Shown one piece after another: positions 1 through 45,690 of a stretch of 45,690 bases of DNA. The notes under the pieces are model-generated. The model worked only from the letters and a program-made list of their open reading frames with translations, was not told where the DNA came from and made no database searches. Positions within the stretch are counted from its first letter, which is position 1, and each line of letters opens with the position of its first letter. Made by a program: the position numbers and the translations under genes. Origin of the DNA: a virus (taxonomy: Duplodnaviria > Caudoviricetes). The stretch is from positions 1-45,690 of the IMG/VR virus record IMGVR_UViG_3300006893_000012; one strand, 5' to 3'.

Positions 1-12
1 CACGCGCTTCAT
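1..12 (-). CDS. Possible start (MKRV...) of a host gene running off the left edge
   Basis: ATGAAGCGCGTG on the minus strand, weak RBS-like AAGAGA upstream, and a consensus-like promoter ~95 nt upstream. Only 4 codons are visible. Confidence 0.3.
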
Positions 13-108
13 ATCTCTTGCGATGCCAATTCGGGCTCGAGCAGTCCCCGTGAAATGGGGCCAAGCCGGGGTCTTAAGGCGACAGACCTTTCCTTCCCGG
101 TCTGCCGG

Positions 109-138
109 ATTATAAGTACCTCTACTGTGCAACGTCAA
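109..138 (-). promoter_or_regulatory. Sigma70-type promoter spanning attL, firing outward into host DNA
   Basis: Minus strand TTGACG (138-133), 18 nt spacer, TATAAT (114-109). Confidence 0.6.
112..123 (+). repeat. attL core ATAAGTACCTCT
   Basis: Identical 12-mer at 45568-45579; lies ~120 bp upstream of the integrase. Confidence 0.85.
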
Positions 139-180
139 CAAAAAGCGGCTTTTATACGGGCTTTTTCATGTTCCCGCATC

Positions 181-206
181 GGCTGGCTAACAAAGTTGGC
201 TAAAAA
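181..206 (+). promoter_or_regulatory. Putative integrase arm-type sites (tandem TGGCTAA at 184-190 and 197-203)
   Basis: GGCTGGCTAA-caaag-TTGGCTAAAAA; a near-identical pair occurs at 45429-45453. Confidence 0.7.
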
Positions 207-241
207 TTCAGTATTCGAGTCTTAGGCACTCAGGAGATCAG

Positions 242-1504
242 ATGACAGTACGAGTCTACACCCGCTTGAAAATCGACGGCGTTCGCCAACCGTACAAAAA
301 GGTCAACCTCAAAAAGCTCTACCACGACGACACCCTGTTTACGTTGGGGTGGGGCGGGAAGAAGCCGCTCACGCTGCCGCCCGGCACTTCCCTGCAAGCC
401 GCCCTGCTCGCAGCCAAGCAAAAGGAGCTGGAGCTGATGCAGGCACCGCCAGCGCAGTCCGCCGCTGCCGTGGCCGTGGCAGAAGCCCGCCTGAGCTTGG
501 CGCAGGCCCACAGCGCGTGGAGCGACCGGCTGCCCAAGAAAATGAAAAGGGACGGCAGCCTGATCAAAGAGTCCACCATCAAAACCTACCGCAACTCCAT
601 GCGGATCTTCTTGGCAGGTTGCGAGAAGAAATTCCTCGACGAGATCGACATGACCGACCTGGAAAATTTCCGCGACGAAATGTTGGACGACGACTACGCC
701 GACGGAGCGGTCGAGACTCGCCTCGATGCGGTCTGCATCTTCCTCCACTCCCACGACATTTTCGCGTATCCGAACCTTTCGATGAAGCACCCGCAGACGC
801 AAGCTCGCGTCCCGCTCTCACTTCACTACTATGCGAAGGACGCTCTCGTGACCTCGTTCAGCAGCGCCGAATACGACGCGCTGTTCGCCGCTTCCACTCC
901 CGAAGAGAAGATGCGCTGGGCCACGTTGCGCGGCGTCGGATATCGCAAGAACGAACAGGCGCACGCCGAGTTCACAGATTTCCGGGGGCGGGTGGTCTCG
1001 ATTGCCGCCAAGCCGCGCTATGACTGGAAGCCCAAATCAGACGCAGGCACACGGCTTGTGACAGTTCCAGGCTGGCTCACCGACATGGTAGAGCAATGGC
1101 ACCGTGAGCACCCCCACGACAAACTTCTTTTTCCGAACACAAACGGGCAGCCGGAGACCGGCTCGAAATTGCTTCACAGGCTGAAAGTCAGGGCTTTCCT
1201 CGCCGGTCTCAATTGCGGAACCTGCGAAGGGCGGCGTTATGACGGCAAGACCGTGAGCTGCCGTGAAGCGCCCGTTTGCAGCCATTGGAAATTGCACCGA
1301 TTCAGGGCGTCATTCGCTACCGACCACTACAAGAGTGGGAAAGTGACGGAGCTGCAAATCATGGCGTGGCTCGGACACAGCGATTTCAAAGTCACGCAAC
1401 GCTATCTCGCCCTCGCCAAAGCCACCGACCCCTCGCTCTGTGCCGCCGTGGATGCGACGTGGCATCCCGTTGACGTTGACACCCGCTTGGCGGCGGGCGC
1501 ATAA
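242..1504 (+). CDS. int: Tyrosine recombinase / phage integrase
   Basis: Catalytic motifs GYRKNE (R), KSDAGTR (K), LHRFRASFAT (HxxR), LGHSDFKVTQRY (H,Y); AGGAG RBS. Confidence 0.95.
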   Translation: MTVRVYTRLKIDGVRQPYKKVNLKKLYHDDTLFTLGWGGKKPLTLPPGTSLQAALLAAKQKELELMQAPPAQSAAAVAVAEARLSLAQAHSAWSDRLPKKMKRDGSLIKESTIKTYRNSMRIFLAGCEKKFLDEIDMTDLENFRDEMLDDDYADGAVETRLDAVCIFLHSHDIFAYPNLSMKHPQTQARVPLSLHYYAKDALVTSFSSAEYDALFAASTPEEKMRWATLRGVGYRKNEQAHAEFTDFRGRVVSIAAKPRYDWKPKSDAGTRLVTVPGWLTDMVEQWHREHPHDKLLFPNTNGQPETGSKLLHRLKVRAFLAGLNCGTCEGRRYDGKTVSCREAPVCSHWKLHRFRASFATDHYKSGKVTELQIMAWLGHSDFKVTQRYLALAKATDPSLCAAVDATWHPVDVDTRLAAGA

Positions 1505-1567
1505 TTTTGGGCAGGTGGATCGTGTAGTTGCTGCGGCGGTAGCCACGACAACCACCAACGCTCGTAC

Positions 1568-1643
1568 AGCGGCGATCCTTCCGAAAGTACTGCCAGTGGC
1601 ATGTTCCCTGACAGCTTTCGAAAGGGTCGCCGCTTTTTGTTTT
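1568..1643 (+). terminator. Long hairpin with U-tract after int
   Basis: AGCGGCGATCCTTCCGAAAG (1568-1587) pairs with CTTTCGAAAGGGTCGCCGCT (1615-1634), followed by TTTTGTTTT. Confidence 0.55.
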
Positions 1644-1652
1644 GGAGGATCT

Positions 1653-2024
1653 ATGGAACCGATTGAGCCTGACGAAGAAGCCTATCGTAACGTTGAACAC
1701 GATTACCCAAACGAACCCCCTGCTGAGAAATACCGGCTGGCGCAGGCTGACACGCTGATCCGGCTGAGTGGTGGGATGCGTCAGAAAGATGGCAGCTACG
1801 TGACAACCGAAATGAAAAAGAAATCGACCCTATATCGCACCGCAGTCGAGGAAGCGCAATTCCGGCTGGATCTTGTTCTGCAACTGATCGGCGCTGGTGA
1901 CGATTTGCCATCGCCGCTGTACGATGCGCTGATCTCCTATCGTGAGAAGTTGCAGGATTTTTTGCACGACCCCGCGAACACGCCCAACCCGTTTGACTCG
2001 TTGTTCCACAGGCACAGGCAATGA
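1653..2024 (+). CDS. Hypothetical protein (123 aa)
   Basis: GGAGG RBS before ATG 1653; ATGA overlap with the next gene. Confidence 0.7.
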   Translation: MEPIEPDEEAYRNVEHDYPNEPPAEKYRLAQADTLIRLSGGMRQKDGSYVTTEMKKKSTLYRTAVEEAQFRLDLVLQLIGAGDDLPSPLYDALISYREKLQDFLHDPANTPNPFDSLFHRHRQ

Positions 2025-2275
2025 AAAAGAAATCTGTTGCAGAAAAGTTTCGCGATGATTTAGCGGCTGCAATCAAGCGGTCCACAGCCACCGGCAGTGA
2101 TCTCGTGGTCCGCAACGTCCACGGTGCGATTGAAGCCGCCAGCATAAAAATGGGCGGCGATGAGGAACCAGGACTGTTCACGTTCAAAGACGGCAGCACG
2201 CTGGATGTACCAACACTCGAATTCACGCCGGCGCGGAAGAAAGCGAAAAAGAAGATAAGGAAGACAGCCCGCTGA
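2021..2275 (+). CDS. Hypothetical protein with basic C-terminus
   Basis: Translationally coupled ORF, 84 aa. Confidence 0.65.
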   Translation: MKKKSVAEKFRDDLAAAIKRSTATGSDLVVRNVHGAIEAASIKMGGDEEPGLFTFKDGSTLDVPTLEFTPARKKAKKKIRKTAR

Positions 2276-2356
2276 AGACACGAGGGCAACGGAGCGGAGC
2301 CCAGATCAAACAGGGAGCACCCTGTCGCTCTCGTGTTGAAATTTTCAGTATTGTAA

Positions 2357-2400
2357 CACCAGCCAACGAAGGCGAAAGCAACGCGCCGGTAGAGAAGCCC
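2357..2400 (+). ncRNA. Solitary TIGR-like guide unit (candidate stand-alone small RNA)
   Basis: caccAGCCA-acgaaggc-GAAAGCAACG-cgccggta-GAGAAGCCC has the same 9/8/10/8/9 geometry as the arrays; it is preceded by TCAGTATT and runs into a terminator. Confidence 0.65.
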
Positions 2401-2430
2401 CGATTCTCGGATCGGGGCTTTTAGTTTTTT
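2395..2430 (+). terminator. Rho-independent terminator
   Basis: AAGCCCCGAT-tctcgg-ATCGGGGCTT followed by TTAGTTTTTT. Confidence 0.85.
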
Positions 2431-2446
2431 GAATAAGGAGTCCGCC

Positions 2447-2806
2447 ATGTCTGAAGCAACTGATCCTTTTGAATTGTGGATGGAAAAACGCAAAGCAAAA
2501 CATGAACGGGAGGAAGCCGAAGAAGCGGCGAAGCCAAAGGTGATTCCCGACCACATCGTTCCAGCCAAGTTCAAGTTCAACCTCGGTGAATATGTCCGTG
2601 ACGCCATTACTGGAAAGAAGGGTTACATCGTCGTCAGGACCGAACACGTCTCAGGTTGCCTCCAATATTGGTTGACTGCTAGAGGCGACGGCGCACAAGT
2701 CACGCAGGACCGGATCATAGACGAGTCTCGCTTGGAGCGCACATCCACGCCGCCGTTTGAAATAGCGAAGGACGAAGCGCCCGGCTGCGTGGCGATCAAA
2801 CTTTAA
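2447..2806 (+). CDS. Hypothetical phage protein
   Basis: AAGGAG RBS before ATG 2447; SH3-like beta segment (FNLGEYVRDAITGKKGYIV). Confidence 0.7.
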   Translation: MSEATDPFELWMEKRKAKHEREEAEEAAKPKVIPDHIVPAKFKFNLGEYVRDAITGKKGYIVVRTEHVSGCLQYWLTARGDGAQVTQDRIIDESRLERTSTPPFEIAKDEAPGCVAIKL

Positions 2807-3825
2807 CGTGTCCTGAATTTCTTCCGGCCCTTTCGCCAACCAGGGCGGCCACCGTTCGGTGATATCTCCGGCAGGTTTAGCGGGGTGACAATCTCCCGCA
2901 AAGTTTTTATGTCTGGGCGATATTGTTTATTCTCTCTCAGGAACTTGCCGTAGTTGGTGGCCCCATTGGGCCGCACCGTCTCCAGCAAAATCGTGATCAG
3001 CGTAGAGCGGAACGTCCGCACACTGCTGACGGCGATCACATCTCCCGACAATATCCCTTCGACGCAACGCCGGGCCAAAATCGCTGGGTTCAGTTCTCCG
3101 GCCTGAATCAGTTGGCGCAAGAATGCGCTCATGCAAACTGAAACGTACCTCGACTCGGGCTCCTCTGGCCCACCTGAGTCCGGCTCTGGCCCCTCGCGCT
3201 CGATCATCTGCAGATCCTCGGCAACCAACGCGGGGTCCAGATTGTCGAGCGCGGAATTGTAATACCACACGCGCAGATCAATCGGAACGCGGTTAAGGTT
3301 CAGAAGATTCTGAATTTCGGTTTCCAACCAAACACGTTTCGTTTTCAAGGTGATCAGCACTTTCGCACGGCTGGCGAACATTTCTCCGACGATGCCGCAG
3401 AAATTCTTCAATCTCCCGGTGATTATCCGGACAAAACTTCCGGTTGCGATACCGGCGCTGCGGGATTCGAACGCTTGCTTGGAGCGCGCAATGGTCTCCT
3501 GCACATGACCGTCTTCGACGGCAATAATGTCAGAGCTGTGTCGCGTGTCGTTCGCCGTCAGTAGACCATTGACGCCGGTGACAGTCTTCAGTTTCAAAAG
3601 TGCCGGTCGGTCGAGGGAACGAAGGTAAATGAATGGGCTGAGCAATTCGAAAATGCCGAGATCCCGCCTACCCAACGGTATGAACATTTCAACGGGAGAT
3701 TCGCCGAACAGAGAGGGTATACGTTCGACGACACGGGCAAGGGTTGGTTCAGGGTGGTCGGATAATTCCAGCGCGTACCAATCACGACCGGCAAGCGACG
3801 ACACATCGTTAAGGTGAAGAAGCAT
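2803..3825 (-). CDS. NusG-family transcription antitermination paralog with C-terminal extension
   Basis: NGN-like N-terminus (DWYALEL...MFIP...PFIYLR...TGVNGLL) and KOW motif (GSFVRIITGRLKNFCGIV), plus ~160 extra aa. Confidence 0.8.
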   Translation of the reverse strand: MLLHLNDVSSLAGRDWYALELSDHPEPTLARVVERIPSLFGESPVEMFIPLGRRDLGIFELLSPFIYLRSLDRPALLKLKTVTGVNGLLTANDTRHSSDIIAVEDGHVQETIARSKQAFESRSAGIATGSFVRIITGRLKNFCGIVGEMFASRAKVLITLKTKRVWLETEIQNLLNLNRVPIDLRVWYYNSALDNLDPALVAEDLQMIEREGPEPDSGGPEEPESRYVSVCMSAFLRQLIQAGELNPAILARRCVEGILSGDVIAVSSVRTFRSTLITILLETVRPNGATNYGKFLRENKQYRPDIKTLREIVTPLNLPEISPNGGRPGWRKGRKKFRTR

Positions 3826-3994
3826 CTTCGACCAGTTTCTTAATCATCGCCTTGGACTCCGGGGATACCAGAGAGCGGTAGTAAGCCGACTCGAATTTCT
3901 CCAGCCTTTCCAGCCGTTCTAGTATCTCGATGTACGCAAGAGCGGGATTGTCGAGATAGCGGTTGATTGCTTGTTGCTTTTGTCCTTGTGTCAT
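3809..3994 (-). CDS. Hypothetical protein (61 aa)
   Basis: ATGA overlap with the upstream ORF; overlaps the start of the NusG-like gene. Confidence 0.55.
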   Translation of the reverse strand: MTQGQKQQAINRYLDNPALAYIEILERLERLEKFESAYYRSLVSPESKAMIKKLVEDASSP

Positions 3995-4179
3995 TCGTCC
4001 ATCTCCCGAGTTTCCTCGATTCTGCGTACAACCTTCCACGGATCAAAGAACCTGTTCAGCCTTTCAGCGAACTCTTCCCAACTAACAATGTTGGCTTTCA
4101 TCGCCTTCAGCTCGTCGGCGGTGATAGTTACATTGTCGGGGCAGAAACCGAGCATGGACTTTAATACTGAGAAGTGCAC
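3991..4179 (-). CDS. Hypothetical protein (62 aa, MHFSVLKS...)
   Basis: AAAGGA RBS then GTG at 4179; the longer 4455 start lacks an RBS. Confidence 0.55.
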   Translation of the reverse strand: MHFSVLKSMLGFCPDNVTITADELKAMKANIVSWEEFAERLNRFFDPWKVVRRIEETREMDE

Positions 4180-4247
4180 TTGTCCTTTCGTAATATGCGA
4201 TGCACCAATGTGTCTGGAGATGTTTAGGAGGGAAGGCGTAAACAGGA

Positions 4248-4291
4248 AATAAGCCAGTGCATCGGAACGCAACAGGAGGTTAGAGCAGCCA
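4248..4291 (+). ncRNA. Solitary TIGR-like guide unit in the divergent control region
   Basis: aataAGCCA-gtgcatcg-GAACGCAACA-ggaggtta-GAGCAGCCA; loop identical to 9021-9030 and final edge identical to the array consensus. Confidence 0.75.
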
Positions 4292-4642
4292 TTTGGGCGC
4301 ACGACGACTATTCTTTGGGTGTGGGGTGTGGACGGAGTCCACGAGAAAATACACCACAAGGTCGCTATCGCGTTGGCTGGACTGGTTCGCCGGGTGTGCT
4401 GTGAGTGTCTTGCAGGGTATCCTAATTGTTCAAACTTACTGCGCACCCTCACCACTCACAAATTGTTGCTGCGAAGCCCCGCTATTTTTCTGACCAAGGT
4501 CGTCACGTCGGGGACGTTGCCTGGATTTACGGGTGTCCAACTCGCCTCCGGTTCTACTTGATGTGGGGTCCGATGCACTCTGTTTTCTAGAGTTTTAGTT
4601 CCACAATCGCGGCGTATGACCGGCTGCCATGTCATAAGACCG

Positions 4643-4720
4643 ATACTGACTTTCGGTCTCTAACACGGGGTTTGGAAGTAAAAAAAAAAGAGTTTTGCGG
4701 TTCTGCGTGAAAGTCAGTAT
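4643..4720. promoter_or_regulatory. Outward-facing 12-bp inverted repeat (GAAAGTCAGTAT), putative divergent promoters or operators
   Basis: ATACTGACTTTC at 4643-4654 and GAAAGTCAGTAT at 4709-4720, with an A10 run (4680-4689) between them; lies between divergent operons. Confidence 0.5.
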
Positions 4721-4881
4721 GTAATAAAGTACGCAACTGGATTGGGGTATGGGGGCGGCACCCGCCGCTCCCTTCGCTAAGCACAGTCACCGTACAGCGA
4801 ACCCGATTCCTCAATGTTGCTGGCAAATTTCCGTTTGCAAGCCGTGGGAAAACCTCGTTCGCAGAAAGGTCGCTCCCTTTT

Positions 4882-5634
4882 ATGGACGATCAGAATGTCA
4901 ACCAGCAAGACCCAAACCGTATGGCGGACGTGGCTTTCGAGCTGCCCGCTGACAACGGCAAGGCGACAAAACAGGCTGTCGCTTCCGCCGCCGAATTCCC
5001 CAAGCCCGTGCTCGTCCCGAAGAAAACAATGTTCGAAGGTGCCAGCCGCCGCAGTGCGGAACTGGCTAAGAAGGGTTCCACTTCCAGCAGCCGTACCGGA
5101 AAGGCGAAGCAGGTTTCGTTCGAATTCGGTAAGCCGCCGAAGAACGTCTACTGCAAGACCCACCCGGACCCTGCCTACCATGCTTTTAACCTGCCGGTGT
5201 ATTACAACGAAGCCGCACGGAAGTTCTCGTATGTCCCTCCGGAGCTGTACGAATCAGGAACGCTGCCGTCGCGGTTCCACGATGCCATCAAGTTGATGGA
5301 TGTTCACACGACCGGGTTGGCGGACGGCACCTTTATTTTGTGGTTCGTCTTCGTCTCCGGCAGCCCGTGGCGCAAGTCGGCAGAGAAGGTGATCCAGGCG
5401 GCTGCGCTGCAGTTCGGCATCGTCGGCTCGATTCCCGTCCGGCAAACCTACACATGGGAACCGGCGACCGATCCCATTCCGGAACCGAAGTGGGCTTCTT
5501 TGCCCGAGTTCGAAAGCCTGCTGCTCGGCGCTTTTGACTCCGTGGTGAACGTCGTCGAAGACAAAGTGGTGACCGACTTTATGTCCGGTGGCGTGACCGC
5601 AGCGGAAGACCGTGAGGGCGGCGAAGGTGAGTAG
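4882..5634 (+). CDS. Replication-associated protein, possibly single-stranded DNA-binding
   Basis: Directly upstream of and overlapping polA; aromatic beta-rich core; acidic C-terminal tail (AAEDREGGEGE). Function inferred. Confidence 0.55.
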   Translation: MDDQNVNQQDPNRMADVAFELPADNGKATKQAVASAAEFPKPVLVPKKTMFEGASRRSAELAKKGSTSSSRTGKAKQVSFEFGKPPKNVYCKTHPDPAYHAFNLPVYYNEAARKFSYVPPELYESGTLPSRFHDAIKLMDVHTTGLADGTFILWFVFVSGSPWRKSAEKVIQAAALQFGIVGSIPVRQTYTWEPATDPIPEPKWASLPEFESLLLGAFDSVVNVVEDKVVTDFMSGGVTAAEDREGGEGE

Positions 5635-7519
5635 CCTGCCTGCGGAGCGGTTCCCTTACGTGTATATCCCTGACACCGAGTTCCAGGTGGTGGACGGGGA
5701 GCAGCAGAAGCCCGTGTCGCTGATCGCGCACGGTTACAACAGGGCGCGGAGGGTCGAGATGTTCTTCGACTCTCCGCAGCAGTGCCCGTTTCCGGATCTC
5801 GATAACACCCTGTTCGTCGGATACAACCTGCCCGCCGAGTACCAAACGATGCTGGCATTGGGTTGGCCGCTGCCCGTGCACTCCATCGATCTCTATACCG
5901 AGTACCTGAACGAGATCAATGGAGTATGGCGGGGTAAAGAATCCATGAAGGACATTGGCACCGGCCTGCAGGACGCAGTGCGTGAGTATGGCGGGAACCT
6001 GATGGAGTTTTGGACTACCGACAAAGAAGCCGAGCGCGACTACATTATTGCGAACGGCACGGTCCCTCCCGCAGGCGTCAGCCTCGAAGACCACCGCAAG
6101 CGCATCCTTCGTTACAACGAAGAGGACGTGGCGGCCACCGTCTGGCTGGCGAAGCGGATGTTGCCGGAGATCGACATCGAACAGGCATTGTGGCGCGGCA
6201 AATACTCACAGGCCACGGCCTTCTTCCAGCATAACGGCGTGCCCATAAACCGGGAGAGGTTCCGCATTATCGAGAGGGAAGCCCGGCACCTGAAATTGGC
6301 AATCGCCAAGAAGATCGAGGACACCCACAACTACGGCGTCTACGTGGTCGAGGGTCGCGAGGATCTGAAGAACAAACCGCACGCGGTTTTCAAGAACGAC
6401 AAGTTCGCGGCGATGCTGGAATCGAAAGGCATAACGGTCGGGAAACGGGGCGCATGGAAAGTCACGCCCACGGGCCTGCCGATTCTCGAAGACGATTACT
6501 TCGATGGGATGTGCAATGCCTATCCGGAGCTGCAACCGTTGCGCCAGTGCCGCAAGTCGATCAACTCTCTCGGTCGATTCAGCACGCAACTCGGAGCTGA
6601 CGGTTTCAACCGTGCGCCGATGTGGATGTTCGGCACCGTAACCGGGAGAAATAACCCCAAGGCCAAGGCGTTCCTGTTGTCCCGACCGCATTGGGTGCGC
6701 AACCTGTTGACGCCTCGGGAAGGCATGGCGCTGATCGTTTGCGATATCACCGGCGCAGAGGATTGGCTGGCAGCGGGTTTCTCCGGCGATCCAGAATTAA
6801 TGAGGATCTACGCCAGTGGGCTCGATTCGTATCTCGAATTTGCGATTGCGTGCGGGGCAGTTCCACCTGGAACGTTGCGTGACAAAAAGAACCCCGAACT
6901 GGAAGCGATCCGTGCCATGCACAAGACAGCGAAGCTGGCGATTGCTTACGGCGTTTGGGCGCACACGCTGTCGCAATATCTTGGCGTCCCGGAGTGGCAG
7001 GCGTCCGCAATCATCAACGCGCACAAAGCGGCTTACGGCGTTTACTGGCAGTGGACGGAAGATCGTGCAAAGTTGGCCGAAGATCAGGGGTTTGTAATCA
7101 CCGACTATGGATGGCGTCAGTCCATTGAACACATGTCCGATAACTCCATCCTGAACTTCCCTCAACAAGCCGGTTGCGCCGAGTTACTGCACATGGCTTG
7201 CAACCTATTGGTGGAGTGCGGTTGGGGTTACGCGATGTCGGCTCCACACCATGACGCTCTCTACATGCACGTGGAAATAGAACGCGCCGAGGAATGTAGA
7301 CAGGCCGTGGAGGATGCTTTCATCGAAGCGGGTAACCGAATCATGGAGCTGCCTGAGTTTCCATTGAAGGTGCACAGCGAGATTGTGCGGTATCCAGAAC
7401 ATTACAGCGATCCGGACGGACGGGAAATCTGGGACATTGTTTCAGAGTATTTCCAGTGGGACAACTTCGAAATGAAGGAGGAAGTTGCAGATGAGCGAGT
7501 ACTCGCGAACAACGGCTAA
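5627..7519 (+). CDS. polA: Family A DNA polymerase (3'-5' exonuclease + polymerase, no 5' nuclease)
   Basis: ExoI DTEF, ExoIII YNEED, TGR, motif A CDITGAE, motif B KTAKLAIAYG, NFPQQ, motif C HHDAL; GTG start at 5627 preferred. Confidence 0.92.
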   Translation: MSSLPAERFPYVYIPDTEFQVVDGEQQKPVSLIAHGYNRARRVEMFFDSPQQCPFPDLDNTLFVGYNLPAEYQTMLALGWPLPVHSIDLYTEYLNEINGVWRGKESMKDIGTGLQDAVREYGGNLMEFWTTDKEAERDYIIANGTVPPAGVSLEDHRKRILRYNEEDVAATVWLAKRMLPEIDIEQALWRGKYSQATAFFQHNGVPINRERFRIIEREARHLKLAIAKKIEDTHNYGVYVVEGREDLKNKPHAVFKNDKFAAMLESKGITVGKRGAWKVTPTGLPILEDDYFDGMCNAYPELQPLRQCRKSINSLGRFSTQLGADGFNRAPMWMFGTVTGRNNPKAKAFLLSRPHWVRNLLTPREGMALIVCDITGAEDWLAAGFSGDPELMRIYASGLDSYLEFAIACGAVPPGTLRDKKNPELEAIRAMHKTAKLAIAYGVWAHTLSQYLGVPEWQASAIINAHKAAYGVYWQWTEDRAKLAEDQGFVITDYGWRQSIEHMSDNSILNFPQQAGCAELLHMACNLLVECGWGYAMSAPHHDALYMHVEIERAEECRQAVEDAFIEAGNRIMELPEFPLKVHSEIVRYPEHYSDPDGREIWDIVSEYFQWDNFEMKEEVADERVLANNG

Positions 7520-7712
7520 GCATGCAACGGTCTGCCCACGGTGCAAGGGCTATATCTCAGTGGGCACAACAATCGTATTGGGTGAAGGTTCGAAGAAATG
7601 GACGCATGCCGTGTGTCCAGGAGTTGACGTGCTTATTAAGCCGCGCACTGAGGAAGAGATGAACGCAAGGGTGACTGTGTTTAAGTTCAACGACAAAGGA
7701 GAACTGATCTGA
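7491..7712 (+). CDS. Small zinc-finger-like protein
   Basis: CPRC...WTHAVC; AAGGAGG RBS. Confidence 0.65.
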   Translation: MSEYSRTTAKHATVCPRCKGYISVGTTIVLGEGSKKWTHAVCPGVDVLIKPRTEEEMNARVTVFKFNDKGELI

Positions 7713-7851
7713 TGGGTGACGGGGAGATGGATCCTCTTTGCCGGTACGAGTGTTCAGCTTCAAACAAAGAATATTACATCGGTAATATTGACAACCGCAT
7801 TTTCGTTGTGAACGGAATTCACGGAGCGTAAAAACAATTGGAGCAGCCATT

Positions 7852-8019
7852 ATGAAACGGATAACAATTAGCGACGAACACACAGGCAACGAGTTCGATG
7901 ACGACTTGTTGGAACTTATGCAACAACCGAACACGCCGCCTCAACCGATTAAGAAAATCAAATTAACCGCCGAGCAGGTGAAGGAACTGATCAAAAGCGG
8001 CACCGTAAGCGGTGTGTGA
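7852..8019 (+). CDS. Small hypothetical protein (55 aa, MKRITISDEHTG...), below the ORF track cutoff
   Basis: GGAG RBS, ATG 7852, TGA 8017-8019; read by hand. Confidence 0.5.
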   Translation: MKRITISDEHTGNEFDDDLLELMQQPNTPPQPIKKIKLTAEQVKELIKSGTVSGV

Positions 8020-8211
8020 GTTTACCTGAGCAAGTGAACGGGAGCGTGGCTCGGCGTCCGCACCATACTTGCGGATTGTTTTTCACGCCCCGTAAGCGGT
8101 CTTGTCCGTACCGTCCATAGCAATGCGACACGCAACTCCGGCGCATGGAGCACGGGTGGGCTGTTGTTCTCTCCAATTGACAGTGCCACCTAAATTTACT
8201 CAGGAGTGGTT

Positions 8212-8574
8212 ATGGCTAACACACAAATTCCCGCACAGTCTGAAGTGCAGCCCGTGCCGGGACAGCAAGCATTAGGTTTCCGGATCAAGTCGGTCTCCGT
8301 CTCGTTGGATCTCAGCTCGAAAGTGTACGGCACGGGTCCGGCAAGTTACGCCTCGTTAAACTCATGGGTTGACGGCGCGACCTTAGAGCAGCTTCCGGAT
8401 GTGATCGACGCAGGTATGGATCTTTTCGTGGCTGCGTGGCGGATGCTGATCAGTGCGCAGTTGGCGACAAAGTTAACCAACGAACCGAGTGAAGAATATA
8501 AAGCGCTGTTGGCGAAAGTGGATAAGCGACTCAAGCGAGTTAAGGAAATGTTACGAGAACAACCTTCTTCCTAG
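8212..8574 (+). CDS. Hypothetical protein immediately upstream of the array
   Basis: CAGGAG RBS; 120 aa. Confidence 0.7.
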   Translation: MANTQIPAQSEVQPVPGQQALGFRIKSVSVSLDLSSKVYGTGPASYASLNSWVDGATLEQLPDVIDAGMDLFVAAWRMLISAQLATKLTNEPSEEYKALLAKVDKRLKRVKEMLREQPSS

Positions 8575-8583
8575 TAAACCACA

Positions 8584-9047
8584 AAGCAGCCACGCAGCAT
8601 GAACGCAGCATTGAGCAAGAGCAGCCATTCATTGAGAATGCCGCCGCGAGTGAGCAGCCGAATAGGGACGAACGCAGCAGGCCCGGTGAGCAACCATTGA
8701 AGCAGAGAGCATAATTCATCGTGAGTAGCCAGCATAATCGACCGCAACGTCAGCGAAGAGCATCCATGTGGGATGACCGCGCCATTCATCTTGAAAAGTC
8801 ACTATGCCCGATAGCAACATGCATCCGGAGCAGCCAAAGCAACGTGAAAGTACCAGAACACTAGAGCAGCCACCCGGTCAGAAAGCGTCATTCAGCAGGA
8901 GCAGCCACGAATCCAGAACGTATTATCAAAGGAGAGCAGCCATCCAGGGCGAAAGCCGCAATCAACAAGAGCAGCCATACTGCGGGAGTGCGACAGTCAT
9001 CTAGAGCAACCAATGCAGGAGAACGCAACAGTCAGTTGGAGTAACCA
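8584..9047 (+). repeat. TIGR-like dual-repeat guide array 1 (13 units)
   Basis: Edge repeat ~GAGCAGCCA starts at 8584, 8619, 8652, 8688, 8723, 8758, 8793, 8828, 8864, 8899, 8934, 8969, 9004, 9039. A loop repeat ~GAnnGCrnCA lies midway. Spacers are unique and mostly 8 nt. Confidence 0.9.
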
Positions 9048-9068
9048 ACTTTATACAGGAGTCAAAAG

Positions 9069-9962
9069 ATGTCATCCACCACAACTGTGGTAGAAACCGT
9101 AGCCAATCCGTCATTCGAAGCCATTCATAAATTAACGAGGGATCTGAAAAAGGCAGCCGTCACTCTCACTCGCACCGAAGCGAGGTTTCTCGTTGACAAC
9201 TACTACACCATGCAAGATAACCGTATTCGCACTGGAGGTCAGATCCGCGAAATGGAATCGATCAAGGAACCTCACGAGGTTTTGAAATGGTTCAACACGC
9301 AGGATGAACTTTTGGAGAATGAAGTCAAGAGGGCGCTGGATTCCTATTCCAACGGGTTTGTCCTCGGGCGTTGGGCTCGCTCCCTGTATGGAATTGGTCC
9401 CGTTATCGCTGCGGGACTCCTGGCGCATCTTGATATCGAAAAGGCCAAGGGGGCGGGCGCGTTCTGGCGCTTCGCTGGTCTTGATCCGACGAGCGAATGG
9501 AAAAAAGGTGAGAAGAGGCCTTGGAACGCGGCGCTGAAAGTCTTGTGCTGGAAGGCTGGCGAGAGTTTCGTCAAGACTTCCGGTCGTGAAGGTGATATTT
9601 ACGGGCATTTGTTGATCGCTAAGAAGGATCTCCTCACTTCGCAGAACGAGGCGTTAATGTTCAAGAATGCTGCAGCAGAAGTTTTGGTGCGGGTCCCGAA
9701 ACATGCACAGGCTTCAATCTACAAGACGGGGAAGTTGCCGCCCGGCCACATTTTCAGTCGGGCAAAGCGTTACGCTGTGAAATTATTTCTGGCACATTAT
9801 TTTGAAGTTTCGTGGTGGCTGAAATACAACTGCGCGCCGCCAATGCCCTTCATCTTCACAGATCAGGCTAAGGCCCTCGGTCTCGATCACAGCCATTGGC
9901 TCCACGCTCCGAATTTTCCGATGGCGGAAAATCTGCCTGAGGGTTTACCCAAACTTCCATAG
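9069..9962 (+). CDS. TasA-like Nop-domain / IS110 C-terminal-like RNA-binding protein lacking a nuclease domain
   Basis: Coiled coil then SLYGIGPVIAAGLLA...FWRFAGLDP...WNAALK...HIFSRAKRYAVKLFLAH, the IS110/IS116 Tnp-C / Nop fold pattern. No N-terminal DEDD RuvC domain and no HNH. Flanked by arrays. Confidence 0.85.
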   Translation: MSSTTTVVETVANPSFEAIHKLTRDLKKAAVTLTRTEARFLVDNYYTMQDNRIRTGGQIREMESIKEPHEVLKWFNTQDELLENEVKRALDSYSNGFVLGRWARSLYGIGPVIAAGLLAHLDIEKAKGAGAFWRFAGLDPTSEWKKGEKRPWNAALKVLCWKAGESFVKTSGREGDIYGHLLIAKKDLLTSQNEALMFKNAAAEVLVRVPKHAQASIYKTGKLPPGHIFSRAKRYAVKLFLAHYFEVSWWLKYNCAPPMPFIFTDQAKALGLDHSHWLHAPNFPMAENLPEGLPKLP

Positions 9963-9973
9963 CCCCTAACGTA

Positions 9974-10319
9974 GATCGCGCCAATGAGAGAGAGCAGCCA
10001 TGACCATAGAAAGCGCCATGAAGTACGAGCAGCCATCACGGAAGAATGCCGCATGGGACTGGAGCCGAGCCAGAGTATTAGAACGCACCAATTCGATGGA
10101 GCACCCAGATCCAGCGAGAGCGCCATAGAGAATGAGGATTCAGGTTGTTCGAATGTGCCAACGTCAATGAAAATCCAATTCTCATGAAAGCAGCACAACG
10201 TCGGAGAAATCAAAGCATTGGATTGCAGCAGGGTGCGCGAGTTAGCCATGGTGAAAGATCGCGCCGCAGTGTAAGAGCAAGCCAACTGCTCTGAAAGTCC
10301 CAATTACTTGGAGTGGTCA
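9974..10319 (+). repeat. TIGR-like dual-repeat guide array 2 (9 full units plus a leading partial unit)
   Basis: Edges at 9992, 10027, 10062, 10099, 10134, 10169, 10204, 10239, 10275, 10311; loops such as GAAAGCGCCA, GAACGCACCA, GAGAGCGCCA; all spacers 8 nt. Confidence 0.88.
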
Positions 10320-10326
10320 GCGATAC

Positions 10327-10355
10327 AGGGGGTGGCTTCGGCTGCCCCCTTTTTT
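10327..10355 (+). terminator. Rho-independent terminator closing array 2
   Basis: AGGGGGTGGC-TTCG-GCTGCCCCCT followed by TTTTT. Confidence 0.9.
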
Positions 10356-10385
10356 CTGTCTACCGGGCGCTTGAGTAGGTGCCCT

Positions 10386-10598
10386 ATGCAATGTCAGCAA
10401 GTTATTAGCGTTACGCACGCCCCCGGCGAAACCGAGGCCGACGATTCCGAGGTAGTTACAACCTGTTCCGAAGAGGTCTTCGAAATCGTTGATGGAAACT
10501 CTTTGTGTGTAAAACATGCGCAGCATTCGAAGAGGACGAAGACCCATCACGAGACTTACGATCCCGGCTGGACTGAAGAGTATGAAATTGATGGCTAA
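10386..10598 (+). CDS. Small Cys/His-containing hypothetical protein
   Basis: ATG 10386 after the terminator; C...C...LCVKH. Confidence 0.5.
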   Translation: MQCQQVISVTHAPGETEADDSEVVTTCSEEVFEIVDGNSLCVKHAQHSKRTKTHHETYDPGWTEEYEIDG

Positions 10599-10600
10599 TC

Positions 10601-11695
10601 TTGTCGCCTCGAATCCTGTTTCTTCTCAAGTACCGCGATTGCCCTCCAACGCAGGGGTTCGTCCCAACTAAAAACGGACTCTCCAGCGGCCTGCTGAACT
10701 CTGCGCGCTTCGTGGTAGACATGTTGGGCTCTGCACACTTTGCCGTGAAGTTAGTTCAAGTAATTGACAACAACTCCATCGACCGTGAAGTCCATCTCTA
10801 CAAACCCACGCATGTAATCATCGAAGCGCTCTGGTGCCAGCCTGATAAATTCACAATCCTCCAGAAACTTCATCCCACTGTCAAATGGATCGTTCGCGGC
10901 CACTCGGACATTCCCTTCTTAAGTCAGGAAGGCGTTGCCCTTGAGTGGATCACTGGCTATATGAAGTACGAGAACGTCAGCTTTGCTTGCAATTCTGTGA
11001 GATCGTACCGTGACATTCGAGCGCTTGTGATGTCGCAAGCTCCTTTGCTGACGCCTACAGCTCTTGATCGCAAGATTCTGTTTCTTCCCAATTACTATCC
11101 CGATCACAGACATCAGCTCCGGCGCAAACAGGTCGATGGCTACCTCGACATTGCTTGCTTTGGTGCGATACGCCCGCTCAAGAATCAACTGATCCAGGCT
11201 GTGGCCGCGACGGAATACGCCAGACGATCTAACCGCAGGCTGCGCTTTCATGTCAACGCATCGCGCACTGAACAACGTGGCGATAATGTTCTGAAGAATC
11301 TGCGCGCTCTGTTCGCATCAACCGGCAATGAGTTAGTCGAACATCCTTGGATGCCTCATCGCGAGTTCCTTCACATTTTGTCCGGCATGGATTGTGCCCT
11401 TCAGGTTTCGTTCACTGAGACTTTTAATATCGTGGCGGCAGATGCGATCAGCGTAGGCTTGCCCATCGTTGCAAGCGATCAGGTGAGCTGGCTTAGCCCG
11501 CTCTCAATGGCTCAGCCGACCGATTCGAACGACATCGTGGATAAACTCGTGTTGGTGAACCGTCCGTTCTGTCGTGGAATAATCAACGGCGCGAACCTTC
11601 GCGGATTAAAGCAGTACTGCGACAACAGTAGAACGGCGTGGCTGGACTACTTCAACGTGGGACGTTCAACAGTCTCATCTGTACAAGGATCATGA
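10601..11695 (+). CDS. GT-B fold glycosyltransferase (GT4-like)
   Basis: CFGAIRPLKNQ and SFTETFNIVAADAISVGLPIVAS resemble the GT4 nucleotide-sugar binding signature. Confidence 0.8.
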   Translation: MSPRILFLLKYRDCPPTQGFVPTKNGLSSGLLNSARFVVDMLGSAHFAVKLVQVIDNNSIDREVHLYKPTHVIIEALWCQPDKFTILQKLHPTVKWIVRGHSDIPFLSQEGVALEWITGYMKYENVSFACNSVRSYRDIRALVMSQAPLLTPTALDRKILFLPNYYPDHRHQLRRKQVDGYLDIACFGAIRPLKNQLIQAVAATEYARRSNRRLRFHVNASRTEQRGDNVLKNLRALFASTGNELVEHPWMPHREFLHILSGMDCALQVSFTETFNIVAADAISVGLPIVASDQVSWLSPLSMAQPTDSNDIVDKLVLVNRPFCRGIINGANLRGLKQYCDNSRTAWLDYFNVGRSTVSSVQGS

Positions 11696-11784
11696 ACATC
11701 GATATACGTCGATATTGACTCCCGAGCGCAGTACTGACGGCGATTGTCACAGCCAATTAACGGCGCGCCCCGACTTCCCACTTC

Positions 11785-11900
11785 TTAGCCAGATAGTTAG
11801 CCAGCGCTGCAACTCCATTGGTGTCAACAGTGATTTGAAGGGCTGCTTCTATTGTTCTCAATCGCTCCACTTCGTAAGTAGCTGACACCAATTGGCGTTA
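11785..11900 (-). promoter_or_regulatory. Internal inverted copy of the arm-type motif pair plus a long imperfect inverted repeat
   Basis: TTAGCCA at 11785-11791 and 11797-11803; ATTGGTGTCA (11817-11826) / TGACACCAAT (11883-11892). Confidence 0.5.
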
Positions 11901-12079
11901 GCGTGTAAGTCTCCCACCTCAGCCAAATCAAGCAGTTATTGCCCCCACTTGTAGGGGAGTGCCTTTGGGTTTCGGAATTTCTCGACCCCATACCACCGCT
12001 TTTCGATTTTCGTTTGGCGCGGGGGCAGGCGTATCTAAGCCAGCCATTTTTGAGGTTTCTCACTCAGGAGGGTAATCCA

Positions 12080-12244
12080 ATTCCTATTTACGAGTTTCAA
12101 TGCAAGCTCGACCACGTTTTTGAAAACATCGTCCCCTTCAATACCAAACGCCAGAAATGCCCAGCCTGCGGCAAGACCGCCGTCCGCACTGACACGCCGC
12201 AGCTCGTAGCCCGGAGGGACCCCAATCTTGGCATACAGCAATAG
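12080..12244 (+). CDS. FmdB-family zinc-ribbon protein, apparent ATT start
   Basis: (M)PIYEFQCKLDHVFE...CPACG; AGGAGG 8 nt before ATT at 12080. Confidence 0.7.
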   Translation: MPIYEFQCKLDHVFENIVPFNTKRQKCPACGKTAVRTDTPQLVARRDPNLGIQQ

Positions 12245-12397
12245 AAATTGGCGCGTGCAGCGGGAAGGTCGCCGACCAACTAAAGAGGCCGAAGGCGTCC
12301 CCTTCCTAAAACGGAAACGTATAGACGGCACTGTTGCACGCGGGTCCACCACCTTGAGTCTGGCGAAAAGCATCGCCGCGCGCTACGGAGAAACGAT

Positions 12398-12970
12398 TTG
12401 AACGAGCCAAAGAATCTCGATGTCTTAGTCAATTTCAAGGGAGAGATGCGCCACTCAGAGGCCATAGCCCGCCATCGCTGGCACGGACGGGGCTGCCTTT
12501 GTGGAACTTGGCACGACGCCAAGATCGTTGCCCCGGTTCCCGGAGTAAAGAATTGCGAGGGAAAACCTGGATGCTGGTGCGGAGAGTGGCACGAGCTGGG
12601 TGAAAGTGGCAACAAGCTCGGCAGGATCGCGGCCATCAAGCCATTCGCGAAATGTCTTGAGGACGCTCTGAGGTCCGTCGTCACCGACACTGATGGCATC
12701 CGCAAAACCCGCCTCCAGAAAATTGTCGAGAATCTTTTATGCATCGCCGAGAACAAAGATCCCAAGCGCCAGGATTCCGCGATACGAGCGATTCTGCTGT
12801 TGGCAGATCGGGTAGACGGTCGAGCTGTCCCTTCCGCTGAAGCTCTCGAAGCGACCGGCGTGAGGGTGGTGACAGTCAATCACAATGTCCTGACGCCGCC
12901 GCGTCCTGAGCCAATCAAGGTTCTGGAGCCAGTTTTCAAAGACCAACCCATTCTTGAGGGCGACGTGTAA
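12398..12970 (+). CDS. Putative terminase small subunit
   Basis: Abuts TerL; helical C-terminal half (AIRAILLLADRVDGRAV). Call is mostly positional. Confidence 0.55.
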   Translation: MNEPKNLDVLVNFKGEMRHSEAIARHRWHGRGCLCGTWHDAKIVAPVPGVKNCEGKPGCWCGEWHELGESGNKLGRIAAIKPFAKCLEDALRSVVTDTDGIRKTRLQKIVENLLCIAENKDPKRQDSAIRAILLLADRVDGRAVPSAEALEATGVRVVTVNHNVLTPPRPEPIKVLEPVFKDQPILEGDV

Positions 12971-14611
12971 ATGGCGAACGCCCCTTCCCGCACGGTCAGT
13001 CTGGACAATGCTTACGAACCGTATCCGCATCAACTGGAGCTGCACCAGTCCACTTGCCAGAATTTAGGCGCTATCGGCGGCAACGGTTCGGGTAAGTCAG
13101 CCTTCCTGCTTTGGCACGCGATCCTGAATTACGCCCTCCGGTACGAGGGTTGTGATTCCCTTCTCCTGCGCCGCAACTTCCGCGAACTCGACAAAGGTTT
13201 GATCTCCGATTTGAAGAACATCGGCCTGACTTATAACCCCGATGGTCAGTTGTGGAATTGGAACGACACGAAACACATCGCCACGTTTTACAACGGCTCC
13301 AAGATTTATTTCGGCCACATGGAAAATGGCGTCGAGAGAGATTTGCACCAATACCTTTCGAGTAGTTTCTGCCTGATCGGTGTAGACGAGGCCGGGCAAA
13401 TCTCTTACGGTGGCGCGGACTTCCTCAAGTCCAGAAACCGAGTCAACCCTGGTTGCAAGCCGGATGCCGAGGGTAACTTCCCTCTGCCGCAGTTTGCCAT
13501 CGCCACCAACCCGCTCGGTCCAGGTTGGGGTTGGATTCGAAAGCTCTACCTTGATAAAGAACCTTTCGAGAAAACAGACGCAACAATCAAAGACGACAAC
13601 GGCTATTGGTGGGTGCAAGAGGCTGGTAATTGGATTTGCGTTTACAACCCGACCGAGTACAAGAGCACTCACAGCACAATTTTAGACAACCCGAACTTAA
13701 TGAGTCGGGACCCAGGTTACATCGCCCGTCTCCAAAAGCTGTCTCCCGCCCTGCGTGCCAAGGCTCTGTATGGCGATATCAACGCGGTTTCTGGTCAATA
13801 CTATTCGAATTTCGAACCAGCGTTCCATGTCATCAACCTGCGCCGCGATCCGGAAGCGATCAAGTGGCAAGACTTTCAGCCACGGTGGATCGGCTGGGAT
13901 TTCGGCATCGGGCACTATTCCGCTGTCTACTTCATGACCCGAGCCCTCGTCCGGAAGCTGGATGACAGCTACAAACCGTGCGTTGTGGTCTACCGGGAAA
14001 TCGTCTGCAACGAGACTTCCAGCCGGGATCTTTGCAAGCGCATCGCCGCTTCCATGAGACCTAACGGTGGGGTCGCTGCTTTGGAGCGGGGCGACAAAAC
14101 CGAAGAGAAGATCCAGCATATCTTCTTCTCCCATGAAAAGTTTAGCCGCACAGGGACGGATACTGAGCACCGTCCGGCAGACGATGTTACTCGGGAGCTA
14201 AGGCATTGGGGTTTACCTCCAGTTAGTCGAGCGAGCAACGACCGTGTTGCGGGCGCGGTCCTCATCTACAACATGCTCGAACAGGGCGACTTGGTGTTTC
14301 TGGATTCCTGTACGGAAATCATCGCCGCCCTTCCCGCACTACAGCGCAACGTTGCCAATCTTGAGGATGTTCAGAAGACCGAGAGTAGGGCGGACGATTG
14401 CTTCGATGCTCTTAAGTATGGGCTGCTTTCAATGCTTCATCCTCGCAAAGCCAGCGAGCTGAGCGTTATGCAAACCCAAGCCGCCAAGATCGAAGACCAC
14501 ACGGCGAAGTTTTTCTTTTACGCAAAAATGCAGAAGCAACTCGCTGCCAAGAACGACACCGTGAAACCCAAACGTATTCCGATTTGGCAAGCAAAACTGG
14601 AGAACCGATGA
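12971..14611 (+). CDS. terL: Terminase large subunit
   Basis: Walker A GGNGSGKS, Walker B IGVDEAGQ, motif III ATNP, nuclease acidic motifs GWDFG and DDCFDALKY. Confidence 0.93.
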   Translation: MANAPSRTVSLDNAYEPYPHQLELHQSTCQNLGAIGGNGSGKSAFLLWHAILNYALRYEGCDSLLLRRNFRELDKGLISDLKNIGLTYNPDGQLWNWNDTKHIATFYNGSKIYFGHMENGVERDLHQYLSSSFCLIGVDEAGQISYGGADFLKSRNRVNPGCKPDAEGNFPLPQFAIATNPLGPGWGWIRKLYLDKEPFEKTDATIKDDNGYWWVQEAGNWICVYNPTEYKSTHSTILDNPNLMSRDPGYIARLQKLSPALRAKALYGDINAVSGQYYSNFEPAFHVINLRRDPEAIKWQDFQPRWIGWDFGIGHYSAVYFMTRALVRKLDDSYKPCVVVYREIVCNETSSRDLCKRIAASMRPNGGVAALERGDKTEEKIQHIFFSHEKFSRTGTDTEHRPADDVTRELRHWGLPPVSRASNDRVAGAVLIYNMLEQGDLVFLDSCTEIIAALPALQRNVANLEDVQKTESRADDCFDALKYGLLSMLHPRKASELSVMQTQAAKIEDHTAKFFFYAKMQKQLAAKNDTVKPKRIPIWQAKLENR

Positions 14612-14928
14612 ACATTAGTTTGGTTAAAGGGGTGACACCACGTCACAAAGTTTTTCAACAGGTGTGTACCTATACGGACACCTTGGGTCCGTTGCTATCT
14701 CACCTGAAAGTGGCGAACACATCGGAGAGCGAAAAACACGTTCTTCGTAACTGCCTCAAGCAAGTTAACTTTGCCGCTTTCCAGCGTTATCGAGCCGAAC
14801 TGGAACAACACGATCCGGGCAAGGAAGGCACTCGTGAAAAGAAGGAACGGTACAACGATAGCGTGAGCGCCCTGCGTACTGCTTATAACCGTTTTCGATT
14901 GAGGATCGGCACATGGGGTGCCGAATGA
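14608..14928 (+). CDS. Hypothetical protein
   Basis: ATGA coupling on both sides. Confidence 0.6.
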   Translation: MNISLVKGVTPRHKVFQQVCTYTDTLGPLLSHLKVANTSESEKHVLRNCLKQVNFAAFQRYRAELEQHDPGKEGTREKKERYNDSVSALRTAYNRFRLRIGTWGAE

Positions 14929-15248
14929 CATTCGCACAATGGATCAGAAACTTTATCGACACGGTACTGCGCAGCAGTTACGTGTGCCATCTGGAGGCTG
15001 AGATTTTAGTCCTCCGTAACGAGCGGGATTGCCTGCAAGGTAAGTGCGACCGATTCGAGGCAATCATAATGCCGCTGTCCAGCGTTGCTGGTGCAGCGTA
15101 CACCCGGAGCCTTCAGCCCAAAAAGGCCGAACTACCCAGCACTTTAGCAGCGGCTCCCCGCAAACGCAGTTGGTCCGAAGTTCAGGACGAGTGGGAACGG
15201 GCGCAAGAAGCTGCCGAAGACGCGGAATTGGCGCAGAGGGAAAACTGA
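14925..15248 (+). CDS. Hypothetical coiled-coil protein
   Basis: Coupled ORF in the late operon. Confidence 0.65.
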   Translation: MTFAQWIRNFIDTVLRSSYVCHLEAEILVLRNERDCLQGKCDRFEAIIMPLSSVAGAAYTRSLQPKKAELPSTLAAAPRKRSWSEVQDEWERAQEAAEDAELAQREN

Positions 15249-15622
15249 TGGCATTCGCAGCGAGAGATGGCAAGCAATTTGGCAATAGGCAACGGGCAGC
15301 GCGCTACGACGATGAGCATTCCGGCGCAACGCAAGAAGGTTCAGACGCTTCTCCCGACGACGCAGTGGCGCAGCACGGCCCTGCCAACAACATACAAATC
15401 ACCAAAGGGAATGGTTCGCACCATGTCGTCGCCAAGCACCCTGACGGGCACACCAGCCGGAGTTCGCATGCCACCGCAGGGGAAGCCATTGATGCGGCCC
15501 GCATGGTGAGCGGTGCAGACGATGCCGACGCCGATGGGTCCACCGATCCTTCTGAACAGGAAGCGCCTCCCGCTCCCGCGATGTCCGGTTCGAAAACTTC
15601 CACCCGCATTCCTGGAGTCTAG
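15248..15622 (+). CDS. Hypothetical protein (MAFAARDGKQFG...)
   Basis: TGATG coupling at 15248; stop overlaps the portal start. Confidence 0.65.
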   Translation: MAFAARDGKQFGNRQRAARYDDEHSGATQEGSDASPDDAVAQHGPANNIQITKGNGSHHVVAKHPDGHTSRSSHATAGEAIDAARMVSGADDADADGSTDPSEQEAPPAPAMSGSKTSTRIPGV

Positions 15623-18126
15623 TGGAACAGCTTTTAGAGCAGGACCCGCAAACCGATCAAGAATCGCCGCAGGAGCAGACATTTGCCCCCGGTGAACTCG
15701 CCGCCTTTGACTACTCGGTCAATGACGCGGCGGACTTGTCGGAGGATGCGGAACATGCTCTTGAAGCCATCGTCCGGGATTGTGCCAAGCGGGACTCTGC
15801 TGCCCGGCGTATTGAAGTTGAGCAAGCGTGGCAAGCGAGATTGTTCAAGCGCGGTTATCAGCATCTTCTGCACAAGCGCGGTGGAGGTTGGACATTACCC
15901 TCACTCGAAGGCTACAAAGACGCCGAGTGGATGCAGAACCTTGAGTTGAACATTTACGGCGCTCACTGTGAAATTCTAGCCTCCGCACTCACTCGTGATG
16001 TACCGCAGTGCCGCTTCGAACCTTTCAACCCTGACTACTCTCCGGATGTAAGTGCTGCTGACAAGGCTAATGCCTTCAAGGATATTTTCGCCCGCAACAA
16101 CGATCTGAAAGCGATCCAAACCCAAGCGGCCAGTTTGATGACGACTGATGGCCGGGTTGCGTTTTACACCCGCTACGTCGTGGATGGTCAGCGTTTTGGA
16201 TTCGATGAAGCGGAAGCCGAAACGCCGCCAACTTCGCAGTTTGAAGAAATTACTCAAGACATGCAGGAAGCGCCTTCCGATGAAGAAGGTGCGCAACAGC
16301 AGGAGGTGATCCCTTCTACACCGACACGTAAGCCGCGTGGCCGGGAAGTGCTTTCTGTTTACGGCAAGCTTGAATGTAAAGTTCCGATTTCCTGCGACGA
16401 CCTATCGGAAATGATGTACGTGATTCTCAGCCGCGAAGTTGACGTTGCGGTTGCGAAAGCGATGTTTCCCGAGATCAAGGACAAGATTAAAGTGGGGTCA
16501 GCCGGGATCGGAGAGTTGCAACTCGACCGGCTTGCCCGCGTCAATTCCCGTCTCGCAATCCAATCGAATTTTGTAAGCGGCAGCACGGTCCAGAAAGACG
16601 TGACGCTCACCCACGTCTGGCTTCGCCCTTCTGCGTTCATGGACTGTGAGTGCACCGACGAAGTTCGTCAGGAGTTGTTCACTGCGTTCCCCGAAGGCTG
16701 CCTTTCTATTTGGGCTGGGAAGCAACTCTGCCTCGCCCGTGCTGAATGCGTCGATGACCACATTTACATTTTGCAGGCGCTCCCCGGAACCGGACAGAAC
16801 CGCGAAGCTCTCTGCTCGAAACTGATTTCCGTCCAGATCCGTTTGAACGATTGGATCGAGTTGATGGGGGATTTTTTCGTTAAGACTGTACCGCAGAAAT
16901 GGTTTGATGCGGATACCTTCGACGTAGCAGCGCTGAAGAACCAAGGGAACATTCCTGGTGGATCGCACGGTTTCCAGCGTCAGCCTGGAATTCCGGTTAA
17001 CGAAATACTTTTTATTGAACCTTCACCGACGCATCAACCGTCAATGCCCACGTTCATCGGGTTGTTCTTCAATGAGTACCCACAATTTTTATCCGGCGCA
17101 TTGCCAAGTCTGTTCGGTGCAGAAAGCAACATCGAAACCGTGGGCGGAATGGCGATCCAGCGCGATCAAGCTTTGGGTCGCCTGTCTACTCCGTGGGCCG
17201 CATTGCAAGCCGCTACCGCTGCTTACTACAAGCAAGGCGTGATGTGCGCTGCCGCCTGCCGTGAGAAGCGCGGCCAGACGCAGATCAGCGAAGCGGTTCC
17301 TGGAAAAGGAATAGTCACCCTCAACGTTGCCGATCTGAAAGGCAATATTTATTGCTTCCCCGAAGCCGGTAACAATTTTCCCGAGAGTTGGATTCAGCGT
17401 AGCAGCCGCATGCAGATGTTACTGACTGAGGCGGGGCAGAACCCGATGACCATGAAGTTGCTCGGGTACTCCAAGAATTTGCGAGAAGTGAAGGACGCGA
17501 TTGGATTGCAGTCGCTCGAAATTCCCGAAGCCGCTTCGTATGAGAAGCAGCGCGCCGAGTTTGAATATCTGTTGAAGGGTGGCCCGGCTCCGAATCCAGC
17601 GTTGGTGCAGGCCCAGCAGGAGATGGAGCAGCACATGCACGACGCCGTTGCTGCCGGAGAAGGCCAGCAATTCGCGCAAGCCGCGCCGCAAGCGCTGCAA
17701 GCCATGCAGCAGCTTCCGCAGGAAGTCAGCACGGTTCCCATTGATGCAGAGTGCGACAACCACACGGTCGAGGCCGAAGCCTGCCTTGAATGGCTGAACA
17801 GTATCGAAGGCCAGAAGCATAAGTACGGCAGCATGGAAGAAGTTGCCAGTTTCCAGAACGTGCGTCTGCATTTCTTGGAGCACACCGCTGCCGCCAAGAA
17901 GATCAAGGAAGCGAACACGCCGAAGCCGGAGAGCAAGCCCGCGATCTCGATCAACATGAAAGACCTTCCTGCGAAGGAAGCCGCCGAAGCTGCGCAGAAC
18001 GCCGGGCTGGACGCCAGCGAACAGGATTTCTCCGTTAAGCAGGCTGCCGATGTCGAGGCCGACATTGTGAAGAAGACCGCCACGCAGAAGCCGCAGGCTC
18101 CGAAATCTAACTTTCCGATTCAGTAA
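15622..18126 (+). CDS. Portal protein (long, podovirus-type)
   Basis: 834 aa between TerL and scaffold/capsid; Gln/Ala-rich helical C-terminus. Call based on position and size. Confidence 0.8.
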   Translation: MEQLLEQDPQTDQESPQEQTFAPGELAAFDYSVNDAADLSEDAEHALEAIVRDCAKRDSAARRIEVEQAWQARLFKRGYQHLLHKRGGGWTLPSLEGYKDAEWMQNLELNIYGAHCEILASALTRDVPQCRFEPFNPDYSPDVSAADKANAFKDIFARNNDLKAIQTQAASLMTTDGRVAFYTRYVVDGQRFGFDEAEAETPPTSQFEEITQDMQEAPSDEEGAQQQEVIPSTPTRKPRGREVLSVYGKLECKVPISCDDLSEMMYVILSREVDVAVAKAMFPEIKDKIKVGSAGIGELQLDRLARVNSRLAIQSNFVSGSTVQKDVTLTHVWLRPSAFMDCECTDEVRQELFTAFPEGCLSIWAGKQLCLARAECVDDHIYILQALPGTGQNREALCSKLISVQIRLNDWIELMGDFFVKTVPQKWFDADTFDVAALKNQGNIPGGSHGFQRQPGIPVNEILFIEPSPTHQPSMPTFIGLFFNEYPQFLSGALPSLFGAESNIETVGGMAIQRDQALGRLSTPWAALQAATAAYYKQGVMCAAACREKRGQTQISEAVPGKGIVTLNVADLKGNIYCFPEAGNNFPESWIQRSSRMQMLLTEAGQNPMTMKLLGYSKNLREVKDAIGLQSLEIPEAASYEKQRAEFEYLLKGGPAPNPALVQAQQEMEQHMHDAVAAGEGQQFAQAAPQALQAMQQLPQEVSTVPIDAECDNHTVEAEACLEWLNSIEGQKHKYGSMEEVASFQNVRLHFLEHTAAAKKIKEANTPKPESKPAISINMKDLPAKEAAEAAQNAGLDASEQDFSVKQAADVEADIVKKTATQKPQAPKSNFPIQ

Positions 18127-18165
18127 TAGCGGGGCGATCAGGAACGCCGCGATCTCAGGAGTTTT

Positions 18166-19443
18166 ATGCCAGACGAAGCCGTAATGGACGCAGGACTTGG
18201 TTTAGATTCATCTTCCGTTGACACCGCAGTTGAAACCCCTTCCGAAGCTGTTGAATCCATCGATGCGGGCGTGGAACTCACTCCTGTCGATCCTCACGCC
18301 GCTGAGACTGACGCCGATGCCGAAGATCCTGGTGCGCCTCCTCAAGAAAAAGCCATCAAGGAAGCCCTCCGTGTTCTGAAAGAGAGCAATCCTGCCGCTG
18401 CGAAAGCGTTGAACGAGGCATTTTTCCAGCGCAAAGAATTTCTGCGCGATTTCCCCGAAGGTTTAGCCAGCGTGCGTCAACTCAAAACAGTTTTCGACGC
18501 CGTTGGAGGCGCGGATGGGTTTGCAAACCTGCAACAACGTTCCGTCACACTGGATGCGATTGATAACGACATTGCGGAAGGTAATCCGAAAGTCCTTGAT
18601 GAAATAATCAAGGACGCACCGGACGGGTTTAAGAAATTGGTTCCGGAAATCGTCTCCCGCCTCGAATCCCTTGACCCAAAAGCCTACGGTGACGCCCTGA
18701 GACCTCATTTCGTGAGGACTTTGGAGTCGGCGGGGTTTGACGGCGTGATCAGCGACATAGACGCCGCGTTAAAAGCCGGGGATGGACCGGCGATCTCGAA
18801 AGTTATCAACAACCTTTACAAGTGGTACACCGGGTTGAAGCAACAGGTTCAGAAAAATAGCAGCGTCGATCCTGACCGCCAGAAACTCGATTTTGACCGC
18901 GCCAAGTTCAGCGAAGAGCGTGAAAGTACCTACCGCCAAGATATCGGTCGGCAAGCGAATACGTTCATGTCGTCAGAAGTGGTGAAAGCGGTCGCGCCTT
19001 TGCTCAAAGGCAAGGCTCTGGGAGCCGAAGCGAAGTCCGATCTGGATTCCGGCATCAGTGCAGAGGTTAACAAGCGCCTGACCGCCGACACGAATTACCA
19101 AACACAAGTCAAAGCGTTTTTGAAGTCGAAAAACCGCGACACGGGAAAGATCGTGGCGTACATCAACGCGAAGTTGGCGGATATTGTCCCAAAGGCTGCG
19201 CAAGCGGTGTGGACGCGGCGTTATGGGGCGGTGCCTGCTAAGGCTGTATCGACCGCTGCCGCTGTGCCGGGCAAAACGACTCCGACCGCTGGCAAGATCG
19301 GCGGAAACTCCGTGCCTACGATGTTGGCGAAAGCGCCCTCAACTTCTGAGCTGGATTTGACCCGTGACCCCCGGATGCTGATGTTCATGACCGGCAAAGG
19401 GTACCTGAAATCGACCGGCAAGTACGTGACGTGGAAAAAATAG
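18166..19443 (+). CDS. Putative scaffolding protein
   Basis: Acidic disordered N-terminus, helical body, basic C-terminus; lies between portal and capsid. Confidence 0.65.
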   Translation: MPDEAVMDAGLGLDSSSVDTAVETPSEAVESIDAGVELTPVDPHAAETDADAEDPGAPPQEKAIKEALRVLKESNPAAAKALNEAFFQRKEFLRDFPEGLASVRQLKTVFDAVGGADGFANLQQRSVTLDAIDNDIAEGNPKVLDEIIKDAPDGFKKLVPEIVSRLESLDPKAYGDALRPHFVRTLESAGFDGVISDIDAALKAGDGPAISKVINNLYKWYTGLKQQVQKNSSVDPDRQKLDFDRAKFSEERESTYRQDIGRQANTFMSSEVVKAVAPLLKGKALGAEAKSDLDSGISAEVNKRLTADTNYQTQVKAFLKSKNRDTGKIVAYINAKLADIVPKAAQAVWTRRYGAVPAKAVSTAAAVPGKTTPTAGKIGGNSVPTMLAKAPSTSELDLTRDPRMLMFMTGKGYLKSTGKYVTWKK

Positions 19444-19599
19444 AACTTTCATCTCCTCCTAATAGACGCAAGAAGATGTCGAGGACGTGACCTCGTTAAA
19501 CCTCCGATCCCATCAAATTGCCTCTACGTTTTCTCAGGAACATAGCAGGATCGCTACAGGAATAGCCATCGCTGACTTTGATGTAGAGGTTTGTTCACA

Positions 19600-20928
19600 A
19601 TGGCTAATCCCCTTCAAGAAAGTGCAGTGCAGTCGATTGAACTTGACGCATTTGCCAAAGATATTCCCGATCTTATCGCCCACAACGACTCGTTGTATTC
19701 CACGATGCAGTCGCAGGCGACCAAAGTTCCAGTTTCCAACATTACATCTGCGGGCGGCGTAACTCGTCCGTCATTCCGCGTGCCCTTGCGTGTTCAGGGT
19801 CCGTTGGGCATTCGCCAGGGTACCGGCGACGGAGATTCTATCGGTCGTGGCACTGGCAGCAAGTGGGACGCCTTCGCGGTCTCGCCTGTCATGGTTTTCT
19901 CTTGCCACGAACTGACTTTCCTTTCCCAAGCTGCAACTGAAGGCCGCAAGCGTGGCCTGTTCGATGTCAGCGCACAAGAACTGAAGAATTCGCTGGATGC
20001 GACGATCAACGGGCTGGAAGGCTTGATGAACGGCGACGGTTCCGGCGCAATTCAACAGATTCCCGCGACGGCCACTGTTTCCAGCGGTTCTGGAGCCGGT
20101 GATCAGACCTCATTTATTTCCGGTTTAAATTCGGCGGCTGGTTTCACCGACCAACAGGTGATTAGTTTCTTCCCATCTGTGGGTGGAGCTACCAGAGGCA
20201 CGGCAACCATTTCGTATGTTGACGTGACTACGCAGACCCTTTATTTCAGCACTGTTCTGCCCTCTGTGGGCGGCGCATCTGCGACTGGTGACTTCCTGAT
20301 GGTTCAGGGTTCGTCCGGCGCAGCTAACAACTCGATCCTCGGATTGAAAGCTTGGCAAGTCAATTCCAACACGGGATTCTTGGCCGGTGTGAACCGCGCT
20401 CTGCACCCTGGTCGGATTTCGACTCCAGTAATCGATCTCGCTGGCGGCGCACTGACGGTCGGTGTCGGTACTCGTGCGGCGATCCTCATGGGTCGTGCGT
20501 TGGGTCCGGATGCTGAATCGATCAAGAGTGCGATCTGGTATGGCGCAACTGACCATGCCTTGACTATTTCCAACATTTACACAAATGTCTTGATCGCCAA
20601 TGCCTCACAGGTGACTGGCGACAAGCCGCTGGATCTTGGGAAGAAGATGTTCTCTCCCACCTTCTGCGGGCGTGAATTTAAGTACTCGTACTCAGCCGAT
20701 AGTACCCGTGTGGACTTGATTTCGCCGTCCACTTGGTACATTCCTTCGCTCGTTGATCTGGAGCTGTATGACTTCGGTGGCGGGCAGACTGTGGTCAGCG
20801 TACCTGATCCGGCTGGAAACGGATACCTGTCGTCCTACTTGATGGCTTACGTCACGGGATTCAACCTAGTGAATAGCAATCCTCGTAGTGGCGCTTATCT
20901 GAAAAACGTACTCGCACCAACGATCTAA
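19600..20928 (+). CDS. Major capsid protein
   Basis: 442 aa after the scaffold; TAGAGG RBS; hairpin terminator downstream. Confidence 0.75.
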   Translation: MANPLQESAVQSIELDAFAKDIPDLIAHNDSLYSTMQSQATKVPVSNITSAGGVTRPSFRVPLRVQGPLGIRQGTGDGDSIGRGTGSKWDAFAVSPVMVFSCHELTFLSQAATEGRKRGLFDVSAQELKNSLDATINGLEGLMNGDGSGAIQQIPATATVSSGSGAGDQTSFISGLNSAAGFTDQQVISFFPSVGGATRGTATISYVDVTTQTLYFSTVLPSVGGASATGDFLMVQGSSGAANNSILGLKAWQVNSNTGFLAGVNRALHPGRISTPVIDLAGGALTVGVGTRAAILMGRALGPDAESIKSAIWYGATDHALTISNIYTNVLIANASQVTGDKPLDLGKKMFSPTFCGREFKYSYSADSTRVDLISPSTWYIPSLVDLELYDFGGGQTVVSVPDPAGNGYLSSYLMAYVTGFNLVNSNPRSGAYLKNVLAPTI

Positions 20929-20950
20929 AAAGGTTGTTGTTTGCCATAGT

Positions 20951-20994
20951 CCTGCGGGGGTCTGATTTCCCGTCTACCCCCGCAGGTTGTTTTC
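20951..20994 (+). terminator. Hairpin terminator after the capsid gene
   Basis: CCTGCGGGGGT / ACCCCCGCAGG followed by TTGTTTT. Confidence 0.65.
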
Positions 20995-21008
20995 ACTCAG
21001 GAGATTGT

Positions 21009-21350
21009 ATGAGCACTGTAATTGACCGTCGCTCCAAGTACGACGGCACGCCTCGTCAGAAATCCAAAACAACTTATGTCCCTCTCAACGACCGTGTACT
21101 TTTGCGCCGTGTCGAGGACAAGACGGAATCCCTCGTCCAGATTGCCGATACCTACCAGCAGCCCAGCAACAAGGGCGAAGTGGTGGCGGTCGGGGACGGT
21201 ATGTTGCTGGGTAACCACCTTGTTCCGATCCCACTGAAGCCCGGCGATGTGTGCTTGTTCGGAAATTTCAATGCTGAGGAAATCACGCTGGACGGCGAGG
21301 ATTTCATTTTGGTTTCGGCTTGGGATGTCCGTTTGAAAGTGGTGAAGTGA
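21009..21350 (+). CDS. groES: Co-chaperonin GroES (Cpn10) homolog
   Basis: PLNDRVLLRR...KGEVVAVGDG...LKPGDVCLF...ITLDGEDFILV. Confidence 0.9.
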   Translation: MSTVIDRRSKYDGTPRQKSKTTYVPLNDRVLLRRVEDKTESLVQIADTYQQPSNKGEVVAVGDGMLLGNHLVPIPLKPGDVCLFGNFNAEEITLDGEDFILVSAWDVRLKVVK

Positions 21351-22024
21351 TGTGGCAACTGAAACAGGAGCGAATCAAGTGTCCCGAGCATTATCAGCAC
21401 CGGCTCACCTGTGCTGGCGGCGTGAACCGCTACGGCAAGCCGAATTTCATCATTGCGTTCTCGCAAGCCTGGACGGAGCGCCGCGCAGGAATCGACGGGA
21501 AGTACGAAGACTATTTGCCGGATTTCAACGACCCCTGCTGGATTTTGAAGCAGTGGGAAGAAGAGCCCACGTCCCCGGCATCGTGGTACTTCGGGATGTC
21601 TGACGAGGCGACAGGGCTTTCCCTCGCTGGTGAATATCCTTATCGAGGACGCTACACGACGCTGTTCGCATTCCGCACGAAGGAACTGGTGAACGGGCGG
21701 CTGGTCGTGGAATCGATGCCTTTGAATTCGCTTCTGCTCTCGGTGGCGATTCCGATCATTCTCCGCGCCCATAAAGACACGGCTCTGGAAAAGCGCCGGG
21801 TTTTGGCGGAAGCGAAAGCGCAAGACGAGAAAGATCGTCTGCTCAAGATCGAGGCTCGGCTGCACGACGCGCATCCGGTTTTCACCGGCGCAGTTTCGTA
21901 TCGGGGTCAGGTCAACAAGTCGTCCGTGGTGCAGCAACGCATGGACAAGATTTCCCGCACGTGGGATCAAACGATGCTGGATGCAAGAAAGATCAGTCGA
22001 GGACTCTCGACCAGGAGTTTATGA
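21350..22024 (+). CDS. Hypothetical virion-module protein
   Basis: TGATG coupling to groES. Confidence 0.7.
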   Translation: MWQLKQERIKCPEHYQHRLTCAGGVNRYGKPNFIIAFSQAWTERRAGIDGKYEDYLPDFNDPCWILKQWEEEPTSPASWYFGMSDEATGLSLAGEYPYRGRYTTLFAFRTKELVNGRLVVESMPLNSLLLSVAIPIILRAHKDTALEKRRVLAEAKAQDEKDRLLKIEARLHDAHPVFTGAVSYRGQVNKSSVVQQRMDKISRTWDQTMLDARKISRGLSTRSL

Positions 22025-22027
22025 GTT

Positions 22028-22822
22028 ATGTCTGAAGCCCGTATTGAAGGTGAATTGCCCGCAGTTAGCAAGTCGATGACCGCAGCCGAACACGGCAAGT
22101 TTGTCGATACCACGCTCGATCCCAACATGTTTCGCAAGCCGGATTATTACATTTACATCTACTCGGTAGCCGACAGCGACCTGACCCGCGAACTTCCACC
22201 GCAGCTCTCGCGAGTTTCGATCCCCGGTCGGGGAAAGGAACGCTATCGGCTGGCTACGCAGATCGCGCACCCTTTCAACCAGCCCGACACAGATGCCAAC
22301 GGCAAGCGAATCTGCTACTACCTCGACGGTCGCCGCGTTGCGATGGATATATGTAACCCGGAAAACATCTCTCTCAATCAGGACATCACGCTCGATCCTA
22401 AGAGCGTCCTTTCTGAGGGCAACAACTACTCCCGCAAGGGTGTGTTTTGGTCGATGCACAATCCGCCGCTGGAAGAGGAAATTAAGGCGGCTGAGGGGCG
22501 CAAGGAGAACTACTACCGAACTCGTTTACAGAGGCTCCGCGCCTTGGAAGTCAGCGACCCGAGGGCTCTGAACGAGGCTTTGGGCAAAGACGACCATCTG
22601 GCTGCCGAGTACTTCGGGGAAGAGTTCACTTGGCACAGGGTAGCCCAGCGCAAAGCTGAGTGCCCGAATTGCATGGCTGACATCAAGCAGGGAGCGGCGT
22701 TTCACTTCCTACCCAACAATCGAATTTGTGTGATCGATTGGGAGAAAGCGATCTCGTCCGGTGCAGTAGACGCGAAGGACAGACCAGCAGCAGTGGTAAA
22801 GAAGTCGGTTGCCAGAGTTTAA
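22028..22822 (+). CDS. Hypothetical protein with a C-terminal CPNC motif
   Basis: 264 aa ORF with AGGAG upstream. Confidence 0.7.
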   Translation: MSEARIEGELPAVSKSMTAAEHGKFVDTTLDPNMFRKPDYYIYIYSVADSDLTRELPPQLSRVSIPGRGKERYRLATQIAHPFNQPDTDANGKRICYYLDGRRVAMDICNPENISLNQDITLDPKSVLSEGNNYSRKGVFWSMHNPPLEEEIKAAEGRKENYYRTRLQRLRALEVSDPRALNEALGKDDHLAAEYFGEEFTWHRVAQRKAECPNCMADIKQGAAFHFLPNNRICVIDWEKAISSGAVDAKDRPAAVVKKSVARV

Positions 22823-22912
22823 CGATCTTCACGCGGGCGTAGGGCAGCCACGGCGGTGCTTTCCTGAGTCACTTGCCCCTGTTCTATGCCTTCGTGATGT
22901 AAAGGACAACTT

Positions 22913-23707
22913 ATGGCTGTTATCGACGCACTTGGCTATCCACTTGTAAGTGACGTAATGATTTTGGCACGTGCTCATGTAAATGACACGCAGCCCGGCC
23001 TCACGGACAGTCCTGGTGAAGGTCAAATTCTCACGAATGATCCGTTGATCTCCCCGTTTACACTACCCTTTCTGAACTCTGCCATCCGCACGCTGCACAG
23101 GGATTTGGAACTCAGCGGCAGCCCTTCAATCATTCGAGACAATGTAATTGTGACCGGACTTACTCCGGTGAACGGTCCTATCGGGCTCGGATTGCAAGAT
23201 CCCGATATTCAAACGAGCCTATCTTATGTTGGATACGATGATGGTACTACTGTCAACACTCTTATTGTTCTTCCTGCTGATGTCCTTTCGGTCGAAGCCG
23301 TAAGCGAGCGCATGTCCGGCACCACGGATTTGTTTATGCCGATGCGCGAAGTGCAGGCCGGAATTTCCTCCAGGTTGCAATCGAATACATTCGGGGTTTG
23401 GGAAACACGCGGAGATGCGCTCTACTTCCCCGGCGCTCTGACTACTCGTGACATCCGACTGCGCTACTACGCCAGCCTCCCGCTGGTCGATCCCAATTCC
23501 GATTTCACTCAAACCTCCGTCACGATTTTGGACAGCACCGACGCATTGGCCTACATGATCGCCGCCCGTTACTCGGCGGCCCGTGGCGGATTGGGTGCCG
23601 GTACGTTGGAACAGAAAGCCGCCACCGAAATCATGAAGATCAAGGCGCGTGAAATCCGGCGTGCGCAGTCTGTGACGTATCACCGCCATCCATTTGGAAG
23701 GGTTTAA
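22913..23707 (+). CDS. Putative head-tail adaptor / tail tubular protein A
   Basis: Position, and helix-beta-helix layout (FLNSAIRTL...LRYYASLP...[11 protein letters not shown]). Confidence 0.55.
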
Positions 23708-25269
23708 TGCCACTTTTCCGGCGAGATTTCGTTCTGCAAGATCGGCAAGGACTCGCGCTCGGCGGCGCAGTTGTGTACGTCTGCACGTCGGGCGCAGTGT
23801 TCGGGATGTTCCCGACCGTTCTTCCGGCTCCGCTGGCGACAATCTACCAGGATCTTGCCGGTACGATTCCGCTTGAGTCCATCACTCTCGACGGGCAGGG
23901 AAATGGTTTCTATTACGCGCCCATCGGCTCCTACGTCGAGGTTTACACCTACCACAACAAGGTCGTAAAAGTTTTGCCGGACCAGAATATCGGCAGCGTC
24001 ACGCCCGGCGTGGTGGAAGTCGATCTGACAATGACGGCTGGCATGACGATCCCTGCAGGGCAAGTGTGCAGCGTGCACACCGATGGCAAAGCCTACGTCG
24101 CAAGTGCCGACAATCCTCTCGATCAAAACCACGTCATAGGAATCGCCATCAGCAGTGGCGTGAACGGGTTTCTCGTCAACGTCCGCACGAGCAGCGAAGT
24201 GGATAACATCGGGTGGACTCTCACGCCCGGAGCGCAGTATTTCCTCGGACTCAATGGCGCGCTGAGCACCAACCCTTCGTTGGGTTTGTTCACGCAGCCG
24301 ATGGGCACGGGGATTCTGCCCACTCAGCTCCTCCTCAACATTCAGCAAATCGGAGCGCAGGGTTTAACTGGTGCGACCGGGGCAGCCGGATCAACCGGGC
24401 CTATCGGACCAGCCGGGTCAACCGGGCCTACCGGGGCAACTGGCGCGACAGGAGCAGTCGGGACAACCGGGACAACCGGGCCTACCGGAGCCACCGGATC
24501 AACTGGCGCGACCGGGGCAGGCGGGGCAGCCGGGATAGCCGGAGCAGCCGGGCCAACCGGCCCTACCGGAGCCACCGGCGCGGCGGGTCAAGGATTCGCG
24601 TGGCGTGGTACCTGGAACAGCAGCACAGCATATGTCGCCTACGACGTTGTCTATGACACGGTAGCTGGCGTCTCGTATGTTTGCATCCTGGGCAACATGA
24701 ACCATGAAGCACCGAACGCGACCTACTGGGAGCAGGTTGTCGCTACAGGAGGAGGTGGCGGCGGGGGCGTGTCTGCTGGTTCAAATCTGATACCTGCCTC
24801 ACCACGCTCAAGCACCAATTTTGGATATGCTGGATACTCCATGATAATGCGCATCCGGCAAGGTCTGTTGCAGTGTTTCCCCCCAAGCTGGCAATTTTCG
24901 CTTTCTCTGGCAGCGAGTGCCAGCTATGTTGTTACAAAGGGAGTAGTTTACCGCACCAACATTGACAGCAACGTAGTAATCGATTCTACGACGGTCACTT
25001 GGAGTAGTTCTGGCACACCGACTCTGGTAACTGGAGAAACGTTTTGTGACCCAATCAGTCTACCGATTGATACCAGCCATGACTACTGGGTCGTGGTTTG
25101 TTTCAACACGACGACTGGAAATCTCAACACGGGTAGCAGCACGTGGGTCAGTGCTTTCTTCAACGGCGACTGTGGTTATACCCACAGCGACCAAACGGGA
25201 TTGAGCACGGGGGGCACCATTCCCACTGTATCCGTAGAATCAGAGTTCTATCGTGTCATCTCAACGTAA
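23707..25269 (+). CDS. Collagen-like fiber protein
   Basis: Gly-X-Y run (~24352-24594), [17 protein letters not shown] carbohydrate-binding-like motif, Gly linker, C-terminal beta domain. Confidence 0.8.
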
Positions 25270-25278
25270 GGGCATCGG

Positions 25279-25312
25279 GAATGTTCTAAACCTTGAATGT
25301 TCTAAACCTTGA
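25279..25312 (+). repeat. 16-bp perfect tandem duplication GAATGTTCTAAACCTT x2
   Basis: 25279-25294 and 25295-25310, followed by GA. Confidence 0.9.
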
Positions 25313-25374
25313 CTTCTCTCCTCCTCAGTAGAGGCTGACAGCCCCAACTGTCGTTTGCTCCGAGGAGGAGAATT

Positions 25375-25746
25375 ATGAGTCAAGCTTTTGCGACCACTGT
25401 TGTAAATGCCTACCCATCCGGCGTCGATAACACCCAACGTCACGCCATTCTGTTCGGGACTATTTCAATTTCTGCGAGTCCCGCGACCTATGTAACTGGT
25501 GGCCTGCCGCTCGCTTTTGCCAGCACGGACACGGACAGTAGCGGTGCGCCGGTGTGGGTGGAAATGCTGAGCGCCACTGGCGCGAACAACGCCTACAAGT
25601 ATCAAGCTCCCACGCTCTCGCCGCCTGTCGGTGCCATGCTCCGCATTTACGTTGCGGGAACTGAGCTTGCCAACGGCGCGGCCGTTCCTGCGGGAGTGAG
25701 CGGCGACGTTATCGCTTTCCGTGCGGAATTTAATCGCGGTATCTAA
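25375..25746 (+). CDS. Small virion structural protein
   Basis: GAGGAGGAG RBS; beta-rich 123 aa. Confidence 0.7.
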   Translation: MSQAFATTVVNAYPSGVDNTQRHAILFGTISISASPATYVTGGLPLAFASTDTDSSGAPVWVEMLSATGANNAYKYQAPTLSPPVGAMLRIYVAGTELANGAAVPAGVSGDVIAFRAEFNRGI

Positions 25747-25803
25747 GACCTAAAAAGCCTCCTGCGGTACTGATTGTAGGCGCGGGGAGAGAGAGCACTA
25801 TCC

Positions 25804-28800
25804 ATGAATAATCCCGCAGATCGTGCAGATGTAAGTTTAACCACCATGAACGGGCTGCTCGCTGAAGTCAGCCCGTCAGATGTTCCTTCCGGCAGCAGCC
25901 CCCTCACTTGGGACACAGATTTCCTGATTGGCAGCGTGAAGACTCGCGACGGCTTCCAGCCAGTGCTGGCCGCCCCCGGTGCCAACAATTTCAACGCCGT
26001 CACCACCTTCTCGCCGACCAATGGTCACGATGTCACTTTTGCACTCGACTCGACCGGCGACATTTTTATAGAGGATGTCGTTAACAGCGAAGGTAGGCTC
26101 CATCTCTTCTACAACGGCGTGGCAGCCGGAAGTTACATGAAGGGCGTCACGCAATTCGAGCGCGAGTGGTTGTGCTTCTCCAATCTGGAAACCGGTACGG
26201 ATGTCCCTCGCCAGTACGCCCAGGCTTTCGGCACAGACGCGATCCGCCCGCTGACCTCCGATGGCTCCGGCGCGAATTCCGGGAGCGGCACCTATGCCAT
26301 GACGCTGATCGAGAACGTCACTGGCAGCAGCGGCTTTGTCACTCTTCCCGTAAACACTAGCATTGCAGCATTCTTGGCCGGTTCTAATTTCACCACGCCG
26401 GGCACAGGATGCGGCCTGAACTTCTCGATTTTCGGCTCGCTGGAAATCACCGCCGCGTCCATTTTAGTTACGCTCGCGGGATCGACGGCGGTGGTCAACA
26501 CCGTTCCTCTCACTTTCGCTGGGCAAACGACATTCACTCCCATCCCTTCGCAAGCGTTTGTCAGCGCAGATCCGGTAGTCGGGCTGGCGTTCAACAGCGC
26601 CCATGACTACTATTTCGTGGTCTACGTCAACAACCCGGCCTTGCTGGGCACGGCGAAGGGCTTCTACCCCACGACCTCAGCTACAGCGGCTTCTGCGCCC
26701 ATTGCCGGGAACCAGACGGCCTCCTCGAACGTGAGTTGGTTTGTTCCATCAGGGTTTTGCAGTTGCTTCAATTACGTGATTCTCGCCCTTACGGGAAGCG
26801 GCCCATTTGAATTCTGCGCGGAACTCACGCCCACCACCAGCAGCGATTTCGCAATGATCGTCACCAGCGATGCTGCTGTAACCCCGCCTCCGGGCTGGAC
26901 GGAACCGGCAGGGGGTGTGTACACGAAACTGCTGACTTCTACGGCGACCATCGCCCCTACCTTCACGACACTCTCCACTGCGACCGTGAATTGGGCGAAC
27001 GCTCTCGCGCTCATGACGACAAGCGCCGTTCCTGCACAACGGCAATCGCTGTTTATCACTGGCGGGATCGGAGCGGAGTCCGGCACATTCGGCCTGGCCG
27101 TCACTGCAGGCAACACCATCATTGTTGTGTGGAGCTTTTCCAACGCGCCTGCAACAGCCCCCACCGTCTTCGACAACATGGGCAACGTTTACCAATCCAT
27201 CGGAGTGACAACCACCCCCAACCCTACCCGAAGTGCCGCCTACATCTTCGTCGCGTTCCGCTGCAAAGGTGGAATGACGACCGTCACGGTGACGGGCGGC
27301 GTAGCTGGTTCGGCTGCATACGAGTACAGCGGGCTGGCAGGCTCGACGAATTACTTTCAGTCCGGATTCTTCGACCGCGTATCGCAAGTCGGTCCCGGAG
27401 TTCCGCCTTCGCTCAGCATCAGCGCCAACAATTATGCGATTGCAGCTTCGGCCACCGGACTGACGCAGCGCCCTCAAGATGAATACATCACCGGGACCTC
27501 CGGAGTTCCGGGCCAGTTCCAAGCGGTCACGTGGGCGAACATCGCGCCCAATGGCCGGAGTCCGGGAAATGCGCTGACGATTTTTTATAACCAGAATACC
27601 GCTGACCCCAACATCATCATTGGTTCCGTCGTTGAGCTGAGCGGGATGCAGAATATCAGCGGGCAAAATCCGAACGGTACTTATGTAATTAACCAGACAG
27701 GTTTCGACTTCCCGAGCGGCGATGCGGGTGCTAAGCGCTATTGGTTTTCGGTTTCCACCGAGCAAACGGTCTTCGGGCAGACGGGCGGGCCGAACGACGA
27801 AAACGGCCACTATCAATTAACAATCGCCAACGTCATCGCCACCACACCAGTCCCGAATATCGACGTGGGCGGCCAGCTTGCAATCACTGGAGCCGGAGTT
27901 CCTGCTTGGGACGGCACTTGGACGGTCAGCGCCACGCTGAACTCCGGACAATACACCATCACCCAAACCTCGATGACGACCACGGTCGCTTCCTACACCT
28001 TCACAATCGTGACTGGAGTTGCGCCGACCGTCGGCGAATTGATCACCATCACAGGTTGCGTCAACAGCTCCATCTTCAACGTCAATAACGTCGCGGTCGT
28101 AAGTGTCGGCTCTGGTGTCTTCACCATTTCATTCCCGCCCGGCACTGCCGATGTTATCGCCGCGCCGGAAGCCAGCGCTTCGGCAATTTCGAGCGGAACC
28201 AAATTCCAATTCGATCCAGGTCTGACGAATCTCGGCCAAGCCATCGATGTTGGGTATACAACCTCAATCTTCGGAAACTCCGGAGGCGGTAACATCGCTG
28301 TTGCCGGTGACATTGCCGGAGGTGTTCGGCAATGCGTTTGCATCTTCAAAACTCGAAATTCTTATCTCACCGCTCCGTCGATTCCTGTTGTGTTCAGCAC
28401 AGCGGGTGGGAACAAAATCACTGCGTCCAACATCCCAATAGGTCCGCCCAATGTGATCGCGAGAATCCTCGCCTTCACCGGCGCGGGCGGCGGGTACTTT
28501 TTCTGGCTGCCGGAACCGACGATTGTGACAGGCGTCGGGCAAACGAAAACTTACGACGCCACGATCATAAACGATAATTTTACGACCAGCGTCACGCTGG
28601 ATTTCACCGACGACATTCTGCTCGCCGGGCTTTCCATCGATACTACGGGGTCGAATCTGTTCAACCTCACGGAGCTTGGGAATAGCGTCTGGAACGTTTC
28701 GTATGCCAGTCGCTTGATGTTCGGCGGCGAAGATAACAAAATCCAAAATCTCACCAACATGAGTTTTGACGGCGGGTGGGTTTCCTCTTCTTCCACTGTG

Positions 28801-30363
28801 CCTGCAGGTTGGACTCCTGATCCGACTTTCAACGTCGGCGGCTCTCTCACCGTGAGTCCGATCTTCGGAAACTCATACACGATTACGGGTGACGGTTCGC
28901 TGGCTTTCAATGGCATGCTTTCGCAGCCTGCCTATCAAGATTTTTATTTGGTTCCGATTGTCAAAGCCAACAAGTCCTACAGCGCTCGCATCACCTGCCG
29001 GAACGCCGGTGCGTCGGCTGGAATCTTGCGCCTGAATTTGATCAGCCCAGCCTTCGGCTCGACCTACGCGGACACCGATATCAACGTCACGTCGATGACG
29101 GGCACGATGCAGCAGTTCAACCTGCCCTTCATGCCCACGGCGGTGAATCCCGTTCCGACTGATTTGAAGTTACAACTAATGGCGGCGGGTCTCAACGGCT
29201 CGATTGAAATCGACCGCATCGAAATCTATCCCACCGACCAGCCCGTTTTGACGACGGAAATGGCCGCGAGCTATGCGTTCAATCCGGAAAGTTTCGACGG
29301 AATTTCCGGAGTGATCGGGCTCGACAGCCAGAACAACCAGCCGGTTTACGGCGCGTTCGTGCAGTACGACATTCTGTATTTCCTGAAAGAGCAGAGCACA
29401 CTTTCGACCAAGGATACGCCGAGGAGCGAGCCTTCAGGCTGGGCTGTGAAATCGGTGAGCAACAAAATCGGAACGGCTGGGCCGCTGGCTTATGACGTGG
29501 GCGAGGAATGGTGTGTTACCGCCTGCCGCAGCGGGCTTTATTTGTTTCACACTCAATTTATCAAGATCAGCCAAGAGCTGTCTTTGCTTTGGGAATACAT
29601 AAACTGGGATGCACAACAGACGATCTGGGTGAAGGTCGATACCACCAATCGACGCATCATGATCGGCGTGCCTCTGAAAACTCCGAATCCCTGGCTGCCG
29701 AACGATCCCGCCGCGACTCCGTTTTCGCCGTCGCACGTTTTGATGTGCAACTTCAAAGAGGTGAACACGGGCGAAGAATTGGGCGCGAAGTCTGCTATCC
29801 ATGTCAGCTTCAGCGGCTCTCTCGTGTCGTTCGATACCGTTCGCAAATGGTCGATTTGGCACATCGCTTCGCCGGGCGCGGAGTTCATCGCTCGGGAGGA
29901 CGGCACCAAGGAACTGATGGTGTGCAACGGAACCGGCACCTCCAAAATCTACACGCAAGTTCCGGGGCAATATGACGACGACGGGGTGGGCATCAACTCG
30001 CTCTACTGCACTTATCCGTTTACACAACGCGAGGAAGAGAATCAGTCGCCGCTTCTCGGCGCGCATCGCAAACTCTACAACTTCGTCGATCTGTCGATCA
30101 CCGGAAACGGACGGGCGGTTATTCAAGCGCTGCCGAATATTTTGGTTCCGCGATACCCATACACCGTTCCGGGCGGTGCGCTGCTGACCGTACCTACTGA
30201 CGAAGATTTCATGAACGGCGGAAACGTCGAGCGACCTTTGAACGTCACGGCAAACCGCTGCTTCCTGCAAACTTCAATGAGTGGAGTAGGAAACTGGTTT
30301 CAGCTCTCTAAGGTCGTCATGTCGGCTGTGAAAGATCCGTTTGCGCCAGTCAGAGGTTTATAA
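25804..30363 (+). CDS. Large tail protein (tail tubular B / nozzle-like with inserted beta domains)
   Basis: 1519 aa, Thr/Ser/Gly beta-rich; position between adaptor/fiber and ejection genes. Confidence 0.65.
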   Translation: MNNPADRADVSLTTMNGLLAEVSPSDVPSGSSPLTWDTDFLIGSVKTRDGFQPVLAAPGANNFNAVTTFSPTNGHDVTFALDSTGDIFIEDVVNSEGRLHLFYNGVAAGSYMKGVTQFEREWLCFSNLETGTDVPRQYAQAFGTDAIRPLTSDGSGANSGSGTYAMTLIENVTGSSGFVTLPVNTSIAAFLAGSNFTTPGTGCGLNFSIFGSLEITAASILVTLAGSTAVVNTVPLTFAGQTTFTPIPSQAFVSADPVVGLAFNSAHDYYFVVYVNNPALLGTAKGFYPTTSATAASAPIAGNQTASSNVSWFVPSGFCSCFNYVILALTGSGPFEFCAELTPTTSSDFAMIVTSDAAVTPPPGWTEPAGGVYTKLLTSTATIAPTFTTLSTATVNWANALALMTTSAVPAQRQSLFITGGIGAESGTFGLAVTAGNTIIVVWSFSNAPATAPTVFDNMGNVYQSIGVTTTPNPTRSAAYIFVAFRCKGGMTTVTVTGGVAGSAAYEYSGLAGSTNYFQSGFFDRVSQVGPGVPPSLSISANNYAIAASATGLTQRPQDEYITGTSGVPGQFQAVTWANIAPNGRSPGNALTIFYNQNTADPNIIIGSVVELSGMQNISGQNPNGTYVINQTGFDFPSGDAGAKRYWFSVSTEQTVFGQTGGPNDENGHYQLTIANVIATTPVPNIDVGGQLAITGAGVPAWDGTWTVSATLNSGQYTITQTSMTTTVASYTFTIVTGVAPTVGELITITGCVNSSIFNVNNVAVVSVGSGVFTISFPPGTADVIAAPEASASAISSGTKFQFDPGLTNLGQAIDVGYTTSIFGNSGGGNIAVAGDIAGGVRQCVCIFKTRNSYLTAPSIPVVFSTAGGNKITASNIPIGPPNVIARILAFTGAGGGYFFWLPEPTIVTGVGQTKTYDATIINDNFTTSVTLDFTDDILLAGLSIDTTGSNLFNLTELGNSVWNVSYASRLMFGGEDNKIQNLTNMSFDGGWVSSSSTVPAGWTPDPTFNVGGSLTVSPIFGNSYTITGDGSLAFNGMLSQPAYQDFYLVPIVKANKSYSARITCRNAGASAGILRLNLISPAFGSTYADTDINVTSMTGTMQQFNLPFMPTAVNPVPTDLKLQLMAAGLNGSIEIDRIEIYPTDQPVLTTEMAASYAFNPESFDGISGVIGLDSQNNQPVYGAFVQYDILYFLKEQSTLSTKDTPRSEPSGWAVKSVSNKIGTAGPLAYDVGEEWCVTACRSGLYLFHTQFIKISQELSLLWEYINWDAQQTIWVKVDTTNRRIMIGVPLKTPNPWLPNDPAATPFSPSHVLMCNFKEVNTGEELGAKSAIHVSFSGSLVSFDTVRKWSIWHIASPGAEFIAREDGTKELMVCNGTGTSKIYTQVPGQYDDDGVGINSLYCTYPFTQREEENQSPLLGAHRKLYNFVDLSITGNGRAVIQALPNILVPRYPYTVPGGALLTVPTDEDFMNGGNVERPLNVTANRCFLQTSMSGVGNWFQLSKVVMSAVKDPFAPVRGL

Positions 30364-30951
30364 ATGGCGAACCTCGATTTAGGCCAGACCCTCCAGACCG
30401 CCACGACAATCCATCCGCAATTAGGCGAAGCGCTTGGACGCTTGCAAGACGCGGTGAACGAGTTGGGCACGAATGCGGGCGTCCATCCTATCGGCCAGAC
30501 GCCTCCTCCTCCTCCTCTACAGGGCGTTGCTGTAAAAGTCAGCGGAGAGTTGGTACACATCGCAATCAACCACCAACTCCCCATCAGCAAAGGCATCAAG
30601 TATTTCACTGAAGTGGCAAACGAGCCTTCCTTCGCTCGACCGATAGTTTACGACCACGGTGCGAGTCGCACGCCGCCGCCGATCTCCCTCCCGACACTGA
30701 CGGATGAAGGCGCGCCTCAGAGCTTCTATTTCCGGCATTATGCGCAGTATCCAGGCTCGGACGCCAGTCCAGCTCTGGTGCACGGCGGCAATACGCCCAC
30801 TCCGGTAACGCTCTCTGGCACCACGCGGATGACGCTTCTACCCTCGACCGGATCAGGCACCGCTTCGCCGACCGGAGGGCAGGGTGGAGAAGGCGCAGGC
30901 ACCGACCTGTTCCGCCCGCAGACAGGCCCAAAACGGCCTTCCATGAACTGA
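30364..30951 (+). CDS. Hypothetical tail-module protein
   Basis: Abuts the large tail gene. Confidence 0.65.
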   Translation: MANLDLGQTLQTATTIHPQLGEALGRLQDAVNELGTNAGVHPIGQTPPPPPLQGVAVKVSGELVHIAINHQLPISKGIKYFTEVANEPSFARPIVYDHGASRTPPPISLPTLTDEGAPQSFYFRHYAQYPGSDASPALVHGGNTPTPVTLSGTTRMTLLPSTGSGTASPTGGQGGEGAGTDLFRPQTGPKRPSMN

Positions 30952-30970
30952 TTAGCCAACCCTTTAGCAG

Positions 30971-31390
30971 ATGGACACTCAGGAACCAACTGCCGTGGTG
31001 CGGGATTACCGCCCTGCGGACTTAGCAGCGATCCAGCGGATTCACGAGCAGATGGGCTTGGACTACAGGATGCCCGATCTCGGCGATCCGCTCTTTGTCG
31101 TGCGCAAGGTTTTGGAAGTCAACGGCGAGGTTGTCGGGGCGACGGTCGCTCGGGTGGAATTTGAAACTTATCTCTGGCTCGACGGCGGCTTGAGTCCGGC
31201 AGAGAAAAACGCAGCCATGCATTTGATGCAACCGGCACTGTTGAAAGATTGCCGCTTGCTCGGCGCAGAGAACTTGGTCTGCTGGGTACCGGAGAACGTG
31301 GAGAAGAAATTTGCAAAACGTCTCACCGAACTCGGATGGAAACTCGACCGCGACGGCTGGCGCACTTGGAGCAGGGAAACCTATGAATAA
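30971..31390 (+). CDS. GNAT-fold acetyltransferase-like protein
   Basis: VRDYRPADLAAIQRI...EVNGEVVG...LTELGW; podoviruses often carry such a gene before the ejection genes. Confidence 0.6.
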   Translation: MDTQEPTAVVRDYRPADLAAIQRIHEQMGLDYRMPDLGDPLFVVRKVLEVNGEVVGATVARVEFETYLWLDGGLSPAEKNAAMHLMQPALLKDCRLLGAENLVCWVPENVEKKFAKRLTELGWKLDRDGWRTWSRETYE

Positions 31391-32051
31391 GATTTTCACT
31401 TTTGTCCGCTACGCATGGAATGGTCGCGAATACATCGTAGTCGAAAGCGATTCCTACCTTTACGACGGTCCAGTGGCTCTTTGCGACCGCGCTGCGCAGG
31501 GTCAAGCGAAGCAGACCTACAACCAATCCACTGACGCGGCGGGCCAAGCTTCGCAGAACGAAGCGCAGGAAAGAGGCTCCCTCATTCCAGGCTTGGAGCG
31601 CGAAGCCAACAATCCTCAAGGCTACACGCCGAACGAAGAGAATTCCATGCTCGTCGCCGGAGAGCAAGGTGCCGGTGGAGCGGCGTCTGGTGTTGTCGGC
31701 CAGAGCAATCTCGAAGCTGCGCAAACTGGCAACTCAGCCGGTCTCACATCAGGTCTCGACGATGCGATGCGTACCAAAGGTCAGATCCTTTCCCAAAACA
31801 GTCTGGGCGTAAAAAATCAGAGTGCCGAACTCGGACAGAAGAAACAGGAATTTGCGCAAGGCGAGTTGGGCAACGTGATGTCCGGCGACCAGCAAGCGAA
31901 TTTGAAAGCTCTCGGACTTGAAGACGAGAGCACCAACACGGGAGTTGAGGCTGGGAAATCTGGCTGGTTGCAAAACATGAATCAGACGATCACCGCCCTC
32001 AGCGGAGCGGGTAAATCAGCGGCGGACATGAAGTCTGCGGGGATGTTCTAA
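31383..32051 (+). CDS. Putative internal virion / ejection protein
   Basis: YDGPVALC followed by a Gln/Ala/Gly-rich helical region. Confidence 0.6.
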   Translation: MNKIFTFVRYAWNGREYIVVESDSYLYDGPVALCDRAAQGQAKQTYNQSTDAAGQASQNEAQERGSLIPGLEREANNPQGYTPNEENSMLVAGEQGAGGAASGVVGQSNLEAAQTGNSAGLTSGLDDAMRTKGQILSQNSLGVKNQSAELGQKKQEFAQGELGNVMSGDQQANLKALGLEDESTNTGVEAGKSGWLQNMNQTITALSGAGKSAADMKSAGMF

Positions 32052-33959
32052 ATGGCTGACGCACCTTTCAATCCGGATGAACTCACTGACGAGCAGAGGA
32101 TGGCTCTCGGCATTTCTTCGCCGATGGTCGCCGATACCACGTCCCATGAAGCCGCGCCAGCGGCGGCTCCCGTCAGCGCAGTAGCGCCGCCTATCGCTCC
32201 GGCAGCTCCGACTTCTACGATTGCACCTTCGATGGCCGCTCCTCCGGCTCCGGCTGGAAGCGCCGTTGCGCCTGCAATCGGGTCTACATCAGATTTGGAA
32301 AGCAAAGTCGGTCCACGGACTCCACCGGCTGCGGCCACGGCGGGCGATCCGCAAACTGATTTCAAGAAAGCGATGGCGGATGCGAAGAACGCCACGCTGA
32401 GCGCCAAGATCGGTTCGCCGGAATACTTTCAGGCGCGTGCGAAAGAGATTGAGCTGAAGCAAGCGAACCCGTGGGGCAGCGCTGGAAACCATCCCGGCCT
32501 CGCCGGAAAGATCATGCACGGCTTGGGTGTGGCGGGAAATATTGCGGGCGACATTTTCGCCCCCGGCGTGATGGGTATGACTCCCGGTACGCAAATGCAC
32601 GACCACGCTGAGTTGCAGCAAGACCTTACGGGCTACAACACCGCACTGGAGACAGAGGATAAGCAGGCGAAGAACAAAGCCGCTCTCAAGTCGCCATGGA
32701 AGCCCGCCAGCGGAGAGCAGTTCACGCAATACGACAGCAGCGGCAAGCCGATCAACCAGCTTTATACGAACGAAGACACGAACGAACAGCAATGGCGTCC
32801 CGTTCCTTCTCCCGGTGCAACACCTGTTGCAGGAAGCGCAGGCAGTCCTGCTATCGGAGGTGCTCCAAGTACGCCGAGCAGTGGCACGGGCGGCTCGGCT
32901 CCTGCTGGAGGATATTTCGGCAACAAGGAAATGCCCAAGTTCGATGAGAAGCCTGTCGGTGCAGACGGGATCGCGCAGTATGGCGGGCAAGTGGAGAACG
33001 CTGCGCTTCGCATACCTCCAGGTTACGACGTAGCCAAACCGGAGATCACGGCGTCAGACACCAACGCGAGTGCAAAAGAAAAGCTGAAGGATTATCACAC
33101 CGCCGTCAACAACGCGATCCTCGCTGATCGCAGCGACAAGGCGCAGGCAGCGAGGGAGACCGCAGCGGAGACGAAAGATCGTCGCACGGAAGATCGCCAC
33201 GACCGCGCCGTCACGGGCTACGCCGAGAACTCGGACGGCCAGCTTATTCTCACCAACAAATTCGACGCCGCCAACAACAAGCAATCGTTCGAGGAAATCA
33301 AGCCAGGAGACGTGAACAAAGACAAGAGCGCGATGCGCCAGTTGAACGACGTGCAGAAAAACGTGAACCTATACACCAAATCGATTCGAGAAGACTTGCC
33401 GAAGCTCGTGCCTGGCGACACCGACAAAATGCAGGAAATCATGGCGCTCAACCAGCAAAGCGGCGGTAGCGTGCTCGATGTGGGGGAGAAAGGCATCTCC
33501 ATCGGCAGCATTCCGGTTCTGGGCGCGAAGCTCACCAAGCAAAACCTGAAGCAGATGACCGACGATCTGGCCGGGCTGTCCGAGGCTGGCCGAAATATGC
33601 TCACAGGATATTTGCGGACGGCTGCTGCCGTGCCCGCCTATCAGAAAGCGCTCACCGGCATCGGGCGCTCCAACAAGGAAATGCTGGACCTCGAATTGGC
33701 GAACATCCCCCTGCCTTATTACGACGGCAACACCGCCAACAATCGGATGACCGCGTTTCAAGAAAATATGAATCAGGCCCGCAACGGGTTCCCCAGCAAC
33801 TTGCCGGGCATGAAGCTCACTGCAACGGAAGAATCGGGCAAGGAGGCAGCGGCGGGTGGGAAGCCGCAAGGCACCACGCACGTCGGCACCAGCAGCGTTG
33901 ACAACAAGCAGTACTACCTCGACAAAGATGGCAACAAATTAGGCCCGGTGGTGAAGTAA
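32052..33959 (+). CDS. Putative ejection (DNA transfer) protein
   Basis: 635 aa, Ala/Pro/Gly-rich; positional call. Confidence 0.6.
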   Translation: MADAPFNPDELTDEQRMALGISSPMVADTTSHEAAPAAAPVSAVAPPIAPAAPTSTIAPSMAAPPAPAGSAVAPAIGSTSDLESKVGPRTPPAAATAGDPQTDFKKAMADAKNATLSAKIGSPEYFQARAKEIELKQANPWGSAGNHPGLAGKIMHGLGVAGNIAGDIFAPGVMGMTPGTQMHDHAELQQDLTGYNTALETEDKQAKNKAALKSPWKPASGEQFTQYDSSGKPINQLYTNEDTNEQQWRPVPSPGATPVAGSAGSPAIGGAPSTPSSGTGGSAPAGGYFGNKEMPKFDEKPVGADGIAQYGGQVENAALRIPPGYDVAKPEITASDTNASAKEKLKDYHTAVNNAILADRSDKAQAARETAAETKDRRTEDRHDRAVTGYAENSDGQLILTNKFDAANNKQSFEEIKPGDVNKDKSAMRQLNDVQKNVNLYTKSIREDLPKLVPGDTDKMQEIMALNQQSGGSVLDVGEKGISIGSIPVLGAKLTKQNLKQMTDDLAGLSEAGRNMLTGYLRTAAAVPAYQKALTGIGRSNKEMLDLELANIPLPYYDGNTANNRMTAFQENMNQARNGFPSNLPGMKLTATEESGKEAAAGGKPQGTTHVGTSSVDNKQYYLDKDGNKLGPVVK

Positions 33960-36900
33960 TGGCTGACCCACAGCAAAAAGAAACGTTCTCGAATGTTCAG
34001 CCTGTCGAAACTTTTTCCGACGTGCAGCCCACGGCGGAACAGCAGGCGAAGGATCAGCAGGCGAAAGCGGACATGCCTACCATCTCGGCCACGCCGGGCT
34101 TGTGGGATCGCACGAAATCATTCCTTCAGCACCCTTACGAAAACATCAGCACCGGACTGTCCAACGTAGAGACGAAAGTGATGGGCGATCCTACGCATCC
34201 GCTGACTCCGCAAACGTCCTATCTCGGCGCTAGACCTCTGACGCAGGGTGTGAGTCCTGCGGCTGCACAAATTGTCGGCGGGCCGATCATGGCACCGATT
34301 CACGCCGCTCAAGCAGCCAACGAATTCGCTGGCGGGCACCCGGTCAAAGGCATCAACAAAACCGCGCAAACTGCGAGCGACGTGAGCGCGTTGATCCCCG
34401 TCCCTGGCGGGGAGCTTCTTCCACGCGCCATTGCAGCAGTCGGCGGTTCCAAGATCGGCAGCGCGGTCGCAGGAGCGGTTACGGACGATCCTGACTATAA
34501 AAATTTGGCCGGAAACATAGGCGGGGCGGTTGGTGCTGGTGCACCGGAGATTGCCAAGACTGCACCTGTTCAGACGGTCGCAGACGCGGGCCTGACTGTA
34601 GCTAAAACGATCCGCCACCCCCTTCAAGCAATCGGCAGCGCTATAGAGAAAGGGGCTGAAAATCAGCGTCAGAAAGCCTTCGATGCGCTGCCCACCATGC
34701 AAAAGCTTGGAGTCCAAGATTCCAACGTTCTTCGTACTCAAGATGAAGCGGCTGGCAATACGGGAGCGCCTACCACACAGAACCTCGACTACCCAAAGGG
34801 CGGCACCATGAGCAAGCTGCCGGATGGCACCAGCCGAATCACGACCGTAGACGGCAAGTCCTTCTCGCTGCCGCCGAACCTCACGGAAGTATTCACGCCG
34901 GGGCGAGCGATGCCTCCCAGGATCGGCCCTGAAATCAGCCCGGAAATGCAAGCCTCCCGCTATGCCGACGTGGAAGCACGCGCGCAGGGCGCTGCTCTAA
35001 AAGACGTTCCACCACCGACTCCTGTCGCACCGCCGATAGATACCAGCAGCACAACGTTCGCCGGAGAAAAGATCCACCCTGCAGACTCAGTGGAGCCAGC
35101 GGAGATCGACAACAAGCCGCAGAGCAGCGCCACGCGGCTGAAGGAAAATCTCAGCACGTCCAACGAGACCAGTTTCGGCGGACGGCAGGAACGTCTGGGT
35201 CCGAAAATCGAAGCGGGCGAACAGCCGTTCCAGATGACGGATACCAATCTTCGTGGAACTGCGAAGCGCCTTGGAGCCAGCAACCAGAGCGCGTTCGATC
35301 TCAGCGATCCGGCGCACCAGGAAGCCGCCGCCAGCTTGCTCGACATGAAGCAGCCTCGTGCAGCGGAGCTGGCGAACGAAATGAGTTTGAAGGGGCGCTC
35401 GAATTGGAAGGCTGACGATTTCAAATGGTCGTCGGCTGACCGCAAAACCAGCGGCTCCCAAATCAATCCTGACAAGGAAGCCCTGTTTGGAGAAATCCTC
35501 AAGGGCAGCAAGATGGAAGACGTTCCGGCGAAGGTGAGTCCCACAGCAGGTGGTATTGAACCTCAGCCTGCAACGCCAGAAGAGTACGCGGGCAATCGCA
35601 GTCGTTTCCCGAACGCGGCAGATGAGCACACCGATCAGTTCGGCAATCCGACGATCAGCGGCGGTGCACCAAGCACAGCTATTGCGCCGAAGATTTCGGA
35701 ACCGATTCGGATCGAGGGTGCGAAGGTGTCTCCTGCCGCAGATGTGGCACTGGACGAGGCGACCTCGAACGCTCGTAAAGCGGCACGTGATCGTGCGCAA
35801 ATGATCAGCCGGGCGGCAGGTCGAGGCTCAGAGATCACCCCTGTGGACTACAACGTTGGACGCGATCTAAAGGAGGGTGAGCAAAGCCGCCCTTTCGCCG
35901 ACCCGATATCTTCGACGACTTACGGAGCAAACAATAAGCTCGTATCGGTGGATGAAGCCGCGCAAGCGAGCGCCAATTTCCAAAACAAACTATTCCGTTC
36001 CCACGCTGGCATTGACCCGACGATGCTCGGAGACGCCGCGAAGTTGGCAGCCCACCATCTGGAAGCCGGGGCGCGGGAACTTGCCCCGACGTTTTATTCC
36101 AAGGCTGCGAAAGTGGCGGACGAAAAGATCGGCGGCTCGGGTTCCGGCGATCAGATCCTTTCGACGCTGCGAAATGCAGGAGTAAAAGAAAACGAAATAA
36201 AGTGGATGGGACTGGATGATTATCTCTCTGGAAAGCCCAAAGTTTCCAAATCCGATCTGCAACAGTTCATTAAGGACAATCAAATTCAGTTGGAGGAAAC
36301 CACCAAGGGTGGCTCCCACGCTGAACAGTTGGAGCAGCTTGGGTCACAACGTAATCAGGTGTTTGCGGAGAACAATCGGATTTGGGCCAACAGCTTGCGC
36401 CGTGAGCCGTTGAGCACGGAGTTATTTAACGAGATGGCCGAAAAGGGCAATCCGGAATCGGTCATTTCCAGGATGCCTGCCGCACTGCAAGCAGAGGTAC
36501 GGCGATTCGTAGAGACTGATCAGCAGATTCACAGGTTCGATAAACAAATTGCGGATCTTAGCAAGCAGGCATCAAGAGCAAAGTTTGAAAACTATACGCT
36601 GCCCGGCGAGAAATCGAACTACACGGAAATGCTGCTACGGCTGCCCGTTGAGGAATCGGCGCAACGTCTCACACTGAATGGAGCGCGGCAAGCGTACAAC
36701 GAATTTGTGACTCGCCTGCGGGACCGATTGAACGATCCCGGCGCAAACCCATTTCATGAAATTTCAGCCGAAATGGGTCGTATGACACCGGAGGAACGCA
36801 ACGAATTTCAACGGTTAGACCATCGCTTGACGACACTACGGGAAGGGGAACGTCCAGGCACTACGCAGACTTTTCGCTCCTCGCATTTCGATGAGCCCAA

Positions 36901-37906
36901 CGTTCTCGCGCACATCCGTTTTAATGACCGCACCGCTGCCGATGGATCAAAAACACTTTTCTTGGAAGAGGTGCAATCGGACTGGCATCAACAAGGGAAA
37001 AAATACGGTTACCAATCTGCCGATTCTGCAAAGGCGAACAGAGAGTTTCAGGCGTTTCGTCAAACCCTCGAAGACAAGTACAGTACCCCTGCATTCTGGG
37101 GGAAGGTTACTCCAGAGGAGCGCGCAACCTATGGGCAGTTAGTGGATCGTGCAAATGCAGAAACCGCAGATAAGTCAATCCCTAATGCCCCATTCAAATC
37201 TGACTGGCATGAACTCGCCATGAAGCGGATGCTGCGCCACGCAGCGGAGAATGACTACGACAAACTCGCATGGACGACCGGAGAGCAGCAAGCCGCAAGG
37301 TACGATTTATCAAAGCATGTGAGCCGTCTTGAGTACTTGCCAGACAAGAAGATGCTCCGTGCATTTGATACCAACGGGCATTTCATCTTCGACAAGGAAG
37401 TTGAACCTGAAAAAATTGGTGATTACGTTGGCAAGGAACCCGCACGCAAACTGCTGGAATCTGAACTAAAACAAACAGGCGGCGGAAATCCGATCCATTC
37501 CATTGAAGGCGACGGCTTGAAGGTCGGCGGTGATTGGGCGAAGGCTCTCTATGACCGTGCCATCCCAAACTTTCTCAACAAATACGGGAAGAAATGGGAC
37601 GCCAAGGTCGGAGAGACGCAGTTGCCCGATGCTGTCGGACTCAATGAGCACTTCGATTTGACCGAAACGCCGGGTGGTTGGCGGCTGGTGGACAAACGCC
37701 AAAATCAGGGGCAGGGCACTTTCGTTGGACCTGTGTTCAAGACTGGTGGAGCGGCAGAAAAATGGTTGTCAGAGCAAGGCTATCTGAACCAAAAAGTTCA
37801 CTCGCTGGACATCACACCGGCGATGAAGAAATCCGTCTTGAAAGAAGGGCAGCCGATTTCTAAAATCAACCCGCCCTCGATTCAGCCACTCCGATACGAC
37901 AGTTAA
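33959..37906 (+). CDS. Large multidomain ejection / polyvalent-type protein
   Basis: 1315 aa, last gene of the late operon; C-terminal half with HFDEPNVLAHIRF...LFLEEVQSDWHQ. Confidence 0.6.
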   Translation: MADPQQKETFSNVQPVETFSDVQPTAEQQAKDQQAKADMPTISATPGLWDRTKSFLQHPYENISTGLSNVETKVMGDPTHPLTPQTSYLGARPLTQGVSPAAAQIVGGPIMAPIHAAQAANEFAGGHPVKGINKTAQTASDVSALIPVPGGELLPRAIAAVGGSKIGSAVAGAVTDDPDYKNLAGNIGGAVGAGAPEIAKTAPVQTVADAGLTVAKTIRHPLQAIGSAIEKGAENQRQKAFDALPTMQKLGVQDSNVLRTQDEAAGNTGAPTTQNLDYPKGGTMSKLPDGTSRITTVDGKSFSLPPNLTEVFTPGRAMPPRIGPEISPEMQASRYADVEARAQGAALKDVPPPTPVAPPIDTSSTTFAGEKIHPADSVEPAEIDNKPQSSATRLKENLSTSNETSFGGRQERLGPKIEAGEQPFQMTDTNLRGTAKRLGASNQSAFDLSDPAHQEAAASLLDMKQPRAAELANEMSLKGRSNWKADDFKWSSADRKTSGSQINPDKEALFGEILKGSKMEDVPAKVSPTAGGIEPQPATPEEYAGNRSRFPNAADEHTDQFGNPTISGGAPSTAIAPKISEPIRIEGAKVSPAADVALDEATSNARKAARDRAQMISRAAGRGSEITPVDYNVGRDLKEGEQSRPFADPISSTTYGANNKLVSVDEAAQASANFQNKLFRSHAGIDPTMLGDAAKLAAHHLEAGARELAPTFYSKAAKVADEKIGGSGSGDQILSTLRNAGVKENEIKWMGLDDYLSGKPKVSKSDLQQFIKDNQIQLEETTKGGSHAEQLEQLGSQRNQVFAENNRIWANSLRREPLSTELFNEMAEKGNPESVISRMPAALQAEVRRFVETDQQIHRFDKQIADLSKQASRAKFENYTLPGEKSNYTEMLLRLPVEESAQRLTLNGARQAYNEFVTRLRDRLNDPGANPFHEISAEMGRMTPEERNEFQRLDHRLTTLREGERPGTTQTFRSSHFDEPNVLAHIRFNDRTAADGSKTLFLEEVQSDWHQQGKKYGYQSADSAKANREFQAFRQTLEDKYSTPAFWGKVTPEERATYGQLVDRANAETADKSIPNAPFKSDWHELAMKRMLRHAAENDYDKLAWTTGEQQAARYDLSKHVSRLEYLPDKKMLRAFDTNGHFIFDKEVEPEKIGDYVGKEPARKLLESELKQTGGGNPIHSIEGDGLKVGGDWAKALYDRAIPNFLNKYGKKWDAKVGETQLPDAVGLNEHFDLTETPGGWRLVDKRQNQGQGTFVGPVFKTGGAAEKWLSEQGYLNQKVHSLDITPAMKKSVLKEGQPISKINPPSIQPLRYDS

Positions 37907-37973
37907 CAAAGCAGAGGAAACTATGATGCAAGGAATGCAGATCACGGGCACGAAAATGTTCCTCAAAAGTCGC

Positions 37974-39299
37974 TTAGATTGGCATAGAGTGTGAGCGCTG
38001 GATTTTGTTTACCCTTCGGAACGCTTCTTTGAGTTCGGGAGAGCTGGTAGTAAGCGCAGGGTTTGCCATGAGAGACTGAATCACTTCGCGAATTGCGTGC
38101 AAGTACCAGCCTTCTTTATCATCTAAATCGACTCGCTTCATAAAAAGAATAAATTCTTCCATTAGAATCCTGTGGGTATCGCCGCGCGCGATGAACGCGG
38201 CTTCTTCGAGAGCATCCCGTAACGATTCTTTACCTAGGCGCACAACAAATCTTCGCTCAAAGGCCCATTCAATCGCAGGGATCACTATTTCGCGGTAGTC
38301 TATCTCTGGCAGGAATATCCCGCGCGTAAGCATCAGTTGCATAAATCGCTCAGAAGCAAATTCCAGCGTTTCCTTATCCGAATAAACTACGTCGTTGATC
38401 TTGGCGAGTAACAAATCGCGTTGACCAGCAGGCAAATTCATCACTTCGCCAGCCGTGAGTGATTCGATCTGAAAGGCGATTTCATGGAGCTGTCCGTGTG
38501 TAAGGAGTTCTGACAGCGGACGAGTGGGAACTTGCAATGCGCCTGAAAGCAGAGAATTGAATGTCCTCACGGATTCGATACGACGCACTTTATCGTCGAT
38601 GCAACTGTTGATCAGATCGTCGATAGCAGGCGGAATGGTTTCGTTTGCAGTTGAAAGAGGCTCGTAAACTCCGTGGCGCATCGAATGGCCTGCAAGAGCC
38701 TCATAGAGAGTCACGCCCAAGGAATAAACGTCTGTCCGTTCGTCTACTGCTTCGCCTGCATGTTGCTCAGGAGACATGTATCCGGGAGTTCCAACGACGA
38801 ATCCGGATTTCGTCAACTTTCTGCCATCTTCAGCCGAAATAGCAATTCCAAAATCAACTAGATAGGCAGACTCCTTGTTGGGGGTGATGATTATGTTTTC
38901 TGGCTTTACATCCCGGTGGATGATGGCGAGTTTGTGAGCATAGTCCAGCGCTGAAGCGAGTTGATGAAACCAAAGACGGGCTTGATTTATTGGAACTGGA
39001 CCAGAATCGCTAATGATTTGCCGGAGTGTTACGCCTTCAATGAACTGAAAGATAATTAGAAACTTTCCATCATTGAAATCCACGTCGTAAATTGCGGGAA
39101 TGTTCGGATGGGACATCTTGGCAAGCGTTCTAGCCTCTCGCCTAAATCTTTCCCGGTCCGGTTCGCTAGATTGGTCCAGCAGCGGACTAAGGACTTTTAC
39201 CGCAATGTCCCTGTCAAGAGTATTGTCTTTGCCATGGATGACTTTGGCAAAGCCGCCAGCACCATGAATCTCTGTCTGGAAACTAAATCGTTCCGCCAT
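37974..39299 (-). CDS. Hanks-type Ser/Thr protein kinase with helical C-terminal domain
   Basis: GAGGFAKV, IAVK, HRDVKPEN, DFG, GTPGYMSPE, DVYSLG. Confidence 0.95.
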   Translation of the reverse strand: MAERFSFQTEIHGAGGFAKVIHGKDNTLDRDIAVKVLSPLLDQSSEPDRERFRREARTLAKMSHPNIPAIYDVDFNDGKFLIIFQFIEGVTLRQIISDSGPVPINQARLWFHQLASALDYAHKLAIIHRDVKPENIIITPNKESAYLVDFGIAISAEDGRKLTKSGFVVGTPGYMSPEQHAGEAVDERTDVYSLGVTLYEALAGHSMRHGVYEPLSTANETIPPAIDDLINSCIDDKVRRIESVRTFNSLLSGALQVPTRPLSELLTHGQLHEIAFQIESLTAGEVMNLPAGQRDLLLAKINDVVYSDKETLEFASERFMQLMLTRGIFLPEIDYREIVIPAIEWAFERRFVVRLGKESLRDALEEAAFIARGDTHRILMEEFILFMKRVDLDDKEGWYLHAIREVIQSLMANPALTTSSPELKEAFRRVNKIQRSHSMPI

Positions 39300-39430
39300 G
39301 TCCTAACCTCAATACGTTTTAGGGGGATCTGGAACCGACCAGACTCGGTAGCTCCGACGAACCATTAGACCACCTCATAGATGGGATGTCCAGATTCAGG
39401 GTGACGCGCATCGGTAGCTTCACTACTTCC

Positions 39431-40255
39431 TTAACGGTTGGCAGTGGAGATGAACATCGATTTCACATTGGGGTCGTTGAGGTCGAGCGCAAACTGCCCG
39501 ACAATTGGTGGGTCGCTCACTGTCACGTCTTCGGTTTTGCGGCTGGCACGAGGGTTCTTCCCGGCACCGATAGGATTCGCCCCATCCAACAACCCAACCA
39601 GAACTGCCCCCAGCGCCAAACTCTCCGGCGACATCCCTACCGCCGCTTCCGTGCCGTCTAGATTTTCCCCGCTTAGCAAATGCGCCGTCTGGTTCATCTT
39701 CCGGCGCATGTCTGCCCGATGGAGTTCGTAGCGATCCGCCACCTCTACGAAAGACTTGCATTGCATGTAGTCGTAAAAAATGACGCTCATTTGCGCGACC
39801 ACTGTTTCCGTCTCCGCATTGAATCGGGTCTTGATCAGTTGGCTTTCGAGGCCCGCCGCCTCCAACACACTCTGGATTTGCTGTTGAGAGATTTTCTCGC
39901 CGAATACCAAGGCTGCGCAGAACGTTTTCGTGGCTCTCCGCAACAGGTAGCTAAGGATGGTTTGCGTGGATTTCCAGATCGGAGCCAGCCGGGTCTGCGT
40001 GGCGGCGAGGACGTAGTACGAAATCAACTGTTCCTGTTCGATGGGGGAAAGATGGCGCAGCAGTTTGAAGAAACCCTCCGGCTGCTGGTCACTGTAAATC
40101 AGGAGATCGGCCTGTTGCTGCGAGCTGTCGCTTTCGATGCTGATTAAAGTTTCGCCCTTGAGCGATTCCTCTTCGGTGAGGGTTGCGCTGTGTTTGGCTA
40201 CGATGGCGTCCCAATAGCCGTTCGGGTTGTCGCCGCCTGCATTCCATTGACTCAT
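39431..40255 (-). CDS. Sigma70 region-4-like HTH protein (two HTH-like segments)
   Basis: LRHLSPIEQEQLISYY...TQTRLAPIWKSTQTILSYLLRRA and IFYDYMQCKSFVEVADRYELHRADMRRKM. Confidence 0.55.
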   Translation of the reverse strand: MSQWNAGGDNPNGYWDAIVAKHSATLTEEESLKGETLISIESDSSQQQADLLIYSDQQPEGFFKLLRHLSPIEQEQLISYYVLAATQTRLAPIWKSTQTILSYLLRRATKTFCAALVFGEKISQQQIQSVLEAAGLESQLIKTRFNAETETVVAQMSVIFYDYMQCKSFVEVADRYELHRADMRRKMNQTAHLLSGENLDGTEAAVGMSPESLALGAVLVGLLDGANPIGAGKNPRASRKTEDVTVSDPPIVGQFALDLNDPNVKSMFISTANR

Positions 40256-40260
40256 ACCCT

Positions 40261-40279
40261 CTAATACGCAGTAACCTGG
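40261..40279 (+). repeat. 19-bp direct repeat CTAATACGCAGTAACCTGG, copy 1
   Basis: Identical to 42861-42879. Confidence 0.9.
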
Positions 40280-40314
40280 GGTTGCGTCTGGGAATTGAAG
40301 GAGCTACTTAGTGC

Positions 40315-41814
40315 GTGATCCTACAGCGTGAGATAATTCCCGCCGTGCCCAGTAAACCTTCCTCGCTTCTCGATACCCGTGTCATCTATTGCGGCGACAA
40401 TCTGGAGCAGTTGAAGAAACTGCCGGATGCCTGCGTTGACCTGATTTACATCGACCCGCCGTTTAACTCCAACCGCAACTACGAAGTGTTCTGGGGCGAG
40501 ACGAAAGAGAAACGCTCATTCGAGGACCGTCACGAATCCACACAAGCCTATATCGAATTCATGCGACCGCGTTGCGTAGAACTGGCGCGGGTGCTTAAGG
40601 AAACGGGCAGCTTTTACTATCACTGCGACTGGCACGCCAGCCACTACGTCAAAGTGATGCTTGACCAGATTTTCGGGGAGAACAACTTCCAGAATGAGAT
40701 CATCTGGAAACGAACCAGTGCGCGAAGCGATTCCAAGAGATACAACACAATCCACGACACGATATTTTTCTGTACGAAGGGCGAAGACTACGTTTGGAAC
40801 AAGCAATACGAGCCTTACGACCCGCACTACATCGAGGAGTTCTACACGCACGTTGATCCTGACGGCAGACGGTGGAAACGCGGCGATTTGACCAGCCCTA
40901 ATCCACGTCCTCGCATGATGTACGAGTTTAAGGGCTATCCGTCGCCAGCGAAGGGCTGGCGCTTCACGAAGGCTCGGCTAGAGGCGTTAGATCAGGCAGG
41001 AAAAATTCACTATCCAAAAGACCCAAACGGTGTCCCGCGCTTCAAGTCCTATCTTGACGAAATGCCGGGAGTTCCGCTCCAGACGGTATGGACAGACATA
41101 AGGCCGCTTCATAACCTAGCAGCCGAGCGCTTAGGTTATCCGACCCAGAAGCCGCTCCAGTTGCTCGAACGCATTATCAAGTCCAGCAGCAATGAGAACG
41201 ATATCGTGCTTGACGCATTTTGCGGGTGTGGCACGGCGTTGGTCGCTAGTCAAAATCTTGGCCGCCAGTGGATCGGAATAGATATTTCCCCCACTTCATG
41301 CCGTGTCATGGCAAAGCGACTGCGGGACGTATGCCGATTACCGGAAGATGAAAAGTTGTGGCGCGTTGGGCGCGGCTTCGTTGTGCGTGATCTGCCGTGG
41401 AGTGAGAAACAACTCAGAGTCATCCCGCCGTTCGAGTTTGAGAACTGGGCAGTGATCGCGCTGGGCGGAATCCCGAACAAGGCGCAAGTCGGAGACATGG
41501 GTATAGACGGGCGCATCTACCCGGTATCGTCCATGCCCGCCAAGAGCGGAAAGCGAGCCGGGGAACTTGATTTTATGGATACCTGGTATCCGATTCAGGT
41601 GAAGCAAAAAGACAAAGCAGGCAGGCCGGATATTGATATGTTCGAGGCCGCGATGATGCGCGAGGATCGCCCGAAAGGATTTTTTGTGTCGTTCGAGTTT
41701 TCCTCCGATGCCCTGCGGGAAGTGGATGCTTTCTTTCGCCGGGAGCACCGCATCATCATCCCACTGACCGTGCGGGAAATCCTAGAGGAGACTATCGCCC
41801 AGAAGCTAGCATAA
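40315..41814 (+). CDS. Beta-class N6-adenine/N4-cytosine DNA methyltransferase fused to an Mrr-like PD-(D/E)xK domain
   Basis: IDPPF precedes YPTQKP and DAFCGCGT; C-terminal FEFENWAV...GDMGIDG...IQVKQ. Confidence 0.9.
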   Translation: MILQREIIPAVPSKPSSLLDTRVIYCGDNLEQLKKLPDACVDLIYIDPPFNSNRNYEVFWGETKEKRSFEDRHESTQAYIEFMRPRCVELARVLKETGSFYYHCDWHASHYVKVMLDQIFGENNFQNEIIWKRTSARSDSKRYNTIHDTIFFCTKGEDYVWNKQYEPYDPHYIEEFYTHVDPDGRRWKRGDLTSPNPRPRMMYEFKGYPSPAKGWRFTKARLEALDQAGKIHYPKDPNGVPRFKSYLDEMPGVPLQTVWTDIRPLHNLAAERLGYPTQKPLQLLERIIKSSSNENDIVLDAFCGCGTALVASQNLGRQWIGIDISPTSCRVMAKRLRDVCRLPEDEKLWRVGRGFVVRDLPWSEKQLRVIPPFEFENWAVIALGGIPNKAQVGDMGIDGRIYPVSSMPAKSGKRAGELDFMDTWYPIQVKQKDKAGRPDIDMFEAAMMREDRPKGFFVSFEFSSDALREVDAFFRREHRIIIPLTVREILEETIAQKLA

Positions 41815-41827
41815 GGAGGAAACCAGA

Positions 41828-42049
41828 ATGAATGATCCGCTATATTGGTATTTGAAGTGCAAAGTCTGTTCGCACTTCCACGTCGGGCCAGAGGTCAAGA
41901 TTGTTCCGTTCGGTACATACGCCCCAAGTGACCGGGTAGAAAGGTGCCCGAACAATCCTGAGAAGAGCGCCGCTTATACGCAGAGTGATTGGCGACAGAT
42001 GACCTTAGCTCAGTGGCAAAACGAAGAAAGAAAAAGCACCCCCGAGTGA
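41828..42049 (+). CDS. Small hypothetical protein (CKVC)
   Basis: AAGGAGG RBS. Confidence 0.6.
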   Translation: MNDPLYWYLKCKVCSHFHVGPEVKIVPFGTYAPSDRVERCPNNPEKSAAYTQSDWRQMTLAQWQNEERKSTPE

Positions 42050-42286
42050 GTGAGAAAAAAACCAATGCCGACACTACAGGCTTTCTGCAATACCTGCCAA
42101 AAGATTGTCTCCGCTCACACAGTTCTAAACGATCAAGACACACTGTCAGCGCTGAAACTAAATGGTGACGTGAAGATCGTTCATCTAGCCAGGTTTTCGG
42201 ATGGCACAGGTGCCGACCACGTTTGGAGTCTGAGCGGTTCCGAAAGGGAAAGACTGCGCTCTCAAATGAGCGGCGGGTCAAAATAG
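42050..42286 (+). CDS. Small hypothetical protein (CNTC)
   Basis: Abuts the previous ORF; start uncertain. Confidence 0.5.
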   Translation: MRKKPMPTLQAFCNTCQKIVSAHTVLNDQDTLSALKLNGDVKIVHLARFSDGTGADHVWSLSGSERERLRSQMSGGSK

Positions 42287-42313
42287 GACGTACACAGGCT
42301 GTAGAATGTTTGT

Positions 42314-42559
42314 ATGACAAGGAAGCAACTGCGCGACCTGTTACCCAAAGCGGGGCTCTTTCTTCGCACATACCAGCAGTGGCTTGCGTTTTTTTCCGCT
42401 GTGCTGCTCATAGTGCTCGCGCCATCAGTGGCGGATTCCGTTCATCTCCATGTGGAATCACATTCCGGCGAATCGACGGTCGCTAATTCGCTGTCTATAT
42501 CGGGGAATTCCACAGCGTCCGTTACCCGGTCATTTCTCGTACCTTTTGAGAGCCTTTGA
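42314..42559 (+). CDS. Small membrane or secreted protein
   Basis: Hydrophobic WLAFFSAVLLIVLAPSVA segment. Confidence 0.4.
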   Translation: MTRKQLRDLLPKAGLFLRTYQQWLAFFSAVLLIVLAPSVADSVHLHVESHSGESTVANSLSISGNSTASVTRSFLVPFESL

Positions 42560-42562
42560 TCT

Positions 42563-42856
42563 ATGTCGGAGAAACTAATTCAGCGGTACAGCGGACAAGG
42601 GAAACTTATATTTGAGAACAATGAAGCCGAAGCCGTCAGCTATTTGATTGAGGAATTCCAGGGATATGACAGAGAATTTCCAACCTATCTGGACAGGCGC
42701 GGGCGCGTATCGCACGCAGAAGGGCATCCGGATTGGCACCCGATCACGGCTCTTCACTCAGGGCCTCTTACTCTCGTGATGAGCGATGGGCGCAAATTGA
42801 AAGTGTTTTTGGAGGACCTGAAAGGCTCTTTTCGAGCAATGGGCGACTTCTTCTGA
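42563..42856 (+). CDS. Hypothetical protein
   Basis: 97 aa ORF ending just before the second 19-bp repeat. Confidence 0.6.
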   Translation: MSEKLIQRYSGQGKLIFENNEAEAVSYLIEEFQGYDREFPTYLDRRGRVSHAEGHPDWHPITALHSGPLTLVMSDGRKLKVFLEDLKGSFRAMGDFF

Positions 42857-42860
42857 CCCC

Positions 42861-42879
42861 CTAATACGCAGTAACCTGG
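42861..42879 (+). repeat. 19-bp direct repeat, copy 2
   Basis: Identical to 40261-40279. Confidence 0.9.
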
Positions 42880-42957
42880 CGGGTGAGTAACTTTCGTGCG
42901 AACGATTTATGTCGCAAGAACCGACCGTTGGGTTATTATGGGTTAGGAGGAAATGCA

Positions 42958-43194
42958 ATGAAAGGAATCACAGGAACGACAACGGCAGTAAACAACCTGA
43001 CGGAGTTGAAGGCAGAGGTAAAGAGCTTCGTCAAAGACGTGATCGAGCCGGTGCCGGGGTCGGTACTGACGCTGCGGTTGCAAACGCCGGAGATGCTAGC
43101 TGCAGCCACGCTCGGCTCCCGCACCAGTCATGCCAAGGCTGCCGCCGCAAGGCGCAACGGTCGCAGGGGTGGACGCCCGAAAGGTGGCAAATGA
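42958..43194 (+). CDS. Small basic protein with a KAAAARRNGRRGGRP tail (possible DNA binding)
   Basis: AGGAGG RBS before ATG 42958. Confidence 0.65.
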   Translation: MKGITGTTTAVNNLTELKAEVKSFVKDVIEPVPGSVLTLRLQTPEMLAAATLGSRTSHAKAAAARRNGRRGGRPKGGK

Positions 43195-43403
43195 TGGGGA
43201 TAGTTTTCGCATTCGGTTTTCTCAGCATTTTCTTTACCGTGGCGGCAGTCGTGGTTTCCTACATCATCATCGCTACGTTCATCGGTCTAGCGATTGTAGC
43301 GGTGGAGAAAAAACCCCTGACATCAAAGTCCGTATTGGCGTTGGGGAAAGAGCGTCTAGCACGACCGGAAATGACCCTTAAACCTTTTGATGGGACCCGG
43401 TGA
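43191..43403 (+). CDS. Small membrane protein
   Basis: ATGA coupling; long hydrophobic N-terminus. Confidence 0.55.
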   Translation: MMGIVFAFGFLSIFFTVAAVVVSYIIIATFIGLAIVAVEKKPLTSKSVLALGKERLARPEMTLKPFDGTR

Positions 43404-43486
43404 TAGGGGGGTAAGGCGCAGGGATCAAATTTATTTGGCGGCTCCGAAGCCGAAAAGGAATTACGGCGTATGAACGCTTAAGGCAT

Positions 43487-44296
43487 TTATAACTCTCGCG
43501 ATTCCGTTAACGACGGTAATCCGTTCCCTTGATCATCCAACGTCAGAAGCACTCGGTATAAGACCTCGCGTTCCGTAAGAAGTTGGATTTCGACACTGCC
43601 GACGCGCAAGCTAATGTCGTAGTCTTGATAGGCTGCAACTTTACGCCCCCTGCCCCTTATTCGTGCATCGACAAGTTGCACGGATCGTCCACGCAGTTTG
43701 CCCTTGACGAGCGTAAAGAGCAGCAGATACTTGGGTGTGTTTACTTGTAGAGTCTCATGCTTTTTGCCATTTCCCGGAATCCAAGCGACATCAGTTAGGT
43801 CTAGAATTTCAAGGCCATCGGGGTTCCGAAAGACGGCACGAGCCTTGACGGTCGGAATGCGAAGGTCTGCGCTGTCCGGTAGCGCTTCGTTTTCAAATAC
43901 AGCAGCAGCGAACGTTGACTTGATAAAAGGATAAGTGTTCGCTGGGTTGACCCCCCACTTCACGCCTTTGCAGTGGATATTACAGCGCGGTTCATTTTTC
44001 TTTTCTGGCGCTGGCTCGGGCGCAGCGGCACTCGCAGAACTGTTGCCTACGGAGATGTTGAACTGCGGATTGATCTCAGTATGTGGTGCGAATTCCTGTT
44101 TATTCTCCTGATTGACCGAAAAGGGAGCAGCGGAAACCGCCTCAGGTTTCTTCGCAAAAAACCAGGTTAAAAGAAACCCAACGACTCCAGCACCACCGAT
44201 TACAAGAGCAGGAATGAAGTGGTGCTCTGTGAACCAGTACGCGATTGCAGCCGCAATCAAACTGCTTGATACCCCCATGCCTAAATTCCGCAGCAT
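43487..44296 (-). CDS. Membrane-anchored hypothetical protein
   Basis: Two N-terminal hydrophobic helices, a linker and a soluble beta domain. Confidence 0.7.
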   Translation of the reverse strand: MLRNLGMGVSSSLIAAAIAYWFTEHHFIPALVIGGAGVVGFLLTWFFAKKPEAVSAAPFSVNQENKQEFAPHTEINPQFNISVGNSSASAAAPEPAPEKKNEPRCNIHCKGVKWGVNPANTYPFIKSTFAAAVFENEALPDSADLRIPTVKARAVFRNPDGLEILDLTDVAWIPGNGKKHETLQVNTPKYLLLFTLVKGKLRGRSVQLVDARIRGRGRKVAAYQDYDISLRVGSVEIQLLTEREVLYRVLLTLDDQGNGLPSLTESREL

Positions 44297-44430
44297 TACC
44301 GCGTCCCCTTTCCCCTAACTCCATCTAAGCTGGGCCGATGTACTGCACGCGCCAAGGGTGTGGGAGCGTAGGTCGTTGCCCGACATAAATAAAGGCCGCA
44401 TTCGGAGATGAGCGCTTTTGGACTTGCGGA

Positions 44431-45360
44431 TTACTGCAAATCCTTCTCTGCCTCGACCAAAAATTGAATGGCGGATGCCGTCAAGTGTAAGGCATAAGCT
44501 GCATAATGTGGGGGCACAGTTATGACCTCCGGGCCTTGCCCATGGCCGCCCTTCTTGTTTCTCAAGGTCGGCACTCCGCTTTCGAGTGTGCTCTGAAGAG
44601 CCGAGTAGTGGGACTGCAGAAAACCGGGAAGCAGTCCATTCTTGAAACAGATTTCAATCAGCGTTTTAGCTGTGTCTGTTGGTTGGAATGTCCAGCGACG
44701 CTTTGTGCAAATCGTCTTCAGAGTGCTCTCTAACGCGTTCAACGAATCGGCAAGACAATCCTTGATCTCTCCCTTGCGATAGTGTTCGTGCGCTCTCAGG
44801 AACTCATCATTGGCACCCCGATAGAGTTTGTCCTGCAGAAGGTCCATTGCTGGTTTGACAACTTGAGCATGCAGGAATTGGGAGTCGTATCGGACGATTT
44901 TGCCAGAGACGTACTGATACCCTACCCCGTGTTGTAAAAACCGGTGGTTCAAGTCTGCGACTGCTTGATGTGGCCGGAGCTTTGTACGCGCGGACCCGCT
45001 GTAGCGGCCATTATTTTCGACTGCCTTCTTCATCACCCGCAACGAAAACTCTATTGCGTCAAGCCAATACTCAACGCGCGATTCCTGGAGGAAGAAGTTG
45101 CCTAGAATCTCTCCTCCGTCGTCTCCGGGCGCGAGTATCTGCCTGCCGAAGTGCCTTACCAGTTGCTCAATGATTTCCCGATAGGCATCGTCTGCGGCTG
45201 TGACGTAACCTTCGTCGGTATAAGGCTTGCCTAAGCCGTCAAGCACAATAAGCATCGCTTGAACCCGCAGTTCCTTGGGGATCGCGTCGTACACGAAAAC
45301 GTCCGGTGCTTCACCGCGCTCCTTTTTGCGCCGAGTCGAAAATAGATCAAGAATTGGCAT
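44431..45360 (-). CDS. Abortive-infection-like protein (AbiJ-N / Abi_C HEPN type, STM4504-like)
   Basis: MPILDLFSTRRKK...PDVFVYDAIPKELRVQ N-terminus; NHRFLQHGVGYQY; HEPN-like RNKKGGH. Family recalled from memory. Confidence 0.75.
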   Translation of the reverse strand: MPILDLFSTRRKKERGEAPDVFVYDAIPKELRVQAMLIVLDGLGKPYTDEGYVTAADDAYREIIEQLVRHFGRQILAPGDDGGEILGNFFLQESRVEYWLDAIEFSLRVMKKAVENNGRYSGSARTKLRPHQAVADLNHRFLQHGVGYQYVSGKIVRYDSQFLHAQVVKPAMDLLQDKLYRGANDEFLRAHEHYRKGEIKDCLADSLNALESTLKTICTKRRWTFQPTDTAKTLIEICFKNGLLPGFLQSHYSALQSTLESGVPTLRNKKGGHGQGPEVITVPPHYAAYALHLTASAIQFLVEAEKDLQ

Positions 45361-45428
45361 TGTGTGTTCTTATTTTAAACCAGAGCGGCATAGGAGACGA
45401 CTGCGACGAAAAGGCGGTCGTTTCAAAA

Positions 45429-45453
45429 GGCTGGCTAAATTCTTGGCTAAAAA
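45429..45453 (+). promoter_or_regulatory. Putative integrase arm-type sites (TGGCTAA at 45432-45438 and 45444-45450)
   Basis: Matches 181-206. Confidence 0.7.
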
Positions 45454-45567
45454 AAGTGCCTTTCGAACGGGATATTGACTATTCCAATAAGGATGGCAAA
45501 ATGGCGGGCTCCGCATGTATACTGATGATAACGCAGCCGGAAACCCGCATAGCCAGAGGGCTTCGAA

Positions 45568-45579
45568 ATAAGTACCTCT
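45568..45579 (+). repeat. attR core ATAAGTACCTCT
   Basis: Identical to 112-123. Confidence 0.85.
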
Positions 45580-45690
45580 CCCCCCGAAGGCAAGCAACTT
45601 CCCCGTTACCCTCCCCAGCTACCTGTACTAAGATGCAAAAGTATCGCATCGTGAAGGGCGCTAGATCGACCATGCGCACTCCCCGGTAGG

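Follow-up and report, generated by a model that had tools for sequence, protein, structure and literature searches.

A lone TIGR unit merged with a terminator, 6.7 kb from tasA in a Terriglobia prophage: a possible one-unit guide gene

We analyzed a viral contig of 45,690 bp (the window, i.e., the whole stretch of DNA under study). The contig is a prophage. A metagenome contig (L048) was found to carry the same DNA together with 4,592 bp on the left, in which SMC, purC, cvpA and a Fis-like gene are located. The purC product of this flank was 95% identical to that of a Candidatus Acidiferrales bacterium (L049) and 75–88% identical to those of many Acidobacteriaceae and Sulfotelmatobacter genomes, indicating that the host is a member of Terriglobia. 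A 12-bp direct repeat, ATAAGTACCTCT, is present at 112–123 and 45568–45579 and is likely the attachment core, and paired GGCTGGCTAA...TTGGCTAAAAA repeats inside both ends (181–206 and 45429–45453) are likely the arm sites of the integrase. Because the core repeat lies near both ends, the prophage appears complete in the window, with host DNA outside the cores. The left part of the prophage contains the integrase gene (242–1504), two small genes, the lone unit described below, a 119-aa phage gene and leftward genes; these are followed by an 840-nt control region, a family A DNA polymerase, the TIGR-Tas module, a glycosyltransferase and terminase. Within a 520-aa ORF (23707–25269), a tandem repeat with a 9-nt period (ACCGGGCCA, approximately 22 copies, 24376–24578) has the appearance that a collagen-like Gly-X-Y tract would have.

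The TIGR-Tas module comprises a Tas gene with one array on either side, and its features are listed together with those around the lone unit (Table 1). The arrays have a period of 35 nt, an edge repeat GAGCAGCCA, a loop repeat GAnnGCnnCA and spacers of 8 nt each. Box C is represented by CCA or CA at the repeat ends and box D by GA at the repeat starts. The 297-aa protein matched, in its Nop region, a solved TasR-like chain (9mty, E = 2.3e-11) and TasH (21kl, E = 2.2e-10); it also matched phrog_4285 (5.7e-36), and Pfam gave only a weak match to Transposase_20. The alignment with 9mty begins at residue 48 of the query and residue 124 of the chain; since it starts at residue 48, what precedes leaves no space for a nuclease domain at the N terminus, and the protein is of the TasA type, which has a Nop domain with a coiled coil and lacks HNH and RuvC domains. 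A C-terminal PY...HxH motif with Y-x6-H spacing was found in 18 of the 19 aligned homologues. In its place, this TasA (residues ~255–285) has PF, a 6-residue insertion and HSH. According to the text of the SpTasH paper, the processing dyad of SpTasH is Y289/H296 (PMC13421893), and PY...HxH is possibly its counterpart. With the tyrosine lost, self-processing of the arrays by this TasA may be impaired; if the equivalence of the dyads holds, guide maturation may depend on host RNases in this system.

Table 1. Positions of the lone TIGR units, their surroundings and the TIGR-Tas module in the window.
Feature	Position	Strand	Remarks
Sigma-70-like promoter candidate, TTGACA-18-CATAAT	1476–1505	+	11 of 12 matches; best in 1–12000; putative function
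123-aa ORF	1654–2024	+	GGAGGA ribosome-binding site; no family match
84-aa ORF, last gene before the lone unit	2021–2275	+	start overlaps the preceding stop (ATGA)
Strong RNA hairpin just 3' of the stop codon, then U-rich stretch	2278–2337	+	fold; kept in the centroid structure
TCAGTATT motif	2345–2352	+	4 nt before the lone unit
Lone TIGR unit	2357–2400	+	CACCAGCCA / ACGAAGGC / GAAAGCAACG / CGCCGGTA / GAGAAGCCC (edge / spacer A / loop / spacer B / edge)
5' edge repeat of the lone unit	2357–2365	+	CACCAGCCA vs GAGCAGCCA; first half degenerate; box C CCA intact
Spacer A of the lone unit	2366–2373	+	ACGAAGGC; unique
Loop repeat of the lone unit	2374–2383	+	GAAAGCAACG; 9.9 bits
Spacer B of the lone unit	2384–2391	+	CGCCGGTA; unique
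3' edge repeat of the lone unit	2392–2400	+	GAGAAGCCC; ends in C instead of A; GA(G) of box D kept
Intrinsic terminator	2393–2430	+	stem 2393–2422, 13 pairs, 4-nt loop, then AGTTTTTT
119-aa phage gene, phrog_16275	2447–2806	+	AAGGAG ribosome-binding site directly 3' of the terminator T-run
Second lone TIGR unit	4248–4291	+	AATAAGCCA / GTGCATCG / GAACGCAACA / GGAGGTTA / GAGCAGCCA; 30.9 bits
TIGR array 1, 13 units	8584–9047	+	directly upstream of tasA
TasA, 297 aa, Nop-domain, without nuclease domain	9069–9962	+	structure-chain and PHROG matches
TIGR array 2, 10 units, more degenerate edges	9957–10319	+	overlap of the first edge with the stop codon of tas
Intrinsic terminator ending array 2	10327–10350	+	

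The lone unit at 2357–2400 lies on the array strand in a 171-nt intergenic gap, 6.2 kb from the first array edge and 6.7 kb from the start of tas. It is a genuine TIGR-type unit of the phage's own repeat family. The offsets of 17 and 35 nt are identical in this unit and in the arrays, and the boxes used at this locus flank both spacers (CCA at 2363–2365, GA at 2374–2375, C9 of the loop at 2382 and GA at 2392–2393). The loop keeps G1, A2 and G5, which are invariant, as well as the near-invariant C9. Loop position 10 is G, which occurs in 2 of the 23 array loops, whereas A occupies this position in 20. Both edges match the consensus at 7 of 9 positions. The clear mismatches are at positions 1 and 3 of the 5' edge, position 9 of the 3' edge and position 10 of the loop. 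The unit ends as arrays do, i.e., with a truncated 5' edge and with a truncated 3' edge followed by a rho-independent terminator; positions 2–9 of the 3' edge form the 5' arm of this terminator.

The unit is single. In register, the positions 35 and 70 nt to either side showed no trace of further units, with negative profile scores (−7 to −24 bits for the neighbours), whereas arrays mostly consist of 5–15 units in tandem. Therefore, we filed 2357–2400 as a one-unit variant and not as a typical array. Compared with any array unit, its spacers agree at no more than 8 of 16 bases, which is within the spread among the array units themselves. Given the unique spacers and the lack of decayed neighbour units, 2357–2400 is not a copied fragment of an array. 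These results bear out much of an earlier sequence-only reading, which had proposed a stand-alone guide gene at this place: the unit shares the 35-nt register of both TIGR arrays, its last edge is built into the stem of a strong terminator, the recurring motif TCAGTATT is present just 5' of it, it is single, and its distance from the Tas locus, given as about 6 kb, agrees with the measured values. The claim of one lone guide thus stood for 2357–2400, although it had overlooked a stronger lone unit at 4248–4291.

To score the units, we built a profile of position weight matrices, for which 22 array edges and 23 loops were used, and scanned both strands of the window in the fixed array geometry; two edges that contain indels and a first edge that is truncated were left out of the edge profile. 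The unit at 2357–2400 scored 21.1 bits, and regular-register array units scored 28–43 bits on the same profile. Outside the arrays, only two high sites were found in the window, 4248 (30.9 bits) and 2357, both on the array strand; the next-best sites reached 4.2 bits on the plus strand and 1.0 bits on the minus strand. With independent bases, 0.0011 sites of at least 21.1 bits and 3.7e-6 sites of at least 30.9 bits would be expected per window. The sequence-only reading had proposed a chance estimate with a profile made from the array units; among 1000 first-order Markov surrogates of the window, two reached 21.1 bits and none reached 30.9 bits. As a further control, we scanned host-relative DNA (80 loci, 1,868,898 positions), in which one site reached at least 21.1 bits and the next best scored 13.7. 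This single site (L115 1319–1363, minus strand, 23.8 bits) lies among small unannotated ORFs, has no array or Tas gene nearby and differs in its flanking genes; therefore, we counted it as chance and not as a real unit. The empirical chance rate derived from this one event is approximately 0.05 per window.

Published tigRNAs begin and end midway through an edge repeat, as described in the text of PMC12045711; therefore, we scored separately the part of each unit that would be kept in the mature RNA (edge positions 4–9, the loop and positions 1–4 of the next edge). A mid-edge cut site was assumed, and any cut between edge positions 3 and 9 gave the same picture of kept and discarded parts. The kept part of 2357–2400 scored 24.0 bits, compared with 16.1–29.7 bits for 16 regular array units and 8.7 bits for the next-best non-array site on this reduced profile. 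In contrast, its discarded edge halves scored −2.9 bits, whereas 14 of the 16 regular units scored 7.5–13.7; the low values among the regular units were those of the first unit of array 2 (0.3) and unit 10064 (2.1). Three of the four clear mismatches fall in the discarded halves, for which a rough estimate of the probability is ~0.07 (at least 3 of 4 in 8 of 28 columns). This distribution of the mismatches is suggestive, not decisive.

The unit at 4248–4291 is a better match to the profile than 2357–2400; its loop and 3' edge are perfect, its 5' edge reads AATAAGCCA, and its spacers are unique. It lies within the divergent control region of 840 nt that separates the leftward genes from the early rightward operon, and no terminator was found 3' of it. 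This second lone unit indicates that dispersed single units exist in this genome.

The surroundings of 2357–2400 bear on how it may be transcribed. Neither the longer frame 1440–2024 that includes the 123-aa ORF nor the 84-aa ORF had a match in Pfam or PHROG. The promoter-like site at 1476–1505 lies 850 nt upstream of the unit on the same strand, with two translationally coupled genes between them; from this arrangement, 2357–2400 may be the tail of an operon of ~900 nt starting at 1476–1505. The hairpin at 2278–2337 and its U-rich stretch are a possible partial terminator within it. By consensus scan, no sigma-70-like site was found adjoining the unit. The unit had been read as separately transcribed; this claim was not supported, and co-transcription from 1476–1505 fits equally well or better. 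Downstream, the 119-aa gene seems to need read-through, because its ribosome-binding site adjoins the T-run of the terminator and no promoter-like site lies between them. The only RNA family suggested in 2200–4950, BSnc120, was rejected as a weak match (21 bits, with the gathering score at 114; E = 0.18), and no Rfam family reached its gathering score in the whole window. No run recorded as RNA was found for 2000–10400; the single matching run contains the stretch as DNA and may be its source.

The motif TCAGTATT occurs at three sites in the window (208–215 on the plus strand, 2345–2352 on the plus strand and 4163–4170 on the minus strand), compared with 0.59 expected, and at least three sites were obtained in 2 of 100 shuffles. 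Each site lies at the 5' side of a transcription unit, which is the integrase gene for the first, the lone unit for the second and the leftward operon for the third. The motif may be a promoter element or an operator; the promoter role is only a lead, and no −35-like element common to the three sites was seen. The third site adjoins a perfect 10-bp palindrome, AAGTGCACTT. We also considered TCAGTATT as the remnant of a decayed preceding unit and rejected this, since the in-register loop position scored −13.9 bits.

According to the text of Faure et al. 2025 (PMC12045711), cuts by Tas leave 8-nt 3' overhangs; therefore, we deduced that a target consists, on one strand, of spacer A and then spacer B in reverse complement, which gives 5'-ACGAAGGCTACCGGCG-3' as the predicted target of the 2357–2400 guide. 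The prophage contains no such site with up to three mismatches, and none with up to two when gaps of 0–3 nt between the halves were allowed; within 2.5 kb of the unit, there is no site with up to four. No evidence was found for the dedicated regulatory target or the decoy role suggested by the sequence-only reading. For all 25 guides of the window, no self-target with at most one mismatch was present in the prophage. Matches with two or three mismatches were as frequent as in control arrangements (13, 14, 9 and 13), and gaps of 0–3 nt made no difference. The attachment site was rejected as a target, as only 7 of the 8 bases of spacer A adjoin the right core. For the 4248 guide, the closest partial match (4563–4578, minus strand) lies 270 nt downstream in the same control region; we rejected it as a target because spacer A matches at 8 of 8 positions but the other half at 4 of 8, which is too weak.

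The search for the spacers had also been proposed for host genomes, and it yielded matches only at the level of chance. The 4.6-kb host flank contains one site for the 2357–2400 guide, with three mismatches. In five genomes of host relatives, four one-mismatch matches were found in unrelated contexts, compared with five for a control pattern; no Tas gene was found in these five genomes. Viral contigs contained 17 exact matches of the 2357–2400 guide in 15 unrelated contexts, and exact 16-mers of the two lone guides numbered 17 and 6, mostly in unrelated contexts. The matches in both sets appear to be due to chance, which would give such numbers in a viral collection of that size. Most TIGR spacers are likewise without an identified target in the text of the TIGR papers.

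We compared the unit with known TIGR systems as they are described in the text of the respective papers. With the dual-repeat TIGR/TasA type (FpTIGR of Flavonifractor plautii; PMC12045711), it shares a spacer preceded by CCA and followed by a box D dinucleotide, truncation of both the first and the last edge, with an intrinsic terminator after the latter, and a nuclease-free Nop-domain Tas. Natural arrays described in that paper also begin with a truncated first edge and end with a truncated last edge, then an intrinsic terminator. It differs from this type in having one unit instead of the usual 5–15, in lying in the 3' UTR of an unrelated small operon, and in its period of 35 nt with 8+8-nt spacers; its Tas gene is in the same genome but 6.7 kb away, whereas tas is adjacent in that type. 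Box D is GA here and UG in TaTIGR (PMC12045711). According to Faure et al. 2025 (PMC12045711), engineered arrays undergo processing and loading when they have one to three units, and one unit suffices for processing and Tas loading in E. coli; these minimal arrays have full edges and were co-expressed with tas, whereas 2357–2400 is natural, has two partly degenerate edges and is known from sequence. Stem-loop tigRNAs arise from "flexible genomic positions" (Xu et al. 2026), and in this respect guides are likewise not confined to one array beside tas. Those units, however, belong to the stem-loop type and are located within tas or on its upstream or downstream side, whereas 2357–2400 is of the dual-repeat type and lies kilobases away. 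In the text of the TIGR papers, we found no description of lone dual-repeat units far from tas.

One-spacer guides that lie away from their effector locus and act in trans are familiar from CRISPR systems as mini-CRISPR arrays, solitary repeat units and CreA-type mini-arrays. Such mini-arrays sit on phages and plasmids, sometimes with degenerate repeats. The analogy with mini-CRISPR arrays and solitary repeats drawn by the sequence-only reading bears on a possible mode of action and not on membership: those elements consist of CRISPR repeats with Cas effectors, have no sequence or fold in common with the present unit and resemble it in function only.

To assess how common lone units are, we examined 47 viral loci with TasA relatives (34–60% identical) using locus-specific profiles. 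An array was detectable in 42 of them; in four others no periodic anchor was present, and the remaining one contained too few units. In the 42 array-bearing loci, no lone unit was found, and every significant unit belonged to a cluster of at least four. The same locus-profile procedure recovered both lone units of the window. In five whole records of related viruses, there was likewise no lone unit, and all 109 pattern matches fell in arrays beside tas. Therefore, lone units are not a conserved habit of the clade. In two of the viral loci (L039 571–1920 and L046 19501–20963), the profiles found arrays 8–9 kb from the Tas gene, which may represent a second TIGR system or a distant array.

Weighing these observations, we consider a working one-unit guide gene acting in trans on TasA to be the most likely reading of 2357–2400, with about even confidence in it. 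A trans guide for the distant TasA is the natural reading because the last edge is fused to a strong terminator; against it counts that the terminator stem takes up most of the 3' edge. We propose that 2357–2400 is a single-unit TIGR array that likely yields a guide of ~35 nt, bound in trans by TasA. Its transcript would be either the tail of the two-gene operon starting at 1476–1505 or the product of its own promoter near TCAGTATT. A TasA dimer would contact box C CCA at 2363–2365, the loop repeat and box D GA at 2374–2375 and 2392–2393. The 5' end would be trimmed within the edge repeat, and the 3' end would be set by trimming or by the terminator. The target is probably located in a competing mobile element or a host strain, since it is absent from the prophage. 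Guide-dependent repression of transcription is described for TasA proteins in the text of a preprint (Xu et al. 2026, 10.64898/2026.09.09.750476).

The strongest alternative is that the unit is an evolutionary leftover, moved or stranded by recombination, perhaps together with an array-end terminator, and no longer a working guide. The two mismatches in each edge and the deviating loop position 10 are what such a relic would show, as are the burial of the 3' edge in the terminator stem, the lack of a target, and the absence of lone units from the 42 related loci and the five whole records. Moreover, we found no relative of the phage for a comparison of conservation: blastn of 1500–5000 against a phage collection gave no close relative, nor did searches of viral contigs with the 119-aa and 340-aa flanking proteins as queries, and a metagenome scan returned only the same DNA with its host flank (L048). 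However, three of the four clear mismatches fall in edge halves that are lost at processing, and the mature part scores in the middle of the range of true units. In addition, neighbouring register positions hold no decayed units, which fits poorly with the slow decay of a longer array. We therefore regard the loss of guide function as unlikely, though a serious contender.

The fusion of the 3' edge with the terminator also suggests an RNA acting in cis: TasA would bind or cut the unit in the 3' UTR of the operon, and guide production would be secondary or absent. Two outcomes are conceivable: the upstream message would lose its protective terminator hairpin, or the terminator would be kept from forming and transcription would continue into the 119-aa gene. 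Consistent with this, the terminator takes its 5' arm from the 3' edge, the downstream ribosome-binding site directly follows the T-run with no promoter-like site in between, and the second lone unit likewise lies inside a control region; furthermore, Tas proteins cut within edge repeats, as stated in the text of PMC13421893 and Xu et al. 2026. Nevertheless, the argument is purely one of position. Since natural arrays also end with a truncated edge and a terminator, the fusion needs no special explanation, and the TIGR literature, as far as its text goes, reports no such role. Accordingly, we consider a cis-acting RNA improbable as the main function of the unit.

In an extension of this idea, both lone units would be RNA switches operated by TasA, with a guide unit doubling as a protein-dependent cis-regulator; this is a speculative proposal that we think quite improbable. 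If it were true, TasA that binds or cuts the nascent 2357–2400 would block or detach the terminator, so that transcription would run on into the 119-aa gene and the operon beside the integrase gene would change in stability. The unit at 4248 would act likewise in the leader of the early operon.

Finally, a chance likeness to an array unit, arising in an ordinary 3' untranslated region that has a terminator, is highly improbable: although an unrelated site of 23.8 bits exists in 1.87 million positions of Terriglobia DNA, which raises the chance rate to ~0.05 per window from 0.001, only two of the 1000 surrogates reached the score of 2357–2400, which moreover lies on the array strand in one of few intergenic gaps, directly abuts a terminator as array ends do, has mismatches that avoid its functional half, and shares its genome with a second lone unit of 30.9 bits.

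TIGR-Tas systems were described in 2025, and the questions about their natural biology concern the targets of the guides, the timing of guide production and the origin of arrays. Only if expression and loading are shown would the gain be more than modest. Published tools search for arrays around tas; if lone units are skipped, the guides per system would be undercounted. A one-unit array would also be the simplest natural substrate for studying the birth of units and the minimal signals for processing. In this prophage, one lone unit follows a small operon that neighbours the integrase gene, and the other is in a divergent control region. If single guide genes are located in other transcription units of a temperate phage, a part of its guide set would be under separate control.

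Follow-up and report, generated by a model that had tools for sequence, protein, structure and literature searches.

Can a single TIGR unit, set between genes and kilobases away from the arrays of its own system, serve as a guide? The question is raised by positions 4252–4291 of the viral record IMGVR_UViG_3300006893_000012, whose 45,690 nucleotides, analysed here as a whole, are referred to as the window. Here, we describe the anatomy of this unit, its surroundings and its predicted target, and weigh the explanations for its isolated position.

The prophage and its TIGR-TasA locus

The window is a prophage that carries an integrase (242–1504), a family A DNA polymerase (5612–7519) and a large terminase (12971–14611). 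A metagenome record with the same DNA, at 100% identity, adds 4,592 nt of host flank; because a flank protein falls in clusters in which Acidobacteriota is the commonest phylum, the host is probably an acidobacterium. Cargo genes encode a GT4-type glycosyltransferase (10601–11695, directly behind the TIGR locus), a GroES-like protein (20934–21350), a Ser/Thr kinase (37974–39299), a DNA methylase (40315–41814) and an AbiJ-like/DUF7014 protein (44431–45360).

The best solved relatives of the 9069–9962 protein are TaTasR and SpTasH, with PDB 9MTY among the matches. No family match to an HNH or RuvC nuclease domain was found in this protein, and its N-terminus leaves no space for one; the protein is therefore assigned as TasA, and its profile indicates that it is intact. 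The lone unit thus shares its element with a cognate Nop-domain Tas protein that scores above the cut-off of NF052498, the TIGR-Tas model of NCBIfam. Phe261 occupies the column of the processing tyrosine, SpTasH Tyr289, and His274 that of His296; among 91 homologs, the tyrosine column holds 84 Tyr, 6 Phe and 1 Trp, and the histidine is present in all 91. A short insertion lengthens the loop at tasA residues 261–274 (window 9849–9892), and both the phenylalanine and the insertion recur in the closest homolog, P0002. TaTasR possesses a tryptophan at the same column, and its arrays are processed all the same.

The array units are built from two 8-nt spacers, a 10-nt loop and a 9-nt edge (Table 1). 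With its flanking arrays, tasA has the dual-repeat TIGR-TasA layout described by Faure et al. (PMC12045711).

Table 1 Coordinates of the lone units, their surroundings and the TIGR locus within the window
Feature	Position	Strand	Details
Lone dual-repeat TIGR unit	4252..4291	+	5' edge half, spacer A, loop, spacer B, full 3' edge
5' edge half AGCCA of lone unit	4252–4256	+	read from sequence
Spacer A GTGCATCG of lone unit	4257–4264	+	8 nt
Loop GAACGCAACA of lone unit	4265–4274	+	10 nt
Spacer B GGAGGTTA of lone unit	4275–4282	+	8 nt
3' edge GAGCAGCCA of lone unit	4283–4291	+	full 9 nt
Predicted mature 35-nt tigRNA	4252..4286	+	starts AGCCA, ends within 3' edge; by analogy with synthetic TaTasR/SpTasH tigRNAs and the 35-nt array period
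Exact spacer-A copy, 52 nt ahead of unit	4198..4205	−	adjacent spacer-B half 3/8
Inverted match to 4256–4271, 14/16	4564..4579	−	exact spacer-A copy 4571–4578; adjacent spacer-B half 4/8
Small leftward gene, 54 aa	3991..4155	−	first of leftward genes ending in 2803–3825; homolog P0127, 89% identical
tasA, 297-aa Nop-only Tas protein	9069..9962	+	NF052498 175.9 bits, cut-off 100, residues 38–247
Upstream TIGR array, 13 units	8588..9047	+	two units off by one base in length, the other 11 regular; period 35 nt
Downstream TIGR array, 10 units	9961..10319	+	35-nt period
Hairpin and T run behind downstream array	~10328–10355		by eye
Second lone TIGR unit	2361..2400	+	28.2 bits, 0/1000 shuffles; 3' edge overlaps terminator
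Intrinsic-terminator-like hairpin, 13 pairs, T tail	2393..2422	+	directly behind 2361 unit

Anatomy and statistical support of the lone unit

With a matrix built from the 21 regular array units, the lone units being left out, the 4252 unit scores 35.7 bits; the array units themselves, scored leave-one-out, reach 13.9–35.2 bits, all 21 below the 4252 unit. None of 1000 shuffled windows attained 35.7 bits, the top score being 24.6, and with an earlier 10-unit matrix the unit scored 40.1 bits, the best of 200 simulated windows reaching 20.3. A chance origin is therefore rejected, and positions 4252–4291 are a real, complete dual-repeat TIGR unit. The solitary guide unit of the original prediction is borne out by this score and by the complete anatomy, as are the features on which that prediction had relied in calling chance unlikely, namely a loop identical to the array loop at 9021–9030, a 9-nt edge and two 8-nt gaps. 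Among 210 pairs of array units, just one has two identical loops. Array unit 9008 comes closest to the 4252 unit, with an identical loop and agreement at 8 of the 16 spacer positions; the 4252 unit is oriented as the arrays are (+).

Two equal 8-nt spacers lie between edge and loop repeats that match those of the cognate locus, as in a dual-repeat tigRNA unit. The 3' edge is complete and the 5' edge consists of AGCCA alone, a point that bears on processing, for which minimal arrays need full edges. A TIGR array consists of tandem units beside tas; here a single unit stands by itself, with 4336 nt between it and the nearest array unit. The 4252 unit would work like a tigRNA unit, yet it is no array. 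No array unit has repeats as well preserved as these, as either selection or a recent origin would give. By analogy, the mature tigRNA is predicted to span 4252–4286, its ends being taken from the synthetic TaTasR and SpTasH tigRNAs of Table S3 in PMC12045711. The lone unit and the upstream array each have the motif GTAAAC 8 nt ahead of their first AGCCA (4238–4243 and 8574–8579); it could be a common promoter element or chance.

When the whole window was scanned on both strands, exactly two lone units came up, 2361 and 4252, both on the + strand and both in the left arm; the 2361 unit lies 6.2 kb from the nearest array unit. No further unit was detected in the 4.6-kb host flank (best score 1.8 bits). 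Guide units do occur outside the arrays, as originally proposed, but on a small scale, and the distributed guide network suggested along with them does not emerge from a scan that yields two units. An intrinsic terminator, as would be expected of an array, was found behind the 2361 unit and not behind 4291. Just ahead of the 2361 unit, an imperfect palindrome seen in the fold (2334–2359) is possibly an operator.

The anatomy of the 4252 unit, with AGCCA at both ends, is compatible with unit mobility. In a 9.1-kb contig of a related phage from the same run, position 1638 is joined to 5813 by 1167 letters rather than 4174, with weak anchors of 21–27 nt. The stretch so bridged, 1639–5812, includes the NusG-like gene as well as the two lone units and is thus possibly accessory. 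The reads of one run, probably the source of this DNA, contained no sequence variants over 1900–5200.

Lone units among relatives

We compared 117 other TasA-relative loci (47 + 3 + 67 new among the best 80 of 260), the sampled TasA relatives being mostly 43–60% identical. Of these, 104, in 54 clusters, possess at least four units and were counted as array loci. With up to 10 kb of DNA per side, and the best 80 of 260 included, none of the 104 array loci contained an isolated unit; two flags at one locus (L109) were set aside, both having arisen from a three-unit seed in GC-rich DNA. Among 50 whole records, 44 displayed the 36-nt-type pattern, and the whole-record count equalled the fetched-locus count in 50/50. 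Lone units are thus uncommon in the sampled loci. Four loci (L045, L078, L097 and L105) carry separate multi-unit sub-arrays up to several kb apart, those of L097 being on both strands.

Searches of viral contigs detected no close relatives of the NusG-like protein, its homolog P0123, the DNA polymerase or the two unit patterns, and the sole match to the unit pattern in metagenomes was the same DNA as the window. Protein relatives were present on contigs of up to 3.2 kb, with P0122 being 87% and P0127 89% identical.

Position and transcription signals

The start of the small leftward gene is most likely at 4155, because the 89%-identical protein P0127 of a relative is 54 aa long, which places the 4252 unit 97 nt from it. 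An automatic 103-aa gene call on the same DNA (P0126) overlaps the unit antisense; on best evidence, the unit appears to be intergenic. The first rightward gene starts at 4882, 590 nt beyond the unit. That the unit is antisense to the leftward leader, as had been claimed, is unproven, nor is there support for a role as antisense RNA against this leader, since what TIGR spacers pair with is the two strands of DNA.

The protein encoded at 2803–3825, 340 aa in length and with two relatives found, had been called a NusG paralog. Its N-terminal half is NusG/KOW-like; the match to TIGR00922 (E 0.0087) is far under the cut-off, and Atlas features place it at 0.85 to KOW/NusG clusters with a TM of 0.50. 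These values make the paralog assignment a consistent lead, if one with weak support.

A strict scan revealed no promoter near the 4252 unit. A relaxed, uncontrolled scan of 900 nt gave nine candidates on both strands, with rightward starts at ~4141 and ~4203 and a leftward start at ~4426. No known RNA family was detected at 1900–10600 except for one match at E 0.57, and neither the unit nor the sequence around it folds more stably than shuffled controls (z −0.31 for the region). Spacer B was also considered as an in-place ribosome-binding site and rejected, the next start codon being 13 nt off and too far. Two inverted repeats, 4643–4720 (12/12) and 4789–4870 (11/14), each with 54 nt between arms, stand ahead of the rightward replication genes.

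The predicted target

In the published target geometry, spacer A is followed by the reverse complement of spacer B (described in PMC12045711). The 16-bp target so predicted for the 4252 unit reads, on the other strand, GGAGG, five bases, ATG and CAC, which looks like a Shine-Dalgarno sequence with a start codon. The strict GGAGG-five-ATG pattern occurs in 0.028% of 300,000 random 8+8 joins (a chance of 3 in 10,000), in 0/1069 guides of relatives (0.17 expected) and in none of the 22 other regular window units. Since it was noticed post hoc among 23 inspected units, we treat it as a lead. A looser start pattern was counted 17 times in the relatives' guides, compared with 10.3 ± 2.9 in re-paired spacers, with 5/200 shuffles as high; this enrichment is mild and confined to the published geometry, one of four tried.

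No site with fewer than three mismatches was found in the prophage and its 4.6-kb flank by a search that used both geometries and allowed gaps of −1 to 2 for the window, or 0 to 2 once the flank was included. The best match, 13/16 with a one-base gap at 22915–22931, is at chance level. The nine nearest genes hold no silently recoded target for either lone unit; the best candidates need two non-silent changes, like random guides. Exact target matches in viral contigs amounted to six loci, four of them independent and none with DNA in common with the window; frames from that ATG run for 7–8 codons in three cases and for 67 codons inside a 236-codon frame in the fourth, and these matches were taken as chance.

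No one-base overlap of the halves was seen, complementarity being 24.8% against 25.0% expected (1042 units). Among relatives, no exact self-target was found outside the arrays in any geometry, near matches resembled reversed controls, and silent-only self-matches numbered 2/751 versus 1–5 in ten controls.

Two array units also drew attention. The target of unit 8903 (8903–8942) spells a synonymous variant of tasA codons 12–17 (ANPSFE, ~9103–9118), with 12/16 positions identical, four differences that are all silent and no gap. Such a guide might be directed at the tasA of a kin phage; unit 8903 is one of 21 array units, 7/150 random guides find, somewhere among 43 ORFs, a site with no non-silent change, and relatives show no excess of such matches. 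Unit 10173 (10138–10212) finds a 14/16 match in the published geometry inside the neighbouring unit (10159–10174, minus strand); matches of this type among 3144 units number 2, compared with 1–3 in controls, and are not in excess.

A proposed stand-alone guide gene and its alternatives

Our preferred explanation, to which we give about an even chance of being right, is that the 4252 unit is a stand-alone guide gene, whose RNA TasA would take up in trans so as to repress a target that the prophage itself does not contain, perhaps where a gene begins. The unit would be transcribed on the + strand, and the transcript would be trimmed to the 35-nt tigRNA. The nuclease-free TasA encoded 4.8 kb off would then load this tigRNA in trans and, by binding DNA at the start of a gene outside the prophage, would bring about repression. 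We infer these steps of transcription, maturation and loading, as well as a translation-start target in a host gene or a competing element. The explanation builds on the observed anatomy of the unit, the match of its repeats, the cognate TasA and the lack of a target in the prophage. Several lines of evidence count in its favor: the unit is oriented as the arrays are, the 2361 unit ends in a terminator as arrays do, the predicted target resembles a start codon region, and TasA has an intact profile, with guided TasA and dead TasR reported to repress transcription in E. coli (bioRxiv 10.64898/2026.09.09.750476). Counting against it are the truncated 5' edge in the absence of a clear promoter or terminator, the phenylalanine in place of the processing tyrosine together with the insertion in TasA, and the lack of a target in the prophage and flank. 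According to PMC12045711, minimal arrays are processed solely with full edge repeats, and natural arrays too begin with a truncated edge; efficient SpTasH cleavage is described as requiring a matured guide (PMC13421893). Given the truncated 5' edge and these processing data, the RNA would need a 5' end at 4252 or close to it, unless a leader is tolerated.

The unit could instead be a recently misplaced and silent one, 35 nt having been copied or recombined from an array into an intergenic AGCC site and being as yet without function, which we think somewhat unlikely. AGCCA on both flanks is what a five-base duplication or a microhomology insertion leaves, although it is equally the plain look of any unit with one full edge. 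The truncated 5' edge and the want of a convincing promoter or terminator at 4252 also fit a silent insertion, as does the sharing of the 3' edge with the terminator stem at 2361, and the contig bridging 1638–5813 suggests an accessory segment, weakly, through its 21–27-nt anchors. Array unit 9008, with the same loop and 8/16 spacer bases, counts for this explanation too, but the spacers copy no array unit, and this best value of 8/16 is reached by 9/210 array pairs as well. There are, moreover, two lone units, both intergenic and both array-oriented, one of them exactly ahead of a terminator, which speaks against misplacement.

Local control in cis through the spacer-A copies, by weak TasA binding at half sites or by a long-range hairpin that hides spacer A within a + strand transcript, is decidedly unlikely, and it is the half sites that keep it alive at low odds. 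Two more exact 8-mer copies within 400 nt occur at 6/1000 regional positions and at ~0.15% elsewhere; the inverted 14/16 match is reached by 11/600 random stretches and by 0/22 other units, with a predicted helix probability of 1.0 if one RNA spans both arms. There is precedent in that spacer A engages first in PlTasA and SpTasH, as described in bioRxiv 10.64898/2026.08.11.744272, and CRISPR mini-arrays are described as regulating through partial pairing (10.1101/2023.03.03.530964). The adjacent spacer-B halves, however, match at 3/8 and 4/8, near random, so that the copies are not canonical targets; guides matching through one spacer gave no cleavage in the experiments available from PMC12045711, and adjacent double mismatches abolished SpTasH cleavage in those of bioRxiv 10.64898/2026.08.11.744272. 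The region also folds like shuffles, and the copies emerged from inspecting four lone-unit spacers. Very unlikely, in our judgement, is a role confined to RNA, as a site that TasA binds or cleaves ahead of the rightward replication genes, in their leader, or as a decoy for the Tas of a competing phage. Such a role would suit a unit 590 nt before the rightward gene 4882 with no terminator found between, and solitary repeat units of phages are reported to serve as decoys in CRISPR systems (PMC11656645). With a cognate TasA in the same prophage and two ordinary spacers, however, the unit would load as a normal guide; its repeats match its own arrays, and the exact-repeat pattern gave no other phage.

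Comparison with known systems

The TIGR-TasA system itself is published; the lone-unit arrangement was not found in print. FpTasA-type dual-repeat systems (Faure et al. 2025, PMC12045711; Xu et al. 2026, bioRxiv 10.64898/2026.09.09.750476), as far as these sources describe them, have the same edge-A-loop-B-edge unit, a Nop-only effector, arrays on both sides of tas, a prophage setting and AGCCA as the mature 5' end. The locus studied here differs in its single units 4.3 kb and 6.2 kb from the nearest array unit, its 35-nt rather than 36-nt period and its phenylalanine for the processing tyrosine; its 8-nt spacers are as in SpTIGR. The crlRNA, CreR and viral Cracr mini-arrays (10.1101/2023.03.03.530964, 10.1101/2024.10.29.618823) are likewise described as stand-alone one-guide units that steer an effector to repress, but they belong to CRISPR, whereas here the system is TIGR and the effector is the phage's own. 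No partial match of the lone unit to the start or promoter of tasA stood out, half matches being limited to the unit's own region. Minimal guide-like units in intergenic phage DNA are also known as viral CRISPR mini-arrays, solitary repeats and Racr (described in PMC11656645 and PMC10651486); Racr and mini-arrays aim at competitors or act as decoys, and they borrow or block host Cas; here the effector is in the same element. A Racr-like decoy mimics the repeat of a foreign effector; the 4252 unit matches the prophage's own arrays, and TasA lies in the prophage.

TIGRFinder, as described in bioRxiv 10.64898/2026.09.09.750476, drops clusters of fewer than four spacer intervals, so lone units would escape annotation. 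The available portions of PMC12045711, 10.64898/2026.09.09.750476 and 10.64898/2026.08.11.744272 contained no description of natural single TIGR units off arrays, although figs S4–S6 of PMC12045711, outside this scope, may show some; nor were lone TIGR units found in the corresponding portions of PMC13421893, 10.64898/2026.07.30.739390, 10.64898/2026.09.22.753630 and PMC12385481.

Implications for TIGR systems

The origin of units, the acquisition of spacers and the natural targets of guides are named as open questions in PMC12045711 and bioRxiv 10.64898/2026.09.09.750476. Lone units constitute an unsampled class, because they fall below the published annotation threshold. If the 4252 unit is silent, it would be a modest footnote on array dynamics; if it is selected and expressed, lone units would make better probes of targets than array units do. 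Its sequence predicts that the host, or else an element co-infecting it, has a site composed of a Shine-Dalgarno sequence, five bases, ATG and CAC, and a relative with an empty site would reveal how units insert. The broadest proposal, that TIGR systems spread 35-nt units as independent guide genes and that the 4252 unit aims TasA at the ribosome-binding site, together with the start codon, of a gene in the host or a competitor, is one we regard as unlikely. Were it true, it would supply a natural class of TasA targets and a trace of unit movement and array birth.
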